This document shows, piece after piece, positions 1-64,000 of a stretch of DNA of 64,000 nt. The notes beneath the pieces were generated by a model. It made no database searches, was not told the DNA's origin, and worked only from the letters and a program-made list of their open reading frames with translations. A program made the translations under genes and the position numbers. Numbering within the stretch: position 1 is the stretch's first letter; every line of letters starts with the position of its first letter. The stretch comes from Diplonema japonicum (taxonomy: Eukaryota > Protista > Euglenozoa: Diplonemea): contig OZ025693.1 of NCBI GenBank assembly GCA_964019335.1, forward strand, positions 186,001 to 250,000, read 5' to 3'.

Positions 1-325
1 TTTCTCCTTTTTTTTTTTTTTTTAAAATAATTTTTACTTTTTTAAAACTGAAAGGTTTCAAAGCATAAGAAAAAGGAAAAAAGGAAAAAAGGAAAGAAAA
101 AAAAAAAAAAAAAAAAGAGGAGGGAATAATGAAAGGAAAAGAAAAATAATTCTTTATGACTATATGTCTTTTTTTTTCTTCTTTCTTTTTTGTTGCTTCG
201 CACGAGCAAAAAATTCAATTAACGATTTGAAGAAGCTGCGAAAGTTTCTTGCTCGGCACAAGTAGCATATAGTTATAAAATCATTTTTCTTCGAAAGATA
301 AAATATTTTGTAACAAAAAAAAATA

Positions 326-1612
326 CCGGATTTGTATTTATATTGTTCAGCTTTAATAATGGTCTGGGGATTTAGTGTACTGTATAAATTATGTACCTTT
401 TTCGGATTTTGGACCCAACTTGGGACTTTTTACAGAACAATACAAAAGATTATTTTTATTATTTTTGGCTTGATCCCCCCCCCCCAGGACAGGCCCCACT
501 AAAATCAAAGTCACGTTTTCATGTCCCGCTTGGAGGAACCCCAGCCTGCCCGGAAGAACAAGAAGTGGACCGAGGCAGAGAAGGAGGAGCTGGGTGAACT
601 GGTCCGGCAATTCGACCTTTCAGCCGGAACGCGGAAGTGGAACGAGAAGCCCCCCAACAAGCCTGCCTCGAAGCCGGTTGCTGACCGGGCGAAACAGGAC
701 GTCACAGCTAAGCTACGCAATCGATCCCGCGAGATTGCCCATGGTGGGGGTGGGGAGGAAGAACCTGCAGATTATGCGTCCTTTTATTCTTGCCTGAAGT
801 GTCGAGGCTTACCGCAAGCTAACAGAAATCACAATCCGGGCCAGGGTTCGCTTACCTTTTTAACGATCTCCCACCCGGGTCTGCAACCGTGCCCCCACCC
901 ACTGAGGACGTTCCTGCGCCCTCGCCTGGCCCTCCGCTCCCGCCTTCCGAGGTCGAGCTGGTTCGAGAAGTGGTGGATGCAGATGCAGGAGTTGACCCGA
1001 TGGAGATTGATCCATTGGGGCCATTGGGACTGTCAGTCGACCCAGAACCAGCACCCGAAGACCCGGACATTGAGATCAATGAGATGTTCAGCAGGCTGGG
1101 CATCGACATTTCTGATGTACTTTCTTCTGACGAAGAAGCAGAAGAAGAAGAAATGCCTAACCAAGAAGCCTCAGCCCCAAGCCAAGCAGCGGTACCAAGC
1201 CAGGTGACCCCAAACCAACGAACGAACAACGTGATGAGGGTGCCCTGCCCCAACTGCAGCGCAACCCTCAAGCAGGTTAGAAAGGAGACCAGTGTGGGAG
1301 TGCACGGAATGCTCTGGTGAGCATGACATGAGCACCCGCGGGAGGGTCTGCCCGTCCTGCGACTATGTGGTGTGCTTTACGTGCAGGACTGGGCAATAGT
1401 GAACTAGAATTGCGGTAATACCACCCCCTCCCCGGCTGGGTATTTTGTTTTTGTCTTGGCATTTTTTATTTTTAGAGATATTTTCTGGGATTTTTTTTAT
1501 TTTTGTAAGTTTTATGTTCTGTCTTAATGGTGTTCTGTAAATATTATGTACCTTTTTCGAATTTTTTGCCCAATTTGGGACTTTTCACATAACAATATAA
1601 GTACAAATCCGG
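326..1612 (+). mobile_element. Non-autonomous TIR DNA element (Tc1/mariner-pogo-like, TA target site) with a frameshifted Myb-like + Cys-rich zinc-finger ORF
   Basis: Left end TA|CCGGATTTGTATTTATATTGTT; the right end is its near-perfect reverse complement ...AACAATATAAGTACAAATCCGG|TA. Internal + strand frames: KWTEAEKEEL (Myb-like), an acidic/Pro linker, CPNC, then in a shifted frame WECTEC...CPSCDYVVCFTC. Confidence 0.75.
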
Positions 1613-1919
1613 TAATAATAAAGAAGAAGGAAAATAAAATAAATAAAAAAATAAGAAAATAAAAAAAAGCAATAAGAATGAATTTTTTTTTAAATTAAAC
1701 CTATATCTTATTCCTCACTTTCTCTCGTGTTTGTTGCGAAAAACCGAATTTGCCGACAGTCGTAGAAATTTGACTTTTTTTTTTTTGGGGCTAAAGAAAA
1801 AGAGAGAAAGAGAACAGAGACTGAAAGGGGGTTTGGGGGGGAGGGTTCTTACCTGTGGAAACAGGTTGCATTCCCCTTCCCTGTCTTCCTTCGTGTGTTT
1901 AAAAAAATAAAATAAAACA

Positions 1920-2263
1920 CCGGATTTGTACTCATTTTGTTCTGTATTAATAATGTGCTGTTAATTTAATGATTTTGGACCCAACTTGGGATTTTTCACG
2001 GCATTCCAACTACATAACGCCCAAGGAATTGCAATCTTCTGCAGCATGTGCCTCAGGCGCCCCATTGAGATCGCCGATCAACAGTGTATCCTCTATGAGA
2101 AGGTGAATGCTGCGACGGTGGAACGCAATATACCGCAGTCGCCTTGTCATGCACCCGAAACAGGTCTGTCTTGTGGGGCTGCTGGGGGGGGGGGGGGGGG
2201 GTATGTTGTAAATTTTATGTTCTTTTTTTTTTTTTTTACATTACAAAATAAGTACAAATCAGG
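1920..2263. mobile_element. MITE of the same TIR family as 326-1612
   Basis: Starts CCGGATTTGTAC, ends GTACAAATCAGG|TA, and shares the subterminal GATTTTGGACCCAACTTGGGA motif. Confidence 0.7.
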
Positions 2264-2288
2264 TAAAAGATAAAAAAAAAAAAAAAAT

Positions 2289-2330
2289 GTGAGCTAAAGG
2301 AAGTCTTTGTGATACACCCTTTTATTCTCG
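2289..2330 (-). repeat. Isolated copy of the 3' tail of the LINE at 5870-7167
   Basis: TGAGCTAAAGGAAGTCTTTGTGATACACCCTTTTATTCTC matches TGAGTTGAAGGAAGTCTTTGTGAGACGCCCCCTTGTTCTC at ~5875-5914. Confidence 0.6.
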
Positions 2331-2974
2331 TCTTCAAAAAAAACTCGACACAACCCCGTACAGCTCTGCAAGTGCACCATGAGTATATGGTGGGGTATTT
2401 GTAGTCCAACTACATTGAAGAGCTTCTAACCCGTGCGGGGCGCCACCTTACAGACATGGCGTGCCTGGTCCCCGTTTCCTCGCGGTGGGGTGGGGGGGGG
2501 AAGCCAAAATGCGATCCATGTTACCGCTGTTTTGAAAGGTCTGGTTGTGCCTGGGGTGACAGTTGCTCGCCACAAGGATTGTCTTATTCCTGTCTCCCCG
2601 CCGTGCGTCACCCTGGTACATGCACCTAGATCCGGCAAAGGTCTTGCCGCCCCTTGGGAAAAAAAAAAACAAACAAAAAAAACAAAAACAAAAAAACACC
2701 GGTGTGTGTTCGTGTGTGTGTGTGTGTGTGTGTGTGTGGAGGAGAAGAAAAAAGAAACAATTAAGAAGAATTAAAAAAAAGAGGGGGGGGGAAGAAGAAG
2801 AAAAAAACACGGTTCAAGGCAAACAGACGATAAATACTTGTCTCCTTTGCCCCTTCTGAGTTACAGGCCACCGTGGGTGGTTGGAAAACGGGAAAGCCTT
2901 TGTTTGCTTACCGTGAACGGTGGGTTCCCCTGTAAAAAGGAAAAAAAAAATAAGAGTTAAAGGAGGCCGGTGTT

Positions 2975-3213
2975 GGCGCCTTGCACGAGAACTGTCTACT
3001 TGATTACAGGGGGTGCACCTCGGTCGGGTTGTAGCTTCTTCTGCGTTCCGCGTCGTGTCCTTAATGCGTGCGGTGTACAGCTCAACCCTAGCCGGGGTAA
3101 CCAAGATTCTGCGCTCATGCAGTTTGCTGCCTGTTCGTCACCCTGAGCATCTGCATTATGTTCTTCCACTCGGGCACAGCGAACAACACATCTGATGTTT
3201 TTTATCCCCACCA
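2975..3213 (+). repeat. Short dispersed SINE-like repeat family A, copy 1
   Basis: High identity to 56213-56496 and partial identity to 43053-43203 (e.g. CTTCTTCTGCGTTCCGCGTCGTGTCCTTAATGCGTGCGGTGT; GGTAACCAAGA). Confidence 0.8.
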
Positions 3214-3249
3214 CTTTGATAGAACAAAAAAAAAATATATATATATATA

Positions 3250-4715
3250 AAGGGGCCCCCTGAATAATCCCTTTATTTGGGCAGTGGAGGGGGGGTGTTA
3301 GGGCTCCAAAAAAAAAGAATTATCTGGAATACACTTATTTGGGTTGTATTTATTTGGGCTGGGGGGCCTGCCACATGGAAAGCAGGGAGCAGGGCTTAGA
3401 GCACTTTGGAAATCTTAACATGCCAAATCGTGCCAAGACTTTTTTCATGCCCTTTTTTTTTCCAAGGGAAATTTTAACAGTTTTTCTCCCAGGCTGTGGA
3501 GAACCCACAAACGTTGCAGACAAACTGCCTGGTTTTGGCATTAGGTGGTTGCTGGGAGGTTGCTGGGGTCTGAGAGGCTTGAGAAACTGTCAGGGCTTGA
3601 GAAGCTGCAAGGGCTTGGGAGGCTGCTGGAGTCTCATCAGGTGTAGTGTCCATTGTAACACCTGCAACAACATTCTGTGCTGCACTGTCTAAACTTTGCT
3701 AAGTGCCCTTAGCTGTATGGCCTCCTCAGAACTACCTGGAAGGTAGCCGTGAGATTGCATATAGCTAAAGGTGTTGAGCAGTTGCATGACCTTTCTCATG
3801 TGCTTGCCCTATCCACAGTGCCACGTTGACTCGGCACTCTGCTGCAGTCATCAACGTCCCACCTCGGCTGCTTGGGGCATGCCACAGCCCCCCTTAACCC
3901 CTCAAAATGGTGAGAAGCAGCCTCACAATACAGACTTTTCCTTTTCAATCGATTGTTATATTTGTACTAATAAAATATAGCGTGCATGATGGCACTGATC
4001 AAGCAACTGGCACCTTCTGAAGAAGGGCCTCCCACGTCTGCTGGGTTGAGCAGAGGATGCCCCAGGGTGGCCGTTCCAGTCTGATCATGTCACACTATAA
4101 TATTATAATATTTCTCATCTTCTATGGCTCACTGGGCCAGCACTCTTACTTGTGTAAGCAGCCTCACAATACTGCCAGTGGGCTACGACACAACTTTGGG
4201 ATCTTGCTCAGGAATGGAATATTGACATTGTGGGCCATGAAACAAAGCAAATACTGGATAAGTTGTCAACACATGAATGCACATGCCCTTCTGGCAATGC
4301 AGAAGCACCCAGGCCACCCACAAGCGCCTTTGAACTAAGTGGTTCTGTGAAATTTTGAACCGTTCATCACAAACCAGTTAGCTTCTTGCATTAAGAAAAA
4401 TAGTCCCCCACAATAACCCAGGTGCCAAACCCTGTGGTCCCTGTTCAAAATGCAAAGGAATTGCTCATAAGTGCCCAAAACCAGGTGAAAATCGACTTTT
4501 TGGTCAAAAAAGGGGTGTCATAATGGGTTAGGTAGGCTAGTACCCTGCACAGGCATAACTGAGAAAAGCCCATTGCATGACTACCATGTGACCCCCCCCA
4601 CCCTGGTCCCCAAAAAAAAAAAAGAAAGGGGGTTGGGAATTATTTGGGAAATTTGGAGTGGAAAAATCCCCAAAAAAAAAAAGAATTATTTGGGAAAAAA
4701 CACATTATTTGGGAG
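3250..4715 (-). mobile_element. Decayed transposon relic with broken Myb-like and C2H2 coding remnants
   Basis: Minus-strand fragments LPGSSEEAIQLR and RQFVCNVCGFSTAWEKN interrupted by stops; a TTATTTGGG motif repeated near both ends; strong CpG depletion. Runs into the assembly gap. Confidence 0.4.
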
Positions 4716-4915
4716 NNNNNNNNNNNNNNNNNNNNNNNNNNNNNNNNNNNNNNNNNNNNNNNNNNNNNNNNNNNNNNNNNNNNNNNNNNNNNNNNNNNNN
4801 NNNNNNNNNNNNNNNNNNNNNNNNNNNNNNNNNNNNNNNNNNNNNNNNNNNNNNNNNNNNNNNNNNNNNNNNNNNNNNNNNNNNNNNNNNNNNNNNNNNN
4901 NNNNNNNNNNNNNNN
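4716..4915. other. Assembly gap (200 N)
   Basis: Run of n characters. Confidence 1.
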
Positions 4916-5869
4916 CCTGTTGTGCTTAACGGCAACAGGGTCTTTTCGATGCTTTGCTTCCACTATTCTCGAGCCCTTGTCTCCCTCGAATCCGGGCCCC
5001 TTTGCCAGCAGCGTGTCTGGTGTCGGTGTCTTCATGCGCGCGAGCTCCACCAATGGGATGCTGGGAAGGCGTGTTTGCTGCTTGGTGGTTGGTGGTGCCT
5101 GCGACCAAACACAACATCGCCCACCCGTCTATGAACTCCTGCCCCACCACGGGGCAAAGCACTGCCTGTTGAGGTCCTTCGAAGGTTTTGACACTCAGAC
5201 ACCTGGCTTTCCCTGTTGAAGTTTCAGCCAAAAAAGATTCTCGCATCATTCTCGCAAGAATTTGGTGCGAGTCGTTTTACCACTTTGCCCCCCCCCCCCC
5301 CCCCCCTCAGTTTAAACATGATTTGGTGCTTCCCTACGTGGCGGCTGAAAAAGATGGTGGTATTACAGGCACCCAGAGGGTGCCCCCTCAAATAAACAAA
5401 GAAAACATTGCTTAAATATAGGTCATTGTATTGTCCCCCCCCCCCCCCCCCCCCATCTCCCTATAAATCGTGAGCGTTCGATACTTAGAAGCACCCGCTT
5501 TGCACGTTGGAGTTAGTAGTTATAGAAAAATGGAAAATAGCACTTTGAAGTAAAACAAAAAATGAAATAAAAAAAAGCTTCATTGTGCACAATCTTCCCC
5601 CCCCCCAAATAAAGTCGATGAGCTGTGGAGAATTAGGACTATTCGAGTTAAAAAGAGTGATTTTTCTCGCAAAAGAAGAAAAAAAAAACCCCCCTAGTAG
5701 AATATCTAAAATAGTTCCAAAAGAAAAAAAGTAGAGTTGGTGAAAATAACTCAATCCCCCCCCTTTTTTTTTCCTCTTTTTTTTGAAATAGATACAAAGG
5801 GTACTGTTTCCAAGTCAACCCCACAGATTTCTTTTTACGGCAACGGAAAAAAGAAAAGAAGAAAAAAAT

Positions 5870-7167
5870 ATATATGAGTTGAAGGAAGTCTTTGTGAGAC
5901 GCCCCCTTGTTCTCATGCTCTACCTGCACCTATCCCCCTTCAGCAGCGGTTTCTCCTTCTTCGGTGGTCGTGCCGGCCTCCTCCCCAGCTTGGCTACTTT
6001 TTCCCTTCTTTCCTTTGCCCATTGCTTCCCCAGCTCCTCCAGGTCGTACTTGGTCTTCGTTGATGCAAAGATTGCTCTTCTACTCCACCCGATCACCGCC
6101 TTCGTCCCTCCGATTGATCGCAGCGTATGTACTCTCTTGCATGGTTCAGCAGGGAAGGCCCTCCTTCCTTTCACCTTCTTCTGCAGTCTCCCTAGTTCCC
6201 ATGTGTTCCACACCTTCTTCATCACCGTGTGCAGTCTCCTGGCCTTCTGTCGCACCTCTGCCAACTCCCCTAGCTTCCCTCCAAGGGATTTCTGGGTCAC
6301 GTTTTCGAAATCCAGCGCCAGCTCCACCGTCGACACTGCCGTGCTTCTGTTCCCTCCATACCAGCGCAGCTGCTTGAGCCATTTCAGCACCGGTTTCGTG
6401 TACTCCTTCAGGGTGTTGCCGGTCTGCAGCCTCGCGAACTCCTCCTCTGTTGGTGCTGGGTGTGCCTCCCCCTCCGTGATCTCCAGCCATTGGTGTGTCC
6501 GGTAGATCTGCTGCCTCTTTGCCTGCAAGGCTGCGTCGCGTTCCCCCACCACAGCCAGCAGGTAACGCTGGGTCTTCTCGAGCCTGTCCTTGTCCTCCTT
6601 GGCCGCTTCCCTCGGGAGGATGCCATGGAGCCTCATGCACGGTTCTAGGCCTGTTCGTGTCGTGCCTGCATGTGCCTCCCGTTGCCCTACTTCGACAGCC
6701 AGTTCGCACTCCCACAGTGCATGCTCCAGGATGTTGGATACCTGTTGCATCTGACCGCATACGTCGCAGCGTGCCGTTGCGGGTTCGTCCTGCTGCCTCT
6801 GCTCCGCCAGCAGCATGCGCTCCAGCTCCGCGACTTCCCCTTCTCCTCCCGCCTCTCTTTCTTCTTCGTCTTCTGAGTCGTCTCGGGAATCTTCTTCGTC
6901 CACCTCATCCTCCGTCGGTGGGATGTGTGCCACTGCGTCCGTCCGCCATCCCCGTGGGTGGATGTAGAAAACCGCGCCTGTGATCACCCTGCGTAGGTTC
7001 CTTGCTGCGATGGGGTCCGACGACGCCAGCTTCCCCCATAGCTCGTTTGTCTCGACAGCGGCTGCCGTCGCCATTCCTTTCATGGAGCTCCGTTTTCCCA
7101 TGATGGCCTCCGCTTCACCACGCCTGAGCTTGTCTCTGATGTAGTGTCGGAACCGCTCCTTCTCCAA
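5870..7167 (-). mobile_element. 5'-truncated non-LTR retrotransposon (ORF C-terminus with CCHC zinc knuckle)
   Basis: Open 415-codon frame with no ATG at its start, beginning abruptly at a T tract. Contains CDVCG-x8-EHALWEC followed by PCMRLHGILP, typical of the region after LINE RT/RNase H. GC-rich relative to flanks; the 3' tail recurs at 2289. Confidence 0.7.
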
Positions 7168-7492
7168 AAAAAAAGGAGAGAATTACGGAGGGTGGGAAAA
7201 AAAAAATGGAGGGCCAGTCATTTGTACTTACACACGCAAGGTGTGTTGTAACATTTCGACGCTGCCGTAAAAAGGATTTTTTTTTCTTTTCCCCCCTTCT
7301 TCATTTGATAGAGAAAAAGCCATCGTCCATCGGAGAATAGGGGGGAAGAGGGAGGGTATTAGTGAGATGTATGTGTATATATATGTGTGTTATCTTCTCC
7401 CCTTTCCCCCCCTCTTTTTTTTCTTTTTTTTTTTTCTCTTTTTTTTCTTCTTTCCCCTAAGTATGTACAACTCTTTTTTTTTCTCTCTTTTC

Positions 7493-9834
7493 TTACACCC
7501 CCGTCGTGTCTAAAAATCGAACAGATTGCAGTCTCTTTAGAAAAAAAAAAATTTTTTTTTCTTTTTATTCTCCCGTTGCCTAACACATACCACTTCACGC
7601 CTTTGGCTTGATGGTTCTAGCACGCAAGCTAAAGGAACTTTCATTGAAGTCCTTCGTGGCCGTGCAGAAGGGTCAAACGAAGAAGCGTTGCTCTGGTGCC
7701 TCTGCGGGTTGACAATAATCTCCGGGGGCGAATTCTTCCGAATCTGAATGAGCTGAGAAGTACCAGTCGGAGACAGAGAAGATGTCTCCCCACCACTATA
7801 CAGGTACTCCTCCCCCCACACCTTCCTCCAAATATCTATCGTGTGATCTATGGCACTCTCGTACGTGCATGACGAAGGAACACGAAGACCGTAGTTCATC
7901 GTATTTCCTTTAAGAAGAGGCTGCCATACCTTGCAAGGCAAACATTGATACACGTGAAGCATAAGAAGAATTCCGCATGTTGGAATGAGGGGAATATCCG
8001 GTGAAATATCAGAGTACGCCTTCAACGAGAGCAACGCGAGAAATTTCTGAAACCGAAGCATGGACGTCGCGGAGTAGCACAGAAGCGTGTCTTTGAACTC
8101 CGACACCTTCGCGACATGCTTCTCAAAGTACGGAAGCTCATCACCGAAATCCAAGGAAAAATCCGTCCCGTACAAATCGGCAGCAGGGAGGTGTTGCATC
8201 ATGAAGGATTCATCTGAATCGTCAACACATTCCACAGGCCATCCATATGACTGTGAACCAGTTGATCCATATGCGGTTGCCCATATCAGTCTCGATTCTA
8301 CATATCTAGAATGGCTGTCTACCAAACACGAAGTTCTATCAATTCCGTGATAGTAATTGTCCATTACGTAACCTAAAAGATTTGTGCAGTCCCGTGCGTA
8401 TTTGTTTGGGTGCAGCATGTGAAGGTAATGCAGGACGGAGACGTCCAGCGGTGCGATAATCTTCATGGTGTGCTTGTCCTGCAGGAGCAGAAACATTTTA
8501 TACCTCGACAATGAGGTTTTAAGGTCACGTGTCAATGTGTGGAAGTTGTGGTGATAGTGGTCAAGGAGGTTAACATGGTATTTATACCGTATTTCCCAGT
8601 CGAACCCGAAGTCGAGCTTGTAGTAGCACGATTTGGTGAGGCTTACTAGGTTTTCACCAACATTGTAGGTGAAGTGTGCGCTTAGTTCTATACCGTTGAG
8701 GTGTTGTAGAGGGAGGCCTAGGAGCGGGAGGGGTATTTTTGTTGAATAAGGGTTTGTGTTTCTTTCCGTTGATTTCCATTCTTTGAAGACGAGGCTTTTG
8801 AGGTTTTTCAGCCTTGCGATCTCCCTCCAAACTTTTTCGTCACCCTTGGGGTTCCTCGTGAACTTGTTGTTCGCAACTTCCAAACACTCGAGACTGTCGC
8901 CGGAATCGGATCTACACAAAATCTCCAAATCCGCCAAATAGTTATCGTTCAGCTTCAAAATTTGAAGTGATTTTTTTTCACATAACTGTGCAAGCTCCGC
9001 GGATACTTTTTGCAAGCAGTTGTTCGAAAGATCCAGTGCTCTCAGCCTATCCATCTCTGCGATGTTTTCAAAATTCTCCAAATAATTCCTCGACACGTCT
9101 AGACTCGTTAATGGAAGTTCCACCAGACCATCCGGGAGAGATCTCCACAACATGCACTGCACCGTCAAACTTTCCAGCTTTCTCATGCTTCCCAGATTTG
9201 AAAACGTGGATCTCTCAATGGGATTACCTGAAATCCTAAGATCTTCCAGCCCCTCAACTAACAAAATATCTTGCGACAGTGTAAACAGGTTGCACCAAGA
9301 CAGGTCAAGGACCCGAAGCTCCCGCATGTACTGAATATTTCTAAGAACGATATTTGAGTTTCTCGACAAGTCCAGGTTTGTGATGATTTGATTCCCCCAC
9401 AACGCATTCGGGATCTCTTGTAACCGCGTGCCGGATAGACATAATTTTGTCAAATTGGAGCATTTTTGAAGGCTTTTCAAGGAGCCCGTGTTTACTAGCG
9501 CGTTTCCCGCCAGGCTGAGGTGTGCCAATTGGGGCAGCCTGACAACGACGCTTGGGATCTTTGTGATGTTGTTTCGTTCTAATATTAATTCAGAGAGGTC
9601 GCCCCATGAGCCGGAATCGCCCATGCCGGACGGGAGATCCTTCAATTGAGTTTCTGAGACCGTCAGTTTTTTAATATTTTCGGTTCCGACGTATTCTGGT
9701 AAAGCTTCCATCTGCTGGTCGATGATCTCTAGTTTGCTTCTTCCATTCGGCACAGTGATTCTGCCCTTCCCATCACGTTGGCCAAAGAGAACAGCGTGGG
9801 GACTGCCGTCTTGGACAGAGCTGCTGCAGCCCAT
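7493..9834 (-). CDS. N-acylated leucine-rich-repeat protein with C-terminal GRDP/DUF1399-like domain; 2 exons (intron 7535-7590)
   Basis: MGCSSS myristoyl/palmitoyl motif; about 12 LxxLxLxxN repeats; RYKMFLLL..PLDVSVLHYLHMLHPNKYARDC DUF1399-like motif. A GTATGT..CTAAAG intron gives the ending RLQSVRFLDTTGV*. Confidence 0.85.
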
Positions 9835-10276
9835 GCCAGACTCATCGGGGGGGGGGGGAGGAGGTGGTGGTGGTTTTTTTTTTCCCCCCCTTCCCTCCTG
9901 TTTTTTTTTTTTTGTTTTTGTTTTTGTTTGCAGCGGCTATATTTAAAAAAAAAAAGAAAATAAGAAAAAAATAAATGTTGTGTAAATGTGTGGGTAGGGG
10001 GAAATAGGAAGAAAAAGAAGAAAGAGAAAAGAAAAGAAGAAAAAAAACAAAAGCTTCTTTGAAAAGGATAAAAAAAATAATAATAAATAACACATAAAAA
10101 AAAAGTAGTTTATGGACCATTAGAAAAAATTTTTTTTTGTATGGTCTTTTATTAGAAGGGTTTTCTTTATTCATTTTTTTTTCTTTAATGTTCCTCCTTT
10201 TTTTAAAAAAAAGAAAAGAGCCTTTTTTTTTCCTTCTTTCTTTCTTTCTTTCTTTCTGTCAGCGTGGAATATGGAC

Positions 10277-10594
10277 AAATAAAATAAAATAAAATAAAAT
10301 AAAATAAAATAAAATAAAATAAAATAAAATAAAATAAAATAAAATAAAATAAAATAAAATAAAATAAAATAAAATAAAATAAAATAAAATAAAATAAAAT
10401 AAAATAAAATAAAATAAAATAAAATAAAATAAAATAAAATAAAATAAAATAAAATAAAATAAAATAAAATAAAATAAAATAAAATAAAATAAAATAAAAT
10501 AAAATAAAATAAAATAAAATAAAATAAAATAAAATAAAATAAAATAAAATAAAATAAAATAAAATAAAATAAAATAAAATAAAATAAAATAAAT
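10277..10594. repeat. (AAAAT)n pentanucleotide microsatellite, ~63 units
   Basis: Perfect tandem array. Confidence 0.98.
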
Positions 10595-10704
10595 GCCACG
10601 TTTTCACATGGGAAGAAAAAAAGAAAAAAAAAAAAAAACAAGAGAGGGATAGAGAATAATAATAATAATAATAAAGAAAAAAAGAAGAAGAAAAAAAACC
10701 AAAT

Positions 10705-12095
10705 TCAAAGCCCATCATCTTCCGACTTTTCATCGTCATAATTGTCAAGAGCGATACCGGGCTTCTTGTCGTCATCATTAACTTTTTTTTTTTTTAAAAA
10801 AAAAATCTTTTTTTTCTTTCCATACCCAAAGGGATCGCCTCGTACCCGCTTGACAACAACGCCAGCGTTTTCTCGCCAGGCCATAACAGAACCCCCATGA
10901 GCAGCAACAACAAGGTCCTCATCAAAATATCACTCATAAAAACAGTCTTAAAGCGAACCCAAGGATCGATAAGAACAGCGACCAACAGCAAAACAGGAAG
11001 CAGCAAAATCTGCGCCCCGAACGCAAACCCATATGTGATGAACAGGGTGTGGTGCGTAGCGACAAGCTTCAACGTATCACGCAAAGAATACGCGTAATAT
11101 CCAAGAATAGGAACACGGAGAATAGCAAGGAGTATACCAGGCACTGTTGTGTAAGGGTAAGACATATCCCACGCGTTCATGTCAAGCTGGGCAATGAGAA
11201 GCAAAACATGCACAATGACAAGCGACACAAAAAATACAGCGAGCGTCTTTCTGCGTTTTTGAAGAGACTCGTATTTCTTCAATGGCGACACCTCCACCAC
11301 CTTGAAACCCATTGCGAACACCAAAATCAACAGAAGAAACATTAAGTGTGCTATTGTGTCCATTGCCTGTCCCGACGTAACCAAGCCCACATTCCCGACA
11401 CCCGAGCTGGCAAACTGTAGATACTCTGCCATTAACAGTCCGCTTGCTACGATTTGCAAACCAATGGTGATGAGGTAATGTTGCATAACAGGGTGGAATG
11501 GAGGTGTCGTCACCGCTTTGTACGTGTACACCCCAGCAAATGCCACCAAAGTGCACACCACGGCTATGAGGCATTCTAGGATCCAGTTTTTATCGCTGCT
11601 GAATTGTTTCGAAAAGAATCCCCCCGGGTTGGTCATGTCAACAATTACTTCTCCTTGCGTGACTTTCCCCACACATGACGATCTTGCTAAGTAGAAATAC
11701 CAAACGTGTGTTCGGCTGCTTCCTGGTACATGGACTTGGCCTATTTTCTTAGGGGACGGTCTGTAACGCAGGCTGCCCTCTGATCCAGAAAGGCCTGTTT
11801 TCAAACAGATAGTTCTCATTTCCGACTCCGTCCCGCCTTGTAAAAGCAGGCTTTCTGCAACGCTCCAGCTTCCTTCGATGTCCACGTAGCCGCGTAATTC
11901 GAGGTCGTCCGCCTCGTGGCTGCTGTAGTCCCAGCTGAAAAGTGTTTCTGTATCTTTGGCCTCGCCTGAGGTCTTTGCGTAGGTGAATTTTCCAATGAAC
12001 TGCCAGGGCTTGTCACTGTCTAGTTTTACCACAGAATGCAAAGCCGTAACTTGGTTGATTACGCATAAGGCGGCAAATGTTGCTATGTGGCGCAT
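10705..12095 (-). CDS. GPR180/TMEM145-like (GOST/lung-7TM-type) membrane protein; 2 exons (intron 10782-10825)
   Basis: Signal peptide, WQFIGKF, lumenal domain with RTHVWYF and NPGGFFSKQFS, then 7 TM segments. Splicing yields an acidic tail VNDDDKK...EDDGL*. Confidence 0.85.
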
Positions 12096-12135
12096 TTTTT
12101 ATTTTTTATTTTTTTTTATAAATAATGGTAGACCT

Positions 12136-12166
<31 letters not shown>

Positions 12167-12248
12167 TTTCTTCGAGATGGGAAAAAAAAAAAGGGAAAAA
12201 GGGGGGAAAACACTTTTCACACACTGTTCCCCCTTTTTTTTTTTTTTT

Positions 12249-12682
12249 TTACTCGGTTCGCTGCTTTTTACTCGCTGGTTCGCCGCCTTCTACGGGGAGC
12301 GTTTGTAGGTATTCCACATCGCTGTCGGTGGCCAGCCGGACCTTAAGGTTCGATTCTCTGAACGGAATTAGGTCTTCCGGTATTTCAATCTACATTGTTT
12401 TCTCCTTTTTCCCCTCCCTTATCTTTAACCGCATACATTTTGTGCATTTGAAATGAATAAGTAGCAAACACCTTTACTGGCATTGAGGTGGGTAAAGATC
12501 ACATCATCCCGAATAGTTTTCTGTGTGTTACCGTGAGAAGAAAAGAAGAAGAAAAAAAAAAATCATACCAAATTCTTGCTGTAGAAGGCTCTCATATCAC
12601 GCCATTCGCTGTTCTCGGGGATGCCTTCCAGTACAACGATGTTTTCCCGTTCTAAGATATTGGCCGCATTTTGGCTGGGGGT

Positions 12683-12734
<52 letters not shown>

Positions 12735-13379
12735 CCTGATGAATTTCGTAGCGGTCTCGCTTTCACCAACTGAGTCAATCACCTTGTATAGAGATGGGTT
12801 TACACTGGCGTCTTTTCGGTTGTTTTCGTCAGACCGTAATGCAACGGTAAGCTCAGGAATATGGTAACGTCCTATGTCTTTTGTTCGAGAGTATGACGGT
12901 TTTGCCTCAACGCATTTTGCCGCAGATTCAGAGGAGGTATATACGATGAAAATCCCGGGTTTATATCTCATTTTCCCATCCGTCTGCCTGTCTTTCCATT
13001 CTCGCCGATCGACCTTCTCGATTGCTCCATAGCGACCGAAAAATTTTTGCAGGTCTTCCTCCGTTGCACGGAATGGTATCGGTCTTGCAAACACCGTTCG
13101 TTTATACAGGTGTTTTTCTTCAGAAGGGGAGTCCGTCGGGCGGATGTGGCCGTTTTCTATGATAACCCCGCTGAAGGGTTGTGCTTGGAACGCTTGTGTT
13201 GCCATCTCTGCGAGGTCGTCCCTGTCGAGGACTCCACCGAAGGCCCTCAGTTGTCCTAGAGGAATACCCGCCGCTCTTTTCTCGAAGAGCCGCCACCACA
13301 TCTCATGCGTGTATAGGGTCTCCTGTTCAAAAAGCTCCTTAACCCTTCGCCGTATGGCCTTGTGGTCGGTAGTTGACAT
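12249..13379 (-). CDS. La-related RNA-binding protein (divergent La motif + RRM1 + second RRM-like domain); 4 exons (introns 12675-12735, 12521-12568, 12390-12436)
   Basis: RTVFARPIPFRATEEDLQKFF...KPGIFIVY resembles the kinetoplastid La RRM. Three GT-AG introns restore one frame ending in NLS-like PASKKQRTE*. Confidence 0.75.
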
Positions 13380-13686
13380 TTTTTTTTTTTTTTTTTTTGC
13401 TGCCTTTTGTATTTGAATGTGTCTTATAGAAAATAAAAGTTGGCGGGGGTAAACAACACTGTAAAAAAAAAAAAGTACTTCTCCCCGCCCCTGTTTCTTT
13501 TTTTTTTTTTGTTTTGTTTTGTTTCTTCTTTTTTTTTTGATGACACTTTTTCTTTTTTTTTTTTTGGGCTCATCCAGAAAAGAAGTATTTTTTTTTTAAA
13601 AAAAAAAAAGGAAATGTGTGCAGGCTGACAATAAAAAAAAAAAAAAATAAATAAAAAAAATAAAAAAAGTTAAAAGAAAGAAAACT

Positions 13687-14211
13687 CTAATCCTCGACGT
13701 TTTCTCCGTCTTCGCCTAGTTTTCTCCGCTTGGCTTTCTTTTCTTTTTTATCTTTCTTTTCTTTTTTGTCCTTCTTCTCTTTTTTTTCTTTATTTCCTTT
13801 TTTGCTTTTTCGCTCGTGGATTGCTGCGGCTACGGCAGCTGTGGCCGCCGCCGAAGGCGGCGGCACAGCACCCTGCATATCATCATCATATTGCCCATCT
13901 TCCTCATCAGATTCAACACTCTCGATATCATTGGCCCCATCGAACATGGATTGCTTCTGCTTGGCCACCATTTCGTCATAAAGTTCTGGATTTTCTGCGA
14001 TCCACTTTGACTGCTCTGCGGTTTTTATCCGTTTCCGGAGCTTGTTGATCCATCCCAGCATCTTCTCTGGTTTCTTCTCCAGAAGTATCGCCTTCTTGAC
14101 CTGCATGACCGCTTCCTCTTGGTGCTTAGCAGGCAGCCCCATCACAGCTTCCATCAACAAAACCTGGTACTCTGTATCGATTGCATCTACATACTTATCC
14201 ACATCTTCCAT
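13687..14211 (-). CDS. Hypothetical protein (174 aa) with KKE/D-rich, probably nucleolar tail
   Basis: ATG directly follows a poly(A) leader; helical N-half, acidic stretch and KEKKDKKEKK tail. Confidence 0.7.
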   Translation of the reverse strand: MEDVDKYVDAIDTEYQVLLMEAVMGLPAKHQEEAVMQVKKAILLEKKPEKMLGWINKLRKRIKTAEQSKWIAENPELYDEMVAKQKQSMFDGANDIESVESDEEDGQYDDDMQGAVPPPSAAATAAVAAAIHERKSKKGNKEKKEKKDKKEKKDKKEKKAKRRKLGEDGENVED

Positions 14212-14526
14212 TTTTTTTTTTTTTCGCCTTTTTTTTTTTTTTTTTTTTTTTTTTTCTTCAAGAAGGGGCGGAGAAACAAAAAAAAATGATATGAAAGGGG
14301 AGTAAAAAAAAAAAAATGGAGATGGGGGAAAAAAAGGGGGAAAAAAAAAAAATGCATAAAAAAAGTTTTTTTTTTTAATAAGTCGACAAAGAGAATGATT
14401 TTGGAAAATAAAAAATAAAAATAATAAAAAAAAGGGGGTGGCGTGTGAGGGGGGTAATTTAAAAAAAAAAAACACTTGAAAAAAAAAAACGGAGGGGGTG
14501 GTGGCTTTTTTTTTTTTTTTTTTTTT

Positions 14527-16110
14527 TTACAAAACCAACTGTTTCTTCTTTCTGACAATCCTGCGCTTTTTAATAGGCTGCCTCCTGACCCTTCCGCGGG
14601 CAAGTTTTTCGTCACGTGGTTTCGTGGCAACCGGTTTTTTCTTTTCCCCCTCACCATCCTCGGCATCGTCTTCACTCGCAGCGTTGCGAACAAGCGAATT
14701 CTCATCTTCATCATCATCATCATTACCGGAAGTAAAAGAGAGCGGGAGGACAAGGATGTGATTAGAAGCTTTGGAATCAGTATACCACCGTCCCAGACGC
14801 GGCTCCCTGCTAACAGTCACAACACAGTGCGTCCCACAACGGGGGAAGAAAATTGAGGAGGGAATCCCTCGAATGGGGTATGTTTTGAGCTTGTGAACAT
14901 CATTACAACCCGACTCCTCGGAGGGGATGAAATCAGCATCCTTAGAACCAATTCGCCAAAATTTCAACACATCCCCGAACCCACCCGAAGCCGCGAGATC
15001 TGAATAAGGCACAGTCCCAACAGCCGTAACCCAATTCGGTCGGGAAGGTGTGGGGAGAGATGATCCGACATTTTCCTGAATCTCGTCATGGGACATGGTT
15101 TGCTGCAAACCGTCACCGTCGCCGGACCAACCTGTTCCGTGAGCTTCGCGGACTCTGCACAATGGTCTTCTCTTGTTCAAATCCATGAGATTGAGGCATC
15201 CTTCAGACCCACCTACTAAATATCTCGAGTCTCCCACAAATGCGGAGCATTCCACCACACCGTTGCTCTCCGCGAAGGATGACGTCGTGCCCTTTTCGAA
15301 TTTGAAGAGACGGGTTGTGAAGTCGTCGCCGGTTGTCAACGCTTCGTCTCTCCATCCCGCTGCGACGGACGTGATTTTACCCGTGTGTCCGTAGAATGTG
15401 TCGAGGGGAACACCGTCTTCCGCTGCCCATACTTTTACAGTTCTATCTGCTGAGCCGGAAATGAGGATATTTTTGGAAATTCTGAAGGAGAGACCGGTGA
15501 TGGCTCCACGGTGGCCTTTCAGTTCGTGGATTTCTGTGCCGTCGTCAGCGTTAAATACCTTGATGGTGCCGTCGGAGGCTCCTGTTGCTATGAGATGTGG
15601 GAACTTTGCTTCAGCGGTTTGCATAGTTGATCGGTCGCCCCTGGCGTGCACGCCTACAGTGTGCTTTGGGATGTTTGTTACGGTCATGGTTAGAACCTGG
15701 CCTTTGTGGCGGGACATTTGAACCCATTCTGTTTTCTCCGGGAGGTTCATTCTGAAGACGTTTCCGTTCTTGTCGCCGTACCACAGCCATTGGCCGTCTT
15801 CTGTGAGGATCGCGCATGTGGCGGCGCCCCTTGCGACGGGGATTTTCACTTCTTTTCCGATTTTCAGTAAACTTGCGAGTTCTTTCCATTCTCTGCCGCC
15901 CATCTTCATGGCCTCCAGCCGGAGTCGCTCTGCGACCAGCGCGTCGTCTTCTTCCTCGTCACCGTCTTGTTCGATGTTATTGTCCTCGTCCATCTCTTCA
16001 GGCTCGTTGTCCACAACCACCGCGTCATCGTCTGAGACCACGTCGGCTTCCAAATCCATCACGTTCCTCTTTCTCGTCACCTTACGCCTTCTTACAATGC
16101 GCTTTCCCAT
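14527..16110 (-). CDS. RRP9: U3 snoRNP WD40 protein Rrp9/U3-55K
   Basis: Acidic N-terminus, WD40 repeats (GHRGAITGLSFR, SADRTVKVW), NWVTAV...YSDLAASG and the diagnostic SREPRLGRW. Confidence 0.9.
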   Translation of the reverse strand: MGKRIVRRRKVTRKRNVMDLEADVVSDDDAVVVDNEPEEMDEDNNIEQDGDEEEDDALVAERLRLEAMKMGGREWKELASLLKIGKEVKIPVARGAATCAILTEDGQWLWYGDKNGNVFRMNLPEKTEWVQMSRHKGQVLTMTVTNIPKHTVGVHARGDRSTMQTAEAKFPHLIATGASDGTIKVFNADDGTEIHELKGHRGAITGLSFRISKNILISGSADRTVKVWAAEDGVPLDTFYGHTGKITSVAAGWRDEALTTGDDFTTRLFKFEKGTTSSFAESNGVVECSAFVGDSRYLVGGSEGCLNLMDLNKRRPLCRVREAHGTGWSGDGDGLQQTMSHDEIQENVGSSLPTPSRPNWVTAVGTVPYSDLAASGGFGDVLKFWRIGSKDADFIPSEESGCNDVHKLKTYPIRGIPSSIFFPRCGTHCVVTVSREPRLGRWYTDSKASNHILVLPLSFTSGNDDDDEDENSLVRNAASEDDAEDGEGEKKKPVATKPRDEKLARGRVRRQPIKKRRIVRKKKQLVL

Positions 16111-16181
16111 TTTTTTTTCTTTTTTCTTTTCCCCTCTTTTTTTTTTTTTTTTTTTTTTCCAAGAAAAAGAGGGGAAAAAAA

Positions 16182-16225
<44 letters not shown>

Positions 16226-16252
16226 ACACTTAACCCCTTGTGTTTTCCCCCC

Positions 16253-16812
16253 TCACAGCCTGGTAGATATTTTGCTTACGATCGCGTCCTCCAAGGTGCC
16301 TATCCGTAATTCTTCATCCTTGATTTTGTAAATCTGTGTGTAAAATTGAAAGATTGTTGTTTGTAGTTGTTGTTCTAACCCCATACTTTTCTAATCCCGT
16401 CTGTATCGGTGAATCTCGTGAGGCTTTCGATGTCGCATATTTTCCCGTCCACCACAGACGCGATGTAGTCACTGAGTTTTTGCATCGCGACAGGTTCGGG
16501 ATCCTCTGAATACGAGCCGAAGATGAGAGCTTTAGAACCCTTTTTGGGGCCGAAAGTGCCGTAGGCCTGAGAAATAGTCCTGCTTGGGGACAATGTGTAA
16601 AGGACCTCGCTGTTGATGTTTGAGGTCTTGAGCTTGTTGCGGCTCAAGGCACCGACTGCCGTGTGCGCAGCCACACGAAGCGCGAAGAGAGATATAACAA
16701 GCGAGGGGTCTATAAGACCTGCATCAAGATCGCCTGATTTTAACCGGGAAATCACCTCATCCATGTTGGTGACATCTGTCACTACAAAGAAATTGAACCT
16801 GCCGGGTGACAT
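16253..16812 (-). CDS. CGI121: KEOPS subunit Cgi121/TPRKB; 2 exons (intron 16334-16386)
   Basis: LKTSNINSEVLYTLSPSRTISQAYGTFG; spliced C-terminus IRKIYKIKDEELRIGTLEDAIVSKISTR. Confidence 0.92.
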
Positions 16813-17094
16813 ATTTTTCCCACCCTTCCCTTTTTTTTTTTTTTTTTTTCCCTTTCAATACACACGAAAAAATGAAATATAAGAACACCTCAGCTGAGGC
16901 CATGGGATACCTGCTCAGCACCATTATGGAAAGAACGAGTTTACATCAGACGCGAGAATGAAGCCAGGGGGCGCTGGACAGTACATCGAAGGTTTGTCGG
17001 AGAACAAACAGAAAAAAAAAAAAGAAAGAAACACTATCTTTTTTTTTTTTTTCTCTCTTTTTTTTTTTTTTTTAAAAAACCCCACTCTTTTTCC

Positions 17095-18063
17095 TCACCA
17101 CCTGCCCATCCTTTCCGCCAACTGCGCCATTGTCCCCGCCGTCGGTGCCAACGTGGACAACGACGACGACAAGGCTTTCGGGACGTCAGAGGAAAGCCGT
17201 TGAAGAGATGCGTTCGCTTGTGTATACTGTGCGGGGGGGGAAAGTTTTTTTTTTTTTAAATATTATTATTCCCTCCCCCATACCAGTTCAAAATCATTAC
17301 CTGTCGGCTTCTTCGCACTTTCCAGCAAAGCGACTGAGGAACCACCGTTTTCAATCCCTTGCGAGACCTGTGCAAGGCGGTCCAGGATTGCTGGGATGTG
17401 CTCTTGGAAGGCTTTAATAGACTCCGAGACGGAGTACAATATTGAGATTTTGGCAGAGGCGGCCGAAGCTGATAACGCGCAGTAAGTGTCTCGTCTCAGG
17501 AGAAGGTCGTCCTTTGCTTTTTCAAGTTGCGTGAGGAGGTCCATGATCGTGCGAAGCTCTGTTTGATTTCCCAGCACTGCAAACCGCGCTTCGATCTGCG
17601 TTACCGATGCGTCCAGTGCGTTTGTCAGAGAAGCCTCAGTGTAGCCGTTGGGACACCCAATGAGCGCTTCAAGCTCCGAAACTTCCTTTTCAAGCTGTAA
17701 AAACTCTTTTATATGCTTTAATTTCTCGATTTTTTCCCCGTTTTGTTCCGGGGCCGGCTCAGCGGGAACGACAGCGGGCTGTGATTCAGGTTCTACCACG
17801 CACAGCCGGTTTACCTTTTCTCTTATTTCGTTTTGGTCCAGACACCCCGCCAGCCCGGGTCCCTCTTCATTCCTCTGCTTTTCCTCCTTGTCTAAATTTT
17901 TCAACGCCGCCTCTATCTTCTCACTTGAACCTTTTAATTCTTTCTTCATCACCGAATTGTTGTCTGTAACATGCTGCATGAGGTCGTCCCGTATCCCTTT
18001 AGAGATAAACTCTCGTTGCCCATCAGTGTCGATCCCAGGCAGGCTTAATATACTGCGCGTCAT
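17095..18063 (-). CDS. DCTN2: Probable dynamitin (dynactin p50); 2 exons (intron 17227-17283)
   Basis: N-terminal LPGIDTD motif, coiled coils, LEKEVSELEALIG, KISILY and IPAILDRL. Confidence 0.6.
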
Positions 18064-18178
18064 ATTGGTTTTTTTTCTTTTTTTTTTTTCCCTTCTTTTT
18101 TTATAAATGGAAGGAAGAAGAAGGGGGGGGGGGGGAAGGGGGAGGGTAATATAATATTTATAAACATCTAAAAAAGTT

Positions 18179-18559
18179 TTACAACCCGCAGGCGGCTCTT
18201 CTTTTCTCCGCTGCGTGCCTCACCGCATACTCTTTTCGTGCTGTTTTTAGCTCGGTTTGTGTTGCAGTCGGTCGTTTTTGTTGCTGGTTCCATCGTTCTC
18301 GTCTCTCTGCTTTGTTCTTCTCGTTGTCCTTCTGCTGCTCTTCTTTCTGCATCCTTCTGTGGATCCACGTCATGTGTTCGCCTCCGAGTTCCGCCAACGC
18401 AGGCCCGGTACAAACTACGGGACAGGACGCATGTTTTGTCGACCGAAAGGGTTGCACACGTGCGGGTTTCGTTTTCCTTATTTGCTGTTCCTGAAGACGT
18501 TTCCCCTGCTGGTGTTCCCGTTCCAACTCCCGTTCAAGAGCCAGCAGCTCAGCGTCCAT
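18179..18559 (-). CDS. Hypothetical charged coiled-coil protein (weak TPX2-like QPF motif)
   Basis: ATG after an A-rich leader, 126-aa ORF on the cluster strand. Confidence 0.6.
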   Translation of the reverse strand: MDAELLALERELEREHQQGKRLQEQQIRKTKPARVQPFRSTKHASCPVVCTGPALAELGGEHMTWIHRRMQKEEQQKDNEKNKAERRERWNQQQKRPTATQTELKTARKEYAVRHAAEKRRAACGL

Positions 18560-18610
18560 TTCTTTTTTTTTTTTACCTTTTTTTTTTTTTTTTTTCCATT
18601 ATAACTTTAA

Positions 18611-20387
18611 CCCATAACACTCCAAGGCGCAAATATTTGTCGTTTTGAAAAATCGTTTTTTTCTCTAAGTACTTTTTCGTCCCCACGACCCCTGGATCCC
18701 CAAGAACGACTATAGTGAGGAGTTATTTTCAACTGCAATTCATGTTGCACTGCATCACTTTACCTTGTTATCCACCCACCAAGTGGGTCCCAAATCCGAG
18801 TGGATAGGCGAAAAAACGCAAAATAACGGGTGTGCAGACTGTGTCCAAAAAACGCAAAGGTAAAGCCAAAACAGCTACGGACGAGGTCCAACCTTCATGG
18901 GTAAGGGAGTTGGTACCCATAGAGACCATAAAATAGGCCGGTGGGGGGGAAAAAAGCTGTCCCGTGGTACGCAGAAACCTGACGACGCAAAATGATTATT
19001 CCTTCGGTTTTTTGATAAGAAGTTCACAGACGTCATCCAAGAAGAGACAAACAAGCATAAGGACGCTGAGATTGATAAGATTTCGACCCAGGACTCCACC
19101 GCTTTCTCGGATTGAGCATTATAATGGGTTTGCGGCGTGCCCAGAATTAGCAAACGTATTGGTCCACAGGACCCATGAAAATCCCCCTTTTCAGTAACAC
19201 GAAGCCCAGGAGACGCTACCAGGAAATTAAAAGTAGCCTCCACTTCACTCACACAGAAGAGTCAAACGGTGATGTGTTGTGGAAGACACGAGGGTTTCTG
19301 GACAGAATTGGTAACAAGTGGGCAAAAACAGCAGTGCCAGGAAAATATTTAAGCATTGACGAGACACTCGTACCGTCACGGGGCAATTGGGGGGGCTTGG
19401 GGTCTACTGTCCTCTCAAGCGTAAGAGATATGGCATAAAAATAAACTGCCTAAACTGCGTGAGCACGGGTTATCTTTCGCGTTTTCACATCCACGCCACC
19501 AAAATCGAGGGGCACGCACTTGAAGATTTCAGTGTCGTGGAAAAGGTGGTGCCGGGGTTAACGGGGAATTTTCGGGGAACGACAACACGGTAGTTTGCAA
19601 TAACTACTTTTCGACTGTGGGTCTGGCCGAAGCCCTGTGAAAAAACTGTGAGGGGGCTTGCATTTCGTTGGAGTGTTGCGGACTCTTCTGGTGGGCCCTA
19701 GAAGTGACAATAGTTAACTGCCTTGCACTTTAAATAAAATATGGTTAGGGTTCAGCCAAAGAGATACAAAACCCTGGCTGCTTTTAAAGAGCGCTTTCGA
19801 GAGAGCCTAAATGATGGGTCCAGCGTTGCAAAAACACCACTCCCGGCACCCAACTAGTGGAGCACACCCGACACCCCAGATTACACCAAACGTGACCACC
19901 AACCACTCAAAGGGGGCAACTCCAGGTTCTGCAGGTTGAAAGGATGACACAAAACGCACAATCTACAAATGCTACACCTGTAACCAACACCTCTGTCCAA
20001 ATAAGTGCTTTTTTCGTACCACTCTTCCATCACCCCAAAAAGGCTTCTTGACGATTTCGAGGCCGATATTCCACCGCAAATAGGCACTTCTCTCGGTCTG
20101 AGACATCTGAGGGGTCCTGATGCTGCTTTTTTTGTCCCAAGATGCTCAATTTACACCCCCCCGTGCACAACCCATTTTGACATGGTCGTTTTTGAGCACC
20201 CTACGGCCATTCAACTCTTCATCCCCTTTGTATTTTTATTAATTTTTGAGCTTTTTTTTAAATTTTCCTGGTCCAAAAAACCCGCTTTACCTGCAAACGG
20301 GGGTTAAATGCTGCCATTTTCCCCGTCAAATTATGAAAAAGAGCAAAAAAGGGGCCCCTATGTAGATAGGCCCCGGAGTGTTATGGG
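18611..20387 (+). mobile_element. Decayed piggyBac-superfamily transposon with both ends intact
   Basis: TTAA|CCCATAACACTCC ... GGAGTGTTATGGG|TTAA. Broken transposase pieces PGKYLSIDETLVP, YCPLKRKRYGIKI, NNYFST, and C-terminal YKCYTCNQHLCPNKCFFSYH. Confidence 0.92.
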
Positions 20388-20423
20388 TTAAAAAAAAAAA
20401 AAAATTCAAATATCAATACACCA

Positions 20424-21036
20424 CTACATGTTATTCGCAAATTTGCTTTTAAATGCGCGGCGTTTCCGTGTCACCCCGGTTGTGACCGTCTCGTTCGGGA
20501 GGCCGCCCATGACGCTGTTGCAGACCGAGGACGGGTTTTCAAACTTCAGCTCGTTCCAGGGTTTACAACCTCTTTTTTTGTGGCGGTGGCCGAGCCTTGT
20601 GGGGTGCTGTCGGAGGATCACGGCAGTCCCCGAGACGTGTGTGAAAAAATAGGTTGACGGTGGGATCCACCAAATAGGGACGAACGGGAGACGACGCACC
20701 CAGGAAGTCGCGATCTGTTCGCGAAGATTCACAACGGCATTCGCGCCCTTGAGCTCTGCTCGCTCTAAGGTTCTTCCCACAGCCTTTTGCATCGAACTCA
20801 AAATGTGTTTTTTCGCCTGTGTAAGCTGTCCTCCCATAACTGTTTCGACAGAATCTAAAAAATGTGGTGAGTTTTTGTGTTTGTGGCATACTCTTCATGT
20901 CACTGTAGCCTCCCCCGCACTCGCAGCACGACCCCGAAACGACACCCAACTCCTTCACTATGTAGAATCCCTGTATATTAGCCCTGTTTGAAAACATCAG
21001 TTTACTGAGCTTGCTGAGCCGCGTAAGTTGTCGCAT
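20424..21036 (-). CDS. YbjQ/UPF0145 (putative heavy-metal-binding) family protein; 2 exons (intron 20855-20891)
   Basis: IQGFYIVKELGVVSG...GG....AELKGANAVVNL...VSGTAV. A 37-nt GTATGC..TTTAG intron joins the two ORF-track frames. Confidence 0.85.
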
Positions 21037-21052
21037 TGTGTATTTCTATTTT

Positions 21053-21089
<37 letters not shown>

Positions 21090-21105
21090 TGGAAAAAAAA
21101 AAAAA

Positions 21106-21142
<37 letters not shown>

Positions 21143-22017
21143 CAGGAAAAAAAAAAAGGAGGTTAAAAAACACGTTAGTATTATTGGAACCCATGTTTTT
21201 TTTCTTTGTCCCCCCCCCCCTTTTCCTCTTTTCTCCTTCCCTAGGCAAAATGTGTCACATTTTCCCCCCATTTTCTTTTTTCAAAATTTGCACAGACTTG
21301 ACAGTTTTTTTTTTTTTTTTTTTTTTTTTTAACCCTGAACAGGGGCTCTGATCGTGTTAAGAGATGAAATCAAGGGGATAGGGGTAGGGGGGGGAATAAG
21401 TTCGTGTTACCCTCTCGTGAGGACAGAGTGAAGGAAAAAAAAAAAAATACGGGTGGGGTAGGTAGGAAGGGAGAGGAAAGAGGGGAAGGGAAAGAGAAAA
21501 AAAAAAAGTGGGTCCAATATAATGGGAAACCCCACTTTTATCGTTTTTTATTTTGCCAGAATGAAAAAAAAAAAAAAAACTAAGCAAATTAATAAAGAAC
21601 TTTTATGAAGGGGAGGGGAGGCGAAAAATAAAAAAGGTGGAGGGGAGGGGTGCTTCTTTACAACTAAAAAAAATTCCTATTTAAAAAAATTGAACCAAGG
21701 GAGGCACTCTTTTTTTTTTCTCCCTTGGTACCCCACTCTTTCTCCCCCCCTTTTTTTTCCATTCTGCCGTTTTAAACGAAGCGGAGGGAAAAAGGAAGGA
21801 GGAAAAAAAAAAAAGATGTCTTTGAAGGGAACCTGCAGTAAGTGACAGGATCGCCTCAAAAAAAAAAAAAAAAAAAACATCACTAGATGGAAAAACTGGC
21901 TTTTCAAAAAAAAAAAAAAAATACAAATACAATTGGATTGAAAAAAAAAAAAAAAACGGCACCTAAAGATACCAGTGGAAAGAAGAAGAAAAAGAAATAT
22001 CTCACACATTCATTTTC

Positions 22018-22464
22018 TCATTTCAGCCTTCGTGAAGGCGGCGGTGGTGCGGACTTTGCCTTGCCAACCGGTATGTTTGTAGGGCTGGCGTCGTTGGCAG
22101 CTATTTGCTTCTCATTGGTTTTACCACATCTGTTGACCCCCGGGCGCCTTGTGTGCTTCGAAGGTGCTCTACGCACGCACGGGGGCGTCTTCCGCCTTCC
22201 CCTCTGCACAATGCTTGAAAGCTTCCCAGTTGAAAAACTATTTTTGAATCCGGTAAGTTGCTTTCTCTGTACATCTCTCCTGTGCCGAGGGGGGCTTGGA
22301 CACGACTCCCTGCACTCCCCCCACGCCTTGTCGAAAGAAACATAAGGATCACTCGCTCGCCTGCCCGAACCAACTGACGAAACGTTCCTCGAACCCAAAG
22401 ATCTCCCTTGCGAAGGCACCGAGCAGTCCATTCTCCATTTCCTCACACTCACTAACCCAACCAT
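22018..22464 (-). CDS. Hypothetical basic protein
   Basis: ATG directly after poly(A); the only non-homopolymeric block in the spacer; no recognisable motif. Confidence 0.45.
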   Translation of the reverse strand: MVGLVSVRKWRMDCSVPSQGRSLGSRNVSSVGSGRRASDPYVSFDKAWGECRESCPSPPRHRRDVQRKQLTGFKNSFSTGKLSSIVQRGRRKTPPCVRRAPSKHTRRPGVNRCGKTNEKQIAANDASPTNIPVGKAKSAPPPPSRRLK

Positions 22465-22624
22465 TTTTTTTTTTCTTTCTTTTTTTAAAACAACTTCTTC
22501 CCCCCCTCCCTCCTTTTTTTTTTTTGGGATTTTCCGAAAAAAGTGTAGGGGGGGAGAAAGAAAAAAGAAAGAGATACCTCAGCACTCTTATTTTTTTTTT
22601 TTTTTTTTTTTTAAATTTGCTTTC

Positions 22625-23956
22625 CTACATATCCCTTGCATGATCATAGTCCCCAGAGAGGATCCATCTCGCTGTACTGTAGATTCCAAGGGAGATTTTG
22701 CTGGCGGAGTATGACAGGGGGTTCCACTGCCTTGATTCGAAACGCTCTGTAGTGAGAAGGTCGCATTTCGAGGTGTCAAAGAGAAACTGTTGCTCAACAA
22801 GCGCGCAGACTTCCGGGTGCGCAAAACCCATGTTCGCCTCAAGGATACGGTCGGAGAGCAGATCGAGGTTGTACGAACCAAGCGAAGCAAATGCCCCGTC
22901 TACAGAAAACATCTTGGCGTGCATAACCTCACCTGGTGTGTTGTATTCATAGATTTTAACACCGGAAGCCAAGGCGGAAGGGAACCAGTTTTGCTGGACG
23001 TGCCTCATGATAGGAGGGTCGGTGGTACCTTTCCCGCCTACACATATTCGTACGTCAACGCCTCGTAGGGCCGCTTCCTCCAATGTTGTTTGTAAATGTT
23101 CCGGTGGAGAGTAGTATGGTGTTGTGATCCAAATCCTGTCCTTCGCTTCCTTCATTGCGATGAACAGGGATTTTTGAAGCCCGTAGTCTCGGGACCAGGG
23201 GTCGCAGCCTGTCAGCTGCGCGTCGACACCGTTCACGGATACCGGCTTGGCAACCGTTACATCACCGGAAAACACTTCGATTTTCTCCCGCGGAAGGATG
23301 CACGGGAGAGCGTGCAATTTACCCAACCATTGCATCCACGATTCCCTGTCGCTTCTGTTGATCGGTGTGCATGGGAGTTTCATAGTCTCGCAGACCATTT
23401 CTTTTAAATCCATAACAGCCGGGCCCTTCACCTTTACCATGTTGTCGCGGAACGTCTTCCCTGCTGTGAGGTACAATCCTGTGCAAGGACGCCCTGCGTA
23501 TTCGTTGCCTATGTTGAGGCCGCCGATGTAGCCTATGTTTTCGTCGATGACGAGGATTTTACGGTGGTTTCGAAGTACAGGGGATTCGAGGAACGCGAAG
23601 CCCGAGGTGCCGAAGTCCCACCACGTTCTCCAAAACGGGCGGAAACAGGTCACCGAGCCGTTCTCGTCGTTCTGAAGATCTCGGATTAGTTTTTTTCTTC
23701 CTGTGATGTTGCCGGCGTCGTCGTAGAGGAGGCGCACCTTGACCCCGCGGCCCGCGGCGTTGTGGAGCCTTGCCAGGGTTTCCTCGCCCACACCGTCGTG
23801 CTTCATGATGTAGGTTAACATCAGAATCTCTTCCTTCGCCCCGTCGATCTCCCTCCAGATGTCCTCCATCACCTCCGAGGTGTTGTAGAACACGGACACC
23901 TCGTTCCCTTTGCTCTGCCTCCCAAGATGCGATAATTTGTGGAATATCGATTGCAT
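22625..23956 (-). CDS. cls: Bacterial-type cardiolipin synthase (PLD superfamily, ClsB-like)
   Basis: Two HKD motifs (RNHRKILVID..GGLNIG; MHAKMFSVD..GSYNLD), AAGRGVKVRLLYD and IWITTPYY. Confidence 0.88.
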   Translation of the reverse strand: MQSIFHKLSHLGRQSKGNEVSVFYNTSEVMEDIWREIDGAKEEILMLTYIMKHDGVGEETLARLHNAAGRGVKVRLLYDDAGNITGRKKLIRDLQNDENGSVTCFRPFWRTWWDFGTSGFAFLESPVLRNHRKILVIDENIGYIGGLNIGNEYAGRPCTGLYLTAGKTFRDNMVKVKGPAVMDLKEMVCETMKLPCTPINRSDRESWMQWLGKLHALPCILPREKIEVFSGDVTVAKPVSVNGVDAQLTGCDPWSRDYGLQKSLFIAMKEAKDRIWITTPYYSPPEHLQTTLEEAALRGVDVRICVGGKGTTDPPIMRHVQQNWFPSALASGVKIYEYNTPGEVMHAKMFSVDGAFASLGSYNLDLLSDRILEANMGFAHPEVCALVEQQFLFDTSKCDLLTTERFESRQWNPLSYSASKISLGIYSTARWILSGDYDHARDM

Positions 23957-24512
23957 TTTTGTTTTTTTTCCTTCTTTTTTTGTTTGAAGGCAGCGGGGCC
24001 TTCCTGAAGGAGCGATGTATGCTCAACGCGGTGACTTCGCTCTAACGAAAGAAGAACACACGGACACCAAAGAAATCCTTGTCACACCACAAAAGCAAAG
24101 GCACGATACGGGGTCAAAGGAGGACTACACAACATACTAGAGATGCGAGCAAAGGGCTGTAAAATAAAAATATAGCGCGAGGGGAAAGGGTAAAGGAATC
24201 GACGTCGAGTTATCGTATTTTGTTTACTTTTTATTTCTTGACACGGAAATGGGTTACCGCGCAAAGGAAAACAAAAAAAGAAGAAAACGTAAAGACAAAC
24301 GAATGCGATCACATTGCACGGGACGGTGCCACGGGCATGTGGAGGAGGAGGGGAAGGGGGGGGGCAAAGGTTTTTGTTGCACACGTTTTGTTGCAACCAT
24401 CACAAGTCCATGTGTGCGAACATGTGATGCTTCCAACGAAATTACACCTTTGAAACAAAACGAGGAAAAGAAAACAAGATTCTCTTATAAAAAGAATAAA
24501 ACAAAAGCACTC

Positions 24513-25124
24513 TTAGTGCACGCTGTGGACGGCGTCGTTGGCGAGCCCGCACTTGTTCTCACCCATGACGATGCGGTAGTAGCCCGACTCCCCCCAGCTG
24601 GGGCCCCAGGAGTTCTTGATCTTCCAGTAGTTGACGCCGTTCTCCTCGCCGTAGCCGACAATGAGGACCGCGTGGTCCAGGCTCTCGGGGTTGCACAGCC
24701 TGGGGTTGTCGATACCCTTCTTGTAGTCCTGCATGGGCCCCGCGTTGATCCCGATCGTGATCGGGCCCACCTTCGGGAGCTGCGTCTTGATGTCCCCCTC
24801 CTCCGACGCCTTCTTCGACACCTGGAACCAGCTGCTGATGTTCGCCGCAGTGGGGTACATCCTGTCCGTGTGGCACACCCCGCCGATCCCGAACTCAGAT
24901 GTGTAAGGGTACTGCTCCTCGCTCGCGATACCCTTCTTCTTGATGATCCAAGGGAAGGCCCTCTCCTGAAGACCTCCGTCGCACCCTGCGTTGCCCCCTT
25001 CCTTGTCGCACGCCACCAGCTCCTGCTCGCTCAACGACACAAGCTTGTTCCCTCCCAAGAACCATGTCCCTTCGATGTCACCAGTTGTTCCGAAGGTCCA
25101 GCAACTCCCGCACTGACCTGTGTG

Positions 25125-25164
<40 letters not shown>

Positions 25165-25597
25165 TATATGTGTGTGTTCCCTCCCTCATACCCTGGTTCT
25201 TCACCTTGGTCACAGCCCCCAGAGGAACCCAATCGAAGTCGGTGCTGTTGTCCCCAATGTTCTTGTGGTGCGGAAACCTCTTGCAAGCGGTGCACTCCCC
25301 GTTCCACCTCGGGGCATCTTCCTCAGCCTTCTGCTGGGCCCTCCCCAGGTACAGCTGCTTGAACTCCTCGGGGGTGAGGTCACTGAACTTGGTCACCCCG
25401 TGTGCAGGGTTCCCGCTCCCCGCCACCCTCGCCAGAGACTGCTTGAAAACCCCGAACCTCCTCTCCTCCTCCGCAGCAGAGCGGTACACCTTCCCGTACA
25501 CCTGCTTGAAGGTGTCGAACTCTGCACGGGCAGCGTCACCGCTGCTTCCCATTGCGAACGCCACACACGGCAGCGCTAGGAGACTGAAGGCCTTCAT
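24513..25597 (-). CDS. Papain-family (C1A) cathepsin L/F-like cysteine protease; 2 exons (intron 25118-25191)
   Basis: Signal peptide, I29 propeptide (GVTKFSDLTPEEF), spliced KNQGQCGSCW, LDHAVLIVGYG and YWKIKNSWG. Confidence 0.95.
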
Positions 25598-25963
25598 TTT
25601 CACGGGTTCCTGGGAAGAAGATGAGATAAGTTCATTCAGGTTGGTTGAGGGGAAAAAGAAGAAACAAAAAAAAGACAACTGTTGAATGACAAGAGCGTAA
25701 TAGAATCCACATTGGAAGATAAAGAGAAAACGGATGCCTTGATAGATAGCCCCCACCCGTGGCAGGGGCCTTCCCTCTGCATGCTGTTTTCTACGTTTAA
25801 AGAAGTTGTCCGGAGGGTGGTAGGGGAGAAAGGGGAAGGGGGGCGTGTTGGTGGTGGAGAGAAGTGATGAAATGAAGAAAAGAAAAGGAACTGAAATATC
25901 AGTTCCCTTTCGTTAGATCTTCTACCCGCTCCCCCTCATCCTCTTCCTTTTTGAGGGTAAAAC

Positions 25964-27079
25964 CTACTGGGCGAGGGCGAAACCGACACGGGCGTTGGTG
26001 ACGTCGAACTCGAGGTAGTACTTCCTCATGAAGATGTCACCGAAGATCCAGACGGGGCCCATCGGGGGGGGCACGTCGATCCCCATGAAGCCGCTGAGGC
26101 AGGTGGTCTGGGCACCCTGCTGGATCTTCATGATGTAGTCGTCCTGCTTCAGGGTGAAGGTGTTCCCGAGCATGGTGAGGGTGAGGTCCGGGAGGGAGTT
26201 CTCCTTGGGGCAGGTGGTGTACTGGCACTCACCGGTGGGGCCCTCGTTGCAGCCGAGCTGCGAGTTGATCTTCTTCGCCACCTCCTTCGGGAAGGCGAGC
26301 AGGCTCGTCCCGGAGTCCATCACCGCGTGCACGTTCTTCCCGATGGACTGCCCGTTGAAGGACACGTCGTCACCGTTCAGCTGCCAGTAGCCCTTCTTCG
26401 CCACGGGGACGTACACGAAGGGGGTGCTGTGGTGAGCAGGGTTAGTCCCCCCGATCGTGAGCTCCCCGACGTGGCTCCCGTCGTTCGTGAGGTAGAAGGC
26501 GAAGCTCCCGGTCGACACCTTGTGCTGCTGCATGAGCGCGAAGAAGGGGGGCGTCACACCGTCCACCGCGATGTTGGGCCACCCCATCCCGCAGATCCCG
26601 TCGAAGTGCGCCACGTCCCAGGTGATCCCAGGCATCTTCGTCGCCTCCCCGAAGTTCAGCGTCACGTTCACCCCCGCAAGCCCCAGCACGTCCCTGTCGA
26701 TGATCCCCTCAAGGGCCCCGCTCCCGTACTGGATCGAGAACTTCGTCCCGTTCGCGACGTACGTCGCCGACTTCTCCGAGTGGTACCTGTTGTCCCCCGT
26801 CACCTTCGGCTCCGGTCCCGGCACCCACAGGTTCGAGCTCCCCGTGTCGAAGATCACCTTGAAGTGCTGCGGGGGGGTCCCCAGCGTCAGGGGCCCGTAG
26901 TACTGCGCGTTCTCAAAGTCCGTGATGGGGACAGACGGCACAGCCGCACCGTACTTCGCGCTCAGCACAGCGTGGTCCGCCGCAAGCGACTTCTGCCCAG
27001 CAGTCTTCGCGAGAGGGATGTTCATGACCGCAGAGGCGGACACAGCACCCAGCACAAGGCACAAGGCACGCGAGCTCAT
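25964..27079 (-). CDS. Pepsin-family (A1) cathepsin D-like aspartic protease
   Basis: Signal peptide, FDTGSSNLWV and MDSGTS catalytic motifs, WIFGDIFMRKYY. Confidence 0.96.
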   Translation of the reverse strand: MSSRALCLVLGAVSASAVMNIPLAKTAGQKSLAADHAVLSAKYGAAVPSVPITDFENAQYYGPLTLGTPPQHFKVIFDTGSSNLWVPGPEPKVTGDNRYHSEKSATYVANGTKFSIQYGSGALEGIIDRDVLGLAGVNVTLNFGEATKMPGITWDVAHFDGICGMGWPNIAVDGVTPPFFALMQQHKVSTGSFAFYLTNDGSHVGELTIGGTNPAHHSTPFVYVPVAKKGYWQLNGDDVSFNGQSIGKNVHAVMDSGTSLLAFPKEVAKKINSQLGCNEGPTGECQYTTCPKENSLPDLTLTMLGNTFTLKQDDYIMKIQQGAQTTCLSGFMGIDVPPPMGPVWIFGDIFMRKYYLEFDVTNARVGFALAQ

Positions 27080-27210
27080 TGTTGATAGCTTATTCCTGTG
27101 ATGGATTGGTACGCCAGCGAGACATTAACATAACAAAAGAAAAATAATCATATCTCGTCGACAATAACAACCTATCGAGGAACAACAAAAAAAAAAAGGA
27201 TTTAACGCCG

Positions 27211-28224
27211 TCAAGCGGTCAGTGTAAATGCATCCGGACAGATGTCAGAAAAGGACTGCGTCTCAAACCACTCAAGCTGCAGACGCGCAACGCTTTGCTC
27301 TCTCTGAAGGGCGTGGAATCTTTTCGCAAACACGGCCAACGTGGTATAAGTGTCGAACGACCGCTGTGCGGAACGGTGGAGGTCGGCAAAGGCGGCACCC
27401 TCCTCGACCACGAGGCTGGTCCTAAAAAGGGTTTCGTGGTACGAATAGAGGATGAGCGTCTCTGCGTTACAAGTAGCGGTGATGTCAGTTCTATCGGTTA
27501 CCTCTGCTTGCTTCACGCGGTTGATGAGGGTTTTGCGGGAGGAGTACACTTCATGAGCGGCTATGGAGGATTCGTAAGCGAGGCGTTCAATATGAGTACG
27601 GTGGTCACCTTCGGCTATCGCAACGTCAAGGCGATCGGTTTCGTTTTCGAGATTAAGGTCCGTCCTGCACCCCGCTTCAAGGTGGTGCCGCATGCTCTCT
27701 TCGTTGGTGGCGTTGCCTTGAGACAGTTCCCTGCTTATTATGAGGTTATCTAAGTCTGTTGCCTCCCTTCGCTTTACAAACCAACGACCCTCGTCTTCGC
27801 TGATCATCAATGGTGCTAAGCTTGTCTTCCATGCTGCCAACTCTTTGCTGAGTTCTTCATGTCGTGACATGTTCACCTTTTCCCGCAGAGACGCTGCAAA
27901 AGTATCGTTTTTTCGAACTGCGATAAGCTCCCTCCGCATTGTCTGGTTCACCTTTGCAGCCCATGCTTTCCCTCTTTCGCTTGCCTCGGCGCGCCCTGAA
28001 ACTTGCTCCTTGCTGCGATACGCGTCCTGTTTCATTCGGTCGGTTTTTTCCCTCTCCATTCGCCTGCTTGTGTCAACAACGGCCGTGTGAAGATGTTTCC
28101 TGTCTTCCTCTACAATCGCCCTCCTCTCATTTTCCTCCGCCGCTGCCACTGTTTCCATTGCTTGAAACGCGCTTCGTTCCGTGGCTCGCATTGTAGTTTG
28201 TAATAACTCCTCGACCTCCTCCAT
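27211..28224 (-). CDS. Hypothetical coiled-coil protein
   Basis: 337-aa ORF with E..R-rich helical periodicity. Confidence 0.7.
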   Translation of the reverse strand: MEEVEELLQTTMRATERSAFQAMETVAAAEENERRAIVEEDRKHLHTAVVDTSRRMEREKTDRMKQDAYRSKEQVSGRAEASERGKAWAAKVNQTMRRELIAVRKNDTFAASLREKVNMSRHEELSKELAAWKTSLAPLMISEDEGRWFVKRREATDLDNLIISRELSQGNATNEESMRHHLEAGCRTDLNLENETDRLDVAIAEGDHRTHIERLAYESSIAAHEVYSSRKTLINRVKQAEVTDRTDITATCNAETLILYSYHETLFRTSLVVEEGAAFADLHRSAQRSFDTYTTLAVFAKRFHALQREQSVARLQLEWFETQSFSDICPDAFTLTA

Positions 28225-28382
28225 TGTTCTTTAACCTGTCAAAAAAAAAAAACAGAAATTGAATGCAAAGATATGGGAGGTGGCGGAGAACAATTACCAA
28301 TAACACAAAAAAAAAGGGGGATACACCACTACTAACTCTATTCTAAAAGAAAAAAGAAATAAACAAAAATAGTTCAAAAGGC

Positions 28383-30555
28383 CTAAGGTTCCCGTTCACG
28401 AGAGAGGTGCATGAGTGTCTCGGACAACTGTCCATGTGTAGCGTGCCTGTGTGAATAACGGTTGTTGACGTGGATTACCTGAAGTTCTGAAGCCTTTCGA
28501 AGGACTCGATGAGGAACTGGTAGGCTATTTCTGATTTGTAGTAAGCGGGCGGCACCTGCGCAGTACACTTAATTTCTTTTTTTCCGGACCACATACCACC
28601 AGGTTTTGAATCTTCGCAAAGCGTGTGAATATGGTAGAGACAGCTTGGTACTTCCTCCAGTGTATGAGGCCCACACCGCTGTCCATCATGACAGTGGGCT
28701 CTGCTTCTTCGATGAGTTGCAGATCGGAGACCCACACTCCCAGACAGGGTATGGGTGGGTTCTTCTCTATTTCTTCGTCTGTGACGCTGTTCATGAGCTT
28801 CTTGATCTGGCTGGACGACGTGGGGTCGGCGAAGACCTTTGTCAGTGCCTCCAGTTTGTCGAGGGACTCCACCCCGCTTAGGAATCTTTTCATCCGCTGT
28901 ATGCTGGGATGCTTGAAAGCGAATATGAGTGTTTGACAAGTTTGGAAATTGTTGATTTCAAGCAGTTTGAACGCCGTCGCAATAAGCTTCTCCATCTTCG
29001 CAACACGTGTCCTGTAGTCGACCGTTGTCAACAGTTCAACGACAACCCACTCCTGCACATCCTGTGCGTGTTGGAAGAAATAGGACAGATTCTGTGCCCA
29101 TCCAACCTTGCCGTCCTCACCTGCTGACATACTAGCACGTTCTCCGCCTTGCTTGCGGGACCTGGGTGTTGTGGGGTACGTGTCAGAGACGAACGCAGAA
29201 ACACTGTGTAAGAGCTCGGGGGTCGTCACACCGTTGGAAGCTTGAAGGTTCAAGAAATGCATCTCGTTCTTCGTGAAGTCGAGCAACTCCCTAACATTAA
29301 TCCTCCGGAGGTTCTCATGATCCATCGCAGTAAGCTGAATGGCGAGCACCGTTGGAGTAACCTCGTCTGACAAAAGGATAAGCTTGCTTCGCGTCTCAAA
29401 GACCCTGTCTCGAACTGTTTTCTTTGTCTGCCGGGATTTGACAACGTTATAAAGCGCGATCTTCAATGACTCAGAAAACTGCAGGAGCTCCGTGTGAACA
29501 TGCGGGTTCGACGGGCATGGTTCGTAGAAATTGTCGTCGATGAAGATCTCCAGTGTTTGTATCATTGCGTCGTCCCAGTCTTCAGGGAACTCTCGTATCC
29601 AGTCGAGTATGATGCTCGACACACGGTATTTGATCTTGTTGCTCACCGACAGCCAGTATTTCGCGCTGGTTGCTTTTTTCGTAATGTTCATCATGATGTA
29701 ATGGTTGTAGTACCCGTCCACGAGTGGTAGGCCTTTTGGAACGTACCATCGTTGAAAAAGCTTTGCGAGTAAAGTGTGCGGTGCGCAGAAGTGTTTGTAC
29801 GTTCGGAGAAACGCTTGGACGAACTGTGCCTCGAGCTCGGAGAGCTCCTGGCGAACATTCGGCTGGTGGTACACCACCTTCGTGATCCTTTCGATCAGCT
29901 GGTTTAACGATGCAGCCCTGATCAAACCCGTACGAGCGATGTCAAGCTGCGTGTCGGCCTGCGCCGTTGTCTTAAAATGTATTTTCACAGGAGGCGACCA
30001 CATAGGCTGAAGCGCCATTTCAATGAGCTGCGTCATTGTGTCGCGATCGAAGAAATGATGCGCCGACGCTGTTAGTTTATTTGGCGTGTCTTGTAGTAGT
30101 CGGTCGATCCCAGATTCCGTGCTTGTTTTGTTCCCCAACAGCGATATCAGCGGCGATCCCGGGTACTTTGCCAGAGTTTGCGCTGACAGCGAACCTTCGT
30201 CTGCGAGGTTTTCTTGCAGGAACGCCTCTGCTGATTCGTAAAGTCCCATGGATTTCAGGTGCATCCATATGAGATGGTCCAACGGGCTGTGTTCAGGAGG
30301 TGCCGGTTTCGCCTTCCAGGGTGTTTCCCTTGGTAGTCCTTGTAGTTTTTCGATCGGGCTGTCGCCTGGTGGTGGTTCGATAATCAAGTCTGGCGGCGGT
30401 TCCCACATTTGTACTTTACCGTCGTCCGTTTCCGGGCTGGCTGCGTGGGTGTTCTCGTCCAATCTGATGGACACCCTCTGAGAGCTCCTTCTTTCGCTCC
30501 CCGGGACCACTGAGGCCAGGCTTTTTTTTACGTGTGCTTGCTTGCTTTTCATCAT
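28383..30555 (-). CDS. LisH + REM + CDC25 Ras guanine-nucleotide exchange factor; 3 exons (introns 28556-28596, 28447-28478)
   Basis: LisH LDHLIWMHLKSMGLYESAEAFLQE; REM AASLNQLIERIT/FLRTYKHF; CDC25 NNFQT, PPIPCLGVWVSDL, IHWRK; spliced end LMHLSREREP*. Confidence 0.92.
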
Positions 30556-31064
30556 TTTTTTTTCTTTTTCTTCTTTATAACATGTTGGTAGGGGTGGGTC
30601 AGTGGGTTAGTGTCTTCTTTGTTTTGTTTTGTTTTGTTTTGTTTTTTTTCCCCTCCCTCCGCCTCTTATGTTGGTGCTTGCATGTGAATTTTTTGAGGGA
30701 ATATGAATAAAAAAGTGGGAACAAACAGCACTAATATAAAAAAAATGAGGTGTTGATGATAAAGGAGAACCAGTGGAAAAAAAAGGGGGGGGGGGAAAGA
30801 TCATGACTGACAGGCGGGAAAGTGTTTAGCAACAAACACTATCAATCAAATAATATAAAAAAAAAATAAATGAAGAAAAAGAAGGACTCAAAAAAAAAAA
30901 AAACACACACACACACACCCGTCCCCCTCTGTTCCTCTTTTCTTCTCTCTTGCGGCCAAGAGAGAAAAAAGAAAATGGAGAGAAAGAGGAGAGCGGGAAA
31001 AAAAAAAAAAGATACAACATTTTTGTAAAGAAAAAAAAAAAAAAAAGGTCGTAGTTTACGTATT

Positions 31065-33041
31065 CTACTGAGAAGTAACACCAGCTTTGTGCAGTTTCTG
31101 GATATGAAAATTATAAAGGGGGGGGGAAGGGGGTAACCATACCTCAAGGTAAGCTGCCTCTGCTTTGAAGTTAGTAAAGCCAGCAAGCTTTTTCTTCTGA
31201 TCGGGCTGAAGGGTTGCCACGTCCTTGCCCTTAAGCTGGCCACACGCCTGCACCTTCTTCTTCGCAGCCCGGAGCGCCTTCTCGATTTCGGGGTACCTGT
31301 ACATGAGGTTCTTTGATACCCAACAACAAGCATACGATTTAGCAGCGAAGTCCTCGACGGGGTCCTGGGCGACTTCCACTTCCTTCTTCACTTTCTTCTC
31401 CTTCACAACTGGGGCTTCAAGGCCGACACACGCAGGCTCGGCACCTTTTTTTTTTTTTTTTTTTTTAAATAAAAGAATCCCCTCCCCGCTCCATACCCAC
31501 AACTGTATTCTTCTCAACCTTCTTTTTCTCCTCCTGTCCCCAGTTGGTGAAACTGCTGCCCACTTTGTTCGATGTGTGCTGCGTTGCGGACTTCCCAGAC
31601 TGTTTTTTTTTCTTTCCCCCCCCCCTTTTTTTCTTTCCCGCAAAAAAAATACCGTAGTCGCAGAAAGCTGGGTTTTGATGGAACCAGCAAGGCCGCGGTC
31701 TCTACCGGCTGCCCTAAATGCGGCTGCCTTAGGTGCGGGTTTCGCGGCAGTCGGGGAGAGGGATGCAGGGGAAGGGTCGCGCATCTCGAAGAACCTGGAG
31801 GAGAGGGGCCGCCAGATCACGTCGTACAGCTCGTTGTACTTCTGCTCGAAACACTTCTCACCGTTGTGCTTGAAGATGACAAGCTTGTTGGCGGTGGTCA
31901 TACGGGGATGGCAGGTGCTGCACATGATGTAACGCGAGCAAGGCGAGAACCCGTACTTCGTAACGCTGGACATATTAAATTTTCCGATCACGCCAGCAGA
32001 AGTGTTGCTGGCAGACAGCTTTTCCCTGTCGTAAACCACCACGTCACCGGGGAGGTTCCCGAACCCAGACAGCATGAAGAATCTGTTGTGAGGCGACCAG
32101 CACACGGTATTCCGCGGCGCGATGGCGAATTTGTGTAACAGCGTGCCCTTCTCGTCGTAGAGCACAGCCTCGTTGTCGGGCATCTTACCGTAGATCACGA
32201 TGAACTCTTTCCCGTTGTTGTTCCACTGAACGTCGTGGATGGGAGTTTTACCGGTGTTGATGGGGATTGTCTTTTTGGTTTGAACCTGGAAGAGAAGTAG
32301 TGTCGCTTCACCGTAGTACGACTTCCCGCTTTGATCGCTGTCAAGCTGGGCGTCGACTAGGACTGCCGTTCCCTTTTTGTTCCAGTTGGTGCTCACACTG
32401 TCGATTTTAATCTGATACTCCAAGAGGGCCTTGTCCTTCGGAGGCCTGAAGACTTTGATGACAGTCGGTACTGTGTCACGCTCCTTCTCCGAGGGAATCG
32501 AAATCGCGATGATAGATGTTGGCGAGGTGGGTGAGAGGTTAACATGTGTCCACTTCCCCGGGACTTTCAAAATGGGTTCCAATGAAACATCGTTGTAACA
32601 ATTAATTCCTTGGAATGGGTCGTATGTCACTGTTGTGTTTTCGCAGGGCGACCAGGAGATGCATGGCCATGTTGGTGCCCATGTGTGGCTTGCGAGGGTT
32701 TGCTCGGCGGTTTTGTAGATAAATAAATTTTCCTTTCTGCCTTCCATTTCCGGGGCTCTCCATACAGCGAGCCACCCGCCTTTCGGGGACAACGCCATGC
32801 CCATCACCTTCTCTGCCTCTACGGTGAACTTTGCCTTCGATGTTGCAGCATCGAACACCGTCACAATCGCCTTCTTTCTGTTGTATGTCGCAAAGGAGGT
32901 GCCCACTGCGTCGTAGACCATGTCGTCGGTGCCGATGTCACTGAAGCCGGTGTCCGTGCACGTGCCTTTGGCGAACTCCAGCACACTGCACCCTTCCCGC
33001 TCCCTCACCGCTATCACCATAGGGGGTGCCTCCGCAGCCAT
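31065..33041 (-). CDS. EIF2A: Translation initiation factor eIF2A; 5 exons (introns 31600-31652, 31445-31496, 31297-31335, 31098-31142)
   Basis: DQSGKSYYGE, PIHDVQWN, YGKMP, PRNTVCWSP, GFGNLPG; C-terminal helix with LQPDQKKKL. Confidence 0.93.
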   Translation of the reverse strand: MAAEAPPMVIAVREREGCSVLEFAKGTCTDTGFSDIGTDDMVYDAVGTSFATYNRKKAIVTVFDAATSKAKFTVEAEKVMGMALSPKGGWLAVWRAPEMEGRKENLFIYKTAEQTLASHTWAPTWPCISWSPCENTTVTYDPFQGINCYNDVSLEPILKVPGKWTHVNLSPTSPTSIIAISIPSEKERDTVPTVIKVFRPPKDKALLEYQIKIDSVSTNWNKKGTAVLVDAQLDSDQSGKSYYGEATLLLFQVQTKKTIPINTGKTPIHDVQWNNNGKEFIVIYGKMPDNEAVLYDEKGTLLHKFAIAPRNTVCWSPHNRFFMLSGFGNLPGDVVVYDREKLSASNTSAGVIGKFNMSSVTKYGFSPCSRYIMCSTCHPRMTTANKLVIFKHNGEKCFEQKYNELYDVIWRPLSSRFFEMRDPSPASLSPTAAKPAPKAAAFRAAGRDRGLAGSIKTQLSATTVFFLRERKKGGGERKKNSLGSPQRSTHRTKWAAVSPTGDRRRKRRLRRIQLWVWSGEGILLFKKKKKKKGAEPACVGLEAPVVKEKKVKKEVEVAQDPVEDFAAKSYACCWVSKNLMYRYPEIEKALRAAKKKVQACGQLKGKDVATLQPDQKKKLAGFTNFKAEAAYLEVWLPPSPPLYNFHIQKLHKAGVTSQ

Positions 33042-33275
33042 CTTGATAGCCTTTGATACATATATATTTTTTTTTCTTTTGCGGGAAAAGGGGGCAATAG
33101 AAGGGGGAAAAGTAAACAACTAAGATGGAGAAAAAAAAAGAAATTGAAACCAACACGAATACATACACGATGTAGGAGGGGGGTGAGGGGGGGGGGGGGG
33201 GGGGGGTGGAAGATAGATTATCAATTTCATGCTTTCCTTCCCCCCCCCCCCCTTTTTCTTTTTTTGCACATGTTA

Positions 33276-33389
33276 TCAAAGTAATGGGCGGGCAGCACTG
33301 GTTGAATCGGTGGAATAGCTAGGGTCACTTAGCGGGATCTGCTCCGGAGTCCTGCGCTCTGGGGTCCTCGGGTGCACTTCAGGGGTCGC

Positions 33390-33435
<46 letters not shown>

Positions 33436-36400
33436 AACTTCCCCGTACCTTGAACGGCGTCGACGAGGCGACGAAGGATCCGACAGGAGCAACGCCAGGT
33501 TCCAATGAAACTCGTCATCGGAAGCATGGATCTCAGGACTCTGCCCAACAACAGTGGTGCCCTGATGATTATGATATTATTGTATTTCCCCTCCCTTTCA
33601 TACTTCCTCCAAATCCTCGTCTTCTTCCTCTATTTCCTCCAAGATCTGGAATTGAGGGCTTGTCTTCAGGTAACTGAAGAAAGATTTAACCTGGTGTTCG
33701 TAATAGCCTGATATAGCGATCACTACGCTGTCGGAGGCGATGTACTTCGAAAGAAGTTTTTTCTTTTCGGAGCTGAGCCGTGACGCGAAAAGACGTGCGT
33801 CGAATCCGTCAAAGGAGGTCGCGACCCTCTCAGGCTCCAGTCGGATGTAGTTCTTGATCGACGCGATCGCTTCGTTCCGTTCACGCTTAGCCTGATCGGT
33901 CTCGAGGTATTTCTTCCGTTTGCCTTCAGTGCTCATGGTGCCAATGCTGCCCCTACCGCACGCATATAACATCATGGACCTTTCCAGCATTTGAAAGAAC
34001 GCCCCTGCGTATGTTGTGCGGATCAACATGTAGAACCCTGATATCAACAGTTTGAACTGTTGTAGAGTCAGCCCCGTGAGGCAGCTCGTCACCGTTGCCA
34101 AGGGGCCATCGTCGAACTCCTCAAGAAGTTTGATGATGTGGTCCTTCGTCGGTGTGACGATCATGGTTTTGTTTTGCACTGTGATGCTGATCACTGCTAG
34201 TTCGGTTCCCTCGGTCTCACCGTCTTGGGGTGGTTTGAACCCAAGCCTGCCGGACCACAGAATGCGGAGTAACAACGGAAATAAACAGTGTCGTGGACGT
34301 GAACCCTTTACGATCTCTTTCAATGAGAAGGACGACAGGTCGCTGGCAAGCTTGAGGAACAACCGGTACCCGATACTGATTTTGAACTCTGCGAGGAGGA
34401 AATGCACTACCTGGTTCAGCCTGTTCTTTCCCTTGAAGATTCTTCGTAGAGCGTCGACGAGCTTTGTGTTGTGGTGTTCGTCGCAAACTTCCTCGACGGT
34501 GGCACGAAGTTCATCGCAGACGTCCACACCGGGATCGCAGACTTTTCCCGTCTTGTCGGAAGTTTTCACGGGCAGGACAACACGTTTTTTCAACCTGCTT
34601 AGTACGATGTCAGCTGTTTCGTCAGTGATGTCAGACATGTGAAGAACTTTTCTATGGTCGTTCATCAAAAGGTTCGTCATGCATATTACAAACCTCTGTC
34701 TGACCTTGGGAAGCATGAATGTTGAGTCGAATATGTGGTACATTTCCTCGGTGGGGATGTCCTTTGATGCGGCTTCGAAGATGTTCGCGATGACCTTCTC
34801 GCCCGCCAGCATTCTGATCTGCTCGATCAGCAAGCGTAGTTCCTGGCCGGAGAGAGACGACGTGAGTCGGAGCAGCTGTTCGTCATTTGTCGCAGCTTGT
34901 TTGAACGCCGCTTCGCTCTCATAGTCGATGGCGAGTACTTCGTCTTGAAGAGTGATGCAATGCGACACGAATCTATCTACCATTTGATCGCCCCAATCGC
35001 ACAGCCCTGCTTCTTTGAAACTATCGTTGCTTTCCTCGTTCAGATTTTCCACGGCTTTGTCGAAAACGCGTTTGTTGAACGTTGCAGCTGTGTGAGCCTG
35101 CAGCCTCAAGATGAGCTCCTGAAGTTGCGGTTGGTCCAGCGCAGCGCATTTTGTGACGAGGCTCTTGTACCCCAGCACCCCTGCGATCCAATCCTTGCTC
35201 TTTTTGTGGATGTTGACTCCTTTGAAATCCTTGACTCTTGCCATAAGCTTCTCTTTGTCTTCATAGTCAAAGATCATATCAACGTCAAAGCTTACAATAT
35301 CGTCAGCGACTGAATCGAAGACTCTACCGGCGTAAGAGTTGCTGTATGCTGCCTTGATGCCAGACATGACCATGCGGATTCCTTCCGCATCGCAGAGTTT
35401 AAGGTCTTGGATGAGTTTGGAGTCGGACCCTATGGTGTTTTGTATTCTCTTCAGGATGGCTGATTTCGACATGTTGTTGACCTCGTGTTGCAGGAATTGT
35501 TTCGACACGCATGAGAATTTCTGCCTGTTGTTGAACGCGTGAAGCATCACCTCCAACGACGGGAAGTTGCTCAGCTTGTTCATCATAGTGTTCTTTGCTG
35601 TTCTTGCCGTCCTTGTCGCGCTTTCCAATGCCCCTAAAGATGGTATCTTATGAAGCTCGTCGGGCGTGTCCATCCATTGATCCAACATTCGTTTTCCGAG
35701 CGTTCCCTTCTTCAGCCTGCCGATGAGCGCGGTGACTTGGGAGTGGGATTTGTCCTTAAATGCCGCGCCGACCTCGTCAGGGAAAACAGCTAGCAGCTCA
35801 TCCTTGTCGAGGAAATGTTCCGGGAACTCGCCGGTTACTTGGTTCACCTTTGCAAGCACCATGCATCTTAAATCATCGTCGTCACCAAGAACAAGGTCAA
35901 GGTCCATGTCGCAGGTTGTGTCTTGGACAGACTTCATGAGCTCCAAGGTAGGGCTGCTTTCGATGAAGAATTTGCTTGAGCGTTTGAGGATGCTTCGTAC
36001 CTTGCTCTCGCTCAGGCTTGTCAGCGTGTTGCGCATTGTCTTGCAGGAACATGCTGCGATGATGTTCTCTATTTCACAATTTTGCGGCAGCGATCCCAGC
36101 TTTCGCATCTCCGAAATGAACACGTCCACCTGGTCCCTCGACTCCACAAAGTCCAAGGCGTTCAGCCCCAACTTGTCCAACGCTTCTTCAAACTGTGTGA
36201 ACAGTTCCGTGAAGCACATCTTTCCGATTCCTTCCATTGCTATCCTGTACGGGATGTCGTTCATCTGTTTCTTAAACTGCCTCCCGCAACCCTTTGCGAT
36301 TCCTAGAAGGTCTTGGTAGCTCATCTGCCAAGGATCCTTCCCGGTGCCCTTCACCTCCAACATCGAGAGGAATTGCTTTCTTTTCCCGACGTCCTTGATG

Positions 36401-39400
36401 GTGTCGAGAAGGTCTTGCGGGAGGTATTTCTCTACGTTGAAGGGGTTCGCTCCGTTTTTCAGGCCTTCGACGATGTTTATTGCTGGGTCGAGCATTTCCT
36501 TGTACTTTTCAAGGTCTTGGACCCGTGAGATCACCGTTTTGCCGATTTTTGTTTTCTCGGCCTCTGCTTTGATCTTCTCGACGGCGCCACCGAACTCGTC
36601 GTCTACGCGTTGCATGAGGCGTTTCAGCTGTGCGGCCTCAGGCCCTGTAGGGTCCTTGAGGGCATTGGTGATGGCATCTGCATTGAAACCATTCACACCT
36701 AGCGTCTCCATTTTCTTGACCAGCTCTGGCTGTTCCCCACGCAGTAAGGAGTCTTTGATGGCCGCACGATCATCAGCTTGCTTTTCCGCTTCTTTTGCTG
36801 CCTCTGCTACCGCGATCTTCAGTTGCTGTTTGAACTCGGAGATCTCCTCTGTTATCTTGTCCTCGCACCCCGCCACCATCTCGTCCATCGTCGCTGCCTT
36901 TGCCCCGTCGGACCCCCGTGCAGACCACCATGCTTCCAGACTCTCAAGTTCATGCATAACAGCAGTGTATTTGTTATGCAACCATTCTGTTTTGGTATAA
37001 TCTAAGTACCTGGTCAGAGCGTTGCCCAGGGATGTGGTAAGAGCGACCCATGCTCCTATGTTGTAGGCCCTCAGCTGTTCAAAGGTGGCCAGAGCTGCCA
37101 ACGCAGTGCCCAAGGCACCCAGGGCGTAGATGGTGAGCGTGATACCGGTCTTGTATTTGTCGTACCGAGCAGCATCTTTATTGTAGGCTGCCACTTTGGG
37201 CGCCAGGCGCATTTTTACGTACTCTGCGATGGTCAGCTCCGAGTAGCCATCGTCCCCGTACTTCGTGATTTCAACAGGAGGCACGGAACCTTTGTACTTA
37301 GGGATGGAGTTCTCGCTCATCTCGCTCTGTACCAGCTCTTGTGTAAACGCCGTCAGCTTGATGTGCAGAAGCTCCGATCTTGTGCCGTACTGCGGCACGT
37401 CGCCGTTCGCCTCATCCTTTTCCGACAGATTCATCTCTTTCCGTTCCTTCGAGCGTTTAGCCGCCAACCGCTTCTCCGACGCCTTCTTGATCTCCTGGTC
37501 GGAGTACATCCCGGAGCGCGTTCTGTACATGTAAATCTCAGAAAGCAAACCCTCTGCGGCTGACTTCAAACTCACCCACTTGGCGCCAGCGTTGATCTTG
37601 TTCGTGATGGACTGCATGAGGGAGACTGCGATGGGGAGCACGACCACAACGATAGAGAGTGCCGCGTACAACTGCGAGACCACGCTGGTGTCGCCCCCCG
37701 CCCACTTGCGGGAGCCGGACTTGTTCTTGCCGTCGGTCTCGTCTTGCCAGGTCAGCTGGAGAAAGGTCTGTAGAATTGAAATAGCAGTAGCAAGACTCCC
37801 AAGCACCAGGATCCACATCATCATATTGCGGTATCGCCGTTCATTGGCGCGGGCTAGCTGGCTCCAAGCTGCGTAGCTCTCCCAGGCGCGGTTCAGGATC
37901 TCATCGCCGCTGATGGCCTGCTGGATGAGCCGTGTGAAGGTCTCAGGGACCAGCCCCTTCCGGACGAGTTTCCACTCACCTTCGTAGATAATCTGCGCAG
38001 TAGAGCTGTCGACGTTCGAGAGGTACGACTGGTAGTCGTCCTTCGACGCTGTCCCGCCTGACCTTTCTTCAATCTTTCTGATGAGCGACGCGAGCTCGTC
38101 AGCATACCCCCCAGAGCCCTCGATGATGAGCAGCGGCCACTTGTTCTGGACGAAAGGCAGAATGTCGAACTTCGCCGATTTCAAGTCGCCGCCGATGAGA
38201 ATACCCACCACGCGTGCGCCTTCTCTTTTAGGGTGTGCTGTTCCCCGCCCACCTTCACTGGCTGCCTCAAGAATCCGGAGTACCGTGGTTGAGATGTCCT
38301 TCGCGGTGCATTCACAGCCATCAGTGGCCTCCATGGTAGGAACCCCACCATCAGTAGCAATCATGCGTTGTTGCTTATGCAAGAGGATGTGGTGGCTGAA
38401 CCATTTGGTGACCTCTCTGCCGTTGGTGCGCATGAAGGTTTCGACACTGCCCTCCTCGAATCGCTGGATGTTGATTACGGGGACCCTTCCGGTGGCGATG
38501 GGGATGTAGTGGTCAGGGTCATTGAGATCGCGGACTTCGCCTGCAGCCTGCGTACCTTTAGCAAGGGCGGACTTGATGTCCCCTGTGTCGGTGTTGATGA
38601 TGACAGCTCCTTTGGTTTTGGCAGCTGTGACAATCGACCGTGTGATGTACTGCTTGATGAACTTAGCAAGGTCGCCGATGGTGAGAAGTGATCCGTCCTC
38701 ATCGCCGGCGTCGATGATGTTCTGCAAGTTGTCTTCTTCATCAGCACCCGCTATGTCTGCCAGTCCGTGCTTGTCCAGCTGGCGCTGCTTTTTCCGTTTT
38801 TCGTCTTGCAAGGACGTTACTTTTTCCTCTTGGGCGAGCTTTTCAAACCGCGCGTTTGTTTTCAACTCGTGTTCTTCCTCGCTGCTGGAGTCCTCTAGGA
38901 GGGGTTTCGTAGCCTTCCCATCTTCCTTCTCTTTCTTCTCCCGGTTGTGGCGATGCTTTAAAAACGTGTGGAGCCTTCCATCCATGTCGACTTGGTCACC
39001 TATGAGCTTCCCTCGTTTTTTCGAGGTAGCGTCTTTGTGCAGCATTCTCTTGAAATCCACACGGCCGATGATGCGGATGACACCACAGGGGCCTTTGTCG
39101 GATCGGTCGAAGAGGAACTCGCCTGTGCACGGTTTGCCTTTAAGTGATACTGGATCAGAGGTTATGTAGGAGCACCATGGTGTGTCGGTCAGGCGATGGT
39201 CATAGTATACTACCTCTTTCTTCCAAAGTCCTGTTTTCACGGTTCCGGTCTGCTGGATGAAGCCAAGTTTTCGAAGGATGTCCTCACCTCCCTCGAAGGT
39301 GCTCACCTCCAGGCACTCCCCAAGTTTCATGGAACCTGTAATGTCGGCCATTTCAACAGTGACATCGCCTCTTCCTACAGGCTCGCGATACACCATCGCG

Positions 39401-39456
39401 TCCCACCCTCTCGGGGCTTCGGGGTCATCTTCCATCTTTCCCTTTGCAGGGAGCAC
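33276..39456 (-). CDS. Giant SLOG(LSDAT/TRPM-type)-SLATT-SLATT membrane protein with helical-repeat tail (~2,030 aa); 3 exons (introns 33562-33603, 33391-33448)
   Basis: AAKTKGAVIINTDTG, FSHHILL, VVGILIGG and WPLLIIEGSGGYADELA match TRPM MHR1/2. Two 2TM modules followed by KWVSLKSAAEGLLSEIYMYRTR and YVKMRL...Y, as in DUF4231/SLATT. Confidence 0.8.
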
Positions 39457-40011
39457 CCCAAGGGAAGGGATGGTGGGAGGCCTTTTTTTTTTTTTTTTCT
39501 TTTTTTTTTTTTTTTAGAAAAAAAAATTTTTTTTTTCTACGCAAATAGTTCATTGTAAAAAAAAAAAATTCGATAAAGTTTCAGTGTGCATGGGGGTGCT
39601 CACTGTCTTAAAAAAGAAAAAAGAGAGTGACCAAGTGCGAGAAAGTGTAAAAAAAAAAAGGGGGGAGGTGCTTTTTTTTTTTTTTTTTGAGAATTTGATA
39701 AGACTCGAGGTTAGCAAAAAAAAAGGGGGGCTTTTTTTCGAACCCATGTTAAGGAAGATGTTCCCCCCGCTCCCATCACTTTCTGAGCAAAAAAGCTTCG
39801 AAAGAGAGAAAAAAAAAAAAAGAAAGGTTAACAAAGAGATGAGATAAAGGAGGTTCCTGTTTGGAACGTCCCCCTTGCCTCTAACAAATATACGAGTTAA
39901 AGTGTGGTTAGACTAAAAAAAAAACAAAAAACTCGGCTTTACGTTAGTTATTTTTTGGAAAAACCCATCGAAGATAAAAAAAAATAGAGAAAAAAAAAAA
40001 GAATAAATAAA

Positions 40012-41391
40012 TCACAACATCAAGAAACAACCCACCGCCACAGCAAGACCCCCAACAGCGAGCTGCGCCGTAAAAGTACCGTCTTTCTCTTCTTTTTCTT
40101 CTTCTTCTTCTTCTTCTCCCCCTTCTTTTTCATCAAAGATCATCCCGAAAAACTTTTCGGTTTCATTATCCTCACCAATCTTATCTGCGGCCAGTTTGAC
40201 AGTGTCTAACTTATGCAGTTTTTCAAGCAAAGTTGATCCTGTTGAAAGTATTGGGTTTTTGTCGACGCTGAGAGTGTGGATGGACGAAAAAAAAGGTGTC
40301 TCGATAGCCATCTCGAGAGCCGTCTGCCCACCGGCGCTCGAAAGGGTAAGATCGAGGTCAGGATGAAAAAGCAGAAGATCATACGAAGAGCCCGGTTCGC
40401 TGTGCGATTTAATATAGCCCATCAAGGCTGTGTATCCGATCTTCGACTGTATGTTCGGGTCCGCCCCTTGACGGAGAAGGATTTCTGTACATGGGTCGTG
40501 TTGCTCTTTACAAGCGATCATCAAAGCGGTCATCCCTTGCTTGTTGACAAGGTTGAGGTTACATTGAAGTGTGTCCGAAAGGTACTGCAGGGTCTCACAT
40601 TTACCTGACGAGGCTGCTGTCATGCACAAAGACCATTTTATGGGGTTATCTTGAGTGTTGAAGTCGTAAGTAGAGCGAATGGAATCGGTGACCATTTTAA
40701 AAATTTCGATGTTGGTGCCTTCGGCTGCAAGACTGATCGCGGTCTTCCCGTTGTTGCTGTTTAAAGTCGGGTCAGCACCATGTTCAAGAAGAACCGCCAC
40801 GATTGACTGAGAGTTACGTTGGATCGCGGTCATTAAGGCGGTCCAGCCCCGCTTGGATTTAACATTAACCACGGCACCGAGTTCAATTAATTTCTCGATG
40901 AACTCAGCGGATGCTTCCATTGCAGCATGCATCAAAACTGTCATTCCGTTCGGAGACACGTGGTTAATCTCTTCTGGGAACATGTTAAACACCTCAATTT
41001 GTTCGCATTGAGCAGCAAAGCCGTATATGCTTATGTGGCAGTTCATCTCTGTCTCGGCGTTCTTGTAGAGTTCGAAGAGTGCCATGTCGCCTTTTCTCAC
41101 GGCCATCTCCCAACCCCAGCTCGTTTTTGGGGCGGTTCTGATCTCCAGCTCCTTCGTCGCCATCATTTTTCTGCTTGGTGTCACGCTTACCTCGGACCCT
41201 TGCGTCACCCCTTCGGCGGACAGAGTTTGCGACCTTTCTAAGTCGCTGCCTTCAAACCCCATTACCAACCATCCTTCGTCTAGCCCCGCAGCCGATTCTA
41301 AAAGCTCCAATACCTTACCCACTGTGTCTTGTTCTGTAATCTCCAAGGATTCGGGTAAGCTGGTTACTTTGGTGGAGAAGAATATGTCCAT
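40012..41391 (-). CDS. Ubiquitin-like + ankyrin-repeat protein with C-terminal tail anchor
   Basis: Ubl fold (DTVGKV..LSAEGVTQGSEV); about 6 ankyrin repeats (GWTALMTA, GMTALMIA); terminal hydrophobic helix. Confidence 0.85.
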   Translation of the reverse strand: MDIFFSTKVTSLPESLEITEQDTVGKVLELLESAAGLDEGWLVMGFEGSDLERSQTLSAEGVTQGSEVSVTPSRKMMATKELEIRTAPKTSWGWEMAVRKGDMALFELYKNAETEMNCHISIYGFAAQCEQIEVFNMFPEEINHVSPNGMTVLMHAAMEASAEFIEKLIELGAVVNVKSKRGWTALMTAIQRNSQSIVAVLLEHGADPTLNSNNGKTAISLAAEGTNIEIFKMVTDSIRSTYDFNTQDNPIKWSLCMTAASSGKCETLQYLSDTLQCNLNLVNKQGMTALMIACKEQHDPCTEILLRQGADPNIQSKIGYTALMGYIKSHSEPGSSYDLLLFHPDLDLTLSSAGGQTALEMAIETPFFSSIHTLSVDKNPILSTGSTLLEKLHKLDTVKLAADKIGEDNETEKFFGMIFDEKEGGEEEEEEEKEEKDGTFTAQLAVGGLAVAVGCFLML

Positions 41392-41618
41392 TTTTTTTTT
41401 TTTTTCTTTTCCCCGTCCTTTAAATCGATGCGACCTGACTTTTTTGGAAAGATTTAATACCCGAAAGACTTTAAGAATGAGAAAGAATAAAACAGAACTT
41501 AAAAAGAAAACGAACAAAACAAAAAACAAAAAAAGAGTCAGCTGCCTGTTGCTCATGCACACTGCCACGGATAACATTAAAAGAAAAAAGCCATTTTCTT
41601 TCTTTTGTCTCAAGCAAA

Positions 41619-41653
<35 letters not shown>

Positions 41654-41690
41654 CATCTTTTAAGTTGACACAAGTGTACCCCCCCTTTTC

Positions 41691-42428
41691 TTACTCCTCT
41701 TGCTCTTGGGGGAAAATGGTTTTTGTAACGGGCCCTGTGTCAAAGTCGACGAAGGGAAGGATCTGGTGAGACACGTAACGGAGGTAAGAGCTGACAGCAA
41801 AATGATGCCGGGACTTGGGCTGGACCTCCTTGGCCTGACGCGCGTGAAGTTTCTCATTATGAGTACACGCGTGGATGTGCATCATGGTCTGGGAGCCCGC
41901 TTCCTTGCATGTGGCAGGAGTGACGAGACCTCGAAGCTGAACATCCTCCAGAATCTCGTCGCAGGTGAGCTGTCTGCCCTCCTTGGTGTACCCTGTAAAG
42001 TAACAGGTAGGCACACCGAAATGCTTGTGGTACCCCACGTATAGGCAGTAGTAACGGGTTTTAGCGGAGTGGGGGTTGGTGGTGATGCACACAGCATCTT
42101 CATCAACTGCGTCCTCATCTGTTGATTCGGTATCCACTGTCGCTTGTGTGCATGCTTGTGTGGGCGTGGTTTCTTGGGTGGGCTCTTCTTCTGGTTCCTC
42201 GTCGTACCTTCTGTCACACCTTGCATTCTCGTAGACTAGGAGTTTCAGGTCTTCTTGGTACTTCCAGCCATATTCTTGCATCATCTTTGCAGCCTCTGAA
42301 AACTCTGTCTCTGACAGCAGCCCTTTACTGGCAAACGACCCCCCGCTGTGCTCACGGGTTGTCGCCGCCATCAGTGCTTCATGCACACGGTGTTTCGTCT
42401 CATCATACTTTGCTTTTACAACGTCCAT
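41691..42428 (-). CDS. ATG3: Atg3-like autophagy E2 enzyme (divergent)
   Basis: SFASKGLLSETEFSEAA, TRYYCLYVGY..FGVPTCYFTGY..EILEDV, catalytic IHACTH and YLRYVSHQILPFVDFD. Confidence 0.75.
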   Translation of the reverse strand: MDVVKAKYDETKHRVHEALMAATTREHSGGSFASKGLLSETEFSEAAKMMQEYGWKYQEDLKLLVYENARCDRRYDEEPEEEPTQETTPTQACTQATVDTESTDEDAVDEDAVCITTNPHSAKTRYYCLYVGYHKHFGVPTCYFTGYTKEGRQLTCDEILEDVQLRGLVTPATCKEAGSQTMMHIHACTHNEKLHARQAKEVQPKSRHHFAVSSYLRYVSHQILPFVDFDTGPVTKTIFPQEQEE

Positions 42429-42518
42429 GAGGGGGGGGGGGGGGGGGGGCTTTTTTGTCTTTGTATGGGTGTTAATTTTTTGGGTTCGGGAGGGGGGGGG
42501 GATATAATTATTTTTATT

Positions 42519-42791
42519 TTATTTTGCAGCATTCGTGGCTTCTATCCTTCTTGCTTTTTCTTCCACAGCCATCAGCTTGCTCTCGGTTTTCTCGATGCGT
42601 GCTGTGACACTTTTCTCAAAATTGCTGAACAAGTCTGTTAGATCCTGAATTCTGTTGAGAAGAGAGAGTTGGATGGATGGAACTTTCAAAAAAAAAAAAA
42701 AAAAATACCTATCACACAACACCTGCATTGCCTCCCTGTCGTCCCAATTTTGTGTAGCCTCTTGTTGAGTATTAGGGTCCGGTTGTTCCAT
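42519..42791 (-). CDS. BRK1: BRICK1/HSPC300 (WAVE/SCAR complex subunit); 2 exons (in-frame intron 42652-42708)
   Basis: Spliced QNWDDREAMQVLCDRIQDLTDLFSNFEKSVTARIEKTESKLMAVEEKARRIEA follows the BRK1 pattern. Confidence 0.85.
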   Translation of the reverse strand: MEQPDPNTQQEATQNWDDREAMQVLCDRYFFFFFLKVPSIQLSLLNRIQDLTDLFSNFEKSVTARIEKTESKLMAVEEKARRIEATNAAK

Positions 42792-43052
42792 TTTTTTCCC
42801 CCTCTTTTTCTTTTTTTTTTTTCCTTCTCCTTCCTTCCTTCTTTTTGTCGTTTGGCTCAGGAGTTCCAACAACTGAAGGATGAGATCAGCCGCTCAGAGT
42901 CGTGTGAAGAAGGTCAAGGCAGCAACAACCGAGCAAAAGACAGCAGAGAAGTTAGCGTCCCTAACGAAACGGCTACATATGACAACCGCAAGAACGAAGC
43001 TTCAAAGAAGGAGAAAAGAGAAAAAAGAAATAAAATAAAAAACATAAGAGTA

Positions 43053-43203
43053 TTGGCGGCGCCCTGCACAAGCAATGTCTACTTGAATACAGGGGGCGCA
43101 CCTCGGCCAGGCTTTCTCCATATTCCGCGTCGTGTGGTGTGCAGCTCAGCCCTAGCCCCAGCCCCAGGTAACCAAGAGCCTGCGCTCGTGCGGTTTGCTG
43201 CCC
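43053..43203 (+). repeat. SINE-like repeat family A, copy 2 (partial, diverged)
   Basis: GTCTACTTGAATACAGGGGGCGCACCTCGG...GGTAACCAAGAGCCTGCGCTCGTGC. Confidence 0.75.
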
Positions 43204-43313
43204 AAACAATGAATAGAAACGGGGGGGGTCTCTCTCGTTTTTTTTTCCTCTTTTTTTTTTCTTTTTTTCTATATTTAGCACCCGAAACAAAAGGGGGGAG
43301 AAAAAAAAAGAAT

Positions 43314-43654
43314 TCACTATGATAGGAAACGAAGTGGTTTAGCAACGGCCCACCAAAGAAAGAAAGGGGGAAAAAAAAAGGGAAAAGAAAAAAGAAAAAA
43401 GAAAAAAAAATAGAAACTTTTAAAGGAACTAATCAAAAAGGGAAGGGGGGGCAAAAACACCTAGATCTCAGAGTCACTGTCTCAGAGATTCCACAAAAAG
43501 ATTTTGCCAAAAAAAAAAAAGCCTGTTCTGGGAGAGGGAGGGGTGTCCTCTCCTAGGCATAACCGATACGTAACAACGCACAAACTCGTGTTTTTTTTTT
43601 CTTTTTTTCTTCCACCCTTCGTCATTTTCTTCACTCACTAGGGGCCTCATAATT

Positions 43655-43700
<46 letters not shown>

Positions 43701-44011
43701 GCCATGAACATAGAGTCCTGAAGGTCCTTTTTTTTTTTCTTTTTTTTCCTCAGCATTTTCCAACGAGTAGAAAATATGGATGTCATGGGAAGAAGAACAA
43801 AAAAGGTGGGGGGGGTTCTTTTTTGAAGGAGGAAAGACCATTAAAAAAAAGGGAGAGGGTCAAAAAATGTGATGCAAAACAACTCAAAAAAAAAAACGAA
43901 TTTTCAAGTACTTTTTTTTTAGTGCCACGATTGGTACCGGGGAGAAAGAGGAAGAAAAAAAAAAAAGATCACTATGATAGGAAACGAAGTGGTTAGCAAC
44001 GGCCCACCAAA
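43314..44011. repeat. Pair of ~44-bp direct repeats (43314-43357 and 43969-44011)
   Basis: TCACTATGATAGGAAACGAAGTGGTT(T)AGCAACGGCCCACCAAA occurs twice. Confidence 0.9.
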
Positions 44012-44079
44012 AAAAAAGAAAAGAAAAAAGCAGTGCTACTTTTTTCTTTTCCTTTTTTTTTTTTTTTTTTTTTTTTTTT

Positions 44080-45804
44080 CATAGTATCCAGGGTTAACCG
44101 ATCACCCGCGGGTTTTTAATTACAATCGGGTTTTAAATTGACGTCAAATGAAGGGCGAGCATGCAACCATGCTTAAAACCCTTATATTCGTATCCCGGGG
44201 CCCCCAGATACACAAAGCCGGCCCCAGGGAGCATCAAAACGACTTAGAAAAGGATTATTTTCTCGAAAAGCTGTTTTTTCGCTTTTTTTGACGGGTTTTT
44301 AATTAAAAGCGAAAAAACAAAAAAAATCGAAAATCAAAAATTAAAACAGGAGGAGAGCATGCAATCATGCTTAAAACCCTTCGTTTCATCCCCCGGGCCC
44401 CCCAGATACACAAAGCCGACCCCAGGGAGCATCAAAATGACATAGAAAAGGATTATTTTCCCGAAAAGCTGGTGCTTCCCTGTTTCAGGCAGGATCCTAA
44501 TTGGGAGCGAAATCAAAAGTCAATAATTAAAACGGGAGGAGAGCACGCAACCATGCATATAATAACCCTTTTATTCGTCCCCCGGGCCCCCCAGATACAC
44601 AAAGCCGACCCCAGGGAGCATCAAAACGACTTAGAAAAGGATTATTTTTCCGAAAAGCTGTTTTTTCGCTTTTTTTGGCGGTTTTTCTTCTTTTTTCTGT
44701 TTAAATAGGAGCGAAATCAAAAATCAATAATTAGAACGGGAGGAGAGCATGCAACCATACTTATAACCCTTCTATTCGTCTCCCGGACCTCCCAGGTACA
44801 CAACGCCTGCATCGAAACAACTTAGAAAAGGATTATTTTCCCGAAAATCGGCATTCTCCCTGTTTTTGGCGGGTTTTTAACTGGGCACGAAAGTCAATAA
44901 TGAAAAACATTGAAACTTGAACGGGAAGTAGCAACGCACAAAGTAAGGGGGCGCCTTGAAAAGCTCTATGGGACACACGGAAGCGTGCCCGTTGAGGCAG
45001 GATGTTCACCCACAGAGACCGGGCTTGCGTTATCGGTGTCCTCCCACCGTTCTTAGCCTTGTCAGCAGCGATCCTGCTAGCAAGTGTGCCCTTGGTGCCG
45101 TAGGAGCTTAATTTCCTCCTTTTGGCATGGGCCACCAGCTGGTCCCTGCTCTTCTCCAAGAGCTGAGTCTTGTATCGCACCTCTGAAGAAGTCACAGATT
45201 CTTCAGAAGAGGAAGAGGAACAAGTGTCGGACATTTTATCCTAAAAAAAAGTATTTGGGGTGAGTTCTTACGAAAATAATAAAAAAGTCCGAAAGCCAGT
45301 TTTTTCAAAACTGCATTTAAGGCCTTAAATAAGGCTCTATTTTGGATTTTGATGGCTGGAATGGGCTCAGATCGTAAAAATAGGGTTTTTAGAAAAAAGA
45401 ATTTTTGAGCATGGTCTTGGTATTTTTTGCCAGAAATATGGGTTTTGGATCGATCAAACCGATCATAAATCCTGTTGTTTTTAACTTGGACCTCCCTGAC
45501 CCAGGAGAATTACAGGTCTGAAAACCAGTTTTTTCAAAACTGCATTTAAGGCCTTGAATAAGGCTCTATTTTGGGTTTTAATGGCTGGAATGGGCTCAGA
45601 TCGTAAAAATAGGGTCATGGTCTTGGTATTTTTTGAAATATGGGTTTTGGATCGATCAAACCGATCCGAAATTAAAAAAAAACCGATCAAACCGATCCGA
45701 AATTAGAAAAAAACCGATCATTAACCCGACTGTGATCGAAAATCTAAAATTGCTCGGGTCGGGTTTCAAAACCCGAAGGTGATCGGTTAACCCTGGACAC
45801 TATG
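44080..45804 (-). mobile_element. Non-autonomous TIR DNA transposon (CATAG ends, P- or hAT-like) with subterminal tandem repeats and a SAP-like ORF
   Basis: CATAGTATCCAGGGTTAACCGATCACC versus GGTGATCGGTTAACCCTGGACACTATG; T8 on both flanks; four ~190-bp repeats on the left and two ~200-bp repeats on the right; ORF 44833-45234 with SRDQLVAHAKRRKLSSYGTKGTLASRI. Confidence 0.85.
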
Positions 45805-46210
45805 TTTTTTTTAATTCAAAGAAAAACGCCCCTTTGCATCACTTTTTAATGCTAATTTGACCCCCTTGGCATACTGGTGAAAACGAAATGGTTATTTCGC
45901 ATTTTTTTTCAAAAAAGCTTCAATCTATTTTTCTTTTTTTTTTTTCTTTTCTTTTTTTTATAATATAACTCTGAGTCAGATTTTCAACTGTAGGAATGAA
46001 TATAATATTTCAACTTTATTTTCATGCTAGATTTCAGGCTTGTTTTTAGAAGAAAAACAAGGTGCAGGAAATGAAAATTACTCTATGAGTGGATATATAT
46101 AAAGTACTTTATATTCACGCTAGCCCCATTTCCACAATACACGCAAGGGTTCGGGTCCCTTGTTTTGGAAACCCTTTCAAATCTGACTGACGTTAAATAA
46201 AACAATAAGG

Positions 46211-46341
46211 ATTTAGTGAAAATAGATCCGATTTTCACTTGTGGTGGCATGTTTGTTGCTCGCTTCGCTCGTGAAGTCATATATCCACTCGTTAAACCAC
46301 TGCCACCACGCGTGAAAATCACAGGATCTTATTTACTAAAT
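46211..46341. repeat. Long imperfect inverted repeat
   Basis: ATTTAGTGAAAATAGATCCGATTTTCACTTGTGGTGGCA pairs with TGCCACCACGCGTGAAAATCACAGGATCTTATTTACTAAAT. Confidence 0.8.
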
Positions 46342-46346
46342 AAGTA

Positions 46347-46382
<36 letters not shown>

Positions 46383-46823
46383 TTCTTTTTTTTTTGCAAA
46401 ACGATTCGCATTTTCGCATAGTTTCCGCATTGCGAAAATAGCCACTTTTTAGTGGTAAAAAAAAAAAAAAAAAAAAAAAAAACTTTTTTGGCAACTGCTT
46501 CCTTAGACCACATCGGAAATATTTGATACGAAAAACAATTCGCATGCCTGGGGGGGGAGGGGGTGACACCGCCAATAAACACACACCAATAAAGTAACTA
46601 AATCCAACGAAGGGAACAGACGCCTTGAGGGAAATGGAAATAAAAAAAAAACCCCCCACTCCCCCCAGAAAATTATGTTCTGTTCTCTCTTCTTCTTTTT
46701 TTTTTTTTCCTACTTGCTGCTCATATTCTTTTTTTTTTTTCTTCTTTCGCAAAAAAAAAAAGGCTACAACTGAGAGAAAAAAAAAAGAGGGGGGGGAAAA
46801 AAAAGGGGGGGGAGGAAAGGAAT

Positions 46824-47069
46824 TCACAGTTCAAAACACTTATCGCAGACCCGCGTATCTCGGTTGAGGGCCTTCAGGAATTTCGAGTGTTTGCTGCAAT
46901 CTCCACAAAATAGCATTCCACACGCACGGCAGTGATGGCGTCTCCTGAACCAAGTAAACAGCCTCTTGCAATTATTGCACACAGGCATCCCCTCCTCCCA
47001 TTCCACCTTGTACTCGCTCTTCTCGTCTTTTTGGTCAGCTCGTATTTTCGCCGCCCCGCTGGCCGCCAT
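46824..47069 (-). CDS. FYVE-only zinc-finger microprotein (81 aa)
   Basis: W...CNNC..F....RRHHCRACG..FC..CS...RVCDKC. Confidence 0.9.
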   Translation of the reverse strand: MAASGAAKIRADQKDEKSEYKVEWEEGMPVCNNCKRLFTWFRRRHHCRACGMLFCGDCSKHSKFLKALNRDTRVCDKCFEL

Positions 47070-47791
47070 TTTTTTCTTTTTTTTTTTTTCTTCCTTAGGA
47101 TCGATTCTTTTTTTTTTTTTTTTTCTTTCTTGGCCCGCAGTTGCGCGGGTGTTACAGCCACGGACTGTTGTGGAACCTCTTGAGGAGCGCGTCACCGTGT
47201 CTCCTTGAGAAAAAAAAAAAAAAAATTCAAATTAACATGCAAGCCCCTGAGACGAAAGCCGCATGCCCTAAAAAGGGAGAGGGGGTATGGTCAGTACTAG
47301 GTGTCTCTCAGTTTCGATCTAATCTTGCGACTCCTCCAAGTGCTGATCTCTTCAGGCAAGTAGCACCCTTCATTGGCTCCCACTTGCGTCCCAGCGGGTA
47401 TGGAGAGTACTTTTTCCCGACCACGGTCTCCGCATTTGCTCTGTGGACAAGGCTATGGAAAAGCCAGGTACTTAGTGGCTCCTGCGCGCGAAAAAAAAGA
47501 TCCCAAGCGGGGCGGACAATTTGGAAAAAAAGAAATGAAAGAAGCACTAGAAGAAGGGGGGGGGGGGGGGGGGAATAGAAAGGGGGGATAAAACCCGTCA
47601 AAAAAAAAAGAAAAAGAAAAGTAAAGAAACACTTCAGGGGGGGGATGGGGAGGGGGGTGTATAAACACGTACGACTGGTGTTATCGTTAACTTTGAAAAA
47701 AAAAAGGTTTTTCCTTGTTTTTTTTTTTTTTTTTCTCTTTGTTTCATTTTTTTTTTTTTTTTTCCTTCTTTTTCCATGTTCCCTCAATTCT

Positions 47792-47893
47792 CTACTGCAG
47801 GTAGACAAGTAGGGCAAAAGGGGTGAGGGCCAGGCTGTAGAAGAAGACGGCGTTCTCAGCCCACACGTCATTCAGAGCCTTGTCACGAGAGTT

Positions 47894-47928
<35 letters not shown>

Positions 47929-48429
47929 TCAAAGATAATTTAAAAAATAACAAAAGAACATACAAAAAAGGCGCATGCTTGCACAACTTGTCTGATGTCA
48001 GAGCCTGCCTAGGAATCTTTTCTTTGAGAGTTGCGTACTCGTGTGCCGCCTAAAATAAGAAAATTAAAAAAAAAATTTTTTTTCTTCTTTTATTTTTGGC
48101 TTGTTTGGAAGAGCATTGCCCCCCAACACCCCCGAGTACGGACGACAGTGGATTAACGCATGTTCAGTGTTCAGCCTGCCTACAACTTTGCGTAACTCCG
48201 TGCTTCAAAGACTACCACCTTGAGAAGGCCTTAAAAAGCTCATTAGAATTTTACAGTCGATTTTTTTTTTCTTTTGACTTGTTTGTTACCCCCGATGGGC
48301 AAAAAAAAAAAAAAAATGGCAAAGGTTAAAATCGCCCTCCCTTCTCTTCCCATAACATACCGTTGTCATCACAGACCTCTTCCCCGCTGCCCTCACTGCC
48401 ACGGTACCTACAGCTCGCATTACGCTCAT
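47792..48429 (-). CDS. Small single-TM, probably mitochondrial protein (~85 aa); 3 exons (introns 48050-48360, 47895-47963)
   Basis: Splices in frame to MSVMRAVGTVAVRAAGKRSVMTT-AAHEYATLKEKIPRQALTSDKLCKHAPFL-NSRDKALNDVWAENAVFFYSLALTPFALLVYLQ*; both donors are GTATGT. Confidence 0.75.
48096..48300 (+). mobile_element. piggyBac 3' fragment inside an intron
   Basis: THVQCSACLQLCVTPCFKDYH resembles the piggyBac Cys-rich domain; followed by a TIR-like ...GATGGG end. Confidence 0.6.
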
Positions 48430-48531
48430 TGTTTTTTTTTTTTTTTTTTAATCCTCTTTTTTTTTGCTTCGTTATTAAGCGGGGGAAACAAAAAAAAAAA
48501 AAAAGAGAGATTCTGTACCCTCTCCCTCCCT

Positions 48532-50229
48532 CTAAATTCGCTCTCTGTTGGGTTTGTACTGCTCAACAGGGATTTGTTCAAACGGTGATTCTAACCGCTG
48601 TACCTTGGCTTTAGAAGGTTTCACGGAATGTGTGTTTCTCCGCTGCTCCTCCTCCTCCTCAGTTTTCTTCTTAGCAATAAACTTAACCCACTCAGCAGCT
48701 TGCTGTGACTCGTACTCATTGAAGCAATCAAGGTATTGGTCCATCTTTTTCGTAATAAAATGAGTCATCGCAGGACCGGGCAGGACACCCAAACGGGACA
48801 ACGCCCAACCGATACGTGTTACGGTGTTGGCAACAATGTGCTTGTTGTTGGTTTCATTGAGTACTTGAAGCATAAATGCGGAGTAACGTAACTTGGCATC
48901 TGAGCTGAGCGCCGGGGAGAAGACGCCCAACGCATGGAAACCATTTGTTACGTTTGCCTCGGAAAAAGTGTTTTTCGGAATCGTTTGCAGTTTGTTGAAA
49001 CAGGTTTCAAAAATATCAACGTCTGCGACCATGCGGAGCTTGGGCATTGCTGTAAGAATCTGATCGAGATTGTAAATACGCGCGGATTTTAAAAGTTCAG
49101 GCCGTTCTCGCAATGTGCTTCCTACAGACTGAACGTGGTACTGATTTTCATGACGCAGCTTGCAAAAGCTCCATAGTAAGCAACACACATGGGCGACGGT
49201 TAGCTCCCCAGACACATCCACATCTGTCAGCTGCTCAGCAAGAACGTCGATCATCGGCATGAACCGTTCCGGGGCTTTCTTCCCCACAACGAACTCACTC
49301 CCAATCGTCGACGCCAGCGCGTACAATAAATTAATTTTTTCAACGTTTTTCCAATTCACGAAGCTATCGATTCTAAGAAGCACCTTGTCAAACACCGGTT
49401 CCGCCATTTCAAATGGAATTCGACACCGTCCCAAAGCATGTAAAAATATAACAAGATCTCGATCAAAAATAACTTCTTTTGAAGAACAGATCGCATCGAT
49501 GAGCAACGGTACCGCAAAGCCCCGTAGCTCCTCCGCCTCGGGGATCATCGAAAGCCCGCGGACCGCGTACGCCAGCTGTAGAGGCGGGACGGGTTTTTTC
49601 ATGTGTAGTTTGAAGAATCCATCCAATGCTTGTTGGCAAAGCTCGAACCGCCAGTAACGAAGATCGCACCCATGGCTGAGAAGGCTCGTGATGTCTTTTA
49701 TATCGACTTTATTCTCCCATCCGGGCTCTTTGAGAAGCATGAAACTCAGGGCATCCCATGTTTCCCGATGCCCGCAGTGAATTAGGTTTGATGATATGAA
49801 CAGTCGATCTGATAAAGGCGCGTTTCGGAAGGAGCTTTTCTTAGTCATCGTTGCTCTGTGGATCTTATTCAACGCGGCCCTATTGTTTACGCGGAGTTGG
49901 GTAAAGGCTGCTACTGTGGAACAGATTGATGTTATGTTGGGGTGTTTTAAAGGGTTGGACACGACAGCGTCGCAGAGGTATGTGAGGACGTCTGATCCGG
50001 GGGCCGAGCGCATTTTAGCGAAGGCTTGGAGGGTTCTGCCCGCGTCCATAGGGAGGATGACCTTGCTGATGGTTTTCTTGTTGCTTATGATGTCTTGCTC
50101 CAGGGTTCGCATTAGCAACTTTTTGTTGCCGTTGCCTTCATTTTTTACTATCTTCCACGCTGCGTCCGGAACGCTTCCCTTGTGGTCCCATTGGACTCGT
50201 TCTAAAACAACCGCTCCACGGCGCAGCAT
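48532..50229 (-). CDS. Mitochondrial helical-repeat RNA-binding protein (FASTK/HPR/OPR-like)
   Basis: MLRR presequence; ~37-aa repeats such as VCCLLWSFCKL, LVIFLHALGRC, IGWALSRLG and TLQAFAKM. Confidence 0.7.
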   Translation of the reverse strand: MLRRGAVVLERVQWDHKGSVPDAAWKIVKNEGNGNKKLLMRTLEQDIISNKKTISKVILPMDAGRTLQAFAKMRSAPGSDVLTYLCDAVVSNPLKHPNITSICSTVAAFTQLRVNNRAALNKIHRATMTKKSSFRNAPLSDRLFISSNLIHCGHRETWDALSFMLLKEPGWENKVDIKDITSLLSHGCDLRYWRFELCQQALDGFFKLHMKKPVPPLQLAYAVRGLSMIPEAEELRGFAVPLLIDAICSSKEVIFDRDLVIFLHALGRCRIPFEMAEPVFDKVLLRIDSFVNWKNVEKINLLYALASTIGSEFVVGKKAPERFMPMIDVLAEQLTDVDVSGELTVAHVCCLLWSFCKLRHENQYHVQSVGSTLRERPELLKSARIYNLDQILTAMPKLRMVADVDIFETCFNKLQTIPKNTFSEANVTNGFHALGVFSPALSSDAKLRYSAFMLQVLNETNNKHIVANTVTRIGWALSRLGVLPGPAMTHFITKKMDQYLDCFNEYESQQAAEWVKFIAKKKTEEEEEQRRNTHSVKPSKAKVQRLESPFEQIPVEQYKPNRERI

Positions 50230-50344
50230 GGGGAGGAAAGTACCTTTTCAGAAATGGATAGGGGAAGGGAAAAAAAAAAAAAAAAAAAAAAAAACACATG
50301 GGAGAAGAAAAAAAAAAAAAGAAAATTAGAAAACAGATGGTGTC

Positions 50345-50442
50345 CTACGTACGTGTCGGGTATAACCGAGAAGTTTGTCAACCCGAAACACGTTTGCCAA
50401 CGTTCCCCTTTTGTTTCAGACAAGTCAAAGACTCGTTCTTGC
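50345..50442 (+). repeat. Short dispersed repeat family B, copy 1
   Basis: GTCAACCCGAAACACGTTTGCCAACGTTCCCCTTTTGTTTCAGACAAGTCAAAGACTCGTTCTTGCA, nearly identical at 61133-61199. Confidence 0.85.
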
Positions 50443-51027
50443 AAAAAAAAAGGGGGGGTTACGTAACTATATATATTCCAGACTTTTTTTTTGAATTTTT
50501 CCTTTCTCAAAAAAACCCCCCCCATTCCTTTTTTTCCCCATCCCTTCTGAAATCTTGACCCCACGTTAGCCATTATGGCGGTGCACGCTGCTCTTTTTTT
50601 TTTTTTTTTTTTCACAATTCTATTTGTCGAGACTAAGTACTAGATAGTTGAGCGCAAAAATGAGTATGAAATCTCATCTAGGGTACCGTGTTTGTACTTT
50701 TCATTTGAAACGGAAAGCTCCGAAATCCGAATCTTTTTTCGCTGTTTTGCTCCATACACATACGGTATATAAAAAAAAAAAATCGCTCGCTTTGCGCAAA
50801 CAAAAAAAAAAAAAAAAAACTGGAGCATCAAACCTTCTCCGTCTTCTTTTTTTTTTTTTAAATTTTATTTTCTTCCTTTTCTTTTTCCCTCTTCTTCTTC
50901 GTTCATGCTCGACACTAACAAAAAAGAAAAGAAAAGAAAAAAAAAGAGCAACAAAGGGGGGGGGGGGGGGGGGGTAAGTTGGATTCAAAAAAAACAAAAT
51001 AAAAAAAAAAAATCCCTCCCCTTTTTC

Positions 51028-51955
51028 CTATTCCTCCCTTGCAAGCGACTCATCTTCATCATCTTCCTCCACAGACTCACGCAGGGCATCAAGCTGATCT
51101 TGAGGAGGTTCTTGGGCAAATTTCTGCGATTTTTTTTTTTTTTTTTTTTTAAATTACTTCCGCACCTTATGAGTAAACGGATCCTTCGGCAAATCACGCA
51201 GCTGGGCCCCTTGCGAGAGCGACTTCCTAACAAATTCAGGCAATATAAATGATGCATGGTGGACATCAGAGTTGTAATAGAAAGTATTGATATTCTTCTC
51301 CTCCCACTTTGCCCAATCGATTGGCGTTTTCATAGGGTGGATCTCATCAGAGCAGAAGACGTAAGAGTAATGCCCCGATAAAAACGTGGGCTGGTTGCTG
51401 TGCAAGATGAAAACATATTTGAAGATCAACGAGAGTTGGAGCTGAACGGCAATAACGGTCTCTTGATTCCAAGAAGGGCTGTCGACGTTGGCGATAAGGA
51501 TGGACCGCTTGGCCATAAGACGTTTCAGCTGCTCGTAAAATGCTTCTGTGAATAAAGATTCCGCAGCACCATAGTCCGTTGAATCAAGAACAACCACTTC
51601 ATAGCTATTTCGGTTGCTTGCTACTTCCAATTGTTCATCGACCCACTGCCGCCCGTCATATGCGAAAGCACGAGTTCTCGGGTCCATGTAGGCAGCGTGG
51701 AGGTACGGGAAGTAACTAGCCACCATGTCGCGCATCGCGAACATGTCAATATCTACTAGGTGTGCTGCTTCTACGTTTTTGTGTTCCAAAAGGCGTAGTA
51801 ATGCTCCTGCGTCGCCCCCACCAATGACCAAAACTTTTTTCGCATCCGGGATGTAATTCATCGGCACGTGAGCGGTCATCTCGTGGTAATTCACCTCATC
51901 CCTCTCTGTGATCTGCAGTGATCCGTCGATTACCAGAACGTGCCCGAAATATCTT

Positions 51956-51986
<31 letters not shown>

Positions 51987-52181
51987 GAAAAAAAAAAACT
52001 TTTTTTTTATATACCTATGTGCGTAGACTTGGATGTGTTGGTAATTCGTTTCCACCTCGAACAGCATCCTGTTCATCCCGAAGAGGTACGCGACGTCCCT
52101 CTGCAACTGGTACTCTATGAAGGGTTTGGCCGCCACCGTTACGTCCCCGAACAGACCGAACGTACCACCGAAACATGTTCT

Positions 52182-52220
<39 letters not shown>

Positions 52221-52332
52221 GCACGTACGTGTGTTGAAGACCTGCAAACTGATGAACTGCGATGTACAGTATTATGCTCAAGAGTGCCACCGCAACGCTT
52301 ACGTTGGATAATATGTTGTAGAACCCGGTCAT
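51028..52332 (-). CDS. Spermidine synthase-family aminopropyltransferase with N-terminal membrane anchor; 4 exons (introns 52180-52228, 51953-52014, 51124-51165)
   Basis: TNYQHIQVY..YFGHVLVIDGSLQITERDEVNYHEMTAHVP, VLVIGGGDAG, VVVLDSTD, YYNSDVHHASFILP. Confidence 0.9.
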
Positions 52333-52803
52333 CGTTTTCTGAAAAGAGGGGGGGGGGGGGGGGCCTCCTTTCTGTGTTTGTGTGTTTTTAGGGCTTTTTT
52401 TTTGCTGGACTTCAAGGCCGCGAGTTTATGCTACTTTGAAGAAATGCGAAATGTGATACAGAGTTATAGTCAGGCACACACAAGAGAAGACGCACGCAAC
52501 ACTGCCAGAAGCTGTATGAGTGAAACAAAACGCAAGAAAGCAAAACGAATGGGGGGGGGAAAGAAAAAAAACTTAAGTACTACACAAGAATGAGTGAGAA
52601 AGAAGAAGAAACAAAAGTAGAAAATATACAAAAAAAAAGGGGGGGGACTGTAATCTACAAAGGAAAATATAAAATAAAATAAAATAAAATAAAATAAAAA
52701 GCTTGTAACTTTCTGAAATTTCTTCACTCCGGAAGCCCTTATTATCTTATTGGTAGGGTCTCATAATTTGATTTTTGGCGCTACAATTTGATCGCGCGAA
52801 AAG

Positions 52804-52876
52804 TTGGCCTGACGGGACCGAACCACGACCCCCGTAGCGGTAGTCGAGGCCCCTAACCACAGTCTAGCGCCGATCC
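52804..52876 (-). pseudogene. tRNA-like pseudogene or SINE head
   Basis: A-box-like TAGACTGTGGTTAG and B-box-like GGTTCGGTCCC at tRNA spacing; acceptor stem pairs poorly. Confidence 0.4.
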
Positions 52877-53286
52877 CTGCGCTGAAAAAAAAGTAGAATC
52901 ATAATTCTGGATTTGAGACCAAGAATATCAATATGTGATTTTTCTTCATCCCAAATCATATCAAAAATTACAGTAGCTAGTAAGTAGAACTCCTTATTGT
53001 TGTTATTATCGTGCGACATTGCCACATAAAACATCACATGTTACGACACCAAAAAATTAGCAGAGGTCCCCTCATCCCGGCCTGTCTGTGCAGCAGCTGA
53101 TGACGGTGGTTTTGCTTATTTTCTTTAGAGTCAACGGAGTGGCTCAATTTCTGAAAAGTGAGATAATCTTCACTCTCGAACCTTCACGGTCAAAAAAGAA
53201 AAAAGCCTCGGTTCTCGAGTGAAACTTATGGCCATAATCTGTTGGTGCAATAATTAGCTATTTGTTGTTCCAAATTTTTATTTTTT

Positions 53287-55347
53287 TCAATCGTTTGCCA
53301 GCCTCGCGAGCAGTAAGCTGCTTTCATTGGGCTCAAACTGAGTATCGAAATGAACCGAATGGGACACATCCTGTTTTTTTTTTTTTTTCTTCTTTTTTTT
53401 TTCTTTAAAAAACTTCACAAACCTCCGAAGAATTGCTAGTATTTTTCGTAGGGGTCCTTGTGGCTAGCTTGGAAATCTGTAAGAATCTTCTCCCCCCATA
53501 CATCACCCCCATACCATTTCTTTCAATTTGTGATTCTCTGAAGCCTCAACTTTCAACTGGTGTGTAGTCGAACTGAGAGTCGACGACAGAGACTCAATTG
53601 TTTCATCGGCCGCAGCACGTATCTGCTGCATCTGGCTTTTTAACTTTTCGTTTTGTGCCCTCTCGGCAGCGACCTCCGTCTCAAGCGCGGTTATCTGCTG
53701 GAGGGAAACCGTGTTCGTGTTGAAGTGTTCCCGACCGCTGTTGTCGAACTCCTGCTTGAGAATCGCGATAGCTTGCTGGAGCTGTTTTCGCTCCGCGGTG
53801 AGCTTTAGGTTTTGCATGCGGGCGGCACGGTGGTCCTTCGCTAGCTTTTTGATCTCCGCTTCATAGATATCTGGTGCCTTCCTCAGTTCCTGCACTTCAG
53901 CGTACACCGAGTGGTAGTCGCTCCTCTCCTGCGACATCATAATCTGCATTTGTGCCTGTTCCGCGGCTGCCTTCAAGGCCTCGTCATCGCTTCTTTGAGA
54001 CAGTTCCGCCAGTCTCTGTTTCTCCTCGCCGACTGTGTTCAGATCCTCTTTCAACAGCTTGATGTCGTTCAGGGCCTGCCCGAGCTTTCCCCGCAGCTCT
54101 CTGTTCTCCAACGCCATGTTTTCCCGTATCTCGCTTCCTTTTCTCGCGCGGATCTCCAGCTTGTTGCACTCCGTTTCTGCTTGCGTGTTGTGGTCCATTA
54201 AATTCCGCGTTTTCGCGCTCAGCTCTTGCATCTCCGCATGCAGGTCCGCAACCTTACCCGCCAGGCTGCTGTTGTCACCACGCAGACCCTTGATTTCCGT
54301 GTTTTTTTTGAGTAATTCGTCTTTTAAACCAGACAGTTCGCCCTGTGCCTCTGCGGTTCTCTGTCGGAGGTTTGTTGCCTCCGCTTCCACTCTGCTCCTC
54401 AACCGCCGTTCTTCCTCCAAACGGGTTTGCAGCGCTTGCGCCTCGGCGACACCTGGCGCAGGGGGCTGTATCAGCATCCCTGTGTCCTTTTCGTTGATCG
54501 GTATGGGCCACAGTGTGACCCGCGACATTTTATCCAAAAACCATAGATCCTTCGTCGTCCCTGCGTACACCGACGGGTTCACACAGGCGATTGAAATACC
54601 GTAATTGCAGCTTTGGAGCAATGGTGCCAATGAAGATGTCACGGAGTGCCTTGCAAGCTCCTCTTCAAGGGGATAGATGGGGTTTCGTGTTTCGGCCAAC
54701 GACTCGACTATGCTACGGAAAGGACCGCCGTCTGCCTCGCCGAGTTCGGCAAGGATGAAGGTGCCGTTGGAGGCTGCGTGGTGCAGAGTTGCAACGATGG
54801 TTGATTGCGGTGCTGCTGCTGAGAGCGATCGAGAGGTAAGCCGAGCCAGTGTGGTTGTGTCTGTGATACGGAAGCTCACGGGTGTTGAAGAACCCGTGAG
54901 GAGGCATTTATCACCCGATTGCGTTACCTGTACAAACGACAGTGAAACGGGTAAAACTGCAGCAGCGAACCTAAGCAGCAACCCTTCACAACGCATCCCG
55001 TCCCTTGGGGTGGCTGGTTGTGTTCGTCTTCCAGGGCTGCGTTGTTCCACCCTGCCGAAGAGCGTGTGCGACTTGCCGCTTCCTTTCCCCCCGAATGCGA
55101 GGCACCCGACGCGGCCTCCCAACATGAACACCTCCATCGCTTTGTCTTTTACATGTGCGAAGACCTCCTCCTGCCCTTGCAAGGCCCCCTTAGAGCCTCC
55201 TTCTAGGAAGACCGCCTTGGAGTTTGTGAAGGAGTGTAGAACCGGGCCCTTCTCGATGGTGATCTCGCCGCCGTTCACCCTCACGCAGGCTTCTTCGGCT
55301 TGTTGGGCGGAGGGGCGTATGCGTACTGCTGGCTCGTAGCCTGCCAT
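53287..55347 (-). CDS. Highly divergent kinesin-like protein with long coiled coil; 3 exons (introns 53477-53514, 53371-53422)
   Basis: AVRIRP, QEEVF, P-loop AFGGKGSGKSHTLFG, LAPLLQ, IACVNPS; switch I/II degenerate. Confidence 0.8.
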
Positions 55348-56212
55348 CTTTTGTTTTTCTTTCGGTGGTAGGGGATATCCCCCCAAACACACCCCCTTTA
55401 TTTTTTTGAAAATTTAAAACCGAAAAAAAAAAAAAAAAAATGTGGACCGGGAAACCAGGGGGAAGAAGAAAAATCAAATAACGGCGTGTGAAAAGGAAAG
55501 GGGGAAAAAACGGGGGGGGGGGGGGGGGGGCATCAAGTAGGAGCTCAGAAAAAATGAAATGATGGGGAGAGGGGGGGAGGGGGACTTTTAAAAGAAAATC
55601 ACCATGATGGTGAGGGAATGCTAGCTGCCTTTTGCTTTACTTTGCTTCTTCTTTATTTATTTTTTTTTAAAGTTGATAGTTATCATCGAATGGAGTTGCC
55701 TCTCCTGGGACTTCTCGGTGAAGCAAAATTGAAAAACCACCACCCACCGCCAATAAAAGAAAAATAGGGGGGTAAATTTCTTTTTTTCCTACACAAATAA
55801 TCTGGCAAGTTCGTTCCCCCCTTTTTTTGGGGGGGGAAAAAAATGTTCACTTCAATTAATAAGATTGTTCTGTTGTTTTTCCTTCCCCCCCCCCCCCCTG
55901 CCTCTCAAAGGTAAGCATTTTTTCTTGGTGTCTTTCTTCTCTCTCAGGACTTAAAGCACGAAGTTAAAAAAAAAAAAACAAGGGTCATTTAATTAGAAGG
56001 GGGGGGGGGGGGGGGGACCATTTTCTTTAACCCGCCTCGTTCCGAATTTATATGAAGCTTCCGATCTTTTTCGAAATCTGTCCATTTCCACTCTTCTTCC
56101 TGAAAACCGACTCAAGACTTTGGTTGGATGGTCCAAGGGAGGCCTAATAAAAAAAAATAAAAATAAAAATGGGGCCTTGATTGCAACACTAGGTGGCGTT
56201 AAGCGTGCAATG

Positions 56213-56494
56213 AAGCACGAACTACCTACTTGATTACAGGGGACGCTCCTCGGCCGAGCAGTAGCTTCTTCTGCGTTCCGCGTCGTGTCCTTAATGCGTG
56301 CGGTGTGCTCAACCCTAGTCGGTGCGTCCCGGGTAACCAAGATTCTGCGCTCGTGCAGTTTGCTGCCTGTTCGTCACCCTGAGCATCTGCGTTACGTTCT
56401 TCCACTCGGGCGCTACCGGTGATGACCGACGAGGAGGTCAACAGCGAACAACACATCTGATGTACTTCTTATATTTCCATGTTATCCCCACCAC

Positions 56495-56533
<39 letters not shown>
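56213..56533 (+). repeat. SINE-like repeat family A, copy 3 (longest, ends in a long A tract)
   Basis: Matches 2975-3213 over ~240 bp and is followed by ~38 A. Confidence 0.8.
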
Positions 56534-56535
<2 letters not shown>

Positions 56536-56716
56536 TCACAATACACAAAGAGAAAAGAGGCAAGCAATGAAAAAAAAAAAAAATGTTAGTAAACGCACAC
56601 TTAACTTAAAGGAGGAGAAAAAAAAAAATCATATATAATATCCCTTCTATCCTTTTTACCATTTTTTTTTTTTTTCCTGTTTCCCCTCCAATTTTTTTTT
56701 CCCCCCTCCCCCAGTT

Positions 56717-58798
56717 TTAGTCCATTTTTCGAGCCCCACTGAGGCCTTTTTTTTTCGGTTTCGGGGCCATTTTCGAGACCGACATTCCACCAGCCGGTTT
56801 TTTAAGAGTGGGTTTTGCCACTGGGGGAGCTGTCTCAACAGGCGTGTCGGGGGGTGTGGGGGGCAACGATGACGACGCACCCCACCCATCTTCTTCATCG
56901 AGATCAATCCCGTCGGGATCCTCTGAATGCTCCTCTTTAGTCGGAGTTTGCCTCACAGGTTGCTGAGATAACACAGGAGGTTCGATTTGCCTGGCAGCAG
57001 ATTTTTGACTGCCTTGAGACGGTGTAGGAGAAATCTCAGGTTTCCCATTTACAGACCCTTGGCTTGAGCTCATTTTGCTCACAACACCTGACGCCCACGA
57101 CATATAATTGCTTGCGGGAGATTCAGGTTGTTGAGAAGAAGGTGTGGTGGGGCCTCTTTGTCCTCCGCTTTCATGAAACGCCTCGACTTTTGCAACAAAA
57201 GCATGAACAGCTTTGAATGCTTTGACACGAACATCTTTCTCGGCGTCGACAAGGCAGGGTGTCAACGATGGAAGAACACCCTGCGCGATCAAGGGTGGAT
57301 CGAAATATTCCGCAGTCGCGATGTAACCCCCGAGACCCGCCACCCTTGAGTGGCTGAATCTGTCTTTCAACATTCTGGAAAACGCTTTGTGAAGCGTGAC
57401 GGAACGGTCGTGCGCAGGGAGGGATCCAGCGATCATCCCCAAGCAGATGGTTGCGTTTGTTCGAATACCGCCTTCAACATCACCTTGAAGTTTGAGAAGA
57501 TGCTTCACAACCTCATCGACCAACGCAGCGTTCAACGAGGGAACCACGGATATCATCGCCTTAATAGTTAGCTCTCGAATTTCGGGAACCTTGTTTGTAA
57601 AACCCTGAACGAGATACTGCCAAATCTCTGTTGCGAGAACGTGTTTAGGTATCGCACCGGCGAACTTACCGATACTTTGAAGTAGTTTAATCCTGATTAT
57701 CGGTTCTGGAGACGCGAAAAGTTGTACAACCCCCGGAACAACTAATGTGGTGTATTCACTTTCATTGAGCTTCTCACCGATACGGAGAATTGGTTCCAAT
57801 GCCGAAGCACCTCCTGATCCGAATTGCAGCGCTGTTGTGAGTTTTGGGAGGATCGTGAACTTGCAATTAGCTGGCGGGAATGTGTCCACCAATCCGGCGA
57901 GCCTTCTGAAGAATGAGTCGCGTTCGGGTTGGTCCTTGAGCGACAGCTCGTCGATTTCTTTTTGAACAGCGATGAAAGTGTTTTCCGAATAGTATGTGCA
58001 GTTTGTTAACAGTTTCAACGGGTTTGTTCGTACCTTCGGCTGCGCTGCGAGAAGTCCAGTGTACGACGACATTAACGAACGGGGGACACCCTTTGCAGTT
58101 TTCATCTTGCTGATCTCGACATCTTCTAATGGACCGACGAAAATCTCATACAACAAGCACGCCACACCCCAAGCATCGACAGCGTGTGCGGGAGATTTTT
58201 CTATTAACGCCCAGTTTTCCTGTTCCAGCTCGGGTGGTTTGTACTTTTTGTCGAGGTGCAAATCGTAGACTTTGAAGTAAGACGCCGATGAGGAGTCCGA
58301 GATGTTCGTTACGAATTCAAGGTTCCATAGTTTCCAATCCCCTGATTTGGTACAGTATATAGAGCGTCTGTTGCAATTTGCGTGGATAAGAGAACGCTTG
58401 TGAAGATGAGTCAGGGCTTGAATGATGCAGTAGGTCCCGTATGCGATAAATTCCTCGCGGGTTTCTTCTCCTGTGAATTCCGAGTTTGTTAAGGCGTCTG
58501 CTAGCGATACACATTCTTCAGTTGCGATGTAGTACACGGTGGGTGTATCCACTGCGTCTAGGCATTTCAAAAAGCCCGGGAGCATTAGAGTTTTTGATTT
58601 TTTCCATGCGTTGCTTACCAGTTCGACTGCGTCGCCCTTCTTTTGGTATTCGAAGATGCTTACCTTTACACCGTCTTTTTGCCGTGTGCCTTCCCTTTGC
58701 GTCCAAAATTGATTGCCCTCGCTGGCTTGGACCACCTCTCCTATGTCGTACGGGAAGTCTTTAATCCCTCCTATGCCTAGCCATTTACCGAAATTCAT
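56717..58798 (-). CDS. SCYL1: SCY1-like pseudokinase with HEAT repeats
   Basis: DFPYDIGE, VSIF, IATE, SGDWKL, GIRTNATICLG; C-terminal RKMD* resembles the COPI-binding RKxx motif. Confidence 0.92.
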   Translation of the reverse strand: MNFGKWLGIGGIKDFPYDIGEVVQASEGNQFWTQREGTRQKDGVKVSIFEYQKKGDAVELVSNAWKKSKTLMLPGFLKCLDAVDTPTVYYIATEECVSLADALTNSEFTGEETREEFIAYGTYCIIQALTHLHKRSLIHANCNRRSIYCTKSGDWKLWNLEFVTNISDSSSASYFKVYDLHLDKKYKPPELEQENWALIEKSPAHAVDAWGVACLLYEIFVGPLEDVEISKMKTAKGVPRSLMSSYTGLLAAQPKVRTNPLKLLTNCTYYSENTFIAVQKEIDELSLKDQPERDSFFRRLAGLVDTFPPANCKFTILPKLTTALQFGSGGASALEPILRIGEKLNESEYTTLVVPGVVQLFASPEPIIRIKLLQSIGKFAGAIPKHVLATEIWQYLVQGFTNKVPEIRELTIKAMISVVPSLNAALVDEVVKHLLKLQGDVEGGIRTNATICLGMIAGSLPAHDRSVTLHKAFSRMLKDRFSHSRVAGLGGYIATAEYFDPPLIAQGVLPSLTPCLVDAEKDVRVKAFKAVHAFVAKVEAFHESGGQRGPTTPSSQQPESPASNYMSWASGVVSKMSSSQGSVNGKPEISPTPSQGSQKSAARQIEPPVLSQQPVRQTPTKEEHSEDPDGIDLDEEDGWGASSSLPPTPPDTPVETAPPVAKPTLKKPAGGMSVSKMAPKPKKKGLSGARKMD

Positions 58799-59132
58799 GT
58801 TTTTTTTTTTGTTAGAAAAAGAAAAGAAGAAAAAAGAAAAGGGAAAAAAAAAAAAAAAAAGGTGCCCTCCCCCTTCTCCCTTTAGAATTGTTACAGTTGC
58901 CTCTAGAATGAGGCGGGGGTGCAGGAGGAATAAGAATCCATGGTGTTGGGATCACTTGCCAAGGAGGAGCAGGTCGACTTGTGGAAGCTTTCGGGGGGGG
59001 ATTGCAGAATAATAATAAAAAGAATTTAACACTTTTTTTTTCTTCTTTCTTTCTTTCTCTGTCTCATTGGTTTTAATTTTCAGTTTTTTTTTTTTTTCCA
59101 TTCCACTCAAAAAAAAAGAGGGGGGGGAGAGA

Positions 59133-59250
59133 AGCTGGTCGTTATTTGTACGTGCCTGGGTAGAAACCTGGAGAAGTTTGTAAACGCGTAAAATCATTTT
59201 GCTATTGGTTTCCCCTTTTATTTAGACAAGTCTGGGACTCGTTCTTGCAC
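59133..59250 (+). repeat. Short dispersed repeat family B, copy 2 (diverged)
   Basis: GTACGTGCCTGGGTAGAAACCTGGAGAAG...TAGACAAGTCTGGGACTCGTTCTTGCAC. Confidence 0.7.
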
Positions 59251-59591
59251 AAAAAGGGGGGGGGGAGAAAAAAAAAGCAGGTAGATATCTCAGAAAGAAA
59301 AAAGAAAGAAAAGACGAAAATAAAAATAAAACGGGATGGGGGGATGGGGAACGAAAAAAAAATGTCTGTTAATGTGTCGTTAAAAAAAAGGGGGGGGGAG
59401 AGAAAGAGAGAAAAGCTACGATGTTTTTGTGCAAAAAAGTTTGGGGGTTCATCTCCCCCACCCCCCAACCTATCTCCTTCATCCAATGGGAAGAAAAAAA
59501 GAGAAAAAAAAAAGAAAAAAACTGTAAGGCTAGTATTTAAAAAAAATCACTCAATTGATGGGGGGGGGGGGGAAATAATCAGTCCTAAGAC

Positions 59592-59628
59592 CTATTCAAG
59601 CACTGCCATCCCGTTTACCATTTTGACA

Positions 59629-59660
<32 letters not shown>

Positions 59661-60983
59661 CCCCTCCCTTCAACATACCGAATCCTTCAGCTGCTGCCCC
59701 AACGCATTAAAAAGTTCGATCTTCTGCCGAGGCTCCATTCGCGTGAAGCACAGCGTGACCACTGAAGAAGCTGCACATATCCCACCATGGTCCGACACAA
59801 AATTGGACACATACACATAAACGAAAAGCGCCATGAGCACCTGACAGTCCATTCGGTCTATCATCCCACCATGACCCGGGATGAGATCTCCGAAATCCTT
59901 AAGATTGAAAGCTCTTTTAAGACCGGACGCGAAAAAACCTCCAAAAGGTGCACCAAGTGACGCGAATGCAGCAAAGGCAATGGAGTGGAGCTGAACGGGT
60001 TTGATCATAACGATCTGCCCGAGCGCGAATTCAAGGAAGTAAGGGACGTCGTAAGGCTGTGCAATGAATGTTTCTGAAGCCTCGCACTCGATTGGGGAGA
60101 GGAAGTGCATTTTGGGGCAGATGAACCGTTTTTGTTTCGACAAAAAATCGGAGAACCAAAACGCCCACAATGTTGTGAAAAACCACGCTCCGAGAAACCC
60201 CTCCCATGTTTTCTTAGGAGAAAGTGTCGGGATCAACGGAACGGACCCGAAAAGCCTTCCGCAAGCGAACGCCCACGAGTCATTGTGAACAACACAGGAA
60301 ATGGGAACCGTGAACCATATCATCCCTTCAAGCATCGTGGAGAAGAAGAAAGACGACATTACAGAAAACGCCAGTAAACCCATGTGTAGCCAACCGAACT
60401 GGTTAAACTGGTACCTGAAAAATTTTTGTTTAGGTTGTTTCTGAACAGTTTGGTTATTCCCACCTCTTCTCTTCAACTTACTCCCCAAGGTGTCGAGCAG
60501 TTTAATAGGTTTCAACGACAACACAAACGCCATAAACCCCAACATATATAAACAAAAAGCGATGAATGTACTGTGCTTTAACCAATCATCAATCCACGGC
60601 CATGTCCGGGCCAACGGCATTCTTAAAGCCTGTATCACTGTAAACCCATTACACACAACAAACATATACCACGGTAACGTGTAGAAACCAGGAAGTTCGT
60701 TTTCCATGTTTCTCTTTCTGTTTATACGCATCACCTCGCGGAACATAAGGATCTGGCAGAACACCACCAGGACGATCCCGAGGGTCTGCCCCACGTACTG
60801 TGTGATTAAGAAGATTCCAACCATCACGAAGGTGAAGATAGTCCGCATGAGGAGGTCGCTGTTTGGTTTTTTTTCCGGCTGTGGCGGCTTCTGCGGCATC
60901 GCAGGCTCATCGCTCTCGCCGAAATCGCTCGAACTCGATGTGGCGGCAGCCGTTTCGGGATCGTGTACCACCCTTCGTCTCAT
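59592..60983 (-). CDS. CDS1: Phosphatidate cytidylyltransferase (CDP-DAG synthase); 2 exons (intron 59631-59678)
   Basis: LSPKKTWEGFLG and APFGGFFASGLKRAFNLKDFGDLIPGHGGMIDRMDCQ. Confidence 0.96.
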
Positions 60984-61086
60984 TTTTTTTTTTTTTTTTT
61001 TTTTTTTTTGTTTCTTCTTCACCCCCCTTTTTTTTTCTTGTCAGAGACCCACCACCGGAAAAAAAAAAAAAAAAAAAAAAAAAGAG

Positions 61087-61200
61087 GAACTGGCCGTTGT
61101 TTGTGCGTGCCGGGTAAAACCTGTAGAAGATTGTCAACCCGAAACACGTTTGCCAACGTTCCCCTTTTGTTTTAGACAAGTCAAAGACTCGTTCTTGCAC
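61087..61200 (+). repeat. Short dispersed repeat family B, copy 3
   Basis: Near-identical to 50345-50442; followed by a long A tract. Confidence 0.85.
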
Positions 61201-61201
61201 G

Positions 61202-61235
<34 letters not shown>

Positions 61236-61367
61236 TTCGGGGGTCGGGTGGGTAATTTTATTTATTTTTTTTTTCTTTCGTTGCTCTTCAAACAATCTTT
61301 TTTTTTTTTTTTTTTAAAACAAAAAAAAAAAAATCATTGCACGGAATCCAAAACAGTTCTTTTCAAT

Positions 61368-61403
<36 letters not shown>

Positions 61404-61696
61404 GTTGCCGCGTGGATTGATAGGGGGTGATGGTGACATGTTTTTATGATGACGAACACTCCCCTGACGTGCAAAGAAGAAGAGTAAACAAAACTAAGAA
61501 AAAGAAAATGGAAAGGGGGGGGGGGGGATATTTTGTTATCCAAACTCTTAGAAGTCCCGACAAAACAAAATGAATGGAAAAAATCATCGGTGGGGGGGGT
61601 TACGTGTGCAGAAGTAAAAGAAAAAAAAGGGGGATAAAATTATGGTTGAACATTGAACACTTTTTTTTTTGTTTTTTTTTTTTTTTTTTCCCGGGT

Positions 61697-61887
61697 CTAG
61701 TGACCACCACCCTGGCGAAGGTTAGCCGGCTTCTCCGCGTCTTTGTGGTAGTTTCCGCTCCACCTTTTTATTTATTTTTTTTTTTTTTTAAAACAAACCT
61801 CGAGGCAGCTGAGCGGGAAATAAGCCAGTTGAGGCCGTACACACCACCAATGGCGGCAACAACACCAGCAGCAATTCTGGCAGGCAT
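61697..61887 (-). CDS. 51-aa single-TM microprotein; 2 exons (intron 61764-61798)
   Basis: Splices to MPARIAAGVVAAIGGVYGLNWLISRSAASRWSGNYHKDAEKPANLRQGGGH*; AAAAAATG start; coding-like composition. Confidence 0.7.
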
Positions 61888-61916
61888 TTTTTGGTTAAAG
61901 TTAAAGGGAGTTCTCT

Positions 61917-61947
<31 letters not shown>

Positions 61948-62377
61948 GGGTTTCTTTTAAAAGGAATGTGGAATAAAAGGGAGAACGAAAAAAAATAGAC
62001 ATTTTTCATTTCTAATTTCCCCTTTTCTTTTTTTTGCAGTTCCCTCCTTCGCTTGCTGCTAAAGTAGGGGGGGGGGGGGGGGGGACTTGATATACCAAAT
62101 ACTCTGTGCACCTAACAAAACAGAAGATAAAAAGAAAACAGAAAAAGAAGAAGAAGAAAAAAAAAGGCAAGGTAAGAATTTTTTAAAGAACTTTTTTTTT
62201 TTCTTTCCCCTGGCAACTGTTCGATTCTAAAAATAAAAATAAAAAAACACAAGGCCCCCCTGTGGGAATGTAGAGGGAAAAAAAAAAAAAAAAAGAGTAG
62301 GTTTTTTTTAGCATTTATTTATACACACGGTATATCCTGGGATAAATACTGCATGTGTTACCACTACTCTTTTTTAC

Positions 62378-62417
62378 TGTATTTAACAAGTACTCTGAGC
62401 AGTACTTGTTAAATACA
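62378..62417. repeat. Perfect 17-bp inverted repeat with 6-nt loop
   Basis: TGTATTTAACAAGTACT-CTGAGC-AGTACTTGTTAAATACA. Confidence 0.9.
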
Positions 62418-62422
62418 AATTG

Positions 62423-62462
<40 letters not shown>

Positions 62463-62536
62463 ATGCGGCGCTTGCTTTGTTTATGCGGCATCAAGTGGAT
62501 TTTAACACAATCGGCGAAGTGCGTTAATAATCCCAA

Positions 62537-62577
<41 letters not shown>

Positions 62578-62681
62578 ACGACAGAAAAAGCATCAAGAGC
62601 CAAACTGCAAAATCGAATAGGTACTAGAGCCCGGATTGTGGAATAAAAAAAAAAAAAAAGGCGCCATGTGAGACCTGCAAC

Positions 62682-62717
<36 letters not shown>

Positions 62718-62858
62718 GAAAGATATCTTGCGGGGCTGAAGGGTGTGTGTGTGTGTGTGTGCGGCCAATTAAATGACGCGAGTTGTGCTATTTCCCAGCA
62801 ACAACATCAAACAAAAAAAAAAAAAAAAAAAAAAAAAACCCTCTCCCTCCCCTCCCTT

Positions 62859-64000
62859 TCAAACAGGCACGACCAAAAATCGCGATATTTGATCAATAAA
62901 CACACGTAGCTCAGCATCGGTCGGAAAACCAAAATGATAAGATTTATCCATAGCCGACTGTGGCCTCCGGGGAGTGGTGGGGTGCACCTCTAACACAAAC
63001 GGAGTAGAAGAAGAAGGAGACGACCGCAAGCGCCGCACCAACTTGGCAGACTTAAGATAACATGTTCCCCTAACTACGGCTTGAGGTGTGGCGTCGGCGA
63101 AGTAATGCAAAAAACCAGCAGGTGTGATGACTATCATACGTTGCTTGTAAGCTTGCTGGCCAAGAACACGTTTCCCAGCACGTTTTGAGAGCCATCCGTT
63201 CCACGAACATCCCAGCACAGCGTCAACATATAACAACGAGCTGAAAAATGATTCGTACCAAATATTCTTGTCCCGCTGGTCCCTCGGCGACGTTATATCC
63301 GTTCCTTGTGCATCGAACAGCGCTTGGTACTCTTCTTCTGTGAGTTCCAACGTGTTGGTTTTCGTTTTGACAGGTGACGATGGTGGTAATGATGCTTCAG
63401 AAGAACCGCTGGGAGATTGCGGAATCCGTATCCATTCCTCTGCTGGGGTTTTTTCGAGTTTTAATATACTGCTCACAACGTGTAGCTGGCTTGCTGCAAT
63501 GCACGGGAGGCAGCATTGCAAGGCTGGTGTTGTTGCTTGGGAAACACGGTCGCCGCGGCCTTCAATTTTCTGTCTGGTTTTTCTCGCAAGGCGTGTGATG
63601 CGGTTCCTCGCCTTTTGGATGTCGATGTCGCACCCGACTTCTTCTTCCGGAGCAACCGACACCGCCAGGACAAGGTTCCCCGTCCCGCCCGGTCCCTTCA
63701 CAACAATATCCTCCACATGATCCACACGGTTCCCCCCGGCTTGGTACTGAAACTTCCGAGCGATTTGTTGGTACGCAAGTTTTCCCTTTACAATTTGAAC
63801 CCTCCCCGCTGGCGACAACGCTGAAATTTCAACAGCCCAGGATTGTCCGTATTGAAGCCGCATTTCACCAAATGCCGATTCATAATCTTCAATATTAAAG
63901 TATATATCAGGGTACGTGTCTTCATATGTGATTTCCTTTCCGTTGTTTGGGCTGCGTACTTTTCTAGGCGATGCGAAGACCTCCTTGGAGACCCAGTGGA
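62859..64000 (-). CDS. KIAA0930/DUF2045-like protein with C-terminal PH domain (5' end outside window)
   Basis: Frame open to the window edge: VFASP...TYPDIYFNIEDYESAFGEM, VKGPGGTG and LQCCL; PH domain WNGWLSKRAG...YKQRMIVI...LHYF...YHFGFPTDAELRVFI. Confidence 0.75.
   Translation of the reverse strand, partial: HWVSKEVFASPRKVRSPNNGKEITYEDTYPDIYFNIEDYESAFGEMRLQYGQSWAVEISALSPAGRVQIVKGKLAYQQIARKFQYQAGGNRVDHVEDIVVKGPGGTGNLVLAVSVAPEEEVGCDIDIQKARNRITRLARKTRQKIEGRGDRVSQATTPALQCCLPCIAASQLHVVSSILKLEKTPAEEWIRIPQSPSGSSEASLPPSSPVKTKTNTLELTEEEYQALFDAQGTDITSPRDQRDKNIWYESFFSSLLYVDAVLGCSWNGWLSKRAGKRVLGQQAYKQRMIVITPAGFLHYFADATPQAVVRGTCYLKSAKLVRRLRSSPSSSTPFVLEVHPTTPRRPQSAMDKSYHFGFPTDAELRVFIDQISRFLVVPV

Follow-up and report, generated by a model that had tools for sequence, protein, structure and literature searches.

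The names of the protein families discussed here come from Burroughs et al. 2015, where LSDAT-SLATT proteins were reportedly predicted to act as effectors of conflict systems. Other reports describe SLATT as a predicted nucleotide-responsive pore former (PMC9503650, PMC7159879) and as a required part of DRT10 (bioRxiv 10.64898/2026.04.29.721553). SLATT alone mediates the response to cADPR in type VII Thoeris (bioRxiv 10.64898/2025.12.03.692087), and the SLATT effector of Shaseng acts together with TIR (bioRxiv 10.1101/2024.12.27.630466). The SLOG domain of TRPM channels and its bacterial origin have already been described (PMC13143021, PMC7306681). Among protists, the LSDAT protein SPIKE1 of Tetrahymena belongs to the central pair at the ciliary tip (PMC11642885), and in the haptophyte G. 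huxleyi expression of a SLATT gene is reported to be altered under a virus-resistance treatment (bioRxiv 10.64898/2026.09.30.755861). No description of a euglenozoan LSDAT-SLATT family was found in the literature searched, which comprised sources other than Burroughs et al. 2015 and its supplements; the text or supplements of that study may list eukaryotic LSDAT-SLATT fusions.

Here we describe a gene encoding both domain types in Diplonema japonicum. The window, that is, the whole stretch of 64,000 nucleotides of contig OZ025693.1 that was analysed, contains a minus-strand ORF encoding 1,945 aa if unspliced (P0001). A single contig spans 33445-39232 in one DNA-like run (X2) and 33445-39471 in another (X6), with zero listed differences inside the ORF in either; hence the ORF is not an assembly artefact. 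One contig from the run of a related organism lacks a 42-nt segment that has GT-AG ends and spans the apparent stop codon. Splicing of two small 3' introns yields a three-exon product of about 2,019 aa, whose C-terminal end aligns with the end of the transcript-derived protein of D. ambulator with a score of 71, reached in 0 of 500 shuffles. The gene thus likely carries two short 3' introns. The neighbouring ORFs are of housekeeping type according to Pfam (eIF2A, ubiquitin-ankyrin, autophagy E2-like, RasGEF and others), and no paralogue of the gene was found within the 64-kb window. Coordinates of all features are collected in Table 1.

Table 1. Features of the D. japonicum gene and its product, in window coordinates.
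Feature	Position	Strand	Basis
Main ORF / exon 1	33598..39435	-	ORF call; one-contig cover in two runs
SLOG/LSDAT-fold domain, aa ~110-510, remodelled pocket	37906..39108	-	AlphaFold2 model, VIA, motif counts
Charged helical/disordered insertion, aa ~125-250, right after the first SLOG strand	38686..39063	-	Alignment; low pLDDT
First SLATT-type unit (DUF4231), aa 528-648	37492..37854	-	Pfam, hydropathy
TM1, aa 541-559	37815-37759	-	Hydropathy
TM2, aa 589-607	37671-37615	-	Hydropathy
Second SLATT unit (SLATT_1), aa 739-864	36844..37221	-	Pfam, NCBIfam, model
TM3, aa 765-783	37143-37087	-	Hydropathy
Polar TM4, about aa 794-812	about 37056-37000	-	SLATT_1 match and model helix; below hydropathy threshold
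Long helix / predicted coiled coil, aa ~847-898	36742..36897	-	AlphaFold2 model helix
All-helical tail of diverged ~85-100-aa repeats, aa ~1000-1935	33631..36438	-	Model, repeat comparison
42-nt GT-AG intron, removes apparent stop codon	33562..33603	-	Joint in one X1 contig
Likely exon 2	33449..33561	-	X1 contig, frame, spliced-end alignment
Inferred 58-nt GT-AG intron	33391..33448	-	X1 contig alignment ends at 33449; no joint listed
Inferred exon 3 with stop codon	33276..33390	-	Spliced end aligned to D. ambulator protein

The initial annotation of this locus had proposed a SLOG-SLATT-SLATT fusion at 36800..39150. All eight motifs quoted in it lie in the ORF described above, e.g. LLIIEGSGGYADELA at 38133-38089, and the last of its SLATT motifs was located at 36867-36844. 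The interval ends at 36800, but the chain continues for ~1,050 aa, and the coiled coil and repeats found there had been overlooked.

The LSDAT_prok family of Pfam matches aa 407-454 with E 6e-4 and 19.6-21.7 bits, under the cut-off of 25.4, which is passed by some homologues, e.g. P0020 at 31.1 bits. An AlphaFold2 model of aa 101-912 was built from a 94-row alignment (pLDDT 86, pTM 0.82). In the model, an alpha/beta domain is interrupted by a charged insertion of ~120 aa; the domain matches chains of TRPM, LOG, DprA and ThsA with Z of 9-19, as expected of the SLOG Rossmannoid fold. For TRPM MHR1/2 chains the VIA Z-scores are about 15-19, including zebrafish TRPM2 (7aov; Z 17.3, rmsd 4.0, 228 residues aligned) and the TRPM structure 6bqr (Z 19.1, rmsd 4.4, 236 aligned). 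Tetrahymena SPIKE1 (9nw3; Z 18.0, rmsd 3.5, 205 aligned) ties with the TRPM chains at the top, and the SLOG domain of ThsA follows (7uxs; Z 11.6, rmsd 3.9, 172 aligned). Given these structural matches to TRPM, SPIKE1, LOG, ThsA and DprA, the SLOG call is sound despite the weak Pfam score.

Both SLATT units score above their family cut-offs: the first matches DUF4231 (PF14015; E 4e-10, 40.5 bits vs 24.7), and the second matches SLATT_1 both in Pfam (PF18181; E 9e-12, 45.6 bits vs 26.3) and in NCBIfam (NF033634; 43.9 bits vs 41). Together with the fold of the model, these matches bear out the domain calls of the initial annotation, and the SLOG-SLATT-SLATT architecture is real, more than a product of chance. 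Of the helices in its two hydrophobic hairpins, TM1, TM2 and TM3 are detected by hydropathy, whereas TM4 falls under the threshold and is placed by the profile and the model; both TM3 and TM4 are weakly hydrophobic. The predicted lack of a 6-TM TRP pore was borne out as well, since neither Pfam nor NCBIfam assigned any ion-channel family to the protein and no 6-TM TRP domain was seen. A structural search with the SLATT part returned generic helical matches only (Z<=9.2), and a search of the viral library with the same part returned nothing at E<=0.001.

The loop between TM1 and TM2 carries an N-x-S sequon in the window protein. Among its homologues, which comprise long forms with the C-terminal extension and short forms, this loop is longer in the long forms, and an N-x-S/T sequon is present in it in 18 of 44 long vs 7 of 75 short forms. 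The sequon hints that the loop may face the lumen or the outside. Identity to the D. ambulator orthologue equals 82% and 91% in the two SLATT units, 72% in SLOG and 62–72% in the tail, and the ranking of SLATT above SLOG and tail holds for most deeper orthologues. Among columns conserved in bacteria, those retained in the long forms number 21 of 26 for the first SLATT unit, 23 of 32 for the second and 7 of 7 for the linker between them. Judged by sequence, the SLATT units are the best-conserved part of the protein.

A model of aa 870-1945 shows a near all-helical body (pLDDT 84, pTM 0.82). Ten tail units were cut by hand and compared profile to profile: 6 of 45 pairs exceeded 90% probability, with a maximum of 96%, while 15 column-shuffled comparisons all stayed under 1%. 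Since the unit-versus-unit probabilities are above the shuffled controls, the tail is an array of diverged repeats. The tail profile matches 53 proteins, all of them long forms or fragments thereof, and has no match in six frames of the 80 bacterial loci described below. No family was assigned to the tail in Pfam or NCBIfam, no match was found in the Atlas, and none of those to PDB profiles was convincing. Foldseek gave no match at E<=0.001 and the best VIA Z was 5.3, both for the 1,076-aa model, so that a small known fold in each repeat is possible. The RST domain scores weakly on one tail repeat (E 0.019); for P0004 the E-value is 7e-4 and for the fragment P0007 it is 0.006, and 0 of 24 further homologues show it. 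When contigs of a relative were compared with the tail, 31 synonymous and 9 non-synonymous changes were counted among the 40 of 44 differences that were listed.

A word search retrieved 15 long homologues, and a search of representative proteins gave 983 proteins at E<=0.001; family composition was read from the 150 matches listed. Named long forms come from diplonemids, euglenids and kinetoplastids: Diplonema ambulator (84% identity over aa 380-900), D. papillatum, Flectonema, Lacrimia, Artemidia, Namystynia, Eutreptiella, Entosiphon and Bodo saltans. The EukProt entry PhM_4, which we take to be a basal kinetoplastid, is also a long form. The long homologues derive from transcriptome assemblies. 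Artemidia, Eutreptiella and Bodo have two deep paralogues each. Automatic naming in UniRef labels family members as SLATT proteins. A word-limited search with the Bodo query returned four proteins, none of which is named as trypanosomatid. In the Atlas, eukaryote-rich clusters, in which Haptophyta is the commonest phylum, contain SLATT_1, DUF4231 and sometimes LSDAT (by domain content, not by alignment); eukaryotic fusions are therefore probably not confined to Euglenozoa.

Two unrooted trees were built, both without the haptophyte look-alikes. The first included 84 rows, 14 of 98 (9 long and 5 short) having been left out; the second included all 119 rows of alignment A1 under a simpler model. 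One branch splits the long forms from the short ones with SH-aLRT of 100 in both trees. The subtree with the window protein unites diplonemids, Bodo and PhM_4 (support 87–95), with euglenid sequences beside it. The trees and the paralogues fit the presence of the gene in the euglenozoan ancestor; the topology has the look of long-standing vertical descent.

The short forms are represented by bacterial proteins. Of the matches listed, 46 from the lower end were scanned, and 43 of these contain LSDAT_prok and SLATT_1 above the cut-offs, mostly within 550–850 aa; the exceptions are three long forms or fragments. In species genomes, 503 stretches encoding relatives were identified, and the 80 best of them come from Myxococcota, Chloroflexota, Acidobacteriota, Verrucomicrobiota, Thiotrichaceae, Bacteroidota and Actinomycetota. 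A gene with a TIR domain is located directly downstream on the same strand in 14 of 64 loci (64 of the 80 were usable; the count is without a genome background). Five of these downstream genes were scanned at full length: three encode TIR-WD40, one TIR-FGE and one TIR only. All 14 have Glu in one column of the TIR alignment, presumably the catalytic residue. A TIR profile was built from the 14 genes and is circular for these seeds; it has matches in 26 of 80 loci, in 15 of which the match is the next same-strand gene, again without a genome background. Histidine kinases and transporters also recur among the bacterial neighbours. PADLOC gave no match for the window protein and one weak match among eight proteins scanned, and thus most bacterial homologues are missed by PADLOC too. 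One bacterial homologue was searched against viral contigs, and no relative was found. The bacterial module would accordingly combine a TIR-made signal, an LSDAT sensor and a SLATT effector. Kinship of the D. japonicum protein with a prokaryotic conflict-type module, suggested in the initial annotation, is supported by the domain order and the TIR neighbours of the bacterial homologues.

Column-wise conservation of SLOG is noisy in its insertion-rich half, and for this reason motifs were counted at anchored positions of alignment A1, which agree with the strands of the AlphaFold2 model. The alignment includes 75 short and 44 long forms, 32 of the latter assigned to their class by length, tail and tree position. 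Three motifs are absent from all long forms: the G-[GSA]-[AS] loop of the first strand (0 of 44 long vs 53 of 75 short forms), the [DTS]GG...G loop of the second strand (0 of 44 vs 59 of 75) and aromatic-G-x-E (0 of 44 vs 59 of 75), which aligns to Y295 of TRPM2, the residue clamping ADPR. The helix start G[VILA]M is present in 1 of 44 long vs 51 of 75 short forms. In contrast, [GN]G after strand 5 (44 of 44 long, 70 of 75 short) and xG[ST][GK] (39 of 44 and 59 of 75) are retained, and the latter motif is followed in long forms by a new aromatic residue (38 of 44 vs 5 of 75). When the bacterial profile is aligned with TRPM2, a conserved Trp falls on Y295 and the glycine loops are in common; on sequence grounds, these loops would correspond to elements of the TRPM2 pocket, and the bacterial LSDAT presumably binds a ligand. 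Y295, R302 and R358 of TRPM2 have no counterpart in the euglenozoan protein, but R302 and R358 are missing from the bacterial consensus too and so make no fair test of pocket loss. The long forms have thereby lost what is likely the adenine-clamping side of the pocket and kept what is likely its phosphate side. As half of the pocket survives next to a new conserved aromatic residue, a different ligand is possible. The intact nucleotide sensor of the initial annotation is not supported and is probably wrong, given that three motifs shared by TRPM2 and bacterial LSDAT are missing from 44 of 44 long forms; this corresponds to the degenerate-pocket half of what the annotation itself had named as evidence to the contrary.

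We tentatively favor, with a probability of roughly 45%, a domesticated, channel-like protein with four TM segments and a pseudo-sensor SLOG, regulated through its tail. Its descent from a bacterial TIR-linked sensor-pore protein is likely, and so is its control through partner proteins in place of a signal of ADP-ribose type. The ancestor would have read a TIR-made NAD derivative via SLOG and opened the SLATT hairpins. It would have entered, or been retained in, the euglenozoan ancestor and then duplicated, with SLOG turning into a structural or allosteric module. SLOG, the linker and the tail would lie in the cytosol, and the TM1-TM2 loop would point towards the lumen or outside; the SLATT units would oligomerise and change membrane permeability, and the tail may bind partners that anchor or gate the protein. 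This reading draws on the loss of the three pocket motifs, the high conservation of the SLATT units, the single clade of long forms across three euglenozoan groups with its deep paralogues, and the excess of synonymous over non-synonymous differences listed for the tail; the weak hydrophobicity of TM3 and TM4 speaks against it.

The next candidate, possible but of distinctly lower probability, is a nucleotide-gated effector, in which a changed SLOG or an inter-subunit pocket of SLATT would sense an NAD-derived or other nucleotide, permeabilisation of a membrane would bring about antiviral or stress-induced cell death, and the tail would serve as a sensor or inhibitor. The TIR genes and TIR-like matches at the bacterial loci and the part of the SLOG pocket retained in long forms point in this direction, as do type VII Thoeris and Shaseng, in which SLATT acts in the absence of SLOG, and the expression change of the G. 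huxleyi gene. Given that SLATT alone answers cADPR in type VII Thoeris, decay of SLOG need not end nucleotide gating; we retain the reading for this reason, as well as for the action of SLATT with TIR and the remaining half-pocket. It is opposed by the uniform loss of the three pocket motifs, by the lack of both a TIR within the 64-kb window and a PADLOC match for the window protein (a match that most bacterial homologues lack too), and by the age of the paralogues and the slow evolution of the orthogroup. The immune role proposed initially gained no direct support: six frames of the 64-kb window contain no TIR-like match, the neighbours are of housekeeping type, and the tree has the appearance noted above. 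TIR adjacency is not expected in a eukaryote, however, and the window therefore says little on a partner elsewhere; likewise, an immune role is compatible with a gene that is old and conserved.

Close behind it we rank a non-conducting anchor. In such a protein, SLATT would embed and oligomerise, and SLOG and the tail would link the membrane to the cytoskeleton or an organelle (pellicle, flagellar pocket, feeding apparatus, ER contact). This role would suit a protein half of which is a conserved helical repeat array and whose family is common to three euglenozoan groups. SPIKE1, a structural ciliary-tip protein among the tied top SLOG matches, is a precedent in that a protist LSDAT serves there outside immunity (PMC11642885); it speaks for the domesticated reading as well. 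Yet its Z is tied with those of TRPM chains, it is a 346-aa chain unlike the euglenozoan protein, and the SLATT units, polar and charged residues included, are conserved beyond the need of a plain anchor.

A speculative and rather improbable variant is an undescribed class of eukaryotic membrane channel in Euglenozoa, built from bacterial immune SLATT hairpins, in which SLOG-SLATT coupling was kept and the ligand changed, while the repeat array would sense giant-virus or stress cues and trigger a membrane breach, all in one chain and by analogy with TRPM. A relic intermediate towards TRPM channels is very improbable, and the locus is a weak guide to the origin of the TRPM N-terminus sought in the initial annotation: of all solved structures, those of TRPM MHR1/2 resemble the SLOG fold most, and a D. 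papillatum paralogue is auto-named 'trpm', but a TRP pore is missing, the bacterial pocket motifs lost by the euglenozoan family persist in TRPM, the bacterial profile matches TRPM2 with E 4e-28 whereas the best TRPM match has E 0.0045 for the window sequence and 1e-9 for the long-form profile, and one TRPM-type protein scores E 2e-35 with the bacterial vs 2e-11 with the long-form SLOG profile.

In this family, a bacterial sensor-pore module has clearly taken hold throughout a eukaryotic phylum, and the case parallels TRPM in that the same sensor family was there combined with another pore. Should the SLATT units conduct, they would constitute a new type of eukaryotic channel in abundant marine flagellates. 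The bacterial pairs of TIR and LSDAT-SLATT genes provide a testable model for the first ligand of TRPM MHR1/2.

Compared with known systems, the protein shares the SLOG/LSDAT fold with TRPM MHR1/2 but has neither the 6-TM pore nor NUDT9-H. ThsA of type I Thoeris (SIR2-SLOG) has a similar SLOG fold of a different SLOG family, with an NADase in place of a membrane unit as effector. The fold is also common to SPIKE1, for whose 346-aa chain no SLATT match is reported. ThsH of type VII Thoeris and the Shaseng effector are 2-TM SLATT effectors downstream of a TIR signal, resembling SLATT here, and for ThsH a filament-like assembly in the membrane is predicted. Neither effector is described as having a SLOG, and both act downstream of TIR, whereas the D. 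japonicum protein has two SLATT units fused to SLOG and the tail, with no TIR partner seen within the 64-kb window. The bacterial LSDAT_prok-DUF4231-SLATT_1 proteins have the same three domains in the same order, with 27–33% identity over ~480 aa, and share SLATT core residues with the euglenozoan form. The bacterial form has ~600 aa, intact pocket motifs and often an adjoining TIR gene, whereas the euglenozoan form has lost three motifs and acquired large insertions in SLOG and ~1,050 additional aa.

Among the genomic loci encoding relatives of the window protein (the best 80 of 503 stretches), L007, L013 and L019 carry a TIR-WD40 gene immediately downstream of the bacterial LSDAT-SLATT gene, and its product is a possible sensor-enzyme partner. 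At locus L080 five TIR-like stretches lie within one 2,070-aa ORF. Eight further loci (L043, L045, L046, L068, L070, L071, L073, L074) contain bacterial ORFs of ~250–370 aa that match the SLOG part only; these are stand-alone LSDAT genes. Further fusions, listed together under the proteins P0143, P0058 and P0170–P0173, comprise nSTAND1-LSDAT-DUF4231-SLATT, a double LSDAT, and long proteins that join LSDAT to WD40.

Variants of the long form, likewise listed jointly (P0023, P0008, P0122), include a ubiquitin-like domain at the N-terminus (E 1e-13), a weak PDZ-like match at the C-terminus (E 0.014), and a length of 4,116 aa. In the window protein, one tail repeat scored weakly as an RST domain (E 0.019, below the cut-off). 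Upstream of the gene, contig depth was very high in all three runs, which suggests a high-copy repeat.

Coordinates of the features discussed
Location	Strand	Feature
Window 35326–35568	-	Tail repeat scored for RST
Window 39550–40000		Intergenic, upstream of the gene
Window 40012–41577	-	Neighbouring ORF: ubiquitin-like match (weak), then ankyrin repeats
L007:9087–11852		TIR-WD40, directly after LSDAT-SLATT gene
L013:8964–11819		TIR-WD40, directly after LSDAT-SLATT gene
L019:8961–11885		TIR-WD40, directly after LSDAT-SLATT gene
L080:9651–15860		ORF with TIR-like stretches, downstream of LSDAT-SLATT gene

Eukaryote-rich clusters in the ESM Atlas, with Haptophyta as the commonest phylum, combine SLATT_1 with DUF4231 in ~900–1,080 aa, and some of them include LSDAT as well.
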